From positions 60,388,001-60,452,000 of the forward strand of contig OZ024742.1 in the NCBI GenBank assembly GCA_964016885.1: DNA of 64,000 nt, written 5' to 3'. Made by a program: the position numbers and the translations under genes. The stretch is from Eledone cirrhosa. Its lineage: Eukaryota. The notes beneath the pieces are model-generated. The model was given only the letters and a program-made list of their open reading frames with translations. It was not told the DNA's origin and did no database searches. Shown here piece after piece: positions 1 through 64,000 of this stretch (its first letter is position 1; each line of letters begins with the position of its first letter).

Positions 1-27
1 TACGTATGGGGTATATCAAATATCAAT

Positions 28-250
28 AATAATATTCGATTCATTTGTAAACAAACGCCCTCATTAAAACTGTGCCGTGCGGATGACAAATCGTCAACTG
101 TTTGTTCAACACTGGCATTGAGGAACAATCAACATGTTTCTGGGTCATTAACCTTTATCAGGACTATATACCTCTGCCAAATTGTTGAACTGTTAAAAAC
201 ATATACTATTTTCTTAAGTGCACATAGGCTGAGTAGCCTCATTTGCATAC
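28..250. repeat. Dispersed repeat, second copy at ~45298-45526
   Basis: Colinear similarity by eye (ataatattcgattc...tcaacactggc...ggaacaatcaa...tagcctcatttgcatac) with 45298-45526; family unidentified. Confidence 0.7.
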
Positions 251-329
251 AGTTTGTACATGCGAAACGTTTGTGCAAAATAAATTCCCAAGCACTTGTC
301 TGTAGAGCAATTTTGGGGTTTGCTAGAAA

Positions 330-790
330 GATACGAAATCGAACCAACTTTCTTGTATACAGGAATAACAGGAGATGAATCATGGAAGTTTGACTACGAT
401 CCAAAGATAAAATGGTTAAGTCAGGAGTGGCACACGAAAACTCCTCGTCCGATAACAGCACGCATGAGGAAATCCAGGGTGAAAACGATGATTATCATTT
501 TTATTTTCGACAGCCGTGGTATTGTTCACAAGGATGTTTTAAATCCACAACATACTGTTAATCGCACCTTCTACAATGATGTCTTGAAATGATTTCGAGA
601 ACGGCTTCAGCAAGTCCGAAATGACACTGCAGGAGATTGGATGCTGTACTACCAGAATGCATCTACTCACACGACCATCTAATTAGAGAAATTCTGGCGC
701 AGGAAATCATTCCCACATTTCCACATACTAAGTGTACCCTAGATATATCTACCTTTTCCATAGGTTGAAATCGAAGTTGAACGACCATAC
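330..790 (+). pseudogene. Mariner/Tc1 transposase catalytic-domain relic
   Basis: ORF 296-592 reads ITGDESW.FDYDP..SQEW..PRP..KSRVKTM..FDSRGIVHK..TVN..FY.DVL. After a stop, WMLYYQNASTH resembles the LHHDNAPAH box. Confidence 0.88.
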
Positions 791-797
791 TTTGCAG

Positions 798-856
<59 letters not shown>

Positions 857-859
<3 letters not shown>

Positions 860-1925
860 ATGTAAATATAATGTATTTTGCAATACACTTTATGCTTAAT
901 TAAAAGCATTTTGAAGACCGTAAGCTATTGTTTTAAAGTAGTGACAAATTCACTCACTTCGATCTCAGCAAACAGGAGGAGATAAGCCGACATGACATGT
1001 TTCGCTTTTGTTGAAGCTTATCAAGGCCAACTACCCCGCCCGTCTGCTGAGATTAATGATGTTATATTCTTATAGAAATCTAGTAAATAATCAGGAGCTG
1101 ATTATGCAGAGCGGTTGTAGTTGGCCTTGATAAGCTTCAACAAAAGCGAAACATGTCATGTCGGCTTATCTCCTCCTGTTTGCTGAGATCGAAGTGAGTG
1201 AATTTGTCACTACTTTAAAACAATAGCTTACGGTCTTCAAAATGCTTTTAATTAAGCATAAAGTGTATTGCAAAATACATTATATTTACATCCATATATA
1301 TATTGCTATTTCAGAGCTACAATTCTAATTTTTAATTTCTGCCTGACCAACAACCGCTCTGCATAATCAGCTCCTGATTATTTACTAGATTTCTATAAGA
1401 ATATAACATCATTAATCTCAGCAGACGGGCGGGGTAGTTGGCCTTGATAAGCTTCAACAAAAGCGAAACATGTCATGTCGGCTTATCTCCTCCTGTTTGC
1501 TGAGATCGAAGTGAGTGAATTTGTCACTACTTTAAAACAATAGCTTACGGTCTTCAAAATGCTTTTAATTAAGCATAAAGTGTATTGCAAAATACATTAT
1601 ATTTACATCCATATATATATTGCTATTTCAGAGCTACAATTCTAATTTTTAATTTCTGCCTGACCAACAACCGCTCTGCATAATCAGCTCCTGATTATTT
1701 ACTAGATTTCTATAAGAATATAACATCATTAATCTCAGCAGACGGGCGGGGTAGTTGGCCTTGATAAGCTTCAACAAAAGCGAAACATGTCATGTCGGCT
1801 TATCTCCTCCTGTTTGCTGAGATCGAAGTGAGTGAATTTGTCACTACTTTAAAACAATAGCTTACGGTCTTCAAAATGCTTTTAATTAAGCATAAAGTGT
1901 ATTGCAAAATACATTATATTTACAT

Positions 1926-1929
<4 letters not shown>
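857..1929. mobile_element. Retrozyme-like HHR repeat: one inverted partial copy (857-1117) plus ~2.55 tandem 317-bp copies (1118-1929), inserted in (TA)n
   Basis: Identical blocks at 1123, 1440 and 1757 (period 317). 857-1117 is their reverse complement. Both ends run tttacatcc into (TA)n. Confidence 0.92.
1123..1166 (+). ncRNA. Type I hammerhead ribozyme, U3/A8 core variant (also 1440-1483, 1757-1800, and 985-1028 on -)
   Basis: ggcc-TTGATAA-gctt caaca aagc-GAA-acat gtc atgt-C-ggct: stems I, II and III pair; GUC triplet. Confidence 0.85.
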
Positions 1930-2004
<75 letters not shown>

Positions 2005-2006
<2 letters not shown>

Positions 2007-2940
2007 AACTTCGTATAGCTAAAGATATACAGTATGTTTGATAAATAGATATTTTTAAAGTCTAGCTATTAATATTGAAAGGCTGACGCCTAGCGCCGTC
2101 TAGCGGATTCCAGCATGAGCAGCGGGAGACAACCGACTATGTACATTTGAAACTCTGGCTATCATCAGAACAGTACTCCACTTGCTTTCTGCTCTAACTT
2201 GAAATAGGGGACATTATAGAGTGGTTCGCCCGTCTACATGTACTGATTAGTCTCATTTGCATATGGAATTGCGTAATTGGCTCAACTAGTAGAATTAAAA
2301 GGTGTTCGCTCCGATATAGCTGTATACATGTGTATTTGTATAGCTAGCGTTATACTCCATGTTTACGAATAAATATTTGAAGGCTTTTAGGTATGAATTT
2401 TGGAAGCAGATGACTAGATCCATCAGGCGGTTTCCAGCGGAAACAGGGGCGCGTAATCTGTCGACAGTCGACTGTTATCAAAACAGCGCTCCCGCTCTCG
2501 ACCCTCTGCTGGAAGTCAACATAGGCGTAAACCTACAGTTTGATGCCTATATACATAGACTGATAACCCTCTCATTTGTATATGGAGCTGTCAGCATGAA
2601 AATTGAATTAAGGCGCCCACCCCGACATCACTGTAACCATATAGATGTGTGTATTCATACATCTAGCGATATACGGTATGTTTATGAATAAACATTGAAA
2701 GCCTTCAGCTATGAATTTTGCAAAATTATATATTTGCGCATATATTGAATTGCAGCAGAGCGCAAGGAGGGACAGCGCCGTCTTGATAACGACCGGAGCC
2801 AGAAACAGTAGACAAATTACCCGCTCCTGCCTCTGTTGGAATTCACCTTATGGCCCTAGTCATCAGCTTCCAAAATTCATAGCCTAAGGCTTTCAAATGT
2901 TTATTCTTAAACACACCGTATATCGTAAGATATACAAACA
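2005..2940. repeat. Old ~325-bp unit in ~2.2 tandem copies plus one inverted copy (~2760-2940); related copy at 47720-47962 (-)
   Basis: Recurrent gatatac.gtatgttt..gaataaa..tttgaa.g.cttt.g.tatgaattttgg at ~2010, ~2338 and ~2658, and reverse complement at 2843-2938. Confidence 0.7.
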
Positions 2941-2974
2941 CACATACACGCACCAGCACACTCACACACACACA

Positions 2975-3092
<118 letters not shown>

Positions 3093-4417
3093 TGCACACA
3101 CACACACACACATACATACACACACACATATATATATTCCACTTAATTTTCTCAATAATCGTGAGCAAGTTTCGTTCAGTGTAGTTAGTGTATCTTCGCA
3201 CTTTTCTCTTCGTTTCTATCGATCTTCGTTTTCCGTTTTTTGAAAGCATAATGAACAAACGTGACACACGGGACATTCTCAATGATTAGTAATCCACGGC
3301 TCAGTCACTAAAATATGTTAATCCAATAATCTGTTCTATTAACTCCATTTGCTTGGCATGCCGTTTTTGAAGTTAAACATTTCTATTTTATCTTATTACT
3401 TTTTATTTTTGCTTCTTGTTTGCTTTCGCCTTGTGCAAAAATACGACACTGCATCACTAAGTTGGTTATTGTTAGATTTGCGTTTGATTTTTTTTTTTAT
3501 ATAACTAATTTGATCCGTTATTCGTTAAGTATTCATTGACACCCGAAGATCAATAGCGAGCTAGGTTAAAATCTTTCTCACTTGGGATCTTGAGATCCAT
3601 TAGTGAATATCAGTGAAGAATTGATCGCCGAAGTAATATGAATATGTTTTAGGCATGGGCAACGATAAATTCGATATATTTATTTATCATTGTTTAAACT
3701 GAAATTTGAAACTTTACCGCAGCAAGTCTCAAGTAATTTTGATTGTATTTTCCGCATGACTTTTATATTGTCTTCGTTCTTCATAAGCTGTGAATTGGAG
3801 TGATGATTAAAAGCCTCAGGAAGTATTCATGCATTCTGATTTAAAATTCCTCGGTTTTCAACATAGCATTTCATGTTTTGGGATCGATAAATAAAGTCCC
3901 AGTCCAGACGGTGTAGTATTAACATAATTGATAAAATTTGGGACGGAAAACTTTACCGTACCTATTCTGGTTCTGATTCCTTAGAATGGCCTGCCGATCG
4001 GCTCCATTATTATATATATATATATATATATTTTTGAGGCGTTGGGGGAATGTTAGCTCGCGCTAAATCATTACATCAACATACCCTATTCATACATAAT
4101 GGGATTTACCTGATATACACACTATTTCAGAGATATATTTTGCAGCAGAGGCAGAATGTTTGATAATGAAAAGAAGTGACAAAATATTTTGATATATTAG
4201 TGATAGAAAAGATAATTGAAAAATATAATTCTACAAGACGTAACTAAGAAAAAGATTTATGAGTATCCCTCGCTATGTTAAAAAGAAAAGTATAACGAGG
4301 TAAATATGGATACTAAGTTAACAATGACATAAATTATGAATATGCAACGTAATCAAAAATAAATATGTGTGTATGTATGATGTATATATATATATACATA
4401 TATACATATATACATAG

Positions 4418-4465
<48 letters not shown>

Positions 4466-4469
4466 ACAG

Positions 4470-4530
<61 letters not shown>

Positions 4531-4588
4531 TTTCCGTAGTCGTTATAGTGACGTACGGTCCAAGGCATTATTGCAATATTATATAACC

Positions 4589-5360
4589 AACTAGCAGAAT
4601 GGCCCGGCGTTGCTCGGGATTTGCTATAGGGTTCTTATATATTGATATATATTTATACTTATCGAACCTCGTGAAATAAATACGTTTGTTTATATTTTGT
4701 TATTGTGTATACAAAAATATATATCCATAAATATATAATTATATATATATATATATTAAAATAACAGACTAAAGTTTAAGCAAATAATCACTGCTTTCAC
4801 CCTTAACGGGTTATTCTACATAAAAGCAGTATGAAGTACATACACTAAGACTAATTGATGTAATATTTGGCCTTGTTTGTTTATATTTTGTTTTTGTGTG
4901 TGCAAAAATATCTGTACACGAATATCTATATTAAAATAACATATTAAAGTTTAAGCAAAGAAACGCTGCTTTCAACCTTAACGGGATCTTCTTAAACTAA
5001 CAAAATCAAACCTGAACACAGGAAGACAATACTTTAGTTCGTGAAGACGATCCCTGGCATAAGAATATATACACACATACACACTGAACGCGTCATAATG
5101 ACGTAATGCAGACAGTCAGGCATACAGACAGATATTATGAAGGCGCGACGTCATATCTATGTATCTATCTAAAAAGAGAAAGAGATCGCTAAATCGCCTT
5201 ATGCGGTCCCTAGGGCATTGAAAATTTGAAATTGTTTTTGCTTAAAACACTTCCGGGGTCATAGGAGTTACATGTATAAAGTTTGAAAAAAACCGGTTGG
5301 GTACTTCTCGAGATTTAGGGAAACAGACACACAGACATCCTCTGTTTTATATATATAGAT
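4589..5360 (+). mobile_element. Non-autonomous Helentron/HINE (Lep1-like) element
   Basis: 5' actagcagaatggcccggcgttgctcggg hairpin; 3' acagacacacagacatcctctgttttatatatatagat. These termini are typical of this class. Confidence 0.65.
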
Positions 5361-5699
5361 AACTGGAGAAATAATGTGAGGCAGAGGAGAATTGAGTAAT
5401 GTAATAGACCTGAGGCAGAAAGAGTAGACTTAAATAAGCTGAAAACAACACGAAAATATATATATGACTAGATGCATCATATTTTAAAATTGTATACGTT
5501 TTATTATTTTCGCTTGGATGAAAAATCTGGGAGGATCAATGGTTTTGTAGGTGAAGTGGAAATGAAAAACGACTTTTAGGATAACATAAGGTGAAATGCT
5601 GAAATGTTGAAATGTGTTGATATAATCTAAAATTGAATTATTTGAAAAATTATTAGAGGACACGTGGTAGCGGACTAATACCCTTGTGCAGGGTTACAA

Positions 5700-6639
<940 letters not shown>

Positions 6640-6817
6640 TGAATATAAAAGAAAAGCTAACACAGATATATACATATAAGTGTTCAAATCGCAAGGGACC
6701 AGAATCGCTAAGGTGAAAAGAATACTAACTATAGATAATAGGGTTTGCCTGACTCAATTTTAAGAATATTATATTGTAAGATACTATTTTCAGTTTCTAA
6801 CTCGATATATACCTTTG

Positions 6818-6849
<32 letters not shown>

Positions 6850-9365
6850 TTATTAAAATAACAGATTAAAGTTTAAGCAAAGAATCGCTGCTTTCACCCT
6901 TAACAGGATCTTCTGAACCTAAAAAAGTCAATCTGTGAACTCAGAAATAAATATTTCAATAAACCTTGTAGCCGGAGGAAGACAGGAAGACGATACTCTG
7001 GTTCGTGGAAACGTTCCTTGGCAAAAAACGGAAAAAAACGAAGATAATACGTCATTATGTGGCGCGTTGAGAACAATTGCACGCAAAGACAAAACCACGT
7101 AAATGGTATAACTGAAGTCGTAGACTAAAATTCTAACTAGGAAACCGAATGATTCTCGGCTTCTGAGTTAAGAATAAAGTAAATAAAATACAGAGGTAAT
7201 TGAAATAAATAAATACATACACGCATCCATATACATACATATACAAGCATACGCAAAACACTCGCCATAGCTATACAAATACAAGCATGTACACAAAAGA
7301 ACCAGCACGCACATACAGAACCCACGCAACGCCTGTGCTCGCACACATACGAAAGTATACACCAAATACACATAAAAATATATTTAAAAAAAATATATAA
7401 GTGTGTTTGTTGTGTGTGTGCGTGTATACATATAATTAAATAAACGTATATAAATAAATAAATACGTATATAACGCGCTCACACACATACCTACATGTAA
7501 ATATACATATGTTCGGAGACGTAGGTCGACGAAAACACAAAGTACACATATACACACACCCTGCATACGTACGAACCCGCATACCCACATAGACGCAAAG
7601 CTCGCGTATACACATAACCAAATGCACATGTACCAGAATATATAATATATACGCCATAACATACACAAACAAATATACGTACGAGAAAGTATACTTACCT
7701 TCACAAAACATACAGGTAATATATACATACCTATACAAATAATTAATGGTATAAACATAACATATACTTAGCTACCACATTAAGACGTAATATAACCGCG
7801 TATAGTTCGTACTATCCGTTAGGGTATAATGAGGAGCTGTAATATAGGAAAGTTTTGTGCAATTCATGTTTACAAGCCGAAATTGCTTCATATTTTTTTG
7901 TTTTAGATGTGGTCTTTGGAGTAGAATATTTCCCTGGCCTCAGCGGCGCAGAGGTCACATGGTCTTGTATTTCCGTTATACGATCTAGCCCTAGCTAGGA
8001 TCTCCCAGTGTAACTTATATTGGGTGTGGTTGTCTTTTAGACTCCCGATATAAGCTGAAAGTGACGTCATATTTCTCCTTAAAGAGTCAAGAAAAGAATG
8101 AGTATGCATGTAAAGACGCTGCTTGAATCTATTGGCGGTTAACTTTATGTAGGCCCTACGGGACGTGGGTATTTCCACCTTACATTTGTAGACAATGTTA
8201 CTAGAGAGCCATTTCCCGGATAGGGGGCAGACAACCCGATTCCTACAATTACAGTTAGTACTAGCTACAGGGTTGCACGTGTTCCTACGGCTAGGTAGTT
8301 TAGCTAAAATTGAAGCTGTGAGGTTATGTGCAAGGTTAAGAGTCGTAGAGTAAGACATTTTAATGGTATTTCTATTAAAAATGTTACTATATTTATGTGC
8401 ACAAAACTTTCCTCTATTACAGCCCCACATTATACCCTAACGGATAGTACGCACTATACGCGGATATTTTACTTCTTGATGTGGTAGCTAAGTATATGTT
8501 ATGTTTATACCATTAATTATTTGTATAGGTAAGTATATATTACCAGTATGTTTTGTGAAGGTACGTATACTTTCTCGTACGTATATTTGGATTGTGTATG
8601 TTATGGCGTATATATTATATATTCTGGTACATGTGCATTTGGTTATGTGTATACGCGAGTTTTGCGTCTGTGTGAGTATGCGGGTTCGTACGTATGCAGG
8701 GTGTGTGTATATGTGTACTTTGTGTTCTGGTCGACGTACGTCTCCGAACATATGTGTATTTACATGTAGGTATGTGTGTGAGCGCGTTATATACGTATTT
8801 ATTTATTTATATACGTTTACTTAATTATATGTATAATCGCACACACACATACATATATATATATCATTTTTTATATATATTTTTATGTGTATTTGGTGTA
8901 TACCTTCGTATGTATGCGGGCACAGGCGTTGCGTGGGTTCTGTATGTGCGTGCGGCTTTTTTGTGTACGAGCTTGTATTTATATACCTATGGCGAGTGTT
9001 TTGCGTATACTTGTATATGTACGTATATGGATGCGTGTATGTATTTATTTATTTCAATTACCTCTGTATTTTATTTACTTTATTCTTAACTCTGAAGCCG
9101 AGAATCATTCGGTTTCCTACTTAGATTTTTAGTCTACGACTTCTGTTATACCGACTGCAAAGTTTTTTGAAATATTTACTTATGCTTTCACAGATTGACT
9201 TTTTAGTTTCAGAAGATCCTGTTAAGGGTGATAGCAGCGATTCTTTGCTTAACATTTAATGTTATTTTAATAAATATTTGCTCTACGGTTATTATATATT
9301 TGATATATATTTATCCATATCGAGCCCTCTTTGGATTTTGTGTCTTCAAATTTATTATTATTACT
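6850..9365 (-). mobile_element. 5'-truncated PLE family B (- strand 6850-8400) with inverted copy of its 3' region (8398-9365)
   Basis: ~900-bp inverted arms around a GIY-YIG remnant; (TA)n on both sides; further copy at 43458-45108. Confidence 0.9.
7812..8400 (-). pseudogene. PLE linker + GIY-YIG endonuclease remnant (CxC..CPL.G type)
   Basis: IFNRNTIKMSYSTT..NCNCRNRVVCPLSGKWLSSNIVYKC..AYIKLTANRFKQRLYMH..LSAYIGSLK..WEIL..CDLCAAE. Confidence 0.88.
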
Positions 9366-9474
9366 ATATATATATATATATATATGCGCGTGTGTGTGTA
9401 TGTCTGTCTGTGTGTGTCTGTGTATGTACCTACACACATACACACACTCACACATACCCACTCATGCTCTAAAA

Positions 9475-9767
<293 letters not shown>

Positions 9768-9789
9768 TATATATATATATATATAACTC

Positions 9790-9925
9790 ATCTTATTTCT
9801 CCCGATTTAAACTGTTCTAGTACCGTAGAAGCCATTTCTATATTAAATATTTATACCTTGCTATGCATTAAGTACCTTTCTTACTATGGTTATTCCCGAT
9901 TGAACCCTTGATAAACTTATATATA
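9790..9925 (+). repeat. Degenerate copy of the family forming the 29330-29512 fold-back
   Basis: ttctagtaccgtagaagccatttctatattaaatatt is the reverse complement of ~29391-29427. Confidence 0.6.
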
Positions 9926-10524
9926 CATATACTTGAAAAAGGAGTGAGGTTCTATACAAAGCAGAGGTTATATAGAAAAGGTGGAATTGGAAACAGCGCG
10001 GAAAATATATTTAAAGGATCTGTTTTTCTTATTTTGTTCTTCTTTTATCCCTGAAAGTAACATTATTGAAAAAATGAGAGGAGTATTTTTTTTTAAAAGA
10101 GGAGTTTTATAATGTATATAAAATATATCAAATGTAGCCGGTCTCGATGTATCGGTGTAATCCATCTTACCAAATGTTAGTTAGAAGAAGACTGGGTCAA
10201 AAACGGAACTATATATTTATAGAGAGAGGTGGTCATAGCAGTAGTAGTGGTTGTAGTCGTGTCTTTTCACATCACACAATTATTTTTAGGGAGAGCCCAT
10301 TTTTCCGTATATACGTGTTTACCTCAATTGTGTTAAAGGACTGGTCAAGCATTCAGATGGGGCTGGCGAAGAGGGGAAATGTAAGCTAGAGAAAATTGCT
10401 ATAGAGGAGAGAGGTATATATATATATATATGATTGTCAAAAGTATAGGATTGTAAAAGGAATTCTATTTTATGAATATGGTTTTAGAACATGAGTGCGT
10501 ATGTGTGTGTGTGTATGTGTATGC

Positions 10525-10608
<84 letters not shown>

Positions 10609-10642
10609 GGAGAGTATATGTGTTTATATATATATACATATA

Positions 10643-10993
10643 TATTTAATTAGAAAGTGAACAACACAAAATATAGCTACTCCATTGCTAAAGGTTTCTG
10701 GCTCACATACGCTAATAATATACGTCTGGATCGTTCGTCAGATAGAAATGTTATGGATAACAAAAATGAAAAGAGATTTAAAATCTGTTACAGATTAAAA
10801 CTCTCATTTCATATTTTTTATCTAAAACATTTCTATCTGACGATCGATCCAGACGTATATTATTATCGTCTGTGATCCAGAAACCTTTGGTAATGTAGTA
10901 ATTATATTTTGTGTTGTTCACTTTCTAATTAAATAGCCCTGTTCTATACATAGAACACTCTTATTTCTTTTGCTTTTCCTTTGCAATTACCTA

Positions 10994-10995
<2 letters not shown>
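10643..10995. mobile_element. Fold-back insertion with HHR in each arm (10680-10748 -, 10831-10898 +)
   Basis: ~140-bp arms; ttctat-CTGACGA-..gatccagacg..cgtctgtgatc..-GAAA-cctttgg-TA; same family as 63488-63695. Confidence 0.8.
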
Positions 10996-11529
<534 letters not shown>

Positions 11530-11619
11530 TTATTGTAACTGTGATAGGAGTAACACTTAGTCAGAGAAATATTGGTGGTGGGGGAGAAGGAAAATAAGTA
11601 TTTTTTTTGTATTTATAGT

Positions 11620-11870
11620 GTGTGTGGCCATCTTTAAATGTGCATTTTTGTCCTTCAATTAAGAATAGGTATGCGCCACAATTTGTTCTCCCGAATTCTG
11701 TTACCGTAAGGTTGGATATTGGTTTGTGTATATTTGTTCAAGTGAGAATGTAATTTAGTGATTTGGGGTTGCCTTTAATTTTTAATGATTTTGTGTGTTT
11801 CTAGGATCTTTTTGAGTTTTTGATCTTTAAATAGAATGGATATGTTTTTGTGTAGGTGGTCGAACATTTC
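11620..11870 (-). pseudogene. Neptune-type PLE linker/zinc-knuckle remnant
   Basis: Manual translation ILFKDQKLKKILETHKIIKN*RQP..SLNYILT..VTEFGRTNCGAYLFLIEGQKCTFK parallels the 60528-61045 protein (IIYSRRQAPNLKKLIT..VTKCGDPRCGTCELIEEGKQLSFK). Confidence 0.65.
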
Positions 11871-11971
11871 GGTCTTTCTATATATATAATATACATCTGT
11901 ACAGTATGTGGAAGGAATATATTCGGTTAACGGGCGGGTTGGAATTTGAAATGTATTTATATAAAATGTAT

Positions 11972-12160
11972 TAGGTCGTAGTCTGGCGGTGCCAAATCAG
12001 GTGAGTATGTAGGGTGCGGCAGAGTTCTCAACATGAATAAAGTGATTCCCTCCTTTGTCCTGATGCTCGTATGAGGTTTGGCATTGCCTTGTTGAAGAAC
12101 AAAATTGTTCATCACAAAGTCGGGCCTTACTCGTCGAATTCTTGTTTCTAGCCTAATGAG
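11972..12160 (-). pseudogene. Mariner transposase fragment
   Basis: RIRRVRP..VLQQGNAKPHTS..LPHPTYSPDLAPPDY, the mariner YSPDLAP signature. Confidence 0.9.
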
Positions 12161-12445
12161 GATGTGTGTGTGTAAACTTGTCTTGTACATTGACTTTCCT
12201 TATTTCCTCTTCCTGTCACTTCTGTGAACCAACACACTTCCCTTTGTCCTGTCCCACCACTTTTAATCTTTTCTAAATTTCATCTGTTTGTCACCCACCT
12301 TGTGGATGGTCTCTGTGTTGACCACTGTCCGATGGTCTGTGTACTCTGAGACACTTTGTCTTTGACAGCATTTATCTGTTTTAACGGTTGTTCTATTTTT
12401 ATATGTATATATATTTCTGTGTCTGAATAATTATATATATATATT

Positions 12446-12930
12446 TCGTTTCTGAATTTGTTTAGCAAGATTCTTTATCTGAAATCGTGTGTTGAAACCG
12501 ATATTGTTATACTTTGGGAGGGTCATGTTGCCAATAAGAAACACACGCACCAGTTGCTTTCACTTCAATTTATTATATATTTATAAATTTATAAATTTAT
12601 AAATTTCTGGTTGGTTGGTTCCACAACCAGATAGTTGTTTATATATAGTCATAGTTCTTTCGTCACACACTCTGTGACCTCTTCAGTGACTGGGGATTCC
12701 TTTCTTTGTTTCCGTGCCTCTCCTTTTTTTCTTCTTTGTTCTGTCCTACTGAAGAGGTCACAGAGTGTGTGACGAAAGAACTATGACTATATATAAAGAA
12801 CTATCTGGTTGTGGAACCAACCAACCAACCAGAAATTTATAAATTTATAAATTTATAAATATATAATAAATTGAAGTGAAAGCAACTGGTGCGTGTGTTT
12901 CTTATTGGCAACATGACCCTCCCAAAGTAT

Positions 12931-12937
<7 letters not shown>
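12446..12937. mobile_element. Fold-back insertion with canonical HHRs
   Basis: Near-perfect arms 12501-12687 / 12748-12937; left arm extends to a TA tract at ~12445. Confidence 0.9.
12647..12691 (-). ncRNA. Canonical minimal type I HHR (partial + copy 12748-12788)
   Basis: agtca-CTGAAGA-g-gtcaca gagtg tgtgac-GAAA-gaac-TA-tgact; stems I and II perfect. Confidence 0.9.
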
Positions 12938-13002
<65 letters not shown>

Positions 13003-13654
13003 GGATTTTAATGGATACAGTTTAGTTAAAAGGAATTTATTGGCACGTGTTTCTATAACAGTTACATAACCTGAAAACAGCTGCTATTTACAAAGTATTA
13101 GTTATGCAGACATTCAATATTTCAATGTTATTATCAACTGTCATTTCATCGGAATAATTTTACTGAGGACCTGTTTGGTTTTTATAGAGAATATTAGGAG
13201 GGAGGGGTGAAGTTGTTAGAAGAATAGTTGAGGGAGTGGTTTTTGGTGGCAGTGAGTAATTAGATTCCCATCTGTTGTTTTGACATTTTTATAGAATATA
13301 TTATTGGTTATTTTTCTAAATCTATAGAAGGATTAGAGATAGTATAGATATGCGTGGTTGGTTTTGTGTTTGCACTTAATTAACATTCAGACTTAAATTT
13401 TTCTTTCAAGTGTACGTATCCTTTCGCCCACGCATTCACACAAAAACATATATGCACACCTCTACACAATACATATACTCACATACACATACTTACATGC
13501 TCATACTTACATACATATACACATGCATACATATATATATATACACATATATACATGTATATACATACGCGTTCATGTGTATACATTTTCATACTCAACT
13601 TATCTTTATATACACACGTATAGACACACACATATATACACACATACTCCAGTC

Positions 13655-13725
<71 letters not shown>

Positions 13726-14001
13726 ACTTTAATACATGAATGCACCTACATCTAACTATACACATCAAACATATATATATATTTACTTATTTATATACAT
13801 TTTCCCCATATATATACATACTTATGGTCGCTTTTAGACACATTCATTATTGCATATTTGCACTTATTCTCATCAGCATATCTTTCCATTATTAGTGTGG
13901 TAATTTAAGGTTATTAATATACATATATATGTTGAGAAGGGATTATTTTTATATTTTTATAACTAGATTGAGGTTTATATAGTTGGGGGGATGTTCCTAT
14001 T

Positions 14002-14470
14002 TTATGTAATATTCAGCTTGTAGTGGGAAAAAAGGGTTTTAGTTCGGTGACGGCAGAATAATGTTCGTTCAATTCTGTTATTCAGCAATTTCCTCTTGTG
14101 TGTGATTATGTAATAGATCTCAAGATTACACAATTTGCAGACATTTTGGCTCCTGGAAAAGCGTTGGGTTTTAGCTAATTTCTCCCATTTTAGGGTAAAC
14201 TTTTGATCGCTATCCCTGAGCGTCCAAGCTTTTTCTGCTAAAGTTGTTACATTTCTTTGGCTCTGGTGTTTTATTGAGTAAGAATGCCTATATAATCGAG
14301 ATTTAAACGATGTTGCCGTTGATCCCACGTAATACCACTCGTTGCCTCCGGATTTAATGGTACACTTATAAATAATATTTTTTCCAGGCAGTTATTGCCG
14401 AGGGGGCAGTTGTCAGGATAGGTGCAGTTACAGTTGTGTACGTTGGGTTTTCTCTGGAGTAGTATTGCGG
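14002..14470 (-). pseudogene. PLE GIY-YIG endonuclease remnant
   Basis: HNCNCTYPDNCPLGNNCL/NIIYKC..YYVGSTATSFKSRLYRH..LAEKAWTLR..LKWEKL..CKLCNLE..LNNRIE..CRH, with a frameshift. Confidence 0.88.
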
Positions 14471-14475
14471 ACGAA

Positions 14476-14530
<55 letters not shown>

Positions 14531-14532
<2 letters not shown>

Positions 14533-14608
14533 CGAAGGAAATGTGGTAAGGAACCAGGTGGACCATAACGCACCAAAGTACTCAATACTTAGGGTAGTAG
14601 AGTGGGTA
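14531..14608 (-). repeat. Isolated 3'-terminal 78 bp of PLE family C in (TA)n
   Basis: aacgaaggaaatgtggtaaggaaccaggtggaccataacgc.. near-identical to 9575, 33660 and 60312. Confidence 0.9.
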
Positions 14609-16645
14609 AATATATATATGTGTGTGTGTGTGTGTGTGTATGTGTGTGTGTATGTGTGTGTGTGTGTGTGTGTGTGGGTATGTGTGTGTGTAGGAATGTA
14701 TGCATGTATGCAGACATTTATACAGTATGACAATTTCATATGTAAAATTACGCTCATGCAGAAAAAGACGCGTGCATAGACATGAATACATATATCTACA
14801 TAAACACACATGTCGAGTGGATACAATAATATGCTAAGATGACCGAAAAGTTATCAACAAGCTGTTTTTACACGACTGTAGTTAAATATCTGAAAGCAGT
14901 TGAAGAACAAACTTAATATAGCAATTTGTGGAAAGAGGAAAGTCATCAACCACAGTGCCTTACTTTATTCACCCTAAATGAATGGACGGCAAATTTGACC
15001 TCAACGGAATTTCAACACAGGCTGTTAAGTGTCAGGGCAAATACTGCAAAGCTCTAATGATTCTACCAATCCACCTTCTTACACTTTAGTAACAATAGTA
15101 ACGAAGATGATTTATAAAACATACTTTTATGCTGTGCTCTAACTATTTCTTAACAAGAACAGTGTGTCTAAACATTACTGACACAACAACAACGACAACA
15201 ACAACAAAATTATATAATTTACCTGATAATTGTTTGATGGGGATTTTCTAAGAGTTCCCTTCGCATGAGGATTGTTATTTTCAGCTAAGTATTAAAATGA
15301 GAATAAAGAATAAAATAGAGGGATGTTTATTTATTGATGGCCCACCCGCTTTGCTGTGACCTAATGACTGAAACAATTATCATATCAATTAAAATATATG
15401 TATTTAGAGTCAATTCATTCTCCAAACCCAAATTCTTACAAAAAGCCTACAAGCAAAACATCGTCTGTTTAGACAATAAATTATTTACTTATTTCTTATC
15501 AAATGAGGACTTAATCATGAAATTAACAGGCAAGTGGCTAAGCATTCCGCTGCCATGCTTTCTTATAAGGTAGTATTCTGAAGAGTCAACGTGTATTTCA
15601 AGTCAGATGCATTGTAAACATGGTCTCTCCCAATTTCGCACACAAGCATTTGGCCAAAGTGGCACGCGGTGAATTCGAACTAAGGAAATAGATGACTACG
15701 AATGAAAAATTTAAATATCCATCAACTGATCAATACGTAAGCGATACATTGGCAGAGTTGTGCCAACGTCGGATAGTATGCTGTGTGGCATGCGTTCCCG
15801 CTTCATGCTTTCGGAATTCAAATTTCGCTATAATAAACTTTCACTTTAATCCTAACGAGGTTGATAAACATAGTACCAGTCTAATACTTACCTCTCATTC
15901 TATTCTTCACTGGAATGAATTTGATATGTTCCTATCCAGAGAGGAAATAAGCTGAGCAAGGGTTAAAAAGGCCCCAAAATAATATATGTCGATACGATGA
16001 CCTTATGATTGTATCGGGATTTACGTGTTCATATAGATATGCATATTGCTGAATATATAAATATACTATGACAGAGAACGATGCCATGAAAAAACTAACT
16101 TTTATATAGTAACATAAAATTGCCCTCATCCTCTAATAGAGCTCTTGGAGTGTGTCCTAAGCATTTTTATCCTGGCAGCGCCTCATTACTGCACAGTTTG
16201 AAACACAGCCGGTTTCTTCCAGAGAACGAAGAAAAAGTCTGAAATAATCGATGGTACAATAGCTACTTTACTTATCGATCAGGAAATGAATAAATACAAG
16301 CAGTGAGATCTGAACTCAGTGCGTATTGGGCCGGAACAATCACCAAAACATTTTTATTTGGTCGCCCTAACGACACTGCCTGTCCACCGTCACACATTGT
16401 AAGCCGCAAGTTGTGTACTTAAATAGCCTGGTCTGAGTTTGAAGTTTGGAACTTAAAGATAACGGTAACACAATAAAACAGAGAAGTATCAGTAACATGA
16501 TTAAAGATACTTTGATTGTAGTTTTATCAATATATGAATTATTGATTTGCCTTCGTTTGTAGTTTCTTGAAAATATAATGATTTTGCTGCTGTTATTGTC
16601 ATCATTACTTGTGTTGCAGCTGCTATTTTTTCTGTTGATGCTATA

Positions 16646-16736
<91 letters not shown>

Positions 16737-16740
<4 letters not shown>

Positions 16741-17153
16741 AAAGAATAGAGTTGTAACACACGAGTTGTGACATATTAGTAAAAGGAAAAGAAAATGCTG
16801 ACAAATTTTTCCCAGTGAAAAATAGTTTAATTAGGAATAAGTATAAATTAGTAATAAGTATTGTTTAGTATTCAATTTTAGTTTAAGTTTTTACTGGTTG
16901 CGCATTTCTAATGCTTTTCAAAAATAATCTTGAGATAGAGCGCCCGTGATGTTTGCTCTAATCAGATTAGAGCAAACATCACGGGCGCTCTATCTCAAAA
17001 TTATTTTTGAAAAGCATTAGAAATGCGCAACCGGTAAAAACTTAAAACTTAAACTGAATACTAACCAATACTTATTACTAATTTATACTTATTCCTAATT
17101 AAACTATTTTTCACTGGGAAAAAATTGTCAGCATTTTCTTTTCCTTTTACTAA
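16737..17153. mobile_element. Near-perfect 380-bp palindrome with variant HHR-like motifs (16889-16924 -, 17004-17039 +)
   Basis: Centre at 16964; ttt-TTGAAAA-gcatt aga aatgc-GCAA-ccgg-TA-aaa; (TA)n flanks. Confidence 0.85.
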
Positions 17154-17228
17154 TATATATATATATATATATATACCTAATCTACTATCTATCTGTATAT
17201 CGATCGATTGGTTATTGATTAGGCGATA

Positions 17229-17339
17229 CCCGCTGATGAAGCCACATACGCCGATTATGCACTGTAGTATTATATATGCAGACGGAGGGTGCAGTGCACC
17301 TTACTGCTGCATTATGTGTGGTCGAAACTCGAGTCCGGG
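17229..17339 (+). ncRNA. Type I HHR with ~85-nt stem II domain, within a ~310-bp insert between (TA)n tracts
   Basis: cccg-CTGATGA-agccacata..tatgtgtggtc-GAAA-c tcga g-TC-cggg; palindromic loop III. Confidence 0.88.
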
Positions 17340-17537
17340 AACTATGATAGGCACCCGTTTTACGTGTGTTGCATTGAAGCGAATAATTATGTGTATACAC
17401 TGGGAATGTATCTTACATTGCCTATTGAGTACGCTGCAATACAACCGGTCCTGGCATTGATAAATATGCTGGGTCCGTCAAGTCCTTATTATTATGTATA
17501 TTTATATATAGATATATATGTAAATATATATATATAC

Positions 17538-17663
<126 letters not shown>

Positions 17664-17664
17664 A

Positions 17665-19289
17665 AATCAAGAAACTATTATTCCTATCGTAAATAACTTC
17701 CCCAATCCAATCTCTTCTATAGATAACACTAGGTCACTTGTTAATAACCTGTTAATCTCTCTAATCGCAATTGCAATTGCCCTATTAAAAATAAATCTCC
17801 TCTTAACAACCATTGTCTTGAAAAAAAATTAATCTACGAATGTAAAGTTATAACTGACACCAATTCCTTTACCTATTTTGGCTCCACTTCCACCTCTTTA
17901 AAGCTCGTCTTTATAATCATCATTCGTCTTTTAAATACCAACTTAAAAGAACCAACACGGCACTCTCAGAACTCATATGGTCCTTGAAAGACAAAAATAT
18001 TAACTATAACATCTCTTGGAAGAAGGTTTCTTCTGCTTCTACATACTTGAACAGTTCTCTATCCAAGACATGCAATCTCTGTTTATGTGAAAAATGTACC
18101 ATTATATCTAATTTAGATTCTATAATAAATAGACGCACTGACTTGTTTTCTCTCTGCTTGCATACATTCCACAGAACATTCCATAAAGTATACAGCTAAT
18201 ATCTAATACTTTACCAATTTAAAATCCTTTTCTCAAAGGTAAACATATATATATATATATATACATATATATTTCTTTAAAAATATACCCATCTTTCTAC
18301 CTTATTTCAATGTTATTTATTATACATTATATGATACTAGTTACTCATTCTATTTCACTCCTATTTATCACTTCCCTTTCTTTTTCCTTTTTTCTTTTCT
18401 TTTCTCTTTCTTTTAATTTCTAACCCCTAATCTGTACCTTTCTTTCCTAGATACTTCTCAATCATTATTGTGCCTAACGTAAAAACAATTATTACACAGC
18501 ACAATATATTCTTACTTTATATCACCTTAAAAAAATCCTTCGTAAACATAAACATTTTTTTGACATTAGATTATTCATCCTCAATTCATTATTTTTTTCT
18601 CCCTTTCATGCTCATCTTACTTATACATATTACACTTATTCATCCTCTCTTCTACTTCTTTCACAATATATCCTTAATTACATTACTATTGCTATATTTT
18701 TATATTTTTTAATAATACATATCAACAATTTCTTTCCATCGCACACATTATTAAACCCTTAAATATTATTCTTAATACATATTAACAATTTCTTTTCATC
18801 GCACATATTATTAAACCCTTAAATATACAAACCTTAATTTAACATTATTTAAAAATTTTTCACTTCGTTAATTTTCAAATACTTTTAATTTATATATTAT
18901 CTTCCAACGGTTTTTCAACCTCACTATGTAAAACAATATATTTTTCTCAGTTATAAAAGCTATCTCTCTCTCTCTATCACCCATCTCTCCTCCTATCTCA
19001 TCCTTCCTCATTATACTCCTCCCCCTCCACTGTTTACTCTCATCTCCTCCTCTTTTTCATCCTTTCCACCCCCACCCCACCCCTCGTTTTTTTTTCCCAA
19101 TATCACACATCAATCTAAAACTACTTTTCATATGTTGATTTAAAACTGCACTATTCACAAGTGTGTTTTAACCTTCATATCATGTCTCCCTATTTTATCT
19201 GACGAAAACGCAAATGTTATTGCATGATGATATTTGTTTTTGAAATGCGCATAATAAAATACATGGAACTCTTTTAACCATCTTTTGAT

Positions 19290-19292
<3 letters not shown>
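17665..19292 (+). mobile_element. 5'-truncated PLE: GIY-YIG remnant (~17750-18200), AT-rich 3' UTR, terminal HHR, then (TA)n
   Basis: NCNCPIKNKSPLNNHCLEKKLIYECKV..YFGSTST..RLYNH..LSELIWSLKDKNINYNISW..CNLCLCEK..INRRTDLFSLCLH. Confidence 0.85.
19191..19261 (+). ncRNA. Type I HHR at PLE 3' end
   Basis: tattttat-CTGACGA-aaacgcaaat..atttgttttt-GAAA-tgcgca-TA-ataaaata; 8-bp stem I, palindromic loop III. Confidence 0.85.
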
Positions 19293-19342
<50 letters not shown>

Positions 19343-19410
19343 TATATATATAAACATATAATATATATGTATATATAATGTGTGTGTGTATGTGTCTGTA
19401 TGTGTATGTT

Positions 19411-19442
<32 letters not shown>

Positions 19443-19619
19443 CACACATATATATATATACATAAGTATATATGTGTATATATATATGGATATAAATATA
19501 TATATATATTTATATATACACACACTGATATATGTTTATATTATATATAGTAATTCGTTTTCGAATACGAAGACAGATAATTGTATGTGAAGAAGTCATA
19601 ATAGCTCAAAAATACGAGA

Positions 19620-19713
<94 letters not shown>

Positions 19714-19980
19714 TATATTATATTATATTATATTATATTATATTATATGTATATATAACAAGCAAGAATAAATCAAAACAAAAAAGAAACGTCATATCTA
19801 TCTAATCTAGAATAGAAATGTTAATATGAAATGCAGTCGAACCGAACAAAAGTTTGTTTATTTTCCCAGAATTGAATATCAGAATATATATATATATATG
19901 TATATCTATCTCTCTCTATATATATATATATATGTATATCTATCTCTCTCTCTCTCTATATATATATATATGTATATCTA

Positions 19981-20011
<31 letters not shown>

Positions 20012-20020
20012 GTATATCTA

Positions 20021-20055
<35 letters not shown>

Positions 20056-20489
20056 CGGTAGTAACATGTGCTTATGCCTTATTTAACTAAATTAAATTAG
20101 TCTGTTAGTTTGGATTTTCAAAAGCCTTCTGAACGGAAAAATAGCATGATTATTGACGTACATGGGGCACGAACCCACATCTTTGGTTTGCTAAGAAGAA
20201 GAAGAAGAAGAAGAAACCTTTTTCCGTTTACTGACAGCATTCTCTTAAGCAGCTTTTTATTTCATCCACACGTTCACTGTAAATATAATGGAGTTTTAAA
20301 TTTTATATTATTGAAGTATGTATCATATGTGAGTAAAGCTAACTATTGTTGTTGTCCGTTGTGTTTGAGGGAGTTTAATAATTTTATTATTTCGTTAATA
20401 GTATTAGTCACTGTGACAACCGTCAACAGATTCTGTCAAACACATCCGTCATAGTATTTATCTCTTCATGTTTGGTAAATATTTTATGA

Positions 20490-20695
20490 ATCTTTATTCG
20501 TCGAACTGCTAATTTAAGTGACACAAACAAAGATTAACCAAAAACATAGACACGCACACACATTGCACACATGCACAAATATGCATAAACCATTGCTACA
20601 GCAGAAGACACTTAACCAAAGTACCATGTAGCGGCACCGAACCAGAAATTGTGTGTTTCTGAAGCAAACTCTTTTTACCACACAACTAACCCTAA
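20490..20695 (-). mobile_element. Degenerate tRNA-derived SINE, second family (similar pieces ~21560-21740, ~22260-22345, ~27175-27320)
   Basis: gaagacacttaaccaaagtaccatgtagcggcaccgaaccagaaa..gaagcaaactc..accacaca is the reverse complement of a tRNA-like head. Confidence 0.55.
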
Positions 20696-21229
20696 GTCTA
20701 TGACTGCCATATTTTCAAGATCAACTTACATTACTCTTTTGTATAATTGTCATCTACTTAAAGCGTTAGTCAGTCCGAAGATGCAATAAACATCACTACT
20801 TCATTTTCCACATTGTTCTTGAAACCAGAATTAAATGGGTGTGACGTAAACTCCTGAACCGCACGCCTATGCAGGTACTGTTAGCTAAAATCAGTACTAA
20901 ACTTTTCTGCATTAGTAAAATCATATATTCGGTTCTCACAAACCAATCGGATTAAGTTGATATGCTATATCCTTTACCTTATTACCAGAATAAAATTGAC
21001 AAAACCTTTCATTAACAAGTTTATAGTCTTATACCATAGATATATATCATATAATTATTATTTTTCAGTTATGACCACCGTGTGCTTTCATTACAAAAGT
21101 TGAGTAAATATATCGGCTTGCTATAATTTCGAAAATATTAATTGTATTGAAAGCAGGCTACATACAATCTTTGCCCGGATGAATTCAGCGAGGTTTTACA
21201 TCGTGTGTATGTATAAACATTGAGATTAT

Positions 21230-21415
21230 ATGGATTGGCAGTATCGGTAGAGGGTCGGACGCTATGCTTTGACGTATGGAGTTATGGCCCTTGCCATTCT
21301 GAGTTCAAATCCCACCGAGGTTAACTTTGCCTTTCATCCTTACGGGGTCGATAAAATAAAGTACCAGTAATGCACTGTATTAATTGCTGGCCTTGTGCCA
21401 AAAGTAGAAACAATT
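21230..21415 (+). mobile_element. tRNA-derived (CORE-like) SINE, octopus type
   Basis: A-box tggcagtatcggtagag, B-box gagttcaaatccc, body ttaactttgcctttcatccttacggggtcgataaaataaagtaccagt. Degenerate copies near 14960, 15770, 16240, 22100, 27690, 30200, 48500, 53910, 54780 and 58200-58600. Confidence 0.88.
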
Positions 21416-22517
21416 ATAATAATTTATCAATTGCCTATCTTTCTAAAGAAAATTATACTTCCGTTCATTTTATGATATCAGCAGCCTAAATATGAATGAA
21501 TTTGGTTCAGACCATAAACAATCGCAAGATGATGAATTACAGGAAAGTTCTATTCTTATATCCCTTTAGGGGTTTCAGTCATTTGCTTGTCACAACCTGA
21601 GGCACAGTCTTAAACGAGATTTTAGTCGATCATGTATGCAACTCTACATAATGTTTTCAAGCCTTGTGCTTATTTATCAATTTCTTTTTTGACGAGCTGC
21701 CAATGTGTCAACACAAGGTATTGGTAAAGCCGTTACTGTAGTAGAATGCACTTGCAAGCAAAAATATATATAATATACAAGAGGTAAATGGTTATTTAAT
21801 TCCATTTATATTTAATGTTTATAGTTTTATATTTTGGGTGGGCCATTTTTAACCATATGCACTTAAGCTTAATAATCAGTTGAATACATATTTCACTAAC
21901 CAAATGATTAGTTAATTACTTGGTTCAGTAAAGGTCTTTCATCATTCTCTGTGACCTAATTCATGACTATGTAGTCTTACTTATCTCCTCCTTGTTTACA
22001 CTTACTCCATACTTTCTGCATATTTATTTGTGAATTATCTGAGGTTCAAATATGAAAATAAACATTTACAAAGAAGGATTATTGGAAGAGGTTCATTGAC
22101 TCGTAGCAGATTGTTAAAGTCGTTAGAGGGTAGGACAAAATGCCTTGTATTATTTGATCCGAGTTTCTGCGATTTCAGTTCAAATCCCGCCGAGATCACC
22201 CCTGTGATTCATCTTTCGGTAAATTTACAGAATTGTGAGAGGGTAATGGAGATGCCTCCATTATCCAAGGTGCCATGTAATACAACTGAACCCGAGGCCA
22301 CTTTGCTGTAATTAAACTATTTAAACGCAGGCTCATGCCTGCACCCATTTACACTTTGATTTGCAGAAAAGTATGTTTAATCTCTAAATACTGTACCAAT
22401 ACACCTCTGAGTTATGACACAGACGACCCGTAACAAATGTTGGCAGGTAAAAACACACGCACAAATACATAAAAGCACATATACATACACAAGCACACAC
22501 ACGCATACCCCCCCCCC

Positions 22518-22571
<54 letters not shown>

Positions 22572-23194
22572 ACTCTTACGAAATAATACAAAGAAGATAT
22601 GTTTAAATTTATAACGAGATCACACAGATTAAGAAACTAAAGGAAGTAACTAACAATTTAGAGAATTCCCTGTGTGCTAGACAGGAAAATTTTGTATACC
22701 AATAATTGAATTTAGCTTGGCTAAATCTTTTGATCTCAAGATCAGCATGGCACCTACGCGATGTACTCACCTATAACGTTTTTAAATATTATAAGATGTA
22801 CAGTTGACCTTTAAATTTGAAATGTTAACGATAAATTTATTTCAAAGTATTATTGTATTGTTTCTTTCCTGAAATCATTCGCAAGATGGCTGTCACAATC
22901 GTTTAATGTATATCTTAATTCTATTTCAATACAACGCATGCAAGCTTCGGGCATGGCATGTATCATATACAACAGCATGGTAAAATACAGATTCACATAC
23001 ATACATACGAAATGTTAGAATCTCTCCGAAACGGAAGATACATTTTTTGGAGTCAATCGGCCATTAGCATTTCAAATAGTGTGGTAGCATCATAGAAAAT
23101 GATTGCTTTTATTAACAATGAAAACCATTGTATAATGTATATATGTATGTATATGGTCTTTGTTCTAAGGCTGCAGTATGTATTTGTTTGTTTC

Positions 23195-23270
<76 letters not shown>

Positions 23271-23521
23271 CGTGCGTGCGTGCGTGCGTGTGCATGTGTG
23301 TGTGTGAGTGAGTGCGTATGTGTCTGTGTGGTGTGGGTCTGTGTCGGGGGTGTCTGTGTGTTTGGGTGTGTGTACGGACGTACGTTCAATTTCACACGCA
23401 CATAAATACATTTATATATATGATGTGCACTCAAGATGTTTTGAGACTTTTATCAGAGACATATATTTAACTCAGATAAACACTACACTCTAATCCCTCT
23501 CAACGTAAGATCCTCCAACAT

Positions 23522-23595
23522 CACCAAAGTACTCGATACTTGGGGTAGTAGAGTGAGCTGCTGAAACGGCCAGAACTCAGCCGATGGGGCCCCAA
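23522..23595. repeat. Diverged mini fold-back related to PLE family C
   Basis: caccaaagtactcgatacttggggtagtagagtg joined to gaaacggc..ctcagccgatgggg. Confidence 0.65.
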
Positions 23596-23614
23596 ATTTG
23601 TTATATGTGTAAAT

Positions 23615-23662
<48 letters not shown>

Positions 23663-24214
23663 AGAGAGAAAGAGAGAGATGTCGGAAATGTTGTTTGCTT
23701 GAAATATTGTGGAACATGTAGAAAACAATGATTTGGGATTGCTACAGCAATGCTAGTAGGGCACTAAATGGTAGACATGATTACAAAGTTGTAATATTAC
23801 GTTGGAAACGTTTAATTAGTTCATAATACATCATGATATAATTTCCTTTTGACATAATTATGGGAGTAGTAGGGAGTTGGTCGTATATGGCAGTAGTAGT
23901 GTTTTTAGGTGAATATTTGTTTTATCCCAATCAACATAATCCTAGATCTCATTTACTTACCGATGGAGTGGGATTTGTCAAATCAGACGCAACTTCTGGC
24001 AGAAGGAACAACGTGAAACAAAGTGTTTGACTCAAAGAGATAATGCATCAACTGGGTTGGGAATCGATCGTTCTAACCACTAAGCTACGCACCTTCACTA
24101 GTATGAACAGTAGTAAATTGGTTAATTGCTGTAATATCATTGGATAATGGTAAGTGAATGGGTAGGAATCTATCATTTTTCTATATTGGTTGTTTGGCAT
24201 GTATTATTGATACG

Positions 24215-24285
<71 letters not shown>

Positions 24286-24354
24286 CTAAATTAAGTTTTT
24301 GTTTTGCCCTACTCATAGTAGTGGATTTGTAGTAAGACTCTCTATAATATCCAC

Positions 24355-24600
24355 TGCCTATTGAGTTTTAGTCTATTGTTGAATTTACGGTTGTTTTTGG
24401 CTATCAGATTGGACTCCTTGATTCGGAGATTACTGGTATTCTGATCTGTGGCTTTGATGATAAGGTAAGTGTCATGGTCTGGATGCGGTTGGGGTGTTCT
24501 TTGGATGGAACATACAGTGACCGGATCCTGCTCCTGTTATAAATTTCCTCGCATTGGTATATTGGATATGGGTTCCCACCAATGGCACACGTCTGTGTTG
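24355..24600 (-). pseudogene. Probable Penelope GIY-YIG C-terminal remnant
   Basis: Manual translation IIKATDQNTSNLRIKESNLIAKNNRKFNNR resembles VLAPERNVVTLRIKEALWIKRLGPQINNR of ORF 50582. Confidence 0.5.
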
Positions 24601-26166
24601 CGGATGTGAATGGGAGTGAGCGTTCACCTTTTTTGTCGTTTTCGGGCAGGTTTTTTTAAGCACATTTCCACAGTGAGGGTCCTGAGTGGGCTAAAATTAT
24701 ATGAAACACCTCCCTGAAAATCATTCCGTGAATGACAACTATTATATTGTCATTGAAATGTAGCAATTTGAGAAAAAAGGTTGTTGGCACAGTTTTCCGT
24801 TTATTGGGATTAAATCATTGAAGATAATCCGGTGGATGTTGTACATCCCTTAGCTCTCAATGCCTTTAGAATTGAGCAACTACATTTATATGAACACATG
24901 TGTGTTCAGGAATGTGGAAGTATGTTTTTAAATATGGGTGAGTGATTAAGGAGGTGGTAGTATAAATAAACTATATCTTTGCTAAAAATGAATGTTCCAG
25001 AAAAAATGTCAGACACATCAAGTTTATCCTTATAAAAACACATACATTATATTTGCTATATATACTGTGTCATGCAACAATCATTTCCACATAAACATAT
25101 GTAGATAAATTCACACACATTTCTACCCTAGCATAACAAGCAGGATTCGGTCAAATGCACCCATTTGTTGTTGGGGTCGTTAAACGAGGTAAGAATAAAG
25201 TAGGTTATTTATTTGCAATATCATGGCACATACTGAAGTCAGGAAATCTGGCTGAATGTTACTAAGTCACATTACACAGTCGGATGGTTAAAACCGGTAT
25301 AACGCTACCTATGCCTTTAAAATACAGAGCATAATCAATAATTTTAGGAATTTCATAAAAGATTTATATATTGTATTATACATCTCGTGTGTATAATATA
25401 ATTTAACAGAAATTTCTACATAACGTACGATAAAGGAAGGTTCTTACAAACATATACACATATATGGCAAGCAGGTTTGTAGAGCCATAATTTGATATAA
25501 AATGTTTACACCTCTTGAGAGGTGAAGGCTTTATCCCATGTTGGAGAATCGTAAATTCCTCTGAAGTTACAAATGCAGTAGAGAGAACTCTAATGATGTT
25601 ACAAAGGTCCAGATAGTGGTGTTAACAAATTCGTGACCACAATTCTATTAATTTATTTAGAATTTTGAGGGACTTACGAAAATTATTAATTATATCTTTA
25701 CAAATATAGTATCTTAACCCTCGGTACTCAGATAAAAATATATTGGAAAAATTTAATTTAAATAGAAGACCCTTAACATTAGTGGATTTGTTTTTATAGA
25801 ACCAGAGTCGGATTTGGTGAGGTTAGTATGAAAATTGCTGCTTGATGGCGGTGACAAAATGGGGGGGGGGATTATTTAGTCTGCCAAACGTGTTACTTTA
25901 AGGTGGCATGTACCATAATATTAAATAAATGCATCATATACAATGGTATTTTCTCCTTATTAATAAATACACTTATATGAATAGATAATAGTCTACTGAA
26001 TAGCTTTACTGATAAATATTACCATCTCACACTTAACATCATCATGTAGACGGCAAACAAACACTTATAGGTAATATTATAAAAGATAAATAAAGTAATA
26101 TCATTATTGTAAACATTGTCTTTAACAACAAGCTATAAATAAACACACAGACACACACACACACAT

Positions 26167-26200
<34 letters not shown>

Positions 26201-28384
26201 GTGTGTGTGTTATTGAAAATAATATATATATATAAAATAATATATATATATATATATATATACAGAGGTGAAAACGTATGGCTTTGGGATTTTTTGTGGT
26301 TTTATTTCTAACTTTTGTTCCAGGTATTTCGTCTTTTTAAATATCACCTTATAGCATCTGCAACTTTTCGTTGCCAATGTAATTCTTATCTACTCTAATT
26401 CTTCCTTATCTCTTATTAGATGCATTATTTCAAAAAACGTCTTATTTCTATTTTATAACATGACATATTAAATAAAAATCAGTGTGAAAAGATTAAAAAA
26501 ATGAAATTTCGTATATAATGCTTTATATATGTTTATTCTACGTAACTTGTAAACACAAGAAACTCTCTGATAGTTAATATGTTCATTTCAGAATAATGAA
26601 GTCCCAGTTTCGAGACCACTACTAAGCATCGTCGGTGAGTGTCACTTAATATAACTTCTGATCGATCCAAGAGCTGCGAAAGAAATTTACTAGACAAAAA
26701 TTATATTGAAAGTTGTCTCATGAATTGTATATATAATTCTATGGTTTAACTTTGTCATTATATATCACGCTGATTCAATTGTGGAATTGGATTATGGATG
26801 CACGAGTCCACTTACACGTTACTTTACGAGCAGGTCATTCAATTTATCAAAACCCTAAACATTGATACATATAGAGAACACTTCATCAAGTAAACAACCA
26901 ACATATACATAGGTGAAGAAGTACACAAGTAAAAGAAACTACCCAGATAAAAACATAGTAGTAATAACAATTGATGGGTCTTCCGTCAGTTCAATGGCGA
27001 GAATGTTGTGATCTAATGAACTGGACGTATACCACTTTAAATAACGTGCAATGAGCTGATTATTCCACACACAAACATGTACTCCTTAATGTAATTCCCA
27101 AGCTGAAGAAATATGATACAATGAGTGAGAAGGTTGGACTTTTGAATTATAGGTTCAATCCACTTGACAGCCATCTGCAAAACTTCCGTGAACCCAGTTT
27201 CACTCCCAAGGCGTGGGTAGACCTCAGGCTATGGTAAAATACACATGCAGATCATGCCAATCAGTGGTATTTAACCCGGTAATCATGCTTACAAAGCGAA
27301 CTTCTTAACGACTCAAACGTATCTGTGTTTATGGATGCATTGAATGCATGTGCAAAAATATTTTTATTTAAATATACTTGAACCTTTCCTCTTATTTGGC
27401 GAATAACACCTAACGGCAATGTTCTTAGACTCAACAAAGAGACGGCGAGGGAATTTCATTACATCCCAATAAGTAAGCGGGTATATGTTTGTGTGGATAA
27501 GGCGTTCGCTTTGAGTATGGTATGGTCCCGTAATATTTGGTAAAATCGTATGGACGCCTTAGTGGAAGTTTAAGCATAGCGGAGCCTACCGCTCCTCAGA
27601 TCTAAACATAGTAGATTTCTTCCAGAGAAGGATAGAAAGTGGGAAAGAGGAAGAGATATAGAGGAAAAATCGACCGCAGTACTAGAGAGGCACTTTTTTT
27701 TATCTACCCTGAAAAGATGAAAGGCAATGTTAATCACAGCAGGATTTGAACTCGGAGTGGAGAGAGGCGAACGAATATCACAACCACTATACCCGTCGTT
27801 CTAGCGACCCTACCAATTCGTCGCTTTGCAACTACATAAAATCGGATTCAGTCAAAAGGAATAGTTGCTTCAGTTAATATATTCTACATTAATCTCTGGT
27901 TGACCAATCGCATGTGGGTGAATGGTGGTAGATCGGAGCACTTTGAAAGCTCATTGGATAGTTCAACTGTAATTCAAAGCCCCAGCCTTATGACACACTG
28001 GGTCGCGGCAAGTCTCTCTGAGAATTAGGTTATGGCTCATTTTCTACTTGAATGCTCAGCCACTTGCATGTTAATTTCATGATTAGTATGTTGTCTCACC
28101 GAAACACTAGAATACACATCATAAAACATCCATATGTGTGCCTCTGTGTACGTGTGTGTGTGTGGCTGTTTGTTTACGTTTATTGCTTATTTCCTGTAAC
28201 TTAGTAGTTTCATAATTAGGAATCGATAAAATAAGCATGAGACATAAGAAAACAAAATAAGTAATGTCGATATAATTGATTAACCCCTGAAATGTGGTGT
28301 CCTTGCAATACTGGTGAAGAATGAATCTAGTAAAAAGAAACGAGAAGAATATTTATATATAAAATATGATATATATATATTTTT

Positions 28385-28564
28385 TAATATAAGGAACTTG
28401 TTCTTTGTTTTTATTCATTGTTTTTATTAATTTATCTTGACTCTGTTTTCCTGTGATTTTCATCGACAATTTTTGAATGCATCTTCTCTTTTCATGATAT
28501 TTAGATTACATTGAGTTCTTCATACGGATTGGACACTACCGTATATTTTGGTAGATTTATCTAC
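28385..28564 (+). repeat. 3'-terminal fragment of the family at 46936-47495
   Basis: Reverse complement of 46936-47120 (gattacattgagttcttcatacggattggacactaccgta..ggtagatttatctac). Confidence 0.8.
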
Positions 28565-28596
28565 ACACACACACATATATATATATACATATATAT

Positions 28597-29188
28597 AAGA
28601 GACGTAAGATAAGAAAATTATAAAATTATAAAAAAATTATAAAATTGACTTACTTACTAAAATATCACTTCCAACTAATTAGTTTCTGGAATGGAGTAAA
28701 TATATTTTCCGAAGAACATACAGAAAAGCATTCCATCGTCAGGAAAGTCTATTTTCGTGTAAGTTACCAGGCATAGCGAGGACTCTGGAAACTTATTAAA
28801 AAAATAATTCAGTGGAAAGGAAATAGCGAAGCGTGGACTGAAATCCTAGCCATTGAGAAAATCACTGCCTCTACGTCTGTGGCAAATTCAAAAAGAATCA
28901 ATCACGTGACATCGAGGTCAATCAGTGGAAAGCGAGTTGTTAATAAGACAGCGGCCTGCCTACTACTATAGCAGCAGTCATGGCCAATATTGCTCGACAA
29001 ATGAATTGGAGATAATTATAAAGAATATATTTACTCCATTCCAGAAACTAATTAGTTGGAAGTGATATTTTAGTAAGTAAGTCAATTTTATAATTTTTTT
29101 ATAATTTTATAATTTTCTTATCTTACGTCTCTCATATTATTGTTCTGCAACCCCATGCATTGAACCACAATGTTACTAAGACAAAACC
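28597..29188. mobile_element. Fold-back insertion with HHR at 28668-28747 (-)
   Basis: Perfect arms 28598-28706 / 29024-29132; ctttc-CTGACGA-tggaatg..cattcca-GAAA-ctaattag-TT-ggaag. Confidence 0.88.
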
Positions 29189-29251
29189 TATATATTTGCT
29201 AGCATTGATATGCATCTGTATGTATATAAATGTTACTAGATATAAATTCTT

Positions 29252-29325
<74 letters not shown>

Positions 29326-29329
29326 TGTG

Positions 29330-29507
29330 TATCCCGATTCAATCAGCGGTAACCGCAGTAAGTTACTCAATACATAGTATAGTATATTTCAATATTTAAT
29401 ATGGAAATGGCTTCTACAGGACTAGAAATGTTTCAGTCGAAGGAAATCATCAGGAAAGCTTCCTGATGATTTTCTTCGAATGAAGTAGTTCTAGTCCCGT
29501 AGAAACC

Positions 29508-29512
<5 letters not shown>
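29330..29512. mobile_element. Short fold-back centred just upstream of two divergent CTGATGA cores
   Basis: gaaatcatcaggaa ag c ttcctgatgatttt centre; arms 29404-29456 / 29460-29512; HHR stems decayed. Confidence 0.7.
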
Positions 29513-29577
<65 letters not shown>

Positions 29578-29578
29578 C

Positions 29579-29609
<31 letters not shown>

Positions 29610-31012
29610 CCCTCTGTCTCTCTCTCTTCCCTATCCCTCTCTATATATAATTTTCTCTCTATGTATATAATTTTAATGCGGAATATACTCTGAACTTTAT
29701 TTAGAATGGTGGAATGGTGCGATTTTTAAAGGAAGATTACAATTACAATTACAATGTCATGAGACAAATTGAAATAGTTTTACAATGGTGGATAAAACAT
29801 TTATTTTGATCGTTTCTACTAAATTTGATTTACAAACTTGTATTAAATTCGGTAGAAATACATGACTGTTTGAAAACAATTTCAGTTTAGCTTTAAAAAA
29901 TTCATTTAAAAAAAATAAATGCATCATTATTCTTGGATGAAATTCATTTTTATTCAATACTCTGTTCGTACCCAAAGCATTAAATTTCAATTTTATTCAT
30001 CACCGTAATTGAAAATTCCATAACTTGAACAAAATGGCTACGTGACGCTGCATCTAATTGAGGCTTGCAATAAAGAAGGCGAAAACCGTTCAAATATTGT
30101 TGTTCGTGACCTCTGGATGATGTTTGGTTTCATAACCGATAATATTAATAAAATGCAGTAATTTTACAGCATCGATACTACGTAGTAAATAAACATATTA
30201 TTTCTGAGTTCAAATCTGGCCGAGGTCAACATTGCCTTTCAAACTTTTGCAGTGGATTGGCAGATTTATTGGAGCATCAGAAAATATGTCGTGTGGCATT
30301 TGTTGCGGCTCGCGAGGTTTTGATTTCTTTCTTTTATAATTTAGTCATTAAAAATATTACCACTCTAAGTGGTGAAATTACTAAATTGTTAAACTATCAG
30401 ATATAGAAACCATGTGGTTTTTGTTCTGGCTCTTTACATATTGAATGCACACCGTGTCGAAGCCTACTTGAATGGTAGGTTTTATACATCACCCAGTTTA
30501 CCACCAGATTGGCCTTAGATGAGTTTGGTATAGGCCTTTCTATGGCGAACAATTAATCAGTGTTTCCAGTTAGAAGTTAACTTACTCCCTGTCTTCTCAC
30601 CGATCAGGAGGACCCTAGAGGGGGCGAGGGGAGTGTCATTTCCTTGTGTCTAAACAACTATAGGAAAATATCTATAGACAACAAATGAGTTTGGAAGAAA
30701 ACGTTGACCCTGGCGGGAAAGAGCTGCACGAATTAAAGAAAGGAAATCTGTGCAACAGTGTGGCTAAAAAGAATCAGAACATCCTCTGGTGTTATTAATA
30801 CAGCTTGCCACTATTTGAAGTTGAGTCGATATTCCGGTAATGTGTCGTAATCAGTGAGATCTCCAGTCAACAACTAAATAATAGAATAGGCCTGAATGAG
30901 TATAACAAATGTGCATGTTAGTGTATGTGTCAGGGAGTGTGTACGTGTGTGTGTATGTGTGTGTGTGTGAATGTGTGTGTGTGTGTGGTGTGTGTTGGTG
31001 TTGGTGTTTCTG

Positions 31013-31071
<59 letters not shown>

Positions 31072-31191
31072 ATAGAGAAAAACTTTTCGTTCAAACGTTT
31101 TATTAATGATACCTCTATGCAAAGTGTGCTTTATATCATTTAAGTTTTTTTCCCTATTTTCTTATTTTCCTTTTCTCTTAGTGCAATATCA

Positions 31192-31263
<72 letters not shown>

Positions 31264-31417
31264 AAAGTTATTGACGCACTGGAGTTAGACATATTGTGTT
31301 TAATGCATTGAAATGTCCGTGATCTCCAGCAAACAAATGAATATTGTCTCCCGCTTGTGCCTTCCTTTTATTTTTAAATAAACTTATTCAAGTGACCACA
31401 CAGTTCCTTGTTTCTTC

Positions 31418-31471
<54 letters not shown>

Positions 31472-32559
31472 GTGTATGTGTGTTTGTGTTTGAGAGCGTG
31501 CATTTAAATGCATATTCCTATACAACTATATGTATATATATATAAATCACTCACACAAATCCAAGTCAGCATATATATTACAGAAAGGAGGTGAGTTGTT
31601 ACATCAAATTTCGCCTCTCTCTCAGTCATGTTCCGACGATATATACATATTTAGAAGTATTTCTTCCTGTGTCTAGTACATCTGCTATAGTGAAAGTAAA
31701 TAACAAATATTTCTCTATCAATCAATGCAAAACTTCCACGACAAAATCTGTGGTTCTCTTGACATATTCCAAATAATTTAAATGTATTGCTAAGCCATTT
31801 CTTTCTGTTTATGTTTGACGCTGACTGTCTGTCTAATAATGGATGAACTTTCTGATTCTTACATAACAAAATATTTTAATTATCCTAAAAGTATAAGGAT
31901 TCTTTACATGAATATCTACTTAACAAAGTGATTTTAGATTTTATTGTTACAATATCACTGTAAGGGAAGAATCAATTATGTACATCAATCTAATTTTTGT
32001 GGCGAATATTCTTAAAAATCAATTGAGCTAAGCTATGAAACTTGTACGTTTATATTTCGACGTATGCAAAACTCACGTAAAACACATGTTACAATTTAAA
32101 TTTTACACACACTGTGACACACACAGACACGAACACACATACACACACGCACACAAACACACATATGAACAAACAAACACACACAGAAGGACAAACATAT
32201 AAAGCGACACATTTAAATGTTTGTTACAAAAATATCAACGTGTAAAAATCCCTCTATTTATAAACATAACTAGTCCTTTCTAGCTTGGCGCCAGTAACCA
32301 ACATTAAATTGTAAACTTCAACCATTATATCTTCTTATAATCTTCTTTCTTTTATCTGGTCCCATAAATTGTATATAATACACTGCCTTCTTTCTCCTAG
32401 TATTTTCGCACATCCACACCCCCTGTGGTTCATAAGGACCAGTCTCTGAGCAATCATAAAGTACACTTCTCTATTTGTTGGTAGTTGTAATAGTAGTAGT
32501 GGAAGGGGTCGTTTGGGATAAGATTTGTGATTCTTTTGAATTTATTATGCTGGTTAATA

Positions 32560-32631
<72 letters not shown>

Positions 32632-32789
32632 ACGTGATGTAGTAAATAAGTAAATAAATATATACATATTCACCTGGTCCGAACACAGTGGAACTAAACT
32701 GCCACCATTACTGCCTCCATCTCTTCCGCTCTCCACATCTTTCACTATTATGAGCAAATGGGGGCCCACGCACTGGCCACCCCGTGGCC

Positions 32790-33065
32790 CCGGTGAACAA
32801 AATAGAGAAAACGTTTAACCGAAGGATGGTGAGAGAGACAGCCTGGAGGAGATATTCCAACTCGTGAGGCTGACACCTGCGGGTAATTAACTCTGTGCCG
32901 ATGGTGGTGAGTACGGAGATGGCTCTAGGGCAAAGGACCTTAGAAGTCTCCACTTCTACGGAACTGCTCGCTAACCTTTCGGAGAGCGACCGATATTTAG
33001 AGAGTTTACACCCGGCCTGAAGTACAGCAGAGCCTGGGTTAGTCGCAAACTGCACCAGGTTCCCG
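32790..33065 (-). pseudogene. C-terminal remnant of an RLE-type (CRE-like) non-LTR retrotransposon
   Basis: AVLQAGCKLSKYRSL..VEVETSKVLCPRAISVLTTIG..ELEYLLQAVSLTILRLNVFSIL fits the K..KY..L..AVET.G..L.QRLS.AIQRGNA pattern. Confidence 0.65.
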
Positions 33066-33757
33066 AGAATGGTTACTTTAAGAGTTGTTTACCTACGACT
33101 TAACTTGCAAACTTAATTAATGTGCGCATGCATGCATATGTTTATAAATTTAAATTTACATGTTTATTATCGTGTAAATTTTATCATAGGTACATCGAGG
33201 ATATATCTGTGTACATACATGATTTACTATATAAGCATGACGTAATCTACTGGAACTCATTTTTTTCCAAACTTCTCTCATGATATGCAGTTTTAAACTA
33301 CTCAGTGTAAGATAGTGGATTGTGGATTATATAATAATCCAGATTCCGTAGGAGATTGCATAACTATATAGGAGCACTTGTTATAGACTCTATTGTATGA
33401 TAAATGTTTCTTCGAATGTCAACAAATCTTTCCTAATTATTCCTATTAACCTTTCATATTAAATTAATCGGTAGAATACTCTTTGAAACCAATGTACCAT
33501 ACTCGGTGATGCATCTCGTATCAAGATATTTATGTTACACACATCCATTAGCCACGCCAAGCACAAAACACTAGAATATACACGTACACACACACACACA
33601 AACATATATATATATAAATATAAATTTATACATAGATATATGTATATATATATATATATAACGAAGGAAATGTGGTAAGGAACCAGGTGGACCATAACGC
33701 ACCAAAGTACTCAATACTTGGGGTAGTAGAGTGGGTAATAGGAACCAGTAAGACCCC

Positions 33758-34318
33758 TCTTACAGCACTACACCAAACTTCGCACAAAACATCGTCTCCT
33801 CTAACAACAAAAAACTCAACCCCGATGGCAGAAATAACCTAAATAGCAGTGGAGAACCGACCAGGAGGTGTAACAGTCCGGATAGATCCATTTGCCCACT
33901 CGACAATAGATGTAGAGACCGTAATGTGATCTACCAGTGCAACGTGAGGACGGATACCTCCAACAAAGCCTATATAGGACTAACCGCATGTGACTTCAAG
34001 ACCCGGCTATACCAACATAGACATACCTTCCGAAACCCGGCCCAGAGTCACGCCACTACACTTTCGGGCCATATATGGGACCTCAAGGACAACAACATCA
34101 CCTATGATCTCACTTGGAGATTACTGTCCAGAGCCTATTCTTACACGGGAGGACGCCGTCCGTGCAATTTATGCTCGGAGGAAACTTTACAAATGCTGTT
34201 TTCGACGGACCAACTCCTAAACAAGAAAGATGAACTGGTTACTGCATGTAAACATAGATTGCGTAGGACTTACCTCGCCCTCAAACCCCATAAGGACCCG
34301 GGGGGGGGGGGGGGTTAG
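33758..34318 (+). pseudogene. PLE GIY-YIG endonuclease (5'-truncated, frame open)
   Basis: SYSTTPNFAQNI..CNSPDRSICPLDNRC..NVIYQC..AYIGLTACDFKTRLYQH..LSGHIWDLK..WRLL..CNLCSEE..LNKKDELVTACKH. Confidence 0.9.
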
Positions 34319-35427
34319 ACTAGGGCTATAACACCCCACTTGCCGATTTTGCAATGGGTAACCCCTGCTTGCCAAGGGAGACGTAAGATCTTTTATTCTT
34401 TTATCGCTTCCTTTATTTCCTTCTTCCCCCCATCCCTCCTTAGTCCTTCTACCCCAGCTCTTCTTCTTTGTCGGCGTCTTTTCTCGCCCACCCGAGGCTG
34501 CTCTTTGGCCCCTTGTAGCCTCTGTACCCCCACCCCCTCCCCTAGTCTATGATAGATTTGGCGGACTCCGCTTTTTATAGCAGTTGGTTTAGACCCCGGA
34601 TACTTGCCCCCTTTTTCCGACCACTGCCACTATTTTCCGTGCCTTCTATATTTCTTAGTGGCACTTATGCCTTATTTTCTCGTTTCAGTATTTCTTTCTT
34701 CGCTTTTCTTTTGGGCGGGGTGGATTCTGAATTAATTTTTCCGTATTCTACCTTTACTTCGTACGAACTTTCATGTAGCTTGTTTTAGATCTTTTAGAGT
34801 TAGCATTAGTATATATTTTTTTCGGGACTCAGAACTATTATCTCGTACTAGTTTACTTTGCTGCACTGGGTGGTTGCTGGCATTGTGCCCGGGATAGAAA
34901 CCTTTATTATTTATTTCGTGGTAGTCTCTTTAGTATTTTGGCCCCATTTGTTGACCCGTCACCGTATGATTTACGTACTTATACCTCTTAAAAGGGTCCT
35001 TGCCTATTCCGTCCCACCTAGTTCATTTACTTATTTCGTTATTTCTTTATTTATTTCTTTACTTCTTTCTTTCTTTATTTATTTTTTTATCTAGCCTAAC
35101 AATAGCTAGAGACTTAGGTCGTAGAACTTGCTTTACTTTTTTCTTTACACTTATTCGCTTTTCTTCACTCTCAGTATCTCTTCTTTCATATATATTTGTA
35201 CCCCTCATTGTTCTACCTACCGTTCCGACTTCCTCCCCCTCCCCCTCCCCAGTATCTTCTTTGACCTCATGCGCAGCTGTAGCTGGCACTACCAACGCTT
35301 GATTGGGTCTACTCCACCCCCTCCCCTCTTTCTCCTACTGGCAGGTTTAGCCACCATCTCCCCTACTAATTTGCAATCACAGAATTACTACTGACTTTTG
35401 ACAATCACTTTGACCATATATGGAATT

Positions 35428-35530
35428 ACCCCTTGAGAAGATCGGCTATTTAAATACCAGGATAAATTTTCATTTAGTCCAGAATTAGCCGTCGAAACGG
35501 CTTGAGCTCAGCCGTCTAAAAAAAGGGGGT
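35428..35530 (+). ncRNA. Type I HHR (U3/A8 variant, long stems II and III), interrupted at its cleavage site
   Basis: acccc-TTGAGAA-ga(t)cggcta..tagccgtc-GAAA-cggc t tgagctca gccg-TC-[taaaaaaag]-ggggt. Confidence 0.85.
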
Positions 35531-35540
35531 CTTACTGGTT

Positions 35541-35585
<45 letters not shown>

Positions 35586-36534
35586 GTGGGTGGGGGGGGG
35601 GCAAATATAATCAGACACACGAGATTATCATAAATATAAAAATGGAAGTTGCAGGCGCAATTCCTTGTGATTAATTCCCACGGGCAAACAGAGTTCTTCT
35701 TTAGAGATGTATATCTTGGTCAAAAAGAGGTGTATTTATATATGCCAATGTCATCTGCTTCTATCCGTCCCCAAAGTTCAGTAAGTTTAGTTTGCTTGCA
35801 ATGTGAAATATTCTGTATACTATTGTATATATATATATATATATGTGTGTGTGCGTAGCGATAATTTTAACAGTGACACAAATAGGTACTCAAGTTTCGT
35901 TGAGTTATGGGCACCAATTCGTCATATTTATATATATATATATATATTAAATTAGAATTTTATTTCTCGCCCTAGCACAGCTGATAAAATAAATGTAAGT
36001 ATGCACACATACACACGCATATATATATATATATATATATAAGCAAATAGTTATTTAATTTGTTGGTTATTCAATAAATTTATTCATAACAGATTCGAAG
36101 CACTGTACATAATTCTTCTGGAGTATAATATCAATAATATATAATAAATGGAAACTATCTTTATAAAATCATATTTATTTTATTATATATATTTCAAGGG
36201 TACCAACATTATTTTGGTACGCTCGCATCAGATAAAATACAAAAGTTGTTTAATAGATAATGACATATTCAAGAACAAGAACTTGTCTTTTTAAGTTCTG
36301 TTTGAATAGTGAAAGAAATTCAAATCTTAGGATGAATATGTTAATCAGGATAGCGTAAAGTTGAAAAAGACCGTTATATTTAGACGCTAGGTAAATATAA
36401 ATAATTATTAGTGTTATTTTTTAAGGGAAAAAGAGAGAGAGAGGCTAATATTAGTGCGTATGAGAATTTAAGGGAAGAATATAAGAAAAAATATATTTTG
36501 TAGTTAGAAATAGACTATTATTATTGATATATAA

Positions 36535-36722
36535 ACGGGCGGTGAATTGGCATTATCGGTAGAAGGTCAGCCATGTTTTCCAGCACAGTCACGTCCCTTT
36601 ACGTTCTGAGTTCAAATCTCGCCGAGGTTAACTTTGCCTTTCATCCTTACGAGGTCGATAAAATAAAGTACCAGTAATGTACTGGGTAATTGCTGGCCTT
36701 GTGCCAAAAAGTAGAAACAATT
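36535..36722 (+). mobile_element. SINE inserted into the inverted PLE arm
   Basis: Full A-box/B-box/body; absent from the homologous + arm near 43015. Confidence 0.88.
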
Positions 36723-36821
36723 ATTAATATATAAATGTATGGATCGTATTAGTTATGGTGTAAAGAGAGTGAAATAATTATATTTACTTATATAATTATA
36801 TATTTTGGTAGTATTTATAAT

Positions 36822-36992
36822 ATAATGGTTTCTTATATAGGCACAGGGCCAGTAATTTGGGGGGAGAGAAAAGTCGATTAAATCGACCCCAGTGCGTGAC
36901 TGGTTCTTTATTTTATCGACCCCATAAGGCAAAGTTAACCTCGACGGGATTTGAGCTCAGATCATAAAAAGCCGTAACTCTATGCCGCAAGT
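36822..36992 (-). mobile_element. Second SINE in the inverted PLE arm, at a local deletion
   Basis: tttattttatcgaccccataaggcaaagttaacctcgacgggatttgagctcaga; absent from the + arm. Confidence 0.85.
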
Positions 36993-37767
36993 TATTTATA
37001 TAAATATTTATACAAATAATTTTAGTGAGTATATATGTTGTTTTTATTAAAAGATAGATCATTTAAATATCTTTTATATGTGAATAGTTAGGATGAATTT
37101 CCTGTTTACAATTTCAATATATATTTAAGAAAAAGGAGGTAGTTCTATTTTATTATAGAAGATTATTTTGTACATTCAATATTTGCATCAAGATAGGAAT
37201 ACATTTACAATTTACGAAGTAAACGAAAATTATACAACACAATTTTAAATTGTATCTAATGTTTAGTTGTTACTTTGAAGAAATGTGTAAGCGTGTTACA
37301 TTATAAGGGAAAAGAATACTCCAATATTTCTTAGTTAAGATATTTATATTTACCAATTAATTCTAGAATTTACTTTTCAAAAGATATTCCAATTAAGATA
37401 TATGTAAAATATTACATATTTTCTAGATAAAAATTCTTTTATATATGTATTTAGATGGCATTCCTTATATTTATGCATGTGAGAGTGATATTAAGCATAT
37501 ATATGTATTGACGTCTATATAGTCTATTAGGAAGAAATATTCTAGACATAAAAATAATATTCAGAAAACATCACTAAAACCATCACAAAAAGGTATATTT
37601 CAAAATATCATTTAGAAAACCATTTTAAAGGGATGTCATTTAGAAAGAAATATCATTTAAAAAGAAAAGAAAAATATCATAAAAAAAAACATCAGAAAAC
37701 ATCATCAAAACATAGTGAATATGTATAAGATGTAAACAAGTGAGATATAGATAATATTTCCTATAGA

Positions 37768-38890
37768 TTATAGATGCTTCTGAACGTCTTGGATTGGCGA
37801 CGATGTGTGCAAGAATTGAATAATTCTTTCTTTTTATTTATAGAGTTTGATTGATAAGTATATGAAATATTTCTTCAGTACACATATGACAAATTCTTGA
37901 GAGAGCCATATTTCGGTATGCGGGCGCTTTCGAAATCGTTTCCCAAGAGAGTGAGTAGTCGATATTATTGTCTTTTAAGGACTAAATTAGATGTGAAAGT
38001 GATGTTGAAAGACTTTTGTCCGATGTATTAAAAGTATGTTTGTGACTATACCAGCGTTCGTTAAATTTTGTAGAAGTGTTTCCTATATAGTTATATATTT
38101 TATCTCTAGTTTTTATTGTGCATTTATATACTAAGTTTTTATCAATTATTCTGTAAAGGGCAATTTAATTCGTTTCTACAGTTACATTTTCTAGAGTTGT
38201 CGTCTATAGGAACGGTGCGATTATTGTTAGTATTAATACTGTTATTAGTAATATTAATATTGTTATTTTGCTTTATTTGGATTGGGGTTAAATTTAAGTA
38301 TCTATTATTAATTCTCTTAATATTTTGCGATATGTGGAGTAAGATAGTTTTATAGTATGTCTGTAAGATAATTTTATAGTATGTCTGTTAAAAATAGAGT
38401 GGTATTTATGGGATTTAGGAACAAGCTTATCTAATGCTTCGAAAAATAGGCTTGCTACAGGTGTTTTAACTCCTAATGAGATTGGGGGAGAATACCAAAT
38501 GATATTTCTATTTCTAGTTCTTTTGTTTGATTTACTATTTATGGTAAATTGCTTATTATTATTATTATAGTAAATTTTCGGATGGTTTTGCATGTTATTG
38601 TTATCTAGCTATTTAATTTTATTCTTGTAACCAGCTCTATGTAGAGTATCATTGTAATAATCTGCCTTATTATCAAACATATTTTTATTGGCTGAAATGC
38701 GTGAAATTCGTTGCTGCACACTATTGACAATAGCATTTTTAACATTTCTAGGATGGTTAGAATGGAAGCTTACGTAGTTTAGGTTTTCTTTAATTTTATG
38801 GAAAGGGTTAAACAGTCCTGAGCTAAGGTTTAAAGTGACATCTAACAAGTTAACAGTGTTATTATTATTCTCAATTTCTAATTTAAGGTT
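37768..38890 (-). pseudogene. PLE RT C-terminus/thumb + GIY-YIG, inverted truncated copy
   Basis: ORFs 38609-38905 (VNLLDVTLNL..SNHPRNV) and 38294-38593 (RNIIWYSPP..IFNRHTIKLSY). Confidence 0.9.
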
Positions 38891-39759
38891 ATAATTATCA
38901 AACATACTTTTAATAGATCGGACAAAAAATGTTCAATATCACTTTCACATCTAATTTGGTACTTAAAAGAAAATAATATCGACTACTCAATCTCTTGGGG
39001 AACGATTTCGAAAGTACCCGCGTACCAAAATATGGCTCTCTCAAGAATTTGTCATTTGTGTATTGAAGAAATATTTCATATACTTACCAATCAAAACTAT
39101 AAATAAAAATATATAATTATTCAATTCTTGCAAACACCACCAATCCAAGACGTTCAGAAACATCTATAATTTACACTATAACTAATACGATCCATACATA
39201 TATATATTAATAATAATAGTCTATTCTAACTATAATATATATTTTTTCTTATATTCTTCCCTTAAATGTTCATACACCCTAATATTAACCCCTCTCTCTT
39301 CTTCCCTTAATAAATAACACTAACAATTATTTAAATGTACCTAACGTCTAAATATAACAATCTTTTTCAACTTTAGGTTACCTTCATTAACATATTCATC
39401 CTAGGATTTGAATTTCTTTCACTATTCAAACAGAACTTAGAACGATAAGTTATTGTTCTTGAATATGTCACTATCTATAAAACAACTTTTATATTTTATC
39501 TGATGAGAGCGTACCAAACAATGTTAGTACACTTGAAATATATAAAATAAAATAAATATGGTTTTATAAAGATAGTTTCCATTTATTAATATTATTGATA
39601 TTATACTCCAGAAGAAACGTGTAAAATGCTTCGAATATGTTATGAATAAATATGTTGAATAACCAACAAATCAAATAGCTTTTGCTTATAAATAGATCCT
39701 TCAATGTAGAGCACTTTAAACTATAACAGATTATAAAGAATTAATAATGTAATCTTTTA

Positions 39760-41953
39760 ATATCTCTTCATCTCTCAAGGATGTACCTTTACCTACCAAT
39801 AAGGAATATTTAAAACAGCTAATAAAAAATCTGACTCTTTCATAAGGAGACTGAGATGGCGCGCTTTCCAATTGAAAAAGAAATCAGAAAATGAAAAAAT
39901 AAATCTAAATATAACTTTGATCTTATATTTAAATCTAGGCAAAATCCACCTTTCAACAAACTATTAGCTGAATTTGAAAATGAAATAATCTCCATAATAC
40001 AGAATGTTAAATTTAAAAGTAGCCAATCAAAGGCCTCAAAAGCAAAATAGACAACCTGAAAAAAACAAAGAAGATCCTCGTAAAATCCGACAAAACTAAT
40101 AATTGATACGGAATGGAAAAGGATGATTATAATAATTTAATATAGAAAGAACTTAGGAAGATATATAAAAAAAGAACATAACTTCGGAAATTATTTACAA
40201 ATTATGTATTCAAAATAAGACTGAACCTTTCATATCAAGGAAACCGAAGATAAATATGAAGGACCATAAAAGAAATTTCGAAGTGGAACTACCAGTCAGA
40301 CTTATTGCACCATCTAAATCTGATTTAGACATAATTAGCAAGCATATACTAGATAGGATCATACCAGTACTTAAGCACAAATCACACCTTAAACTCTTGA
40401 ACAAATGAAGTAATAGATTGGTTTGCAGACATTAAATTAAAACATAGAAAAAGAATTTATGCAAATGGAAATTGCTAATTACTACTCCTCAATTACCCAT
40501 AACTTACTTAATAAGGCACTTATTTACACTTCAAAATATACTAACTTATCTAGTAATGAAATTAATATCATTTTAACCGCACGGAAAACCCTAATTGAAT
40601 TTAATAACCATCTCTGGAGAAGAGCTGATAGACAGAACAATTTTGATATCACTATGGGATCATCTGTCTCAGCTCAAGTAACATACCTCGTTGGAATTTT
40701 TATTCTTAAAGTACTACATAGAAAAATGGTTGAGATGGCCCGAGGTTTATAGCGCGACGATATGTTACTTATAGTTGATAACCATAGCAATAGTGAACTT
40801 AGTAGGGAAAAGAAAATTTTCATAGAATTCTTCAATAACCTTAAATTAGAAATTGAGAATAATAATAACAGTTAACTTCTTAGACGTCACTTTAAACCTT
40901 AGCTCAGGACTGTATAACCGTTTCGATAAAATTAACGAAAACCTAAACTACGTAATCTTCCATTCTAACCATCCTAGAAATGTCAAAAATACTATTGTCA
41001 GTAGTGTCCAGCAACGAATTTAACGCATTTCAGCCAATAAAGCTATTTTTGATAATAAGGCAGATTATTGCAATGATGCTTTACATGGAGCTGGTTACAT
41101 GAATAAAATTAAATAGTTAGATAACAATAACATGCAAAATCATCCGAAAATTTACTATAATTATAATAATAAGCAATTTAACATGAATAGTAAATCAAAC
41201 AAAAGAACTAGAACTAGAAATATTATTTGGTACTCTCTCCCAATCTCATTAGGAGTTAAAACACCTGTAGGAAACCTATTTTCCAAAGCATTAGATAAAT
41301 GTTTTCCTAAATCCTATAAATACTACTCTATTTTTAAAAGACATACTATAAAACTAACTTACTCTACTACTATGAACATAGCGCAAAATATTTATAGAAT
41401 TAATAATAGCTACTTAAATTTAACCCCAACACAAATAAAGCAAAATAACAATATTAATATTACTAATAACAGTATTAATACTAATAATAATCGTACCGTT
41501 CCTATAGACAATAACGCTAGAAAATAAAACTGTAGAAACGAATTAAATTTCCCTTTACAGAATAATTGTCTAGATAAAAACTTAGTATATAAATGCACAA
41601 TAAAAACTAGAGATAAAATATATAACTATGTAGGAGCCACTTCTACATAATTTAAGGAACGCTGGTATAATGACAAACATACTTTTAATAGATCGGACAA
41701 AAGTTTTTCAACATCACTTTCACATTTAATTTGGTCCTTAAAAGACAATAATATCGACTACTCATTCTCTTGGGAAACGATTTCGAAAGCGCCCGCATAC
41801 CGAAATATGGCTCTATCAAGAATTTGTCATTTGTGTACTGAATACTTATTTCATATACATATCAATCAAACTCTATAAATAAAAAGAAAGAATTATTCAA
41901 TTCTTGCACACATCGTCGCCAATCGAAGACGTTCAGAAGCATCTATAATCTAT
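39760..41953 (+). pseudogene. Full-length PLE ORF (RT + C-terminal GIY-YIG), multiply disrupted, Hydra-clade-like
   Basis: SLKDVPLP..FIRRLRWRAF; KSDKTNN; KDHK..PVRLIAPSKSDL..ISK; FDITMGS; GL*RDD; FLDVTLNL; SNHP; RNIIWYS; NCRNE..PLQNNCL..LVYKC..YVGATST; CHLC; CTH. Confidence 0.92.
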
Positions 41954-43414
41954 AGAAAATATTATCTATATCTCACATGTTTATATCGTATATATCTTCA
42001 CTATGTTGTGATGATGTTTTGCGATGTTTTTTTAATGATATTTTTCTTTTCTTTTTAAGTGATATTTTTCTAAACGACATCCCTTTTAAATGAAAATCTA
42101 AATGGTATTTTGAAATATACCTTTTTGTGATGGTTTAGTGATGTTTTCTGTATATATTTTAATGTCCAGAATATTTCTTCCTAATAGACTATATTGACAT
42201 CAATACATATATATGCTTAATATCACTAACATATGCATAAATATAAGGAATGCTATTTTAAAATAATTTTTATCTTAGAAAATATGTAATATATGATACT
42301 GTAAAATCATATATAAAATGATATATATTTTTTAGATATATTTTACATATATCTTAATTGGAATATTTGTTTAAAATAAATTCAGAATTAATCGGTAAAT
42401 ATAAATATTTTAACTACGAAATATTGGAGTTATTTTTTCCTTTATAATGTTACCCACTTACACATTTCTTCTAAACAACTAAACTTTACATACATTTTAA
42501 AATGTTGTATAATTTTCGGTAACTTCGTAAATTGTAAATGTATTCCTATCTTGATGCAAATATTTAATGTACAAATTAATATTCTATAGTAAAATAGAAC
42601 TACTTCCTTTTTCTTAAATATATATTGAAATTGTAAACAGGAAATTCATCCTAACTATTCACATATAAAAGATATTTAAATGATCTATCTATTAATAAAA
42701 ACAACATATATACTCACTAAAATTATTTATATGAATATTTATATAAATTAACCTGTTGTAATATAACAAAATAAAATATACTTACAACCCTAATACTTCA
42801 TAAAACATACTTATAAATATTATCTCTATAATACTAAAACTCAATATTAGAATAGACCCAATAATTAGTAGTATCTATCATTTTTTTTGTATTTGGTATT
42901 CTACCACTTCAACACATTTATAATTCTCATAATATATTATAAATACTACCAAAATATATTATAATTATTTCACTCACTTTACACCATAACTAATACGATC
43001 CATACATTTATATATTAATAATAATAGTCTATTTCTAACTATAACATATATTTTTTCTTATATTCTTACCTTAAATTTTCATACACCCTAAAATTAACCT
43101 CTCTCCTTCTCTTAAAAAATAACACTAATAATTATTTAAATTTACCTAGCCTCTAAATATAACTGTCTTTTTCAACTTTACGTTACTCTCATTAAAATAT
43201 TCATCCTAGGATTTGAATTTCTTTCACTATTCAAACGGAACTTAAAACGTTAGGTTCTTGTTCTTGAATATGTCACTATCTATAAACAACGTTTGTATTT
43301 CATCTGAGGCGAGCGTATCCAAAAAATGATGGTGCCCTTGAAATATATATAATAAAATAAATATGATTTTATAAAGATAGTTTCCATTTATTAATACTAT
43401 ATATATATATATAT

Positions 43415-43457
<43 letters not shown>

Positions 43458-43460
<3 letters not shown>

Positions 43461-45108
43461 ATAATAATAAATACGAAGAATATAATCCAAAGAGGGCTCG
43501 ATAAGGATAAATAATAATCATATATATAAGAACCCTAGAGCAAATATTTATTAAAATAGCAGATTAAAGTTTAAGCAAAGAAGCGCTGCTTTCACACTTA
43601 ACGGGATCTTCTGTAACTAAAAAAAATCAATCTATGAACGCAGAAGTAAATATTTCGAAAAACGTTGCAACCGAAGGAAAACAGGAAACGTGAAGACGTT
43701 CCCTGGCAATGAACGGAAAAAAGCGAAGGTAATACGTCGTTATGTGGATCGATGAGAACAATTATACGCAAAATCAAAACCATGTTTATGGTATGAATGA
43801 AATCCTAGACTAATATTCTATTTAAGAAACCGAATGATTCTCAGCTTCAGAGTTAAGAATACTGTAAATAAATTAGTAGAACGGTTATTGAAATCAACAA
43901 TAATTAAATATATACATACACGCTTCCATATACGTACATACACATGCATACGCGAAATCACCCGCCATGCATGCATATACAAGCACGTACACATAAACAC
44001 ACCCACACATACATAAACCCGCGCGACACCTGTACCCGAACACATACGAACATATACACCAAATACACATAAAAAAATATAAATATACACACATAAATAC
44101 GAATATAAGACGCACGCACACACATACCTATATGTAAATACACATATGTTCACTGAATGTACTTCAACCAAAACACAAAGTACACATATACACACCTTAC
44201 ATACGTGCACACACTCATACACACACATAAACACTAAACACACATATACACATAACCATATACACATGTACCAGTATATATAATATAATATATACACCTA
44301 TAACAAATACAAGCAAATATACCAACGAGAAAGTATACGTACCTTCACAAAACATACGGGTAAGGTATACTTACCTATACAAATAAGTAATGGTATAAAC
44401 ATAAAATATACTTAGCTACCACATCAAGACGTAAATTATCCGCGTATTGTACGTACTATCCAATAGGATATAATGCGGGGTTGCAAAACAGGAAAGTTTT
44501 ATGCAATTTATGTTTACAAGCCGAAATTGCTTCAGAATTTTTGTTTAAGATGTGATCTTTGGAGTAGAGTATTTTCGGGGCCTCAGCGGCGCAGAGGTCA
44601 CATGGTCTTGTATTTCCGTTATACGATCTAGCTTTAGATAGGATCTCCCAATGCAACCTATATTCGGTGTGGTTGTCTTTTAGACTCCAGATATAAGCTG
44701 AAAGTGACGTCATATTCCTTCTTATAGGTTTAAGAAAAGAATGGGTGTGCATGTAAAGACGCTGCTTGAATCTATTAGCGGTTAACCCTATGTAGGCCCT
44801 ACATAGGTGATTCGACCTTACATTTGTAGACAATGTTCCTGGAGAGACATTTCCCGGATAGAAGGCATTCAACCCGATTCCTACAATTACAGTTAGTACT
44901 AGCTACAGGGTTGCACGGCTAGGTAATTTAGCTAAATTTGAAGCAGTGAAAGATATGTACAAAGTTAGGAGTCGTAGAGCAAGATATTTTAATGGTATTT
45001 CTATTAAAAGTTTTATTATATTTATGTGCTGAGGAGAAGTGCTTCTCAATAAGGGAGAGAAAGATCTTAGCTAATGGTGTGGCCACCTCCATATTATATG
45101 GTGGGTTA
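43458..45108 (-). mobile_element. PLE family B, 5'-truncated copy (GIY-YIG remnant 44456-45107), no inverted arm
   Basis: [33 protein letters not shown]; AYIGLTANRFKQRLYMH..CDLCAAE..LNKNSEAISACKH; colinear with 6850-8400. Confidence 0.9.
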
Positions 45109-45126
45109 ATATATATATATATACAC

Positions 45127-45210
<84 letters not shown>

Positions 45211-45653
45211 ATATCTACACACACACACATATATAAATATACATATGTACGTATAATAATATGTACGTATAATAATATGTACGTATAATATGTACTAATA
45301 ATAATGTTCGATTCGTTAGTAAACAAACAACCCGATTTGAAGATGTGCCGTGCCAGTGACCGATCGTCACCTGTTTCTTCAACACTGGCTTTGGGGAACA
45401 ATCAATATGTTTCTGAATCATTACCCTTCAGCAGGACTGTATACCTCCTCTTGTAGTCTGTTGAACCGTTGATAATATATAGTATTCTCTTAAATACATA
45501 TCGGCTCAGTAGCCTCATTTACATACTGAGAGAGTTTCGGCTGGCCTTGCCGAATATTAAAAATAAAATTAGAATTATATTTCTCTCCCTAACACAGTTG
45601 ATACATAATGTACGTATGCACATATATAAGTATGTGTGTGTGTGTGTGTGTGC

Positions 45654-45760
<107 letters not shown>

Positions 45761-45977
45761 ATTTTATTTACTAATCACTGTGCACTCTAAGATATAATTT
45801 GTGTATTTTTCACGTACAAATCTTTGGCGGATTTGCCTGAAATGTAATTTTAACACTTTCTAGTTTCATTTTCGTTCGTTTTATATTTTTTTCAATTATA
45901 TCCTTGTTTCTTACTATCATTGGCTGGTTGAGAATTTTGGCCAGAATTCTGTTTTTAATTTCCCTCCAACAAGTTTC

Positions 45978-46755
45978 GTGTCACTACAAGCAAGATACTA
46001 CTATATATAGTGATATCAGCGATTGAGTTCGACTTGTCATTTAGACAAACTTTTCCGTTGGAGATGGGCTTCGCGATGATGACATACTACAACTTCCGTC
46101 CTGGTTTGTAATGTCTGTGAATGATATTTACAGTGGTAACTGTAACGAGCAGGATATAATTCAGAAACTATCGATAGTCCGGGTTTATGATATACAACGA
46201 TCTTTATCCACGGGCAGCCATTTTACTTAGAAATTACCGAAATGACCTGAATTATAAGATTGTATTACTCACGTATATATCTTATAATATCATGGCGTGA
46301 ATAATTAACCGCCGGAGTTGAATGCATTCCCCTCGGTAAGATTCGTAAACGAATATTTATTGCTTCTCACATTTGGCTATTTGCTTCGAATGTTAGTTGA
46401 ACGTTTTTATCTTTATTTCAGTTCGAATTATATTTTTTTTCCATCGCTATCCTTCTATTTTACTGTATTAAAGTCGTTGAGATCCTATCACCTGACATTT
46501 GTATATATTTAATTTTTCGCCAATGCGATTTCTCACATAGGTCAGATTTAACATCCATTTTGAGAGGTCACTTGTCACTACAAGCTTGAGACTGCTAGGC
46601 ATAGTGATGGCAGCGATTGACTTGAACGTGCCATGTACACAAACGTTTCCGATTGAGATGGGCTTTACATGTTGATGAGGTACGACAACGCACAGTTATA
46701 TAATGTCTACAGATGTTATATGAATACTGCGAATGCTAGGTGCAGTGGTAACTGT
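45978..46755. repeat. Diverged ~170-bp direct repeat pair (45978-46145, 46573-46755)
   Basis: tgtcactacaagc..atagtgat..cagcgattga..acaaac.tttccg..gagatgggctt..cagtggtaactgt in both. Confidence 0.7.
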
Positions 46756-46848
46756 TCTGAACACAGAATTTCCTTAGTCAGTAAGCAAAACGAGTTACCG
46801 TTTTACTTACTGTTTAATGAAATGTATGTTTTGTTTGTATTTCTCTGA

Positions 46849-46935
<87 letters not shown>

Positions 46936-46938
<3 letters not shown>

Positions 46939-47495
46939 GATAAATCTACCAAGAGTTTACGGTAGTGTCCAATCCGTATGAAGAACTCAATGTAATCCGG
47001 ATATCATGGAAAGAAGAGATGCAATGAAAAATCACTTTCGGTGAAAGATAAACTGAATACAGTCAAGATAAAATATTAAAAAAAATAATGAATAAAACAA
47101 TGAAACAGTTCCTTATATTAAACAAAAAAAGTTCATTATTTAACGATCGTTTCTAGGATACATATGTGTTAGAATTGGCATGCATATTCAACAGATCTAT
47201 GTACAAAATTATACAAAATTATACAAACTATCAAAATCAAATATACATACCAACACATATATATGCCGTCTTCAGAAATAATTTCTGAAGACGGCATATA
47301 TATGTGTTGGTATGTATATTTAATTTTGATAGTTTGTATAATTTTGTATAATTTTGTACATAGATCTGTTGAATATGCATGCCAATTCTAACACATATAT
47401 ATCCTAGAAACGATCGTTAAATAATGAACTTTTTTTGTTCAATATAAGGAACTGTTTCATTGTTTTATTCATTATTTTTTTTAATATTTTATTTT
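46936..47495. mobile_element. Fold-back with back-to-back HHRs having ~115-nt stem II (47137-47280 -, 47280-47423 +)
   Basis: Centre 47280; attt-CTGAAGA-cggcatatatatgtgttgg..ctaacacatatatatccta-GAAA-cgatcg-TT-aaat. Confidence 0.88.
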
Positions 47496-47512
47496 ATATA
47501 TATATATATATT

Positions 47513-47656
<144 letters not shown>

Positions 47657-47963
47657 AAAAAATTATATTTTATTATAAGCTGAGCCAACTTATACAGCTT
47701 CATAAGCAAATGAGCTTATTCACCTCATTTACACAGACGAGAAAACTATATTGTCGCCTCTTCAAAGTCCAGCAGCTGCAAGAGCGGGAGGGATTGTCCT
47801 GACGAGAAACAGTGAAGTTCGAAATGCACATCGAAAATTGTCCCCCTTGCTTCTGCTGGACACCGCCAGGTGGCGATAGCCGCTTGTGCTCTTGCATAGC
47901 TACGGTTTTCCAAATGTTTTTTTATAAACATACTGCACTTCTTTAGAAATACGAAATTCCAAT

Positions 47964-48117
<154 letters not shown>

Positions 48118-48914
48118 ACACACACACATATATATATATTTATATGGATAGAGAGAGTGGGAGAGAGGAATATATACTATTAAAAATGAGTCGACGTTTT
48201 AACATTTTGTTTCCTAGATGTCACATAAAAAAATAATACATGACGTAACTTAGAAAACTTCCAGTTGGACATAATTTAAGATAATAGAATCTCTAACTGA
48301 ATCGTATAACTAATATATATATTTAAACAGTTGAACAATTTGCTACTATAAAAATTGATAAGATATCGTCTGTTTGTAGCTCAACATAAATACACGTATT
48401 TGTTAAGATTTATTGATACCACCTCGCAGTGAAAATTATGAAAGAATGAACGTATTATTTTTCGATTTTGAGGGCGCTGTATTCCCCGTATATTGTAGAT
48501 TATCAGCCAACATGCTTTGTACCATATCATCATAGCCCTTTATGTTCTTAGTTCAAATCGCGGGAAATTTACAAGGTCGCTAGAATAAATTACCTGTAAC
48601 GTACAAGTTTCGATTTAATTGATTCCCTTCAAATTGTTCTTGTGCCAAGTGTAGAAGCAGTTGCTTTACCATTTACACAATCTTCCACCTCCTACTACTA
48701 CTCATCCTTACCAGCAAATACCTTATCGCCATCGCCATCTTCATAATCTTTGCTTAACTGGTTCAGTCCGTCGCTGGAGCGCAATCCTACACGTTCTGCT
48801 AACAGTAGTTTCAAACCCGACCCTGTCCTTCATATGGTTGGATTAATATATATATATATCTATATATATATATAGCATAGACCTTAAATCTTATCAATAT
48901 TTAGTATAACTAAG

Positions 48915-49120
48915 GGCGATGGATTGGCAGTATCGGTAGAGGGTCGGACGCCAGGCTTTGCAACGGCCTTTTATGATCTGAGTTCAAATCCCGCCGAGTT
49001 TAACTTTGCCTTACATCCTTACGGGATCGATAAAATAAAGTACCAGTCAGGCAGTAGGGTGTATTTATTCAACTCCCCCCCCCCCCAAATTACTGGCCTT
49101 GTGCCTATATAAGAAAACAA
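48915..49120 (+). mobile_element. Full-length tRNA-derived SINE
   Basis: Same family as 21230-21415. Confidence 0.88.
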
Positions 49121-49907
49121 TATTTACTATAATTATTCGATTGAGAAGCAAATCAAATCTGGTAGATTTAGAGTAAAATACTATGTTATCTCAATTGATT
49201 GTAACAATATATATGTGGTGACAGGCAATGCTTTAAGATCAAGAAGTTTTTCTTTAGGGATTCGTGCATGTTAAGCAAAGGATTTTTCATAGCCTCGGTA
49301 TAGATAAAAGAGAAAAAAAAAAAAGGCGTGACAAAGTGGAAGAGGAAAGGAAAGAAAGATCGCAGCTGGTGTACATATATTTTTAGATGAATATTACAAT
49401 CTTGTTTGTTAAGGAAATGTTAAATGTTTATTAAAATAAGAGTGCAGATAAGGACGATGAAAAAACGCGGACGTATGCTTTCTCGTCAGCTAAATACTGG
49501 AGATCACCACATACAGAGTTGGCCTCCAAATGGTTTGTGTTCAAAAAATTTCCCTCACATTGGATTTGTTAACACGAGGCTAAAGCAAAATACACTTGCT
49601 CAACATGCCATGGAGTATTACGGAAGTCAAAATCACATGTTTGCAAGCAAACACTTTAACTAGCTAACAATTCTTTTGTCTGAAGAGAAAAGCAGATAAA
49701 ACCAATGAATTTATTGAGTTCATGCTTTTCGGCGATGTTTATTATTTAAATTAAATTCACCAATTCAACAGACAGTGACAACGAACACATATGTCAAGTG
49801 AAAATGTTTGGATTTTTTTTCTCATGGTTTCAATGCGTTGACATTTTGTTCTGATATATTCTTTATATATACTGTATATATATATATTATATTTATATAT
49901 ATATATA

Positions 49908-51817
49908 TATATATTCTCTTATGGTCGTTTTGGAAGCCTCAACAATGCAGAAGGGTAAATCTCCGGGTAACAAGATCCGGTGGTGAAGAGAGAGATGTAA
50001 GTGAATGTAGAATGAGATGTATAGTGTGTAGAAGAACGTAGGAAAGAGCGTAAAAAATAAAAATAATAACACGAGATAGATTTACCTCGGGAGAGATTTA
50101 ATTGTCCCTATATTTCGGATTCACATCCAGTAACTGGGGGATTTTCCGGGGTGGGGGAGGTTATATGTCGGACAGGAGCGATATGTGTGTCCTCTGTTGT
50201 TCGTTGTTTTGAATATCTGAGGTATTCAGCAGAGCGCGCGTGCACGCGGAATAAGTTCGGTCAAGCAAAGGTCGACGACCGGTATAGTTCTTTTAATTGT
50301 GTGAGTGGGGTGGCGTTAGCTCTCAATCCATTGTATCTATCTGTGATGGTTTCTGTATTAGCCGTTTATTCGTATGGTGGTGGTATTCGCCTGCCTGTTT
50401 GGTGAATGCTACTGTGTGTGTGTGTTGTTTTTCTCGCTTGTGTGTGTGTGTGCGTGTGTTGTCTCTTTTGTTTAAACCAACCACCTCATTTTTTCTGCCT
50501 GTTTGGTGAATGCTACCGTGTGTGTGTGTGCGTGTGTTGTTGTCTCGCTTGTGTGTGTGCGTATGTGGTTGTCTCGTTTGTTTAAACCAACCACTTCATT
50601 TCGCTTCTCTTGGATCGGTTATTTATTTGTGGCCCTAGGCGTTTGATCCAAAGTGCTTCCTTGATTCGTAACGTGACGACGTTGCGTTCTGGCGCTAGCA
50701 CTGTGACGATGGGCCTTCCCTCTTTGTTTCCGATTTGGTTATGTGTTTCCGGAAAGTCGGCCCTGGTGTTGATGTGCTCCTTGATCCGGATGTGTAGCGG
50801 CCGGATTGTGCTACCGATATAGTAGTGGTTGCACTTGTCACATTCTACCTTATACACGACGTATGTGCGTAGGCAACAGTTCATATGGCGCATCAGACAG
50901 TTTCTGAGGGAGCACGCGTCAGTCGATTTCCCGGGTTTCCTGGAGAGGCATCTTCGCAGGGAAGGGCCCGAGTGGGCCAGGTGGATGTCGAGGCCCTCCC
51001 TCCATATAGCCCTGCCGATAGCGTTGGTGGTTTTCTCGCCCAGGTGTGGTATTTTAAGGAAGCACCTGCCTTGGGTGTTTCTCTGGCTCTTGCGTCTGGT
51101 GTCTCTTATTCTGTTAGTGAGCGAGGCAGGGTACCCGTTCGTCTCCAGGACTTTGAGGAATCGCTTGGTATGGATGACACCACTCGCCGGATCGCTGCAT
51201 CTGTTTTTAATTCGCATGATCTCGTTCGTGACGTACCCTCTTTGAGCACTGTATAGGGAGGGCAGACCTGCTAGACAACCCCTCCCCCCACACACACAGT
51301 AGCATTCACCAAACAGACAGGCGAATACCACTACCATATGAAACACTGCTAATACAGAAACCAGCACAGATAGATACAATGGATTAAAAGAACTAATCCG
51401 GCCGTCGACCTTTGCTTGACCGAACTTATTCCGCGCGCACGCACGCTCTGCTGAATACCTCAGATATTCAAAACAATGAACAGTAGACGATATGTATCGC
51501 TCCTCTCCGACAGATAACTCCCCCCTCCCCACTCGGAAAACCCCCCAGTTGATGAATGTGAATCCGAAATATTGGGACAATTAAATCTCTCCCGAGGTAA
51601 CTCTATCTCGTGTTATTATTTTTATTTTTTACGCTCTTTCCTACGTTCTTCAACACACTATACATCTCATTCTACATTCACTTACATCTCTCTCTTCACC
51701 ACCGGATCTTGTGTACCCGGATAATTACCCATCTGTATTGTTGAGGCTTCCAAAACGACCAAAAGAATATATATCTTATTATTCCACAATGCTTCAAGCA
51801 AACTTGAATACTCTCTT

Positions 51818-51818
<1 letters not shown>
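49908..51818 (-). mobile_element. PLE family A: 5'-truncated GIY-YIG element (-) with inverted 3' arm (51288-51818) in (TA)n
   Basis: Arms 49908-50420 / 51288-51772; HHR-like motifs at 50104-50140 (-) and 51541-51578 (+). Confidence 0.92.
50582..51258 (-). pseudogene. Penelope/Poseidon-type thumb-linker + GIY-YIG, open frame but 5'-truncated
   Basis: VLETNGYP..LKIPHLGE..YVVYKVECDKCNHYYIGSTIRPLHIRIKEH..LRIKEALWIKRLGPQINNR. The first ~105 aa of the listed 332-aa ORF are read-through of the inverted UTR. Confidence 0.9.
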
Positions 51819-51857
<39 letters not shown>

Positions 51858-51860
<3 letters not shown>

Positions 51861-52847
51861 TAAAGTGGTCCTTCATCAGTGATCTTCCAACCACCATCGG
51901 TATTTCTTCGCTTTAAAGACCATATACCTCCGGTTGGTGCGAGCAACGGCTAAAGAAAGTCGTTGGGACATGTAAATAAAGGAACAGCGAGAGTGTAAAC
52001 AAACAAAGATGGTGAAGCAACGAAAAGTGAGGAAGAGCGAGTCAAGTCCAAAAATTTCCATGAATATAAGTTCGGTGAAATCGTGAACGAGAGAGAATAA
52101 AGACCATCAAACCTGGTTGAAATGTGAGCAAGGAAGGAATTTCGCACAGGTCTAACGGGAGGAAGAAGGAGCCTACTCTGTGAATTCGGTAAACATAAGT
52201 TCTGTGAAATCGTAGGCGAGAGAGAGAAAAAATGCCGACCGGCCTGACCAAGCGTGCGAAAGAAAAGAATTACGCACAGGTCAAACGGGAAGAAGGAGGA
52301 GGAGGAGAGGTAGTAACAGAGAGTGAGTGAGAGAAGGGTGAGGAAGAGGCTAACAGAGAGACTGACTGTTAGAGAGGGTAAAGATGCAGAGAAAGAGGAA
52401 GCAGTAAAAACGAAATAGACGGGTCACAGCGGGAGAAAAAATATGTGTAAATATGAGAATAAACGTGCTGCGGAGTTGCAAATGGGTTACATATGAATAA
52501 AGTGGTCCTTCATCAGTGATCTTCCAACCATCATCGGTATTTCTTCGCTTTAAAGACCATATACCTCCGGTTGGTGCGAGCAACGGCTAAAGAAAGTCGT
52601 TGGGACATTTAAATAAGGGAACAGCGAGAGTGTAAACAAACAAAGATGGTGAAGCAACGAAAAGTGAGGAAGAGCGAGTCATGTCCAAAAATTTCCATGA
52701 ATATAAGTTTCGGTGAAATCGTGAACGAGAGAGAATAAAGACCATCAAACCTGGTTGAAATGTGAGCAAGGAAGGAATTTCGCACAGGTCTAACGGGAGG
52801 AAGAAGAGGTCTAGTCTGTGAATTCGGTAAACATAAGTTCTGTGAAA
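51858..52847 (-). mobile_element. 637-bp unit in ~1.55 tandem copies between (TA)n tracts
   Basis: 51858-52210 repeated at 52495-52847; internal ~125-bp sub-duplication; CTGATGA on - at 51873-51879 and 52510-52516. Confidence 0.85.
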
Positions 52848-53561
52848 TATATATATATATTTGTGTGTGAGAGTGGAGGTCTTTTTATAACAGTGTGTGC
52901 ATCTGAATGAGCTGGGAAGAGCATTAACCTCACTTATTCTGTTCAGGCAAAACTGTTTTTCTTTAATTATTCGATGCAACTCGTACATATTTAAATGCCA
53001 TTGCTGCAGGGTTTATCAAATAGTGTGCCTTGTAATGAACAGTATATTTACACTGAAAAACAGCTGGGTTTCCAAACATGTCTTTTTTTATACTAATGTT
53101 TTAATTGTTATTATTCATTGTGTGTTCAATTTTACAGAAACGTCTCCAAAGAAAACCAATATATAACTGATTGCTTGGGCAATGCTCCATAGCAGTTATT
53201 TAATCCACATTAAGTGTTCATTACCAGCCGATTGATCAATAGGGTGAAGTCGTTAGTGTGCTACATAGAACGCCTCTCGCTATTCGTTCGGGTACTATTC
53301 TATGAATTCCAACCACATTATTGTCACTATTGTCGTTCATCTTCGCGAAGCAAATAAATAAAGAACAATCACAGTAAGGAGTCAAATTGTTTTTCGTTCT
53401 TCTCCTCTGTCATTTTCTCTTGAAAAAACTGGCTGTTGTTAGATCCGTAATAAGAAGGATCAGCTAAGTTTGAATTGCGCATGATTTTCAAGAGAGACTC
53501 ACTATATTCCAGAAATCAAATATTTTGTACCTTACGCAGGAATATTATGTGTCTATATAGT

Positions 53562-53670
53562 TCAAATCCGCCGAGGTTAACTTTGCCTTTCATCCTTACG
53601 GGGTCGTTAAAATAAAGTACCAGTAATGTACTGGGTAATTGCTGGACTTGTGCCAATAGTAGAAACAATT
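53562..53670 (+). mobile_element. 5'-truncated SINE with flanking duplication
   Basis: Body ttcaaatccgccgaggttaactttgcc..tagaaacaatt; attatgtgtctatatagttcaa on both sides. Confidence 0.85.
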
Positions 53671-53773
53671 ATGTGTCTATATAGTTCAATAAATCATTGT
53701 CAGTCAAAACTCACGCTATTAATGCCAGCACATCGTGGAACGAGTATGATTTTAATGTTGATCAGTACCCACC

Positions 53774-53890
<117 letters not shown>

Positions 53891-55460
53891 AATAATTGCC
53901 CTTTAGAACTGGATTCCTATTTTATTTGTTGACCTCGAAGAATGAACGGAAATGTTGACCTCATTGGGATTTGAAATCGGTGCCCTGACGAATACCACAA
54001 TGCATTACATTCAACGTTCTATCGAGACTGCCATATATCGGTTGACGTTGCCGTATTTGATATAAATAGTTGTAAGTAATAACTCGCGCTATTTATAGCA
54101 GCAATTTTTGGATTGGTTTTAATTTGACGCTGATAAATGCCTGAACTTGAATTACATTATTATATTACTTGAACGATAAAAGGTTAAGGCCTTCTTCTAA
54201 GATCACCAGATCTCAAGAAAATATAATAAAGAGATACGAAATGATACAGCACAATCATCTCTACATAGGTATATCACAGATCATGCACTGGTTGAAAGTC
54301 TTCGCAACGATTTGCTCCTTTTCAAGACAAAGCTTTGTTCGATAACTCATCAGTGTATGTTTCTTACGCTTCACTTATTTCCGCTATTAATTCTTCATAG
54401 ATGATATCAAATTCATTGTCCTTTATTGGTTCACGACATTAAGTTCATTTAAGTCACGTTCTGCTTGCTTTAACGCCATCATATTCTAAAATCTGCGAAA
54501 ATCGCAATGCCGTGACGTTTCGTATGTTCATTACTTTGATCGATGTTTTATTAGCTGTTTTGCTATTTTTAGTCAATGATTGATCTGTTTGTACACGTTA
54601 AAACGATGTGCGAGAATATGTTCAACTGTACGTTCTGACATCAGAATGAATACACAGACATTAGTAGCGAAATAAATTATTTTAGGAGGCGGCTAGATAA
54701 AGGTTGACTAATACTCCATGTATAGTAATAATTGAGTATAACATAGTAAACATATTACTTCATAACATTGATTTCTAATTTAAGCACAAGAACCAAATTT
54801 TGAAGGGAAAAGGCATTTAGTTACATCTACCCTAGTACATAATTAGTAATTTATGTTATCAACCCTGGAAGGGCGAGGGCCAAATTTGCCCTTCGCGGGA
54901 TTTCAACTTAGAACGTTAAGGGCCGTAACTAAATGTTACAAATCATTTTGTCCAACACCCTAATAATTTTTCCAATCTTATATTTCTTCATAATATCTAA
55001 GTGAAGTAGGCTGCTGTAGTGGTTAGACTCAAGCTGGTTAACGACATGAATGAGTTCTGTTCTCAAACCGAGCGACTTCCTGTTCTTGAAGGAGACACAT
55101 AATTTTACATTGTCCCAGTCAACGTATCTAAAACAATGAGTACGAGCTAGCGCTTGATTTGTCCGAACTGGTGTTCCGTGTAAGGTAGGATGTATTGTTC
55201 CCTCGAGAGGATCATTGTTTACGGTGTTGGTCACACAATCGTAAGGTTAAATTCAGCAAAGCCAATCATCTTATGTTTATACACTCGAATCAGCAGAGTT
55301 AAATAAATACCGACAGTATCTGCAAATTAAACGTGTTACGGACTAGTATTCCATCCAAGGGTGGGAGTATTTAAATTACAGTCGCTCAATGCTAATGAAT
55401 CCAGAACACGCACCGACATGGTGAACTTCTGCATTTGATTAGACATTAACTATTATAATT

Positions 55461-56198
55461 AAAAACAAATAACGAAACGAAATTAAATTTCGTTTCGTTT
55501 GTAACTCACTTTTGTATGACTGACGAATAGGGGGAAGGTGTTCCCCCGAAAAACCAGTATGACTCTAAAAACCGGTTTGTCTGTGTGTTTACATACAAAA
55601 TAGCTGGGCCGCTCACTGTAAAGCGACCAGTGAAAGACTTGGTACACCTACATATGTATACGTGTGTGTATTCATATACACACTAGTATTTCAGTATGCA
55701 TATGTAGATGTACATTTTTAACTTAATTGTTTAAGCGTCAGTCATACAAAAGTGAGTTACAAACGAAACGAAATTTAATTTCGTTTCGTTATTTGTTTTT
55801 ATCGTCTCCGCTGAACCGCTACGTACTCACGCTCTATGCAAATTAGTCTGCCCACTACTAATTTTCATAGAAAAAGCATATAACGATATGTGCTTTTACA
55901 ATTCTCCAGAAAGGCCGGTAGATAGGTAAATATTGCTGATGAGTTGTAACAACAACGAAACTAGTTCAATATTCCTTGTCTGGCTTTCTGGAGAATAGGG
56001 GGAAGGTGTTCCCCCGAAAAACCAGTATGACTCTAAAAACCGGTTTGTCTGTGTGTTTACATACAGAATAGCTGGGCCGCTCACTGTAAAGCGACCAGTG
56101 AAAGACTTGGTACACCTACATATGTATACGTGTGTGTATTCATATACACACTAGTATTTCAGTATGCATATGTAGATGTACATTTTTTTTAACTTAAT
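55461..56198 (+). mobile_element. Retrozyme-like 468-bp HHR unit (~1.43 tandem copies) with 65-bp inverted left arm and apparent TSD
   Basis: 55525-55728 repeated at 55993-56198; 55461-55525 is the reverse complement of 55736-55800; tattataattaa at both borders. Confidence 0.88.
55929..55973 (+). ncRNA. Canonical minimal type I HHR
   Basis: aatattg-CTGATGA-gttgt aaca acaac-GAAA-ctag-TT-caatatt; perfect stems, palindromic loop III. Confidence 0.93.
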
Positions 56199-57972
56199 TA
56201 TTATAATTAACATGTGCTAAAATATCTAAACAGTGATTGAGACATCTCAAACATGGTTATGGCTTCAGTACTTTCCGTTTAAACAATAAAGGTAGAGTAT
56301 ATTTAATGATACCGAAGCTGTTATGTTTTTATATTCTTTTCAGTTGCTGAACTAGAGATACAGCAACCCCCCCCCCCCCTGCATGGATTAAAACTAATAA
56401 TATCCAAACTTATGCCCTGATGTGTCATCATACGTTTTAAGTATCAGATTCAGATCCAATTTGAGTTAACTTTCATATTTGCGTGGTCTTCCTATATTTT
56501 CTCCAGTAAAATCAGTCAATATGTTTTAGATTGTTATCTACTCAAGGGGATTGTAATTATAGTTATTTAATATTTTCCGGCTCACTACATCCTGTATGTT
56601 TGTGGCTACTTACCTATTTGTTCTAAATGTAGAGTTTAATTTCTGACACCTATTTGAATCAAATTACATTTCGTGACTTCATGAGGATCATTTCTTCTTC
56701 TTGTTGAAATCTACGCCGACGAATAAAAAAAGCAAAAGAGTATGATAATGTTCATAATTTAACATTCCCCTTGTCAAATCGGAGCAGACAAATTCAAATA
56801 CAGAAAGAATATTGCAATATTGTTCATAATGCAACATTATGTACGAATGCAAGCACCTACTTGTTCGTAGTCTAGGCAGAAAACAAGGATGAGTAACGTC
56901 TTTCAGTTGCATTTTTAACTAAAGATATATTTTTATAATTTAGTAGGAGATATTTCCCCTGTTATAGAAAACATAAACGCTCCTGTAATATGACGATTTA
57001 ACAGTAAGCCCCTTAACTGTTTGATGTTTATGCAGAAAGTGACCGTGGCTAATATCTCTCTGTAACTTCTCTTTCTAAATTAGAACCAGTAACATGTGTG
57101 CCGGAAATATTTCCATTGTTGACGATTCTACACGGAGATAATGAAAATCACACTCTCACACACAAAGGATTTTTAATGTTTAGAATGCGTCATTAAGTAT
57201 ATTTGCAGCCACTTAACTCTTTGGCCTTCATGCAGATAGCGCCCAATTGTAATATCGTGCAACCACCACTATCACATGAGATAAGTTGGACATATGTTTG
57301 CCATTTGTTTGGAAATTTTTCTATGCATTGACAAATCTTTGCGAACAAATTGAAAAATTACGCAAACACAATTGCGCACACACACACAGGTACACACACA
57401 AGTACTCGTTATGTTGTTTATAGTTCAGTTACAGTAAATATGCTTCAATGGAAAGAGCATCCATCTTTTTTCTGAATGCTTAAAGTATTTATATTTTAGA
57501 TATATTTCCATCATGCTGCAATAAATCAACTGAATAAATGAAAGAATATTAGGAAAGAAAAAGGTTGCTGAATGAAGAAATAAAAGAAAGAAGATGACTA
57601 TATCTATAAATTGAATAATAAAAGAAAAGAAATATATATTAATTTGAAGGAGAAAATAGAATTCTAGTAATAGAATGAAGGGTTTTTGGTTTTTTTTTTC
57701 ATGTGAGTTTCCAGGATACTTCGAACTAACGAGTATATCTCCATGTAGCTCATGGACACTTTAAAATTATCATTGGAAGAGAATGTACTATTTTAATTGA
57801 AGGAAGAAATAGCGTATCTTTTTTGTTTTCTTTTCTTACAGTTTATTGAGTGGGGAGAGGGCTATGACCGAGACTGCAACATTGGTGGAAAAGGGAGAGA
57901 GAGAAAGAAAGAAAAATAAGAAAGAGGAAGAAAGAAAAATAAGCAAGAGAAAGAAAGAAGGAGAAAGAGAAA

Positions 57973-58048
<76 letters not shown>

Positions 58049-59064
58049 AGATATCATAAACCTAAAGTTCTGTCCAAAATGCTTGTGGTAGAGCGATAAA
58101 CTCGTCTAAATACTACCACAAGGAAGGTTAAACAAGGATGTGGTTTATGGATCCCACCTAAGAAGGCCACAGAGATTAAAATAGTGTTGTTACTGTTGAT
58201 TTCCAATTTAGCCACAAGGCCAACAATTGGATGACGTGGGACGTTGATTAATTCCAGTACTTGACTGTTACCTTATTTTCTCGACTTCGAAATGATGAAA
58301 GGCAAAGTTGGCCTCTGCAGAATTTTAACTCAGAATGCAGAGAGCCACGACAAATACTCTTTCTCTCTTTGCATTTCATCCCTCTGTGGTCAATAAAATA
58401 AAGTACCAGTTTCCTACTTGGTTGATTCAATCGACTACTGGCCTTCTGCCTAAATTAGAAACGATTATGATTGTCTATTTTCCTTCTGAGTTCAAATTTT
58501 GCCGATATTAAATTTGTCTTCCATTTTTCCGGATCTATAAAGTGAGGTATAAGTTAAATACTCGGGTCTATGTATTCGACTTTCCCCTTGCCTAGAAATA
58601 ATTATTATGATTTATTTTTTGCTGAATATTCATGGAGGGCAGTTTAATAGACATGATCATACTTTACAGGTCATACGGAAACAGGGAAGTAACCTCAAAC
58701 AGGATATCAACTTCCATGCATAAATAGAATCGCGTCTTGTAAGGACAAGAGCCAGTTAGTGTCAAGCCGGAGGACAGATTAAGTCTATCATGCGAGTAAG
58801 TCACACCGTAATTGGAAATCAGAATGCAAAGAACCGGAAGAAATATTGCAAGACATCATGTCTAAAACTCTAAAATTTCTGAAATAAAGATGACTTCTCC
58901 ACAACCATCACCCCCACCACTGCTGTCGCCGCTGACGCCACGACCACAATTCTACTATTGCGTCTAATTTAGAAACAATTTCTATTAAAAGTTATATTAC
59001 CTTACGTTTATAATATTATTCATATATACACATAAAGCAGTAAATACACACAGACACACACACA

Positions 59065-59087
<23 letters not shown>

Positions 59088-59109
<22 letters not shown>

Positions 59110-59144
59110 CGCCTACCCGGGGTGTTATATATATGTATATATAA

Positions 59145-59176
<32 letters not shown>

Positions 59177-59195
59177 CTTTATATATATGTATATA

Positions 59196-59234
<39 letters not shown>

Positions 59235-59251
59235 TTATATATATGTATATA

Positions 59252-59295
<44 letters not shown>

Positions 59296-59340
59296 TATAT
59301 ACATATATATAAAGATATATATATATACATATATATTTAA

Positions 59341-59399
<59 letters not shown>

Positions 59400-59430
59400 A
59401 AGATATATATATATATATATATATATATGC
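59088..59430. repeat. Compound (TA)n array, representative of several dozen (TA)n, (CA)n and (GA)n tracts in the window
   Basis: Direct reading; internal higher-order units such as ctttatatatatgtatatataatta and tttaaagata. Confidence 0.95.
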
Positions 59431-60195
59431 ATATAGATGTACATATGTATACATCTTCATATACACAAGTGTATAGATAGGTATGCACCGTTATATATAT
59501 GTATATATATATTTAAGTGTATGCGTAAATATTTAATTATGCACTAACCACTGTAATATTTCTCACATTATCGCATTTTATTCACTTCCCTTTTCTCCTG
59601 ATGATTAAATCAACGGTCAAAATGTCACCCCTTCATTTTAGGTGGGTGTATAAAACGCCTACAGTTAATATTATCAGATTAACAAGACGACAAAATTGTA
59701 AACACTCTCCCGCATAATAAGATACAATGACAACAACAACAACAACACCCATAAAACAATAAAAGCCAATCAAATAAAAAATAAACAACAAGCAGCTGAA
59801 AAGGAAACGAATATTAATAGAAGTGCATGGTGTTACGGTTCTGTGAGTATAACAACGAATCGATTATTTATGAAGCAGTGTTTAATGTAGCGACCTGTCA
59901 ATAATGTAATGGAACTCAACATTATCGGTACAACAGATTTAAACAACTTGTTGTGTTGTGGCGACGGTGACTTAACGTTGTATACACACAGGTATTGGTT
60001 ATAAATTTAGTGGTAGTAAATAAATCGATGACGTTGATTATTATAGCGTACAATCAGCCATGTCAATATGGAGGCATAACGTAACGTGGAATCAGACTGG
60101 ATTATCCAGTCTGTTCTGACCAGATTTTCTTTTTTTGGCGGGGGAAGCAATATAACAAGGAACATGTCCATATCTATATGTATCTTCCTCCTCCC

Positions 60196-60497
<302 letters not shown>

Positions 60498-60527
60498 ATA
60501 TATATATATATATATATATACATACAT

Positions 60528-61046
60528 CTATCTACCAAAATGAATGCACTCTTAAAAAACACACAGATAATTTATAGCAGACGCCAAGCACCCAACCTTA
60601 AAAAACTAATTACCAAGGCAAAATTTACGACCAACATGGAATCAATGCAAGTGACGAAATGCGGGGACCCTAGATGTGGAACCTGTGAACTCATCGAAGA
60701 GGGCAAACAGTTGTCCTTCAAAAACCATGATAATTTCAAGGTCAATGCAAACATGAACTGCAAAACGAAAAACCTAATATATTGCGCAACATGTCCACAG
60801 TGTAAAGAGTATTACATTGGGGAAACCGGAACGGGATTACATGATAGAGTCCGGGTACATAAACAACAGATTAAAGACCCACAGTCAGAAATACCACATG
60901 TAGCGCACACTTTGCATCATGCGGGAAGGGAAAATTCACAATCTTCCCTTTCTTCAAGATATGGTCGGATAACGAACATTTCCGCAGATATAAAGAAGAA
61001 TTCTTCATTGAAAAATTTAAACCACTACTGAACACGAAAAAATGAA
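60528..61046 (+). pseudogene. Neptune-type PLE zinc-knuckle + GIY-YIG remnant; low-complexity 3' region probably to ~62720
   Basis: SRRQAPNLKKLITKAK..KCGDPRCGTC..NMNCKTKNLIYCATCPQCKEYYIGETGTGLHDRVRVHKQQI; after a frameshift EEFFIEKFKPLLN. Confidence 0.9.
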
Positions 61047-61685
61047 TTAACATCGGAGGTAAAATTCCATTTCACTACCCCCCCCCTCTTCTTATGTGTA
61101 CACATGGATATCTGAGTGGACGGTGAGACACACACATATATGTGTGTAGGTATGTATGGATGTATGTACGTGTGGGTATATATGTATGTGGGTGTGTGTA
61201 TGTGTGTGTCTATATATATATGGATGTGTGTATGTATGTATGTATGTATGTATGTGTGTGTGTATATATATATATATATATGTGTGTATGTATATATATA
61301 TTTATATGTATATGTATGTATGTGTATATTTGTGTATATATGTATATGTATATATATATAGGTATAGATATATGTTTATATGTGTGTGTATGTATATGGA
61401 TGTATCTATATGTGTGTGTGTGTATGTATGTGCATATATGTATATATGTGTCTTTATGTATTTTGTGTGTACATATATATATATATATATATATGTATAT
61501 GTATGTATGTATATGTATATATATATATATATGTATGTATATGTATGTGTATGTATGTATGTGTGTATGTATGTGTTTGTATGTGTATGTGTATGTGTAT
61601 ATATATATATATGTATATATATATAAATATATATATATGTGTATATATATGTATATGTGTGTATGTGTCTGTATGTGTTTATGTG

Positions 61686-61720
<35 letters not shown>

Positions 61721-61735
61721 ATGCCTCTCTCTCTC

Positions 61736-61766
<31 letters not shown>

Positions 61767-62715
61767 ATGTGTGTGTGTGTGTATGCATGTATGTGTGAAC
61801 GGATGTATATATACGGACATATGTATATATGTGTGTGTGTTGTGTGTGTGTGTGTGTACACGTGTGTGTGTGTGTATGTGTGTGTCTATGTGTATATATG
61901 TATATTTAGTTATGTATCTTTATGTGTGCATATATGTGTATATGTATGTATATATATATACCCATGTGTAGGTATGAGTACATATTCGTGTGTGTACGTA
62001 TGTGTATATGTGTTTTTATATGTGTCTTTATATGTTTTTTTATGTATGTATGTGGATGTATATGTACATGGGTGTGTGATTGATGGTGTGTGCCTATATA
62101 TTCCTACATATGCCCGTGTGTGTATGTACGTATATACGCACATATATGTGTGTTGAACAAAGGACTAATTTTGGGATGGACGTAGAAAAATTCTTCAGAA
62201 AAAAATAATTGTTTACAAGCTTGGCAGGTGCGGTTTGCCTGTGACCATTTTCGATATAAAGGAATACTAAAAGCTTTTTCCCCTGAATAAAGGAATTTTT
62301 CGAGAATGACCGGGACAGGCCGCGCTTGCTACATTTCTCCCTACCCAACCCTACTCACTCTCTCAACTCATTACTGGTATTAACATTTTTTCAACACACC
62401 TACACCCCTACACTTATTGAAGGGGGAGAAAAAAACCCCACCGCACCACAAACATGTTAAATCCCTATATATAGAGCAACACACCACATACACATCAGTT
62501 TGACAAGCGCACCTCAGCGTGAAAGGTCTTTCTATAAACGAAACAATACGTTAACCAAAAACTCCTAAGACCTAACCAACAACCAACGACTTAATTTATA
62601 AAATTTTTTGGGGATTTTGTGAAGAAAATAAATTTGTTGAAAGCACAAGTGAAGCCATTTTTTGCTTCCCCCCTGTCTTAATATACCTAACTGTATCAAG
62701 GATTACACACATTTT

Positions 62716-62774
<59 letters not shown>

Positions 62775-62775
62775 A

Positions 62776-63327
62776 GATAGATAAAATAAATCAAAGAACG
62801 CCTACATACTTATACAATTTTTATTCGCTAACAATGTTTCATCCATACCGTGGGGCAGGAATCCTCAGAGCGTAAACAATAAAAATATAATGCTGAATAT
62901 AAGCTCTACCAAGCTTAGTCACCAGAAGACTACAGAAACAGTAGAGGATAGCATGAGGGAGATTGGATATGAGAATGATGGAGAGAATGCATACTGGGTA
63001 TATTAGCCATACCCAGTACGCATTCTCTCCATCATTCTCATATCCAATCTGCCTCATGCTATCCTCTACTGTTTCTCTACTGTTCTTGTGACTAAGCTTG
63101 GTAGAGCTTATATTCAGCATTATATTTTTATTGTTTACGCTCTGAGGAATCCTGCCCCACGGTATGGATGAAACACTGTTAGCGAATAAAAATTGTATAA
63201 GTATGCAGGTGTTCTTTGATTATTTTTCTCTATAACGGCTCTGTTTCGTACATTGAGCTAATACGATATTGCAACAAATATGACACTGTGCAGATGTGCT
63301 TATGCACATATGATCCGTTGTCTACGT
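62776..63327. mobile_element. Fold-back with canonical HHRs (62826-62872 -, 63138-63184 +)
   Basis: ~215-bp arms around 63005; cgct-CTGAGGA-atcc tgcc ccac ggta t ggat-GAAA-cactg-TT-agcg. Confidence 0.9.
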
Positions 63328-63362
63328 ATATATATATATATATGTGTGTGTGTGTATATGTA

Positions 63363-63473
<111 letters not shown>

Positions 63474-63487
63474 GTGTGTGTGTGTGT

Positions 63488-63692
63488 GTAATAAACAACA
63501 CAATGTAATTATTCCATTACCCAAGGTTTCACGAAATCAGACGATTCTAGCAAAGGCGTCTTAGAATCGTCTGACTTCTTGAAACCTTGGGTAATAGAGT
63601 AATTATATTGTGTTTTTTTATTACATAATGAAATAGCTCTGTACTATACATAGCGCACTCTTGTTTCCTTTACCTTTTCCAGGGAAATATTT

Positions 63693-63695
<3 letters not shown>
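63488..63695. mobile_element. Short fold-back joined within HHR stem II, family of 10643-10995
   Basis: Arms 63488-63560 / 63571-63625; cgtctg..gaaaccttgggtaat..taattatatt and tail aaatagc.ctgt.ctatacatag shared. Confidence 0.8.
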
Positions 63696-63744
<49 letters not shown>

Positions 63745-63825
63745 GAAAAATTGAACAGGGACAGAACAGAGAGGCAGTACGATAAATGTTTATTAAATTC
63801 ACGCTCAGGAGAGTGGGGGGTAGGT

Positions 63826-63864
63826 GGGGGACGACGTTTCGGGCATAAGCCCTTCTTCAGGTGA
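63826..63864 (-). ncRNA. HHR-like core at the 3' end of a PLE-like element running off the window
   Basis: CTGAAGA-a-gggc ttat gccc-GAAA-cgtcg-TC; stem I does not pair locally; ~85 bp from (TA)n. Confidence 0.7.
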
Positions 63865-64000
63865 GAGTTCAAAAGGTGTGTAGGGGAGTGGTGGAGAGAC
63901 ATATAGCGAAAGGAAACGGTGCGAATGAAAAATTAACAGATAAAGACAAAAATATAATAAATAATAAATAAAAATAAAGCATGATCAAAATACAAGGAAT

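Follow-up and report, generated by a model that had tools for sequence, protein, structure and literature searches.

A Penelope-like insertion in Eledone cirrhosa whose inverted arm end and nine-nucleotide insert coincide at a predicted hammerhead scissile bond

The insertion at 33660-35545 of the window, a 64,000-nt stretch of repeat-rich animal DNA from Eledone cirrhosa, is a 5′-truncated Penelope-like element with Hydra-type features lying in (TA)n, and it is disturbed twice at one predicted bond. Its inverted arm ends on the first nucleotide (+1) past the predicted scissile bond of the element's hammerhead ribozyme, and at its opposite end nine extra nucleotides, T-A7-G, stand inside that same bond. 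This observation is real and concerns a single copy; the broader claim of an earlier note on this DNA, of which a pile-up of inner arm ends at the cleavage position would be the sign, is not borne out in the window or in the public reads used. For the 33660 copy itself, an origin from self-cleaved RNA appears moderately probable, with reverse transcription starting at two internal sites on the 3′ piece, running off at +1, and carrying one cDNA onto an A-tailed 5′ piece. The copy is likely a fossil of self-cleavage in vivo, and the evidence for the mechanism is this one copy.

Anatomy of the insertion

The insertion at 33660-35545 is of a known kind, an ordinary-looking inverted 5′-truncated Penelope-like copy. 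It shows an inverted, 5′-truncated terminal copy with a one-sided tail, TA repeats on both flanks, and a hammerhead motif within the terminal repeat as detected by descriptor scan. The locus sits between microsatellites and contains a run of 17 G. Its parts, with positions numbered from the predicted scissile bond where signs are given, are the following:

33604..33659, TA-rich target, left flank
33660..33757, minus strand, inverted arm of 98 nt, +1 to +98 past the predicted scissile bond; the one-sided tail within it lies at 33660-33737 and the part common to the right end at 33738-33757
33748..33763, plus strand, hairpin of 6 bp with a 4-nt CCCC loop over the arm/ORF junction
33758..34318, plus strand, ORF remnant (3′ part, 186 aa) made up of a linker and a GIY-YIG-type endonuclease with Hydra-like motifs
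34319..35427, plus strand, pyrimidine-rich non-coding 3′ region of the element, about 1.1 kb
35428..35530, plus strand, predicted type I hammerhead (descriptor scan and fold)
35428-32/35526-30, plus strand, stem I of the hammerhead, followed by the core UUGAGAA at 35433-39 (U3-A8)
35440-48/35486-93, plus strand, stem II with one bulge, followed by GAA at 35494-96
35497-502/35510-15, plus strand, stem III, with G-U-C17 at 35514-16
35517..35525, plus strand, 9-nt insert T-A7-G inside the predicted scissile bond
35526..35545, plus strand, right tip, +1 to +20, its final TAT blending into the target repeat
35543..35583, (TA)n target, right flank

An inverted truncated arm, a tail and a hammerhead are all described as standard features of Penelope-like elements (PMC8557442; PMC3846280). 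The accessible text on endonuclease-bearing Penelope-like insertions describes the same 5′ truncation, head-to-head arm, one-sided tail, junction palindrome and terminal-repeat hammerhead (Arkhipova et al., 2013, PMC3846280; Craig et al., 2021, PMC8557442). The 33660 tail, however, is about 78 nt long against the usual 30-40, and neither an arm halting at the scissile bond nor an insert in the bond at the other end is described in the accessible portions of those two papers.

Only the last 186 codons of the ORF survive, the reverse transcriptase (RT) part being lost. The remnant aligns to the C-terminus of a 704-aa RT-endonuclease protein encoded at a related locus, L001 (38% identity over 168 aa, E 2e-37), whose ORF carries YRDD, RWK, DKT and CxCX5C (CSCPKNATC). 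The remnant endonuclease has no CCHH, with a single Cys between the two Tyr motifs, and near its C-terminus carries a CxxC (CNLC at 136) and a CxH (CKH at 164); its linker is CNSPDRSIC (CxSX5C), in which the second Cys of CxCX5C is replaced by Ser. The Hydra clade is characterized by a C-terminal endonuclease that lacks CCHH and has CxxC and CxH near its end, by CxCX5C in the linker, by RWK and DKT in the RT, and by (TA)n insertion (PMC8557442). The 33660 copy and its sisters at 9575, 14531 and 60312 all lie in (TA)n. The 33660 element resembles the Hydra clade in its C-terminal endonuclease without CCHH, its CxxC/CxH, its (TA)n target and its hammerhead, but differs in the CxSX5C linker and in the loss of its own RT (PMC8557442); it is a probable member on these motifs. 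Pfam gave no match for either the remnant or the L001 protein.

The search for related loci returned eight, of which L001-L003 form one distant family (>99% alike) with a hammerhead about 135 nt past the stop, while L004-L008 are weak matches. No inverted arm was found among the eight. A 22-nt tail pattern had 0 matches in metagenome and genome contigs, and a search among longer proteins scored none of 624 candidates. Other Penelope-like families have also left GIY-YIG-type ORF remnants and long inverted repeats in the window, at 6846-9312, 36031-42748, 43437-45029 and 49864-52848; the descriptor found no hammerhead in these four stretches.

Self-cleavage after C17 is predicted from the motif and its fold. 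The descriptor scan returned ten type I motifs in the window, and the one at 35433-35516 ranked first, with stems of 5, 8 and 6 pairs (sum 19); among 20 shuffled windows none reached a sum of at least 17, and 5 reached at least 12. The type I core is complete (U3-U-G-A-G-A8-A9, GAA-A15.1 and G-U-C17) with the 3-8 pair kept, and G10.1-C11.1 is present among the three stems around it. The U3-A8 variant, which keeps the tertiary pair of the usual C3-G8, has been reported in Penelope-like hammerheads (PMC4209133). Rfam gave no hammerhead family match for 35428-35530; the long loop II, the U3-A8 core and the insert would all lower an Rfam score. Three more single hammerhead-like motifs, with a C3-G8 core, occur at 19199, 55936 and 63142.

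With the insert left in place, the active fold of the native stretch is 5.7 kcal/mol higher in energy than the minimum-energy fold, a rival pairing being made possible by a second occurrence of AGCCGUC; this counts against a cleaved template for the 33660 copy. The repeated 7-mer is shared by the 3′ strands of stems II and III (35487-35493 and 35510-35516), and the alternative fold it allows is the lower in energy. Such a built-in alternative could act as an off state.

Two breaks at one predicted bond

The position of +1 was fixed without reference to the 33660 copy, from the sisters at 9575 and 60312, in which GCCGTC stands directly before a G run. As first noted, the 98-nt arm at 33660-33757 ends GTAAGACCCC and its reverse complement begins GGGGTCTTAC. 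The arm does end at +1, with 0 bases of match beyond it, and is fused straight to the truncated ORF, which opens with TCT TAC AGC at 33758. Up to 1 nt of microhomology may exist at this junction. The scar that the earlier note had placed at the opposite end is also real: 35517-35525 reads T, seven A and G, stands between C17 (35516) and GGGG, and as read from the sequence cannot slide either way. It is missing from the other two of the three right ends in the window, and the 9-mer is single-copy within 32.5-36.5 kb. The insert may be DNA-templated in origin, an 8-nt part of it having an inverted match at 35089; the window holds 28 matches to this part, as expected for T-rich sequence.

An assembly or sequencing artefact at the insert or the junction is highly improbable. 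The setting of the locus between microsatellites, with its 17-G run, would favour such an error, and the public reads discussed below were aligned to a sister copy. Against this, comparison of the 33660 arm with each sister arm shows only 3 substitutions in 98 bases and no indel, no stop interrupts the 186 codons of the ORF remnant, and errors rarely add nine new mixed bases.

Under a uniform model, the chance that one of three to four arm ends falls on a given base is about 0.02-0.03, and the chance that one insert falls in the bond is about 0.001-0.008; the copy was picked after the fact, so that both figures serve only as a guide. Arm end and insert at the same bond are, under that model, far less likely jointly than singly. 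Coincidence would nevertheless have each break arise separately, the arm end from a join guided by a hairpin or microhomology or from later loss at the centre of a palindrome (compare 9575 and 60312), and the insert as an unrelated product of repair or slippage. The 6-bp hairpin with its CCCC loop, a feature absent from the first description of the copy, speaks for a guided join, as a stem of at least 6 bp is given by only 6 of 1739 body positions and is thus unlikely by chance. Palindromes are reported as common at inverted junctions of Penelope-like elements (PMC3846280). Moreover, copies of the family are very numerous, with 9374 contigs and some 20,000 reads per RAD run matching a reference of 134 bases, and this copy was picked as striking. 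However, the hairpin accounts for the site at which the ORF is joined and not for the halt of the arm at +1, and two independent matches to one bond would require about 0.03 x 0.001-0.008 under the uniform model. Coincidence is accordingly judged quite unlikely.

Two readings of the hexamer at 33758 were rejected. It is not a mere fold-back product; it is probably native ORF, because a related ORF remnant in the window carries the same two codons, TCT TAC, at this motif. Nor can the body cDNA have switched templates to the 3′ piece via the hexamer as the last step, which would leave GGGG, not CCCC, before the ORF.

Arm end points in sister copies and public reads

Five copies of the family with an inverted-orientation arm were counted in the window by blastn. 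Besides the 33660 copy they are the following, of which the one at 60312 also served as the reference for reads:

9575..9768, no strand, sister copy, near-palindrome: arm through the bond to -33, direct part from -41
14531..14609, minus strand, sister copy, tail only (+20 to +98) between TA repeats
23522..23555, minus strand, short diverged arm ending at +25, followed by a diverged ribozyme 3′ half in direct orientation
60312..60499, no strand, sister copy, palindrome: arm and direct part meet at -35

The inner arm ends are thus at -33 (9575), +20 (14531), +25 (23522), +1 (33660) and -35 (60312). A spike at +1 had been named by the earlier note as the supporting result, and it is not the main pattern: one arm in five ends there, and of the three family arms that reach the bond, two run through it. 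Other families with a hammerhead contribute three inverted pairs in the window, with ends at -130, -36 and -34, none of them at +1; the other local pairs among the 14 listed were excluded from this count, no hammerhead having been found in their arms. The outer limits are more regular, with all three right ends stopping at +20 and four of the five arms starting at +98.

The usual arm end point in the window is -33 to -36, within the ribozyme region, and not +1. This holds for four of the six hammerhead-bearing inverted junctions (9705, 60444, 12687/12748 and 28706/29024), which come from three unrelated families and at which the inverted match stops 33-36 nt upstream of the bond, a distance that falls on different parts of each fold. 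A direct copy at 1117 begins 10 bases upstream of its own core.

The sisters show some further peculiarities. The tail-only copy at 14531-14609 spans exactly +20 to +98, between two inferred RT start sites, as if the outer cDNA had stopped at the inner primer position. In the 9575 copy both arms carry the same private substitution (9661 and 9759), and they therefore either come from one template lineage or have corrected each other. In the two palindromic sisters the G run that follows the bond carries a substitution, in the right arm only (9752 and 60482).

Public reads extend the count beyond the window. Four of 18 public runs were aligned to the sister at 60312-60445, in which +1 is 60409. 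Matches numbered 9374 contigs in X1, 24 in X5, 19,911 reads in X16 and 20,548 reads in X17. Loose ends are detectable by this method, because the right-end TA junction at 60390 is plain (3446 and 2975 reads; 100 contigs). No loose ends at 60409 or 60410 appear among the 20 rows listed of 392. The smallest rows listed are 1008 in X16, 700 in X17 and 28 in X1, which for X16 and X17 correspond to about 10% and about 7% of tail depth if the largest rows were kept. In X1, loose ends are found in 133 contigs at -35 and 93 at -31. Those at 60396-60404 and 60440 point to a second abundant subfamily, differing at +6 to +14 and in loop II.

The read-depth steps at +1 are -38 and -31, smaller than the -175 of the bins that follow. 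If 5% of tail reads stopped there, a further drop of about 300 would be expected, barring compensation by reads starting at the same place; for a quarter of them the figure is about 1,500. Relative to the slope on either side, depth near the bond shows a net gain of about 230-240 reads that is not assignable to one base. Copies with a break at the bond, entered from the 5′ side, could produce it, which would favour a cut template, as could a diverged subfamily joining near 60404. Among the inserts listed at 1% or more, three rows in all, none falls at the bond. Likewise, none of the eight joints listed in the main joint table is at 60409. In a single X1 contig, 60409 is connected to 60377 through one extra A (1 of 11 joints listed), which speaks for a cut template, and one X1 contig end falls on 60409, to which no weight is given, as contig ends mark graph branches. 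Among the eight joints, five turn at 60444, near the end of the reference, and two at 60440.

These counts have their own biases. X16 and X17 are RAD libraries from one study; some 7,100-7,200 of their mates end at 60443, probably at a restriction cut that over-samples run-through copies. Contigs lose rare junctions, and X1 may come from the source sample or from a relative. The arms do not mainly originate by run-off at +1, and there is room for a spike below about 7-10%.

The strongest general form of the claim, that inverted arms in this family normally arise by run-off at the cut, is therefore very improbable and already largely refuted. The 33660 copy itself is the one point in its favour. 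Opposed to it are the end points in the window, where one family arm in five and none of three from other families is at +1, depth steps of tens of reads where a stop of a quarter of tail-bearing reads would cost about 1,500 more, and X1 loose ends that are numerous at -35 and -31 with no row at +1 among those listed.

Reverse transcriptase might instead have stalled on uncut RNA once +1 had been copied, at the three-way junction where the G+C-rich stem III has its base; one cDNA would then have been released and folded back, while the other added or borrowed nine bases and resumed. Stem III (6 bp) starts two bases past +1, so that a nearly identical end point is predicted, and the clustering of other inner arm ends in ribozyme folds at -33, -34, -35 and -36 suggests that structure or position shapes end points. 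Cleavage is also described as dispensable in vitro for PAc, a Penelope-like element discussed below (PMC11167929). Seven T followed by an exact restart at C17, with no base lost or repeated, would be hard to get from a stall, however, and a strong pause site would give a loss of depth at +1 in the reads, where none is seen. Pausing is on the whole an unlikely source of the two breaks, and a cut template is preferred.

Proposed origin and known systems

An origin of the 33660 copy from cut RNA could proceed as follows. The element's protein would nick both strands of a (TA)n site, and two cDNAs would be primed on the 3′ cleavage product, one at +98 (the tail end), the other near +17 to +20, a stretch whose CC-UAU can pair with the target. 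Run-off at +1, the cut 5′ end, would follow for both. The right-side cDNA would then cross U-A7-G into the 5′ cleavage product and copy at least 1.76 kb of it. The insert is most simply explained by a few A-rich nucleotides having been added to the cut 3′ end as a tail, which the cDNA crossed in a template jump, with the G as a tail base or a non-templated C; a T run in the cDNA strand would be expected from copying an A run. Tailing requires that the cyclic-phosphate end be opened first, a point against this account. Alternatively, a small fragment of RNA could have been ligated into the cut to give the insert. The left cDNA would halt at +1, probably folding back on itself for 6 nt, and its new TCTTAC end would pair with the hexamer in the ORF part of the other cDNA, setting the truncation at 33758.

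The earlier note had taken the arm for a run-off cDNA of the 3′ cleavage product. A cleaved template is the simplest account of the two breaks in the 33660 copy, but it does not carry over to the family, in which four of five arms in the window end elsewhere. It had also proposed that the two halves of a cleaved transcript template the two sides of the insertion. The right end does use both halves, in the order 3′ piece, insert, 5′ piece; but +1 to about +20 are found at both ends, and the 3′ piece must therefore have been copied twice. Most family copies would come from uncut or seamlessly rejoined RNA, with the cut-RNA route a minor one.

A wider version of this proposal is offered only tentatively: that the hammerheads cut in vivo, that the halves share a particle and give rise to a few per cent of insertions, that RT primes twice on the 3′ half and jumps to the tailed 5′ half, and that +1 arms and A-rich inserts in the bond recur genome-wide. 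Copies broken at the scissile bond would amount to DNA-level evidence of germ-line cleavage and of cut RNA as template. Scars at the bond can be counted in any assembled genome and, if recurrent, would form a fossil record of ribozyme activity. A small share of +1 ends fits cleavage as mostly a dead end or a rejoined state rather than an arm-making step.

The role of the ribozyme in Penelope-like elements is stated to be unclear in the available literature, in which no report was found of Penelope-like copies broken or scarred at the scissile bond; most subscription papers lie outside it. The closest mechanistic comparison is PAc (Poseidon of Anolis carolinensis), for which two internal RT start sites bound the tail and both target strands are cut and extended (Frangieh et al., 2024, PMC11167929). 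The 33660 copy resembles PAc in the two RT starts proposed to bound its tail, in the proposed cutting and extension of both target strands, and in its AT-rich target (PMC11167929). It differs in that PAc uses uncut RNA as its dominant template and shows no RNA ends at the ribozyme site, whereas the genomic 33660 copy points to cut RNA (PMC11167929). Mutating the PAc ribozyme leaves insertion in vitro normal, and RNA-seq reads neither start nor end at the site; both results weigh against a cleaved template (PMC11167929).

R2 elements, which carry HDV-like ribozymes, offer a precedent for the cut as the determinant of cDNA ends. Ribozyme cut sites are reported to set the ends of R2 cDNAs, with added bases (Eickbush et al., 2013, PMC3774820), and snap-back and extra-template junctions are reported as minor classes (PMC11331408). 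The likeness to the 33660 copy lies in a cut that defines run-off and in added bases, snap-back and extra-template junctions (PMC3774820; PMC11331408). For R2-like elements, whose cDNA end is set by the cut, most copies would be expected to end at the cleavage site; in the 33660 family one of five arms in the window does, and there is no loss of depth at +1.

A hammerhead leaves cyclic-phosphate and 5′-OH ends. In U6/LINE-1 chimeras, RtcB is reported to join such ends before retrotransposition (Moldovan et al., 2019, PMC6789731), a route that would explain the 33660 insert only if a short RNA piece had been ligated into the cut (PMC6789731). Retrozyme RNAs are likewise described as circularised by RtcB (PMC7229834). 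As a separate observation, the stretch at 848-1937 contains, behind an inverted arm and between TA repeats, a tandem array of three identical 317-bp units. Every unit carries a U3-A8 hammerhead, and there is no ORF; the whole has the appearance of a very young retrozyme-like insertion with Penelope-type ends.

What the first reader, a model, noticed from the sequence alone, without database searches (positions are those of the whole stretch)
35511..35530. Extra T-A7-G exactly at the hammerhead cleavage site
Seen: other family C copies read gccgTC|ggggtcttac (reverse strand at ~9667 and ~60406). This copy reads gccgTC-taaaaaaag-ggggtcttac, with the 9 extra nt exactly between C17 and stem I'. 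Inference: a fossil of an RNA that self-cleaved, was oligo-adenylated (which requires resolving the 2',3'-cyclic phosphate), and was then re-ligated or bridged by RT template jumping to the downstream fragment. This would be in-genome evidence that this U3/A8 variant cleaves in vivo, and of a tailing step in the PLE cycle.
Basis: partly seen in the sequence, partly recalled or inferred. Interest (0 to 1): 0.85.

Follow-up and report, generated by a model that had tools for sequence, protein, structure and literature searches.

The report
Tailed ribozyme cuts fossilised in retrotransposon
Fifteen insertions of a Penelope-type jumping gene in this animal genome carry different short A-rich extras exactly where its RNA is predicted to cut itself, most likely because cut and tailed RNA was copied back into DNA, which would be rare evidence that this ribozyme works in the living animal.

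Summary
The 9 extra bases (35517-35525) sit directly after C17 of a complete type I hammerhead (U3-A8 core) in a young Hydra-type Penelope-like element (3,531-base unit, 780-codon frame). Genome searches found 14 insertions of this family and 1 of a sister family with different 5-30-base A/U-rich inserts there, against 16,828 seamless junctions. A control window showed none in 100 of 173 listed length gains. The decisive link: the mirror arm of the same insertion stops at the cut site in 8 of 10 tailed insertions, but in 0 of 41 long and 0 of 57 ordinary seamless ones. About 22 of 50 listed head-to-head joints also end there. Best reading (0.6): cut, tailed, linear RNA bridged by an end-to-end jump of the reverse transcriptase. 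Cutting in vivo is strongly supported (about 0.9). Tailing is a rare side route (0.08%), not a step of the cycle. Seamless long copies come from a continuous template, possibly a circle. No RNA or bench data. The scan earlier noted this copy's stopped arm and single cut-site cases in other genomes.

The parts
33661..33757 (-). Inverted partner arm of the same insertion (primed about 97-100 bases downstream of the cut site); its RNA-sense 5' end is the first G after the cut site
33758..34318 (+). 5'-truncated end of the element's open frame: linker CxCX5C and GIY-YIG-type endonuclease region
   Evidence: motif description
34319..35425 (+). Long pyrimidine-rich 3' untranslated part of the 3,531-base unit
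35426..35516 (+). 5' part of the type I hammerhead: stem I strand 35426-32, U3-A8 core TTGAGAA 35433-39, stem II 35440-48 with 35486-93, GAAA 35494-97, stem III 35498-502 with 35510-14, U16.1 and C17 at 35515-16
35474..35479 (+). Initiator-like TTAGTC in loop II; A at 35476 (41 bases before the cut) is the inferred transcription start of the family
   Evidence: arm-end histogram; initiator consensus recalled
35517..35525 (+). The insert TAAAAAAAG, inferred copy of an RNA 3' tail (last G ambiguous)
35526..35542 (+). 5' end of the downstream cleavage product (stem I' GGGGT) up to the near priming site
35543..35582 (.). (TA)n target; a second (TA)n run precedes 33661

Best explanation
The insert lies exactly at the hammerhead's predicted cut site and is most likely the DNA copy of a short U/A tail that was added to the self-cut RNA end and then bridged by a jump of the element's reverse transcriptase. 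Steps: (1) inferred: a unit-length RNA is cut by the ribozyme at both ends, giving a 5' end at GGGG and a 3' end at GUC. (2) Inferred: instead of being re-joined, the 3' end loses its cyclic phosphate and is tailed by host terminal transferases, often U first, then A with some G. (3) Shown in the DNA: insertions have two mirror arms that begin about 20 and about 100 bases downstream of the cut site at (TA)n targets. (4) Inferred: on a cut linear RNA both arms run off the 5' end at GGGG; one usually stops there (shown: 8 of 10), the other jumps onto the tailed 3' end and continues into the element. (5) Shown: each tail is private to one insertion; inferred: it disables that ribozyme copy, so the route is a dead end. 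Seamless long copies come from a template that is continuous across the site.
For: Fifteen insertions with different inserts at one position. No such insert in 100 of 173 listed gains of a control window (by eye). Partner arm ends within -1..+3 of the cut in 8 of 10 tailed insertions with a partner (L007, L008, L020, L029, L094, L095, L096, L231) against 0 of 41 long seamless copies (p = 7e-8) and 0 of 57 ordinary seamless insertions (counted by eye; p = 7e-9). 13 of 16 tailed arms run on through the whole ribozyme against 20 of 105 sampled arms (p = 2e-6), so the inserts are not late mutations in random copies. About 22 of the first 50 of 499 short head-to-head insertions have both arms ending in the G run, 17 with untemplated filler (by eye). 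A exceeds T in RNA sense in 12 of 14 inserts (p = 0.006); one is AC plus 28 A; pyrimidines are enriched next to C17 (35 of 69 against 14 of 69 letters). Inserts match neither the element nor their own loci better than shuffles (p = 0.48, 0.19, 0.28). Both arms of L097 carry the same TAAAA. One junction is trimmed by 12-13 bases and then tailed (L146). U-then-A tails with single Gs are described on germline mRNA decay intermediates (PMC9935398, passages). End-to-end jumping is known for R2 reverse transcriptase (PMC8857657, passages).
Against: No RNA-level or bench evidence here. Two inserts are T-rich (L020, L092) and three end in TT or TTT next to GGGG, which fits additions on the cDNA side. 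In L097 both arms cross the site, which fits a tailed circle or a fold-back copy as well. L012's partner stops 5 bases short of the cut. Five tailed insertions have no partner arm to test. Untemplated addition measured for R2 enzyme is 3-4 bases, but long tailing also occurs in vitro, and the addition preference of this enzyme is unknown. For the anole element, ribozyme cleavage was not needed in vitro and no RNA reads ended at the site (PMC11167929). Some arms end at GGGG through GG or CCG microhomology without any cut (L105, L107; 8 of 50 joints set aside as ambiguous).
Confidence: 0.6

Rival explanations
1. The RNA was cut but not tailed. The extra letters were made on the DNA side during the jump: untemplated addition by the reverse transcriptase or a repair polymerase, or a first jump onto a stray A-rich RNA fragment followed by a second jump onto GUC.
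For: Head-to-head joints at the cut show 1-6 untemplated or filler bases. T next to C17 in 8 of 14 inserts and T next to GGGG in 3 of 14 could be added As on cDNA. R2 enzyme needs untemplated addition to jump. It explains the stopped partner arms equally well.
Against: Inserts are 5-30 bases, longer than the fillers at head-to-head joints. The cDNA would need long T-rich additions, including a 28-T run. Two independent additions would not both give TAAAA in L097, unless one arm was copied from the other. No templating source found.
Confidence: 0.22
2. The cut RNA was tailed and then ligated into a circle that includes the tail, and both arms copied that circle.
For: L097 has the same insert in both arms. 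Perfect tandem arrays of up to about 4.5 near-identical units suggest circular templates for the family.
Against: In 8 of 10 tailed insertions the partner arm stops at the cut, whereas on continuous templates 41 of 41 partners cross. RtcB-type ligase needs a cyclic-phosphate end and a 5'-OH (PMC6789731, abstract and section titles), and a tailed end would have lost the former (inference). No tandem array with a repeated tail was seen in 20 long loci.
Confidence: 0.1
3. The RNA is never cut. The enzyme stalls at the folded ribozyme core, adds letters or stops, and restarts one base further on.
For: Stem III begins three bases upstream of the site, and 8 of 50 joints have an arm ending at -2 or -3. 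Uncut RNA was the main substrate for the anole element in vitro.
Against: 16,828 junctions are crossed without a trace. Tailed arms run straight through the -41 position where 59 of 105 ordinary arms end. Stops peak at the scissile bond, not at the stem base. A stall does not explain a poly(A) run in RNA sense.
Confidence: 0.05
4. The inserts are later DNA mutations, repair scars or assembly errors unrelated to RNA processing.
For: The site is a CpG next to a G run that mutates often: 234 hits, mostly G-to-A, and plus or minus one G in 47 of 100 and about 54 of 100 listed rows.
Against: Control-window gains are local duplications. The inserts are strand-biased, and they are tied to arm length and to where the partner arm ends up to 2.7 kb away, which a later mutation cannot know.
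Confidence: 0.03

Closest known systems
Hydra-clade Penelope-like elements (Craig et al. 2021, PMC8557442; passages and section 11 read, supplements not read)
   Same: Single frame with reverse transcriptase and C-terminal GIY-YIG endonuclease, DKT motif, CxCX5C linker, CxxC and CxH around E and N, hammerhead, (TA)n targets, partial tandems, inverted 5' copy and one-sided tail.
   Different: Unit is 3.5 kb (Hydra generally under 3 kb), RWR for RWK, one-sided tail about 80 bases rather than 30-40. The passages read call ribozyme function unclear and describe no junction inserts.
Poseidon element of the green anole, PAc (Frangieh et al. 2024, PMC11167929; parts 1-2 of 4 read)
   Same: Two internal priming sites downstream of the ribozyme site, both target strands extended, AT-rich targets.
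   Different: There cleavage was dispensable in vitro and no RNA reads began or ended at the site; here genomic copies record ends and inserts at the site.
PLE hammerheads and the circular-template proposal (Cervera and de la Pena 2014, PMC4209133; parts 1-2 of 4 read)
   Same: U3-A8 core variant (Schistosoma Cercyon elements), unpaired base before stem II, long stem II; proposed cut, ligation and more-than-unit copying.
   Different: [quoted passage not shown] Their metazoan motifs mostly lack a stable helix III, while this one has a 5-pair helix III and folds as a monomer. Tailing is not part of that proposal in the parts read.
R2 retrotransposon 5' junctions set by its HDV-like ribozyme (Eickbush et al. 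2013, PMC3774820; passages read)
   Same: Genomic junctions record where a ribozyme cut the template, with untemplated bases at run-off.
   Different: R2 additions lie between cDNA end and target DNA. Here they lie between the two products of one cut, inside the element, and look like RNA tails.
U6/LINE-1 chimeras made by RtcB (Moldovan et al. 2019, PMC6789731; abstract and outline) and animal retrozyme circles (PMC7229834; passages)
   Same: Cyclic-phosphate and 5'-OH ends joined at RNA level and then retrotransposed; a model for the seamless class.
   Different: Those joints need the untailed end; the tailed class here behaves as unjoined linear RNA.
U-then-A re-tailed decay intermediates in human oocytes and embryos (Liu et al. 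2023, PMC9935398; abstract and passages)
   Same: U runs followed by A with single Gs on shortened 3' ends.
   Different: Human mRNA, read as RNA; not ribozyme ends and not fixed in DNA. Resemblance only.

Membership tests
Endonuclease-bearing Penelope-like element | One frame with reverse transcriptase followed by GIY-YIG endonuclease | tested here: met
   780-codon frame with YRDD, FLDV, VIY..YIG and FKTRLYQH motifs read by eye (motif names recalled). Atlas neighbours at 0.96-0.99 carry HTH_animal, RVT_1 or GIY-YIG in a minority to majority of members. Pfam scan gave 0 families.
Endonuclease-bearing Penelope-like element | Partial tandems, inverted 5'-truncated copy, one-sided tail | tested here: met
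   inverted partner arm with its junction in 41 of 60 long copies; ends at +20 or about +100
Hydra clade | DKT motif, CxCX5C linker, CxxC and CxH flanking E and N, (TA)n targets | tested here: met
   SDKT, CNCPDRSIC, CNLCSEE..LLNK..CKH; definition
Hydra clade | RWK motif and length under 3 kb | tested here: inconclusive
   RWR instead of RWK; unit 3,531 bases; the paper says 'generally' short
Hydra clade | Groups with Hydra elements in a reverse transcriptase tree | not tested
   no reference sequences fetched
Type I hammerhead ribozyme | Three helices around the conserved core with C3-G8 or U3-A8, GAAA and UH | tested here: met
   U3-A8 variant described; Rfam models did not match
Type I hammerhead ribozyme | Self-cleavage after H17 | not testable with these tools
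   indirect genomic support only
Non-LTR retrozyme | Small non-coding tandem unit of about 170-400 bases | tested here: not met
   unit is 3,531 bases and codes a full protein (size range)
RNA 3' tail made by terminal transferases | Untemplated, A-rich in RNA sense, attached at an RNA 3' end | tested here: inconclusive
   untemplated and A-biased; presence on RNA not observed

The most novel reading that the evidence does not exclude
This genome records all three fates of a Penelope RNA. Capped transcripts that start inside the ribozyme give the short mirror copies; ribozyme-cut units that are re-joined into 3.5-kb protein-coding circles are copied by rolling-circle reverse transcription into seamless long copies and perfect arrays; and cut units that the host tails first stay linear and leave stopped arms and tailed junctions. 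Host tailing would then compete with circularisation and limit transposition.
Probability: 0.4. Interest if true: 0.92.

Novelty: new variant of a known kind. Interest (0 to 1): 0.78.

Why it matters
What the hammerhead does in Penelope-like elements is an open question: cut-and-circularise was proposed in 2014 without in vivo evidence, a 2021 survey still calls the function unclear, and the one in vitro system found cleavage dispensable and saw no RNA ends at the site. This family gives a counted, controlled genomic record that cut RNA is used as template, names exact RNA ends and tails to look for, and separates linear from continuous templates by a two-arm test that can be run on any genome with young Penelope copies. 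I found no report of such inserts in searches of the open-access library; subscription papers and all supplements were not seen.

Tried and rejected
Rfam scan: 0 matches. Pfam: 0 families for both proteins. One search was swamped by substitutions at the CpG and gave no new inserts. Plus or minus one G at the site: about equally common (47 of 100 listed gains, about 54 of 100 listed losses), so treated as slippage and not counted as evidence. Deletions did not show a clear class of 3'-trimmed junctions (by eye). The (TA)n-anchored search returned redundant rows and too few single arms for a histogram. Templated origin of the inserts: not above shuffles. Canonical polyadenylation: the only signal-like hexamer is GATAAA 56 bases upstream, too far by recalled spacing rules, and most tails are mixed. 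Fixed subfamily feature: rejected, all tails differ and occur in three subfamilies by two marker sites plus a sister family. Sequencing runs: no RNA holder listed. Contigs of four runs did not cover this particular insert, and none of the five listed indel rows lies at the cut; contigs show presence only, so neither is used. Dropped or unseen rows: 87 of 187 gains, 73 of 173 control gains, 28 of 128 losses and 449 of 499 head-to-head insertions were not listed; inserts over 33 bases, and G-starting inserts in the CTG subfamily beyond the first 100 rows, were not searched; the control window's denominator was not measured; one G-starting oddity (L152) was left unclassified; L169 could not be parsed; the 60 long copies were picked from the 150 best protein matches with frames under about 570 codons and are nearly all of the youngest subfamily.

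Full report
Observation. The window reads GCCGTC TAAAAAAAG GGGGTCTTAC at 35511-35535, while the copies near 9667 and 60406 lack the nine bases. The upstream sequence completes a type I hammerhead with a U3-A8 core. An insert-free copy folds into the three-way junction as its lowest-energy structure. The U3-A8 variant is described for Schistosoma Penelope-like elements (PMC4209133). The insert's left edge is fixed at C17; only its final G is ambiguous.

The element. The copy spans 33661-35542 between two (TA)n runs: an inverted arm, then the 3' end of a frame with a GIY-YIG-type region, a long 3' untranslated part and the ribozyme. A protein search returned 150 scored matches at 98% identity, many in open frames of 784 codons. 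A tandem array gave the unit: 3,531 bases from cut site to cut site, one ribozyme, one frame. Its motifs fit the Hydra clade as defined in PMC8557442 section 11; I did not build a tree. Insertions have two mirror arms that begin about 20 and about 100 bases downstream of the cut site, matching the two internal priming sites reported for the anole element (PMC11167929). Any arm longer than that must cross the cut site.

Is the insert more than chance? Junctions of normal length number 16,828. Length gains in the 20 bases around the site number 187; of the 100 listed I count 47 extra Gs, 9 non-duplicated inserts of 5 or more bases at C17, 1 junction trimmed by 12-13 bases and tailed, and otherwise local duplications or slips. 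A genome-wide search for inserts of 3-33 bases starting with A, C or T gave 15 hits: 14 tail junctions in 13 insertions and 1 duplication. A sister family gave 1 more. All tails differ between insertions. In a control window downstream, the 100 listed of 173 gains show no untemplated A-rich insert (by eye; its denominator was not measured). If 9 inserts fell at random among 21 positions, the chance of all at C17 is about 1e-12.

What the inserts look like. The 14 family inserts total 219 letters: 64% A, 24% T, 8% G, 4% C in RNA sense. A exceeds T in 12 of 14, 8 of 14 begin with T, and one is AC plus 28 A. Pyrimidines are commoner in the third next to C17 (35 of 69 against 14 of 69; letters are not independent). 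They match neither strand of the element nor their own loci better than shuffles. U-then-A tails with single Gs are described for germline decay intermediates (PMC9935398); that is a resemblance only.

The two-arm test. Each insertion has two arms, so one arm reports on the template of the other. Of 15 tailed insertions, 10 have a partner arm: 8 stop within -1..+3 of the cut, 1 stops 5 bases short (L012) and 1 crosses with the same TAAAA (L097). In 60 long copies picked by protein match, 59 junctions were in view and none had an insert; 41 had a partner arm and all 41 cross the site (p = 7e-8). Among the first 100 seamless rows, 31 paired and 26 fetched insertions had partners and none stopped at the cut (by eye). 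In a second sample chosen for a substitution at the first G, 4 of 105 arms ended within -1..+3. Tailed arms are also unusually long: 13 of 16 against 20 of 105. Independently, 499 insertions have two arms meeting within 30 bases; of the first 50, 22 have both arms ending in the G run (17 with filler such as a single A or T, 5 as CCCCGGGG where a CG overlap is possible), 8 are ambiguous at -2 or -3, 16 join through the GAGCTC palindrome or stem III, and 4 are other (by eye). A strict pattern finds 355 arms that begin at GGGG after unrelated sequence; some of these arise by microhomology.

A second RNA end. 59 of 105 sampled arms end 34-46 bases upstream of the cut, around an initiator-like TTAGTC or TCAGTC. 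Six of 7 ends at -41 are preceded by a non-reference G, and joints such as GGACT-CAG-AGTCC occur. I read this as a capped transcription start inside loop II (cap copying and the initiator consensus are recalled). Such RNAs lack the 5' half of the ribozyme, would not be cut there, and explain the many short seamless copies.

Mechanism. Shown: positions, counts and correlations above. Inferred: tailed copies came from RNA with a free 5' end at GGGG and a free, tailed 3' end after GUC; one arm ran off and stopped and the other jumped end to end. A tailed end has lost the cyclic phosphate that RtcB needs (PMC6789731), which would explain why tailed RNA behaves as linear; removal of that phosphate by a host enzyme is assumed from recalled knowledge. 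Long seamless copies never show stopped partners, so their template was continuous: a re-joined circle or uncut multimeric RNA. Arrays of up to about 4.5 units whose units differ by 0-1 or 6 substitutions within an array and by 3-52 between arrays fit a circle but do not exclude transcripts of earlier arrays.

Against. There is no RNA or bench evidence. Two inserts are T-rich. L097 can be read as a tailed circle or a fold-back. Additions by a polymerase on the DNA side remain possible. The anole study found cleavage dispensable. Tailed junctions are 14 against 16,828 (0.08%), so this is a side route and not a step of the cycle.

Comparison and novelty. The element is a member of a known kind. 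R2 junctions already record a ribozyme cut (PMC3774820), and cut-and-circularise was proposed for Penelope elements without in vivo evidence. I found no description of tails or stopped arms at a Penelope hammerhead in searches, or in the parts read of PMC11167929 (parts 1-2 of 4), PMC4209133 (parts 1-2 of 4), PMC8557442 (passages, section 11), PMC7229834, PMC4918200, PMC3846280 (passages) and bioRxiv 10.64898/2026.07.22.740005 (part 1 of 5, passages). No supplements were read; Fig. S2 of PMC11167929 and the supplementary files of PMC8557442 may bear on this.

Verdict. Observation confirmed. Cutting in vivo about 0.9; RNA tail plus jump 0.6; interest 0.78; new variant of a known kind.

Noticed in passing
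window 35474-35479 and family-wide (L061-L090, L161-L193): Most arms end 34-46 bases upstream of the cut site, with a non-reference G before ends at -41: a likely capped transcription start inside the ribozyme's loop II.
   Followed up: partly
L141, L142 (G000:C1:437195500-437215000), L149, L150: Perfect head-to-tail arrays of the 3,531-base unit, up to about 4.5 units in one arm, with units sharing array-private variants; fits rolling-circle copying.
   Followed up: partly
G000, 499 insertions listed, e.g. L100/L101: Minimal insertions of two arms joined as CCCC-A/T-GGGG exactly at the cut site.
   Followed up: partly
window + strand near 55931 and 63137, - strand near 12691: Three further hammerhead-like motifs with a canonical CUGANGA core from a crude pattern scan.
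   Followed up: no
L114 (G000:C1:98559027-98562049): Both arms end at the cut site with about 320 bases of sequence between them that looks like an internal piece of the element's frame: a possible jump from the cut 5' end onto an internal RNA fragment.
   Followed up: no
L200, L106, L231: A sister family with the same stem III region but a different sequence downstream of the cut; one of its copies also has an A-rich insert and a stopped partner arm.
   Followed up: partly
first G after the cut, family-wide: 234 hits, mostly single substitutions; G-to-A dominates (CpG decay), but G-to-T and G-to-C also appear and were not compared with other positions.
   Followed up: no
window 36994-42748, 7105-9152, 49970-51712: Large inverted repeats of other families, possibly further two-armed insertions.
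   Followed up: no
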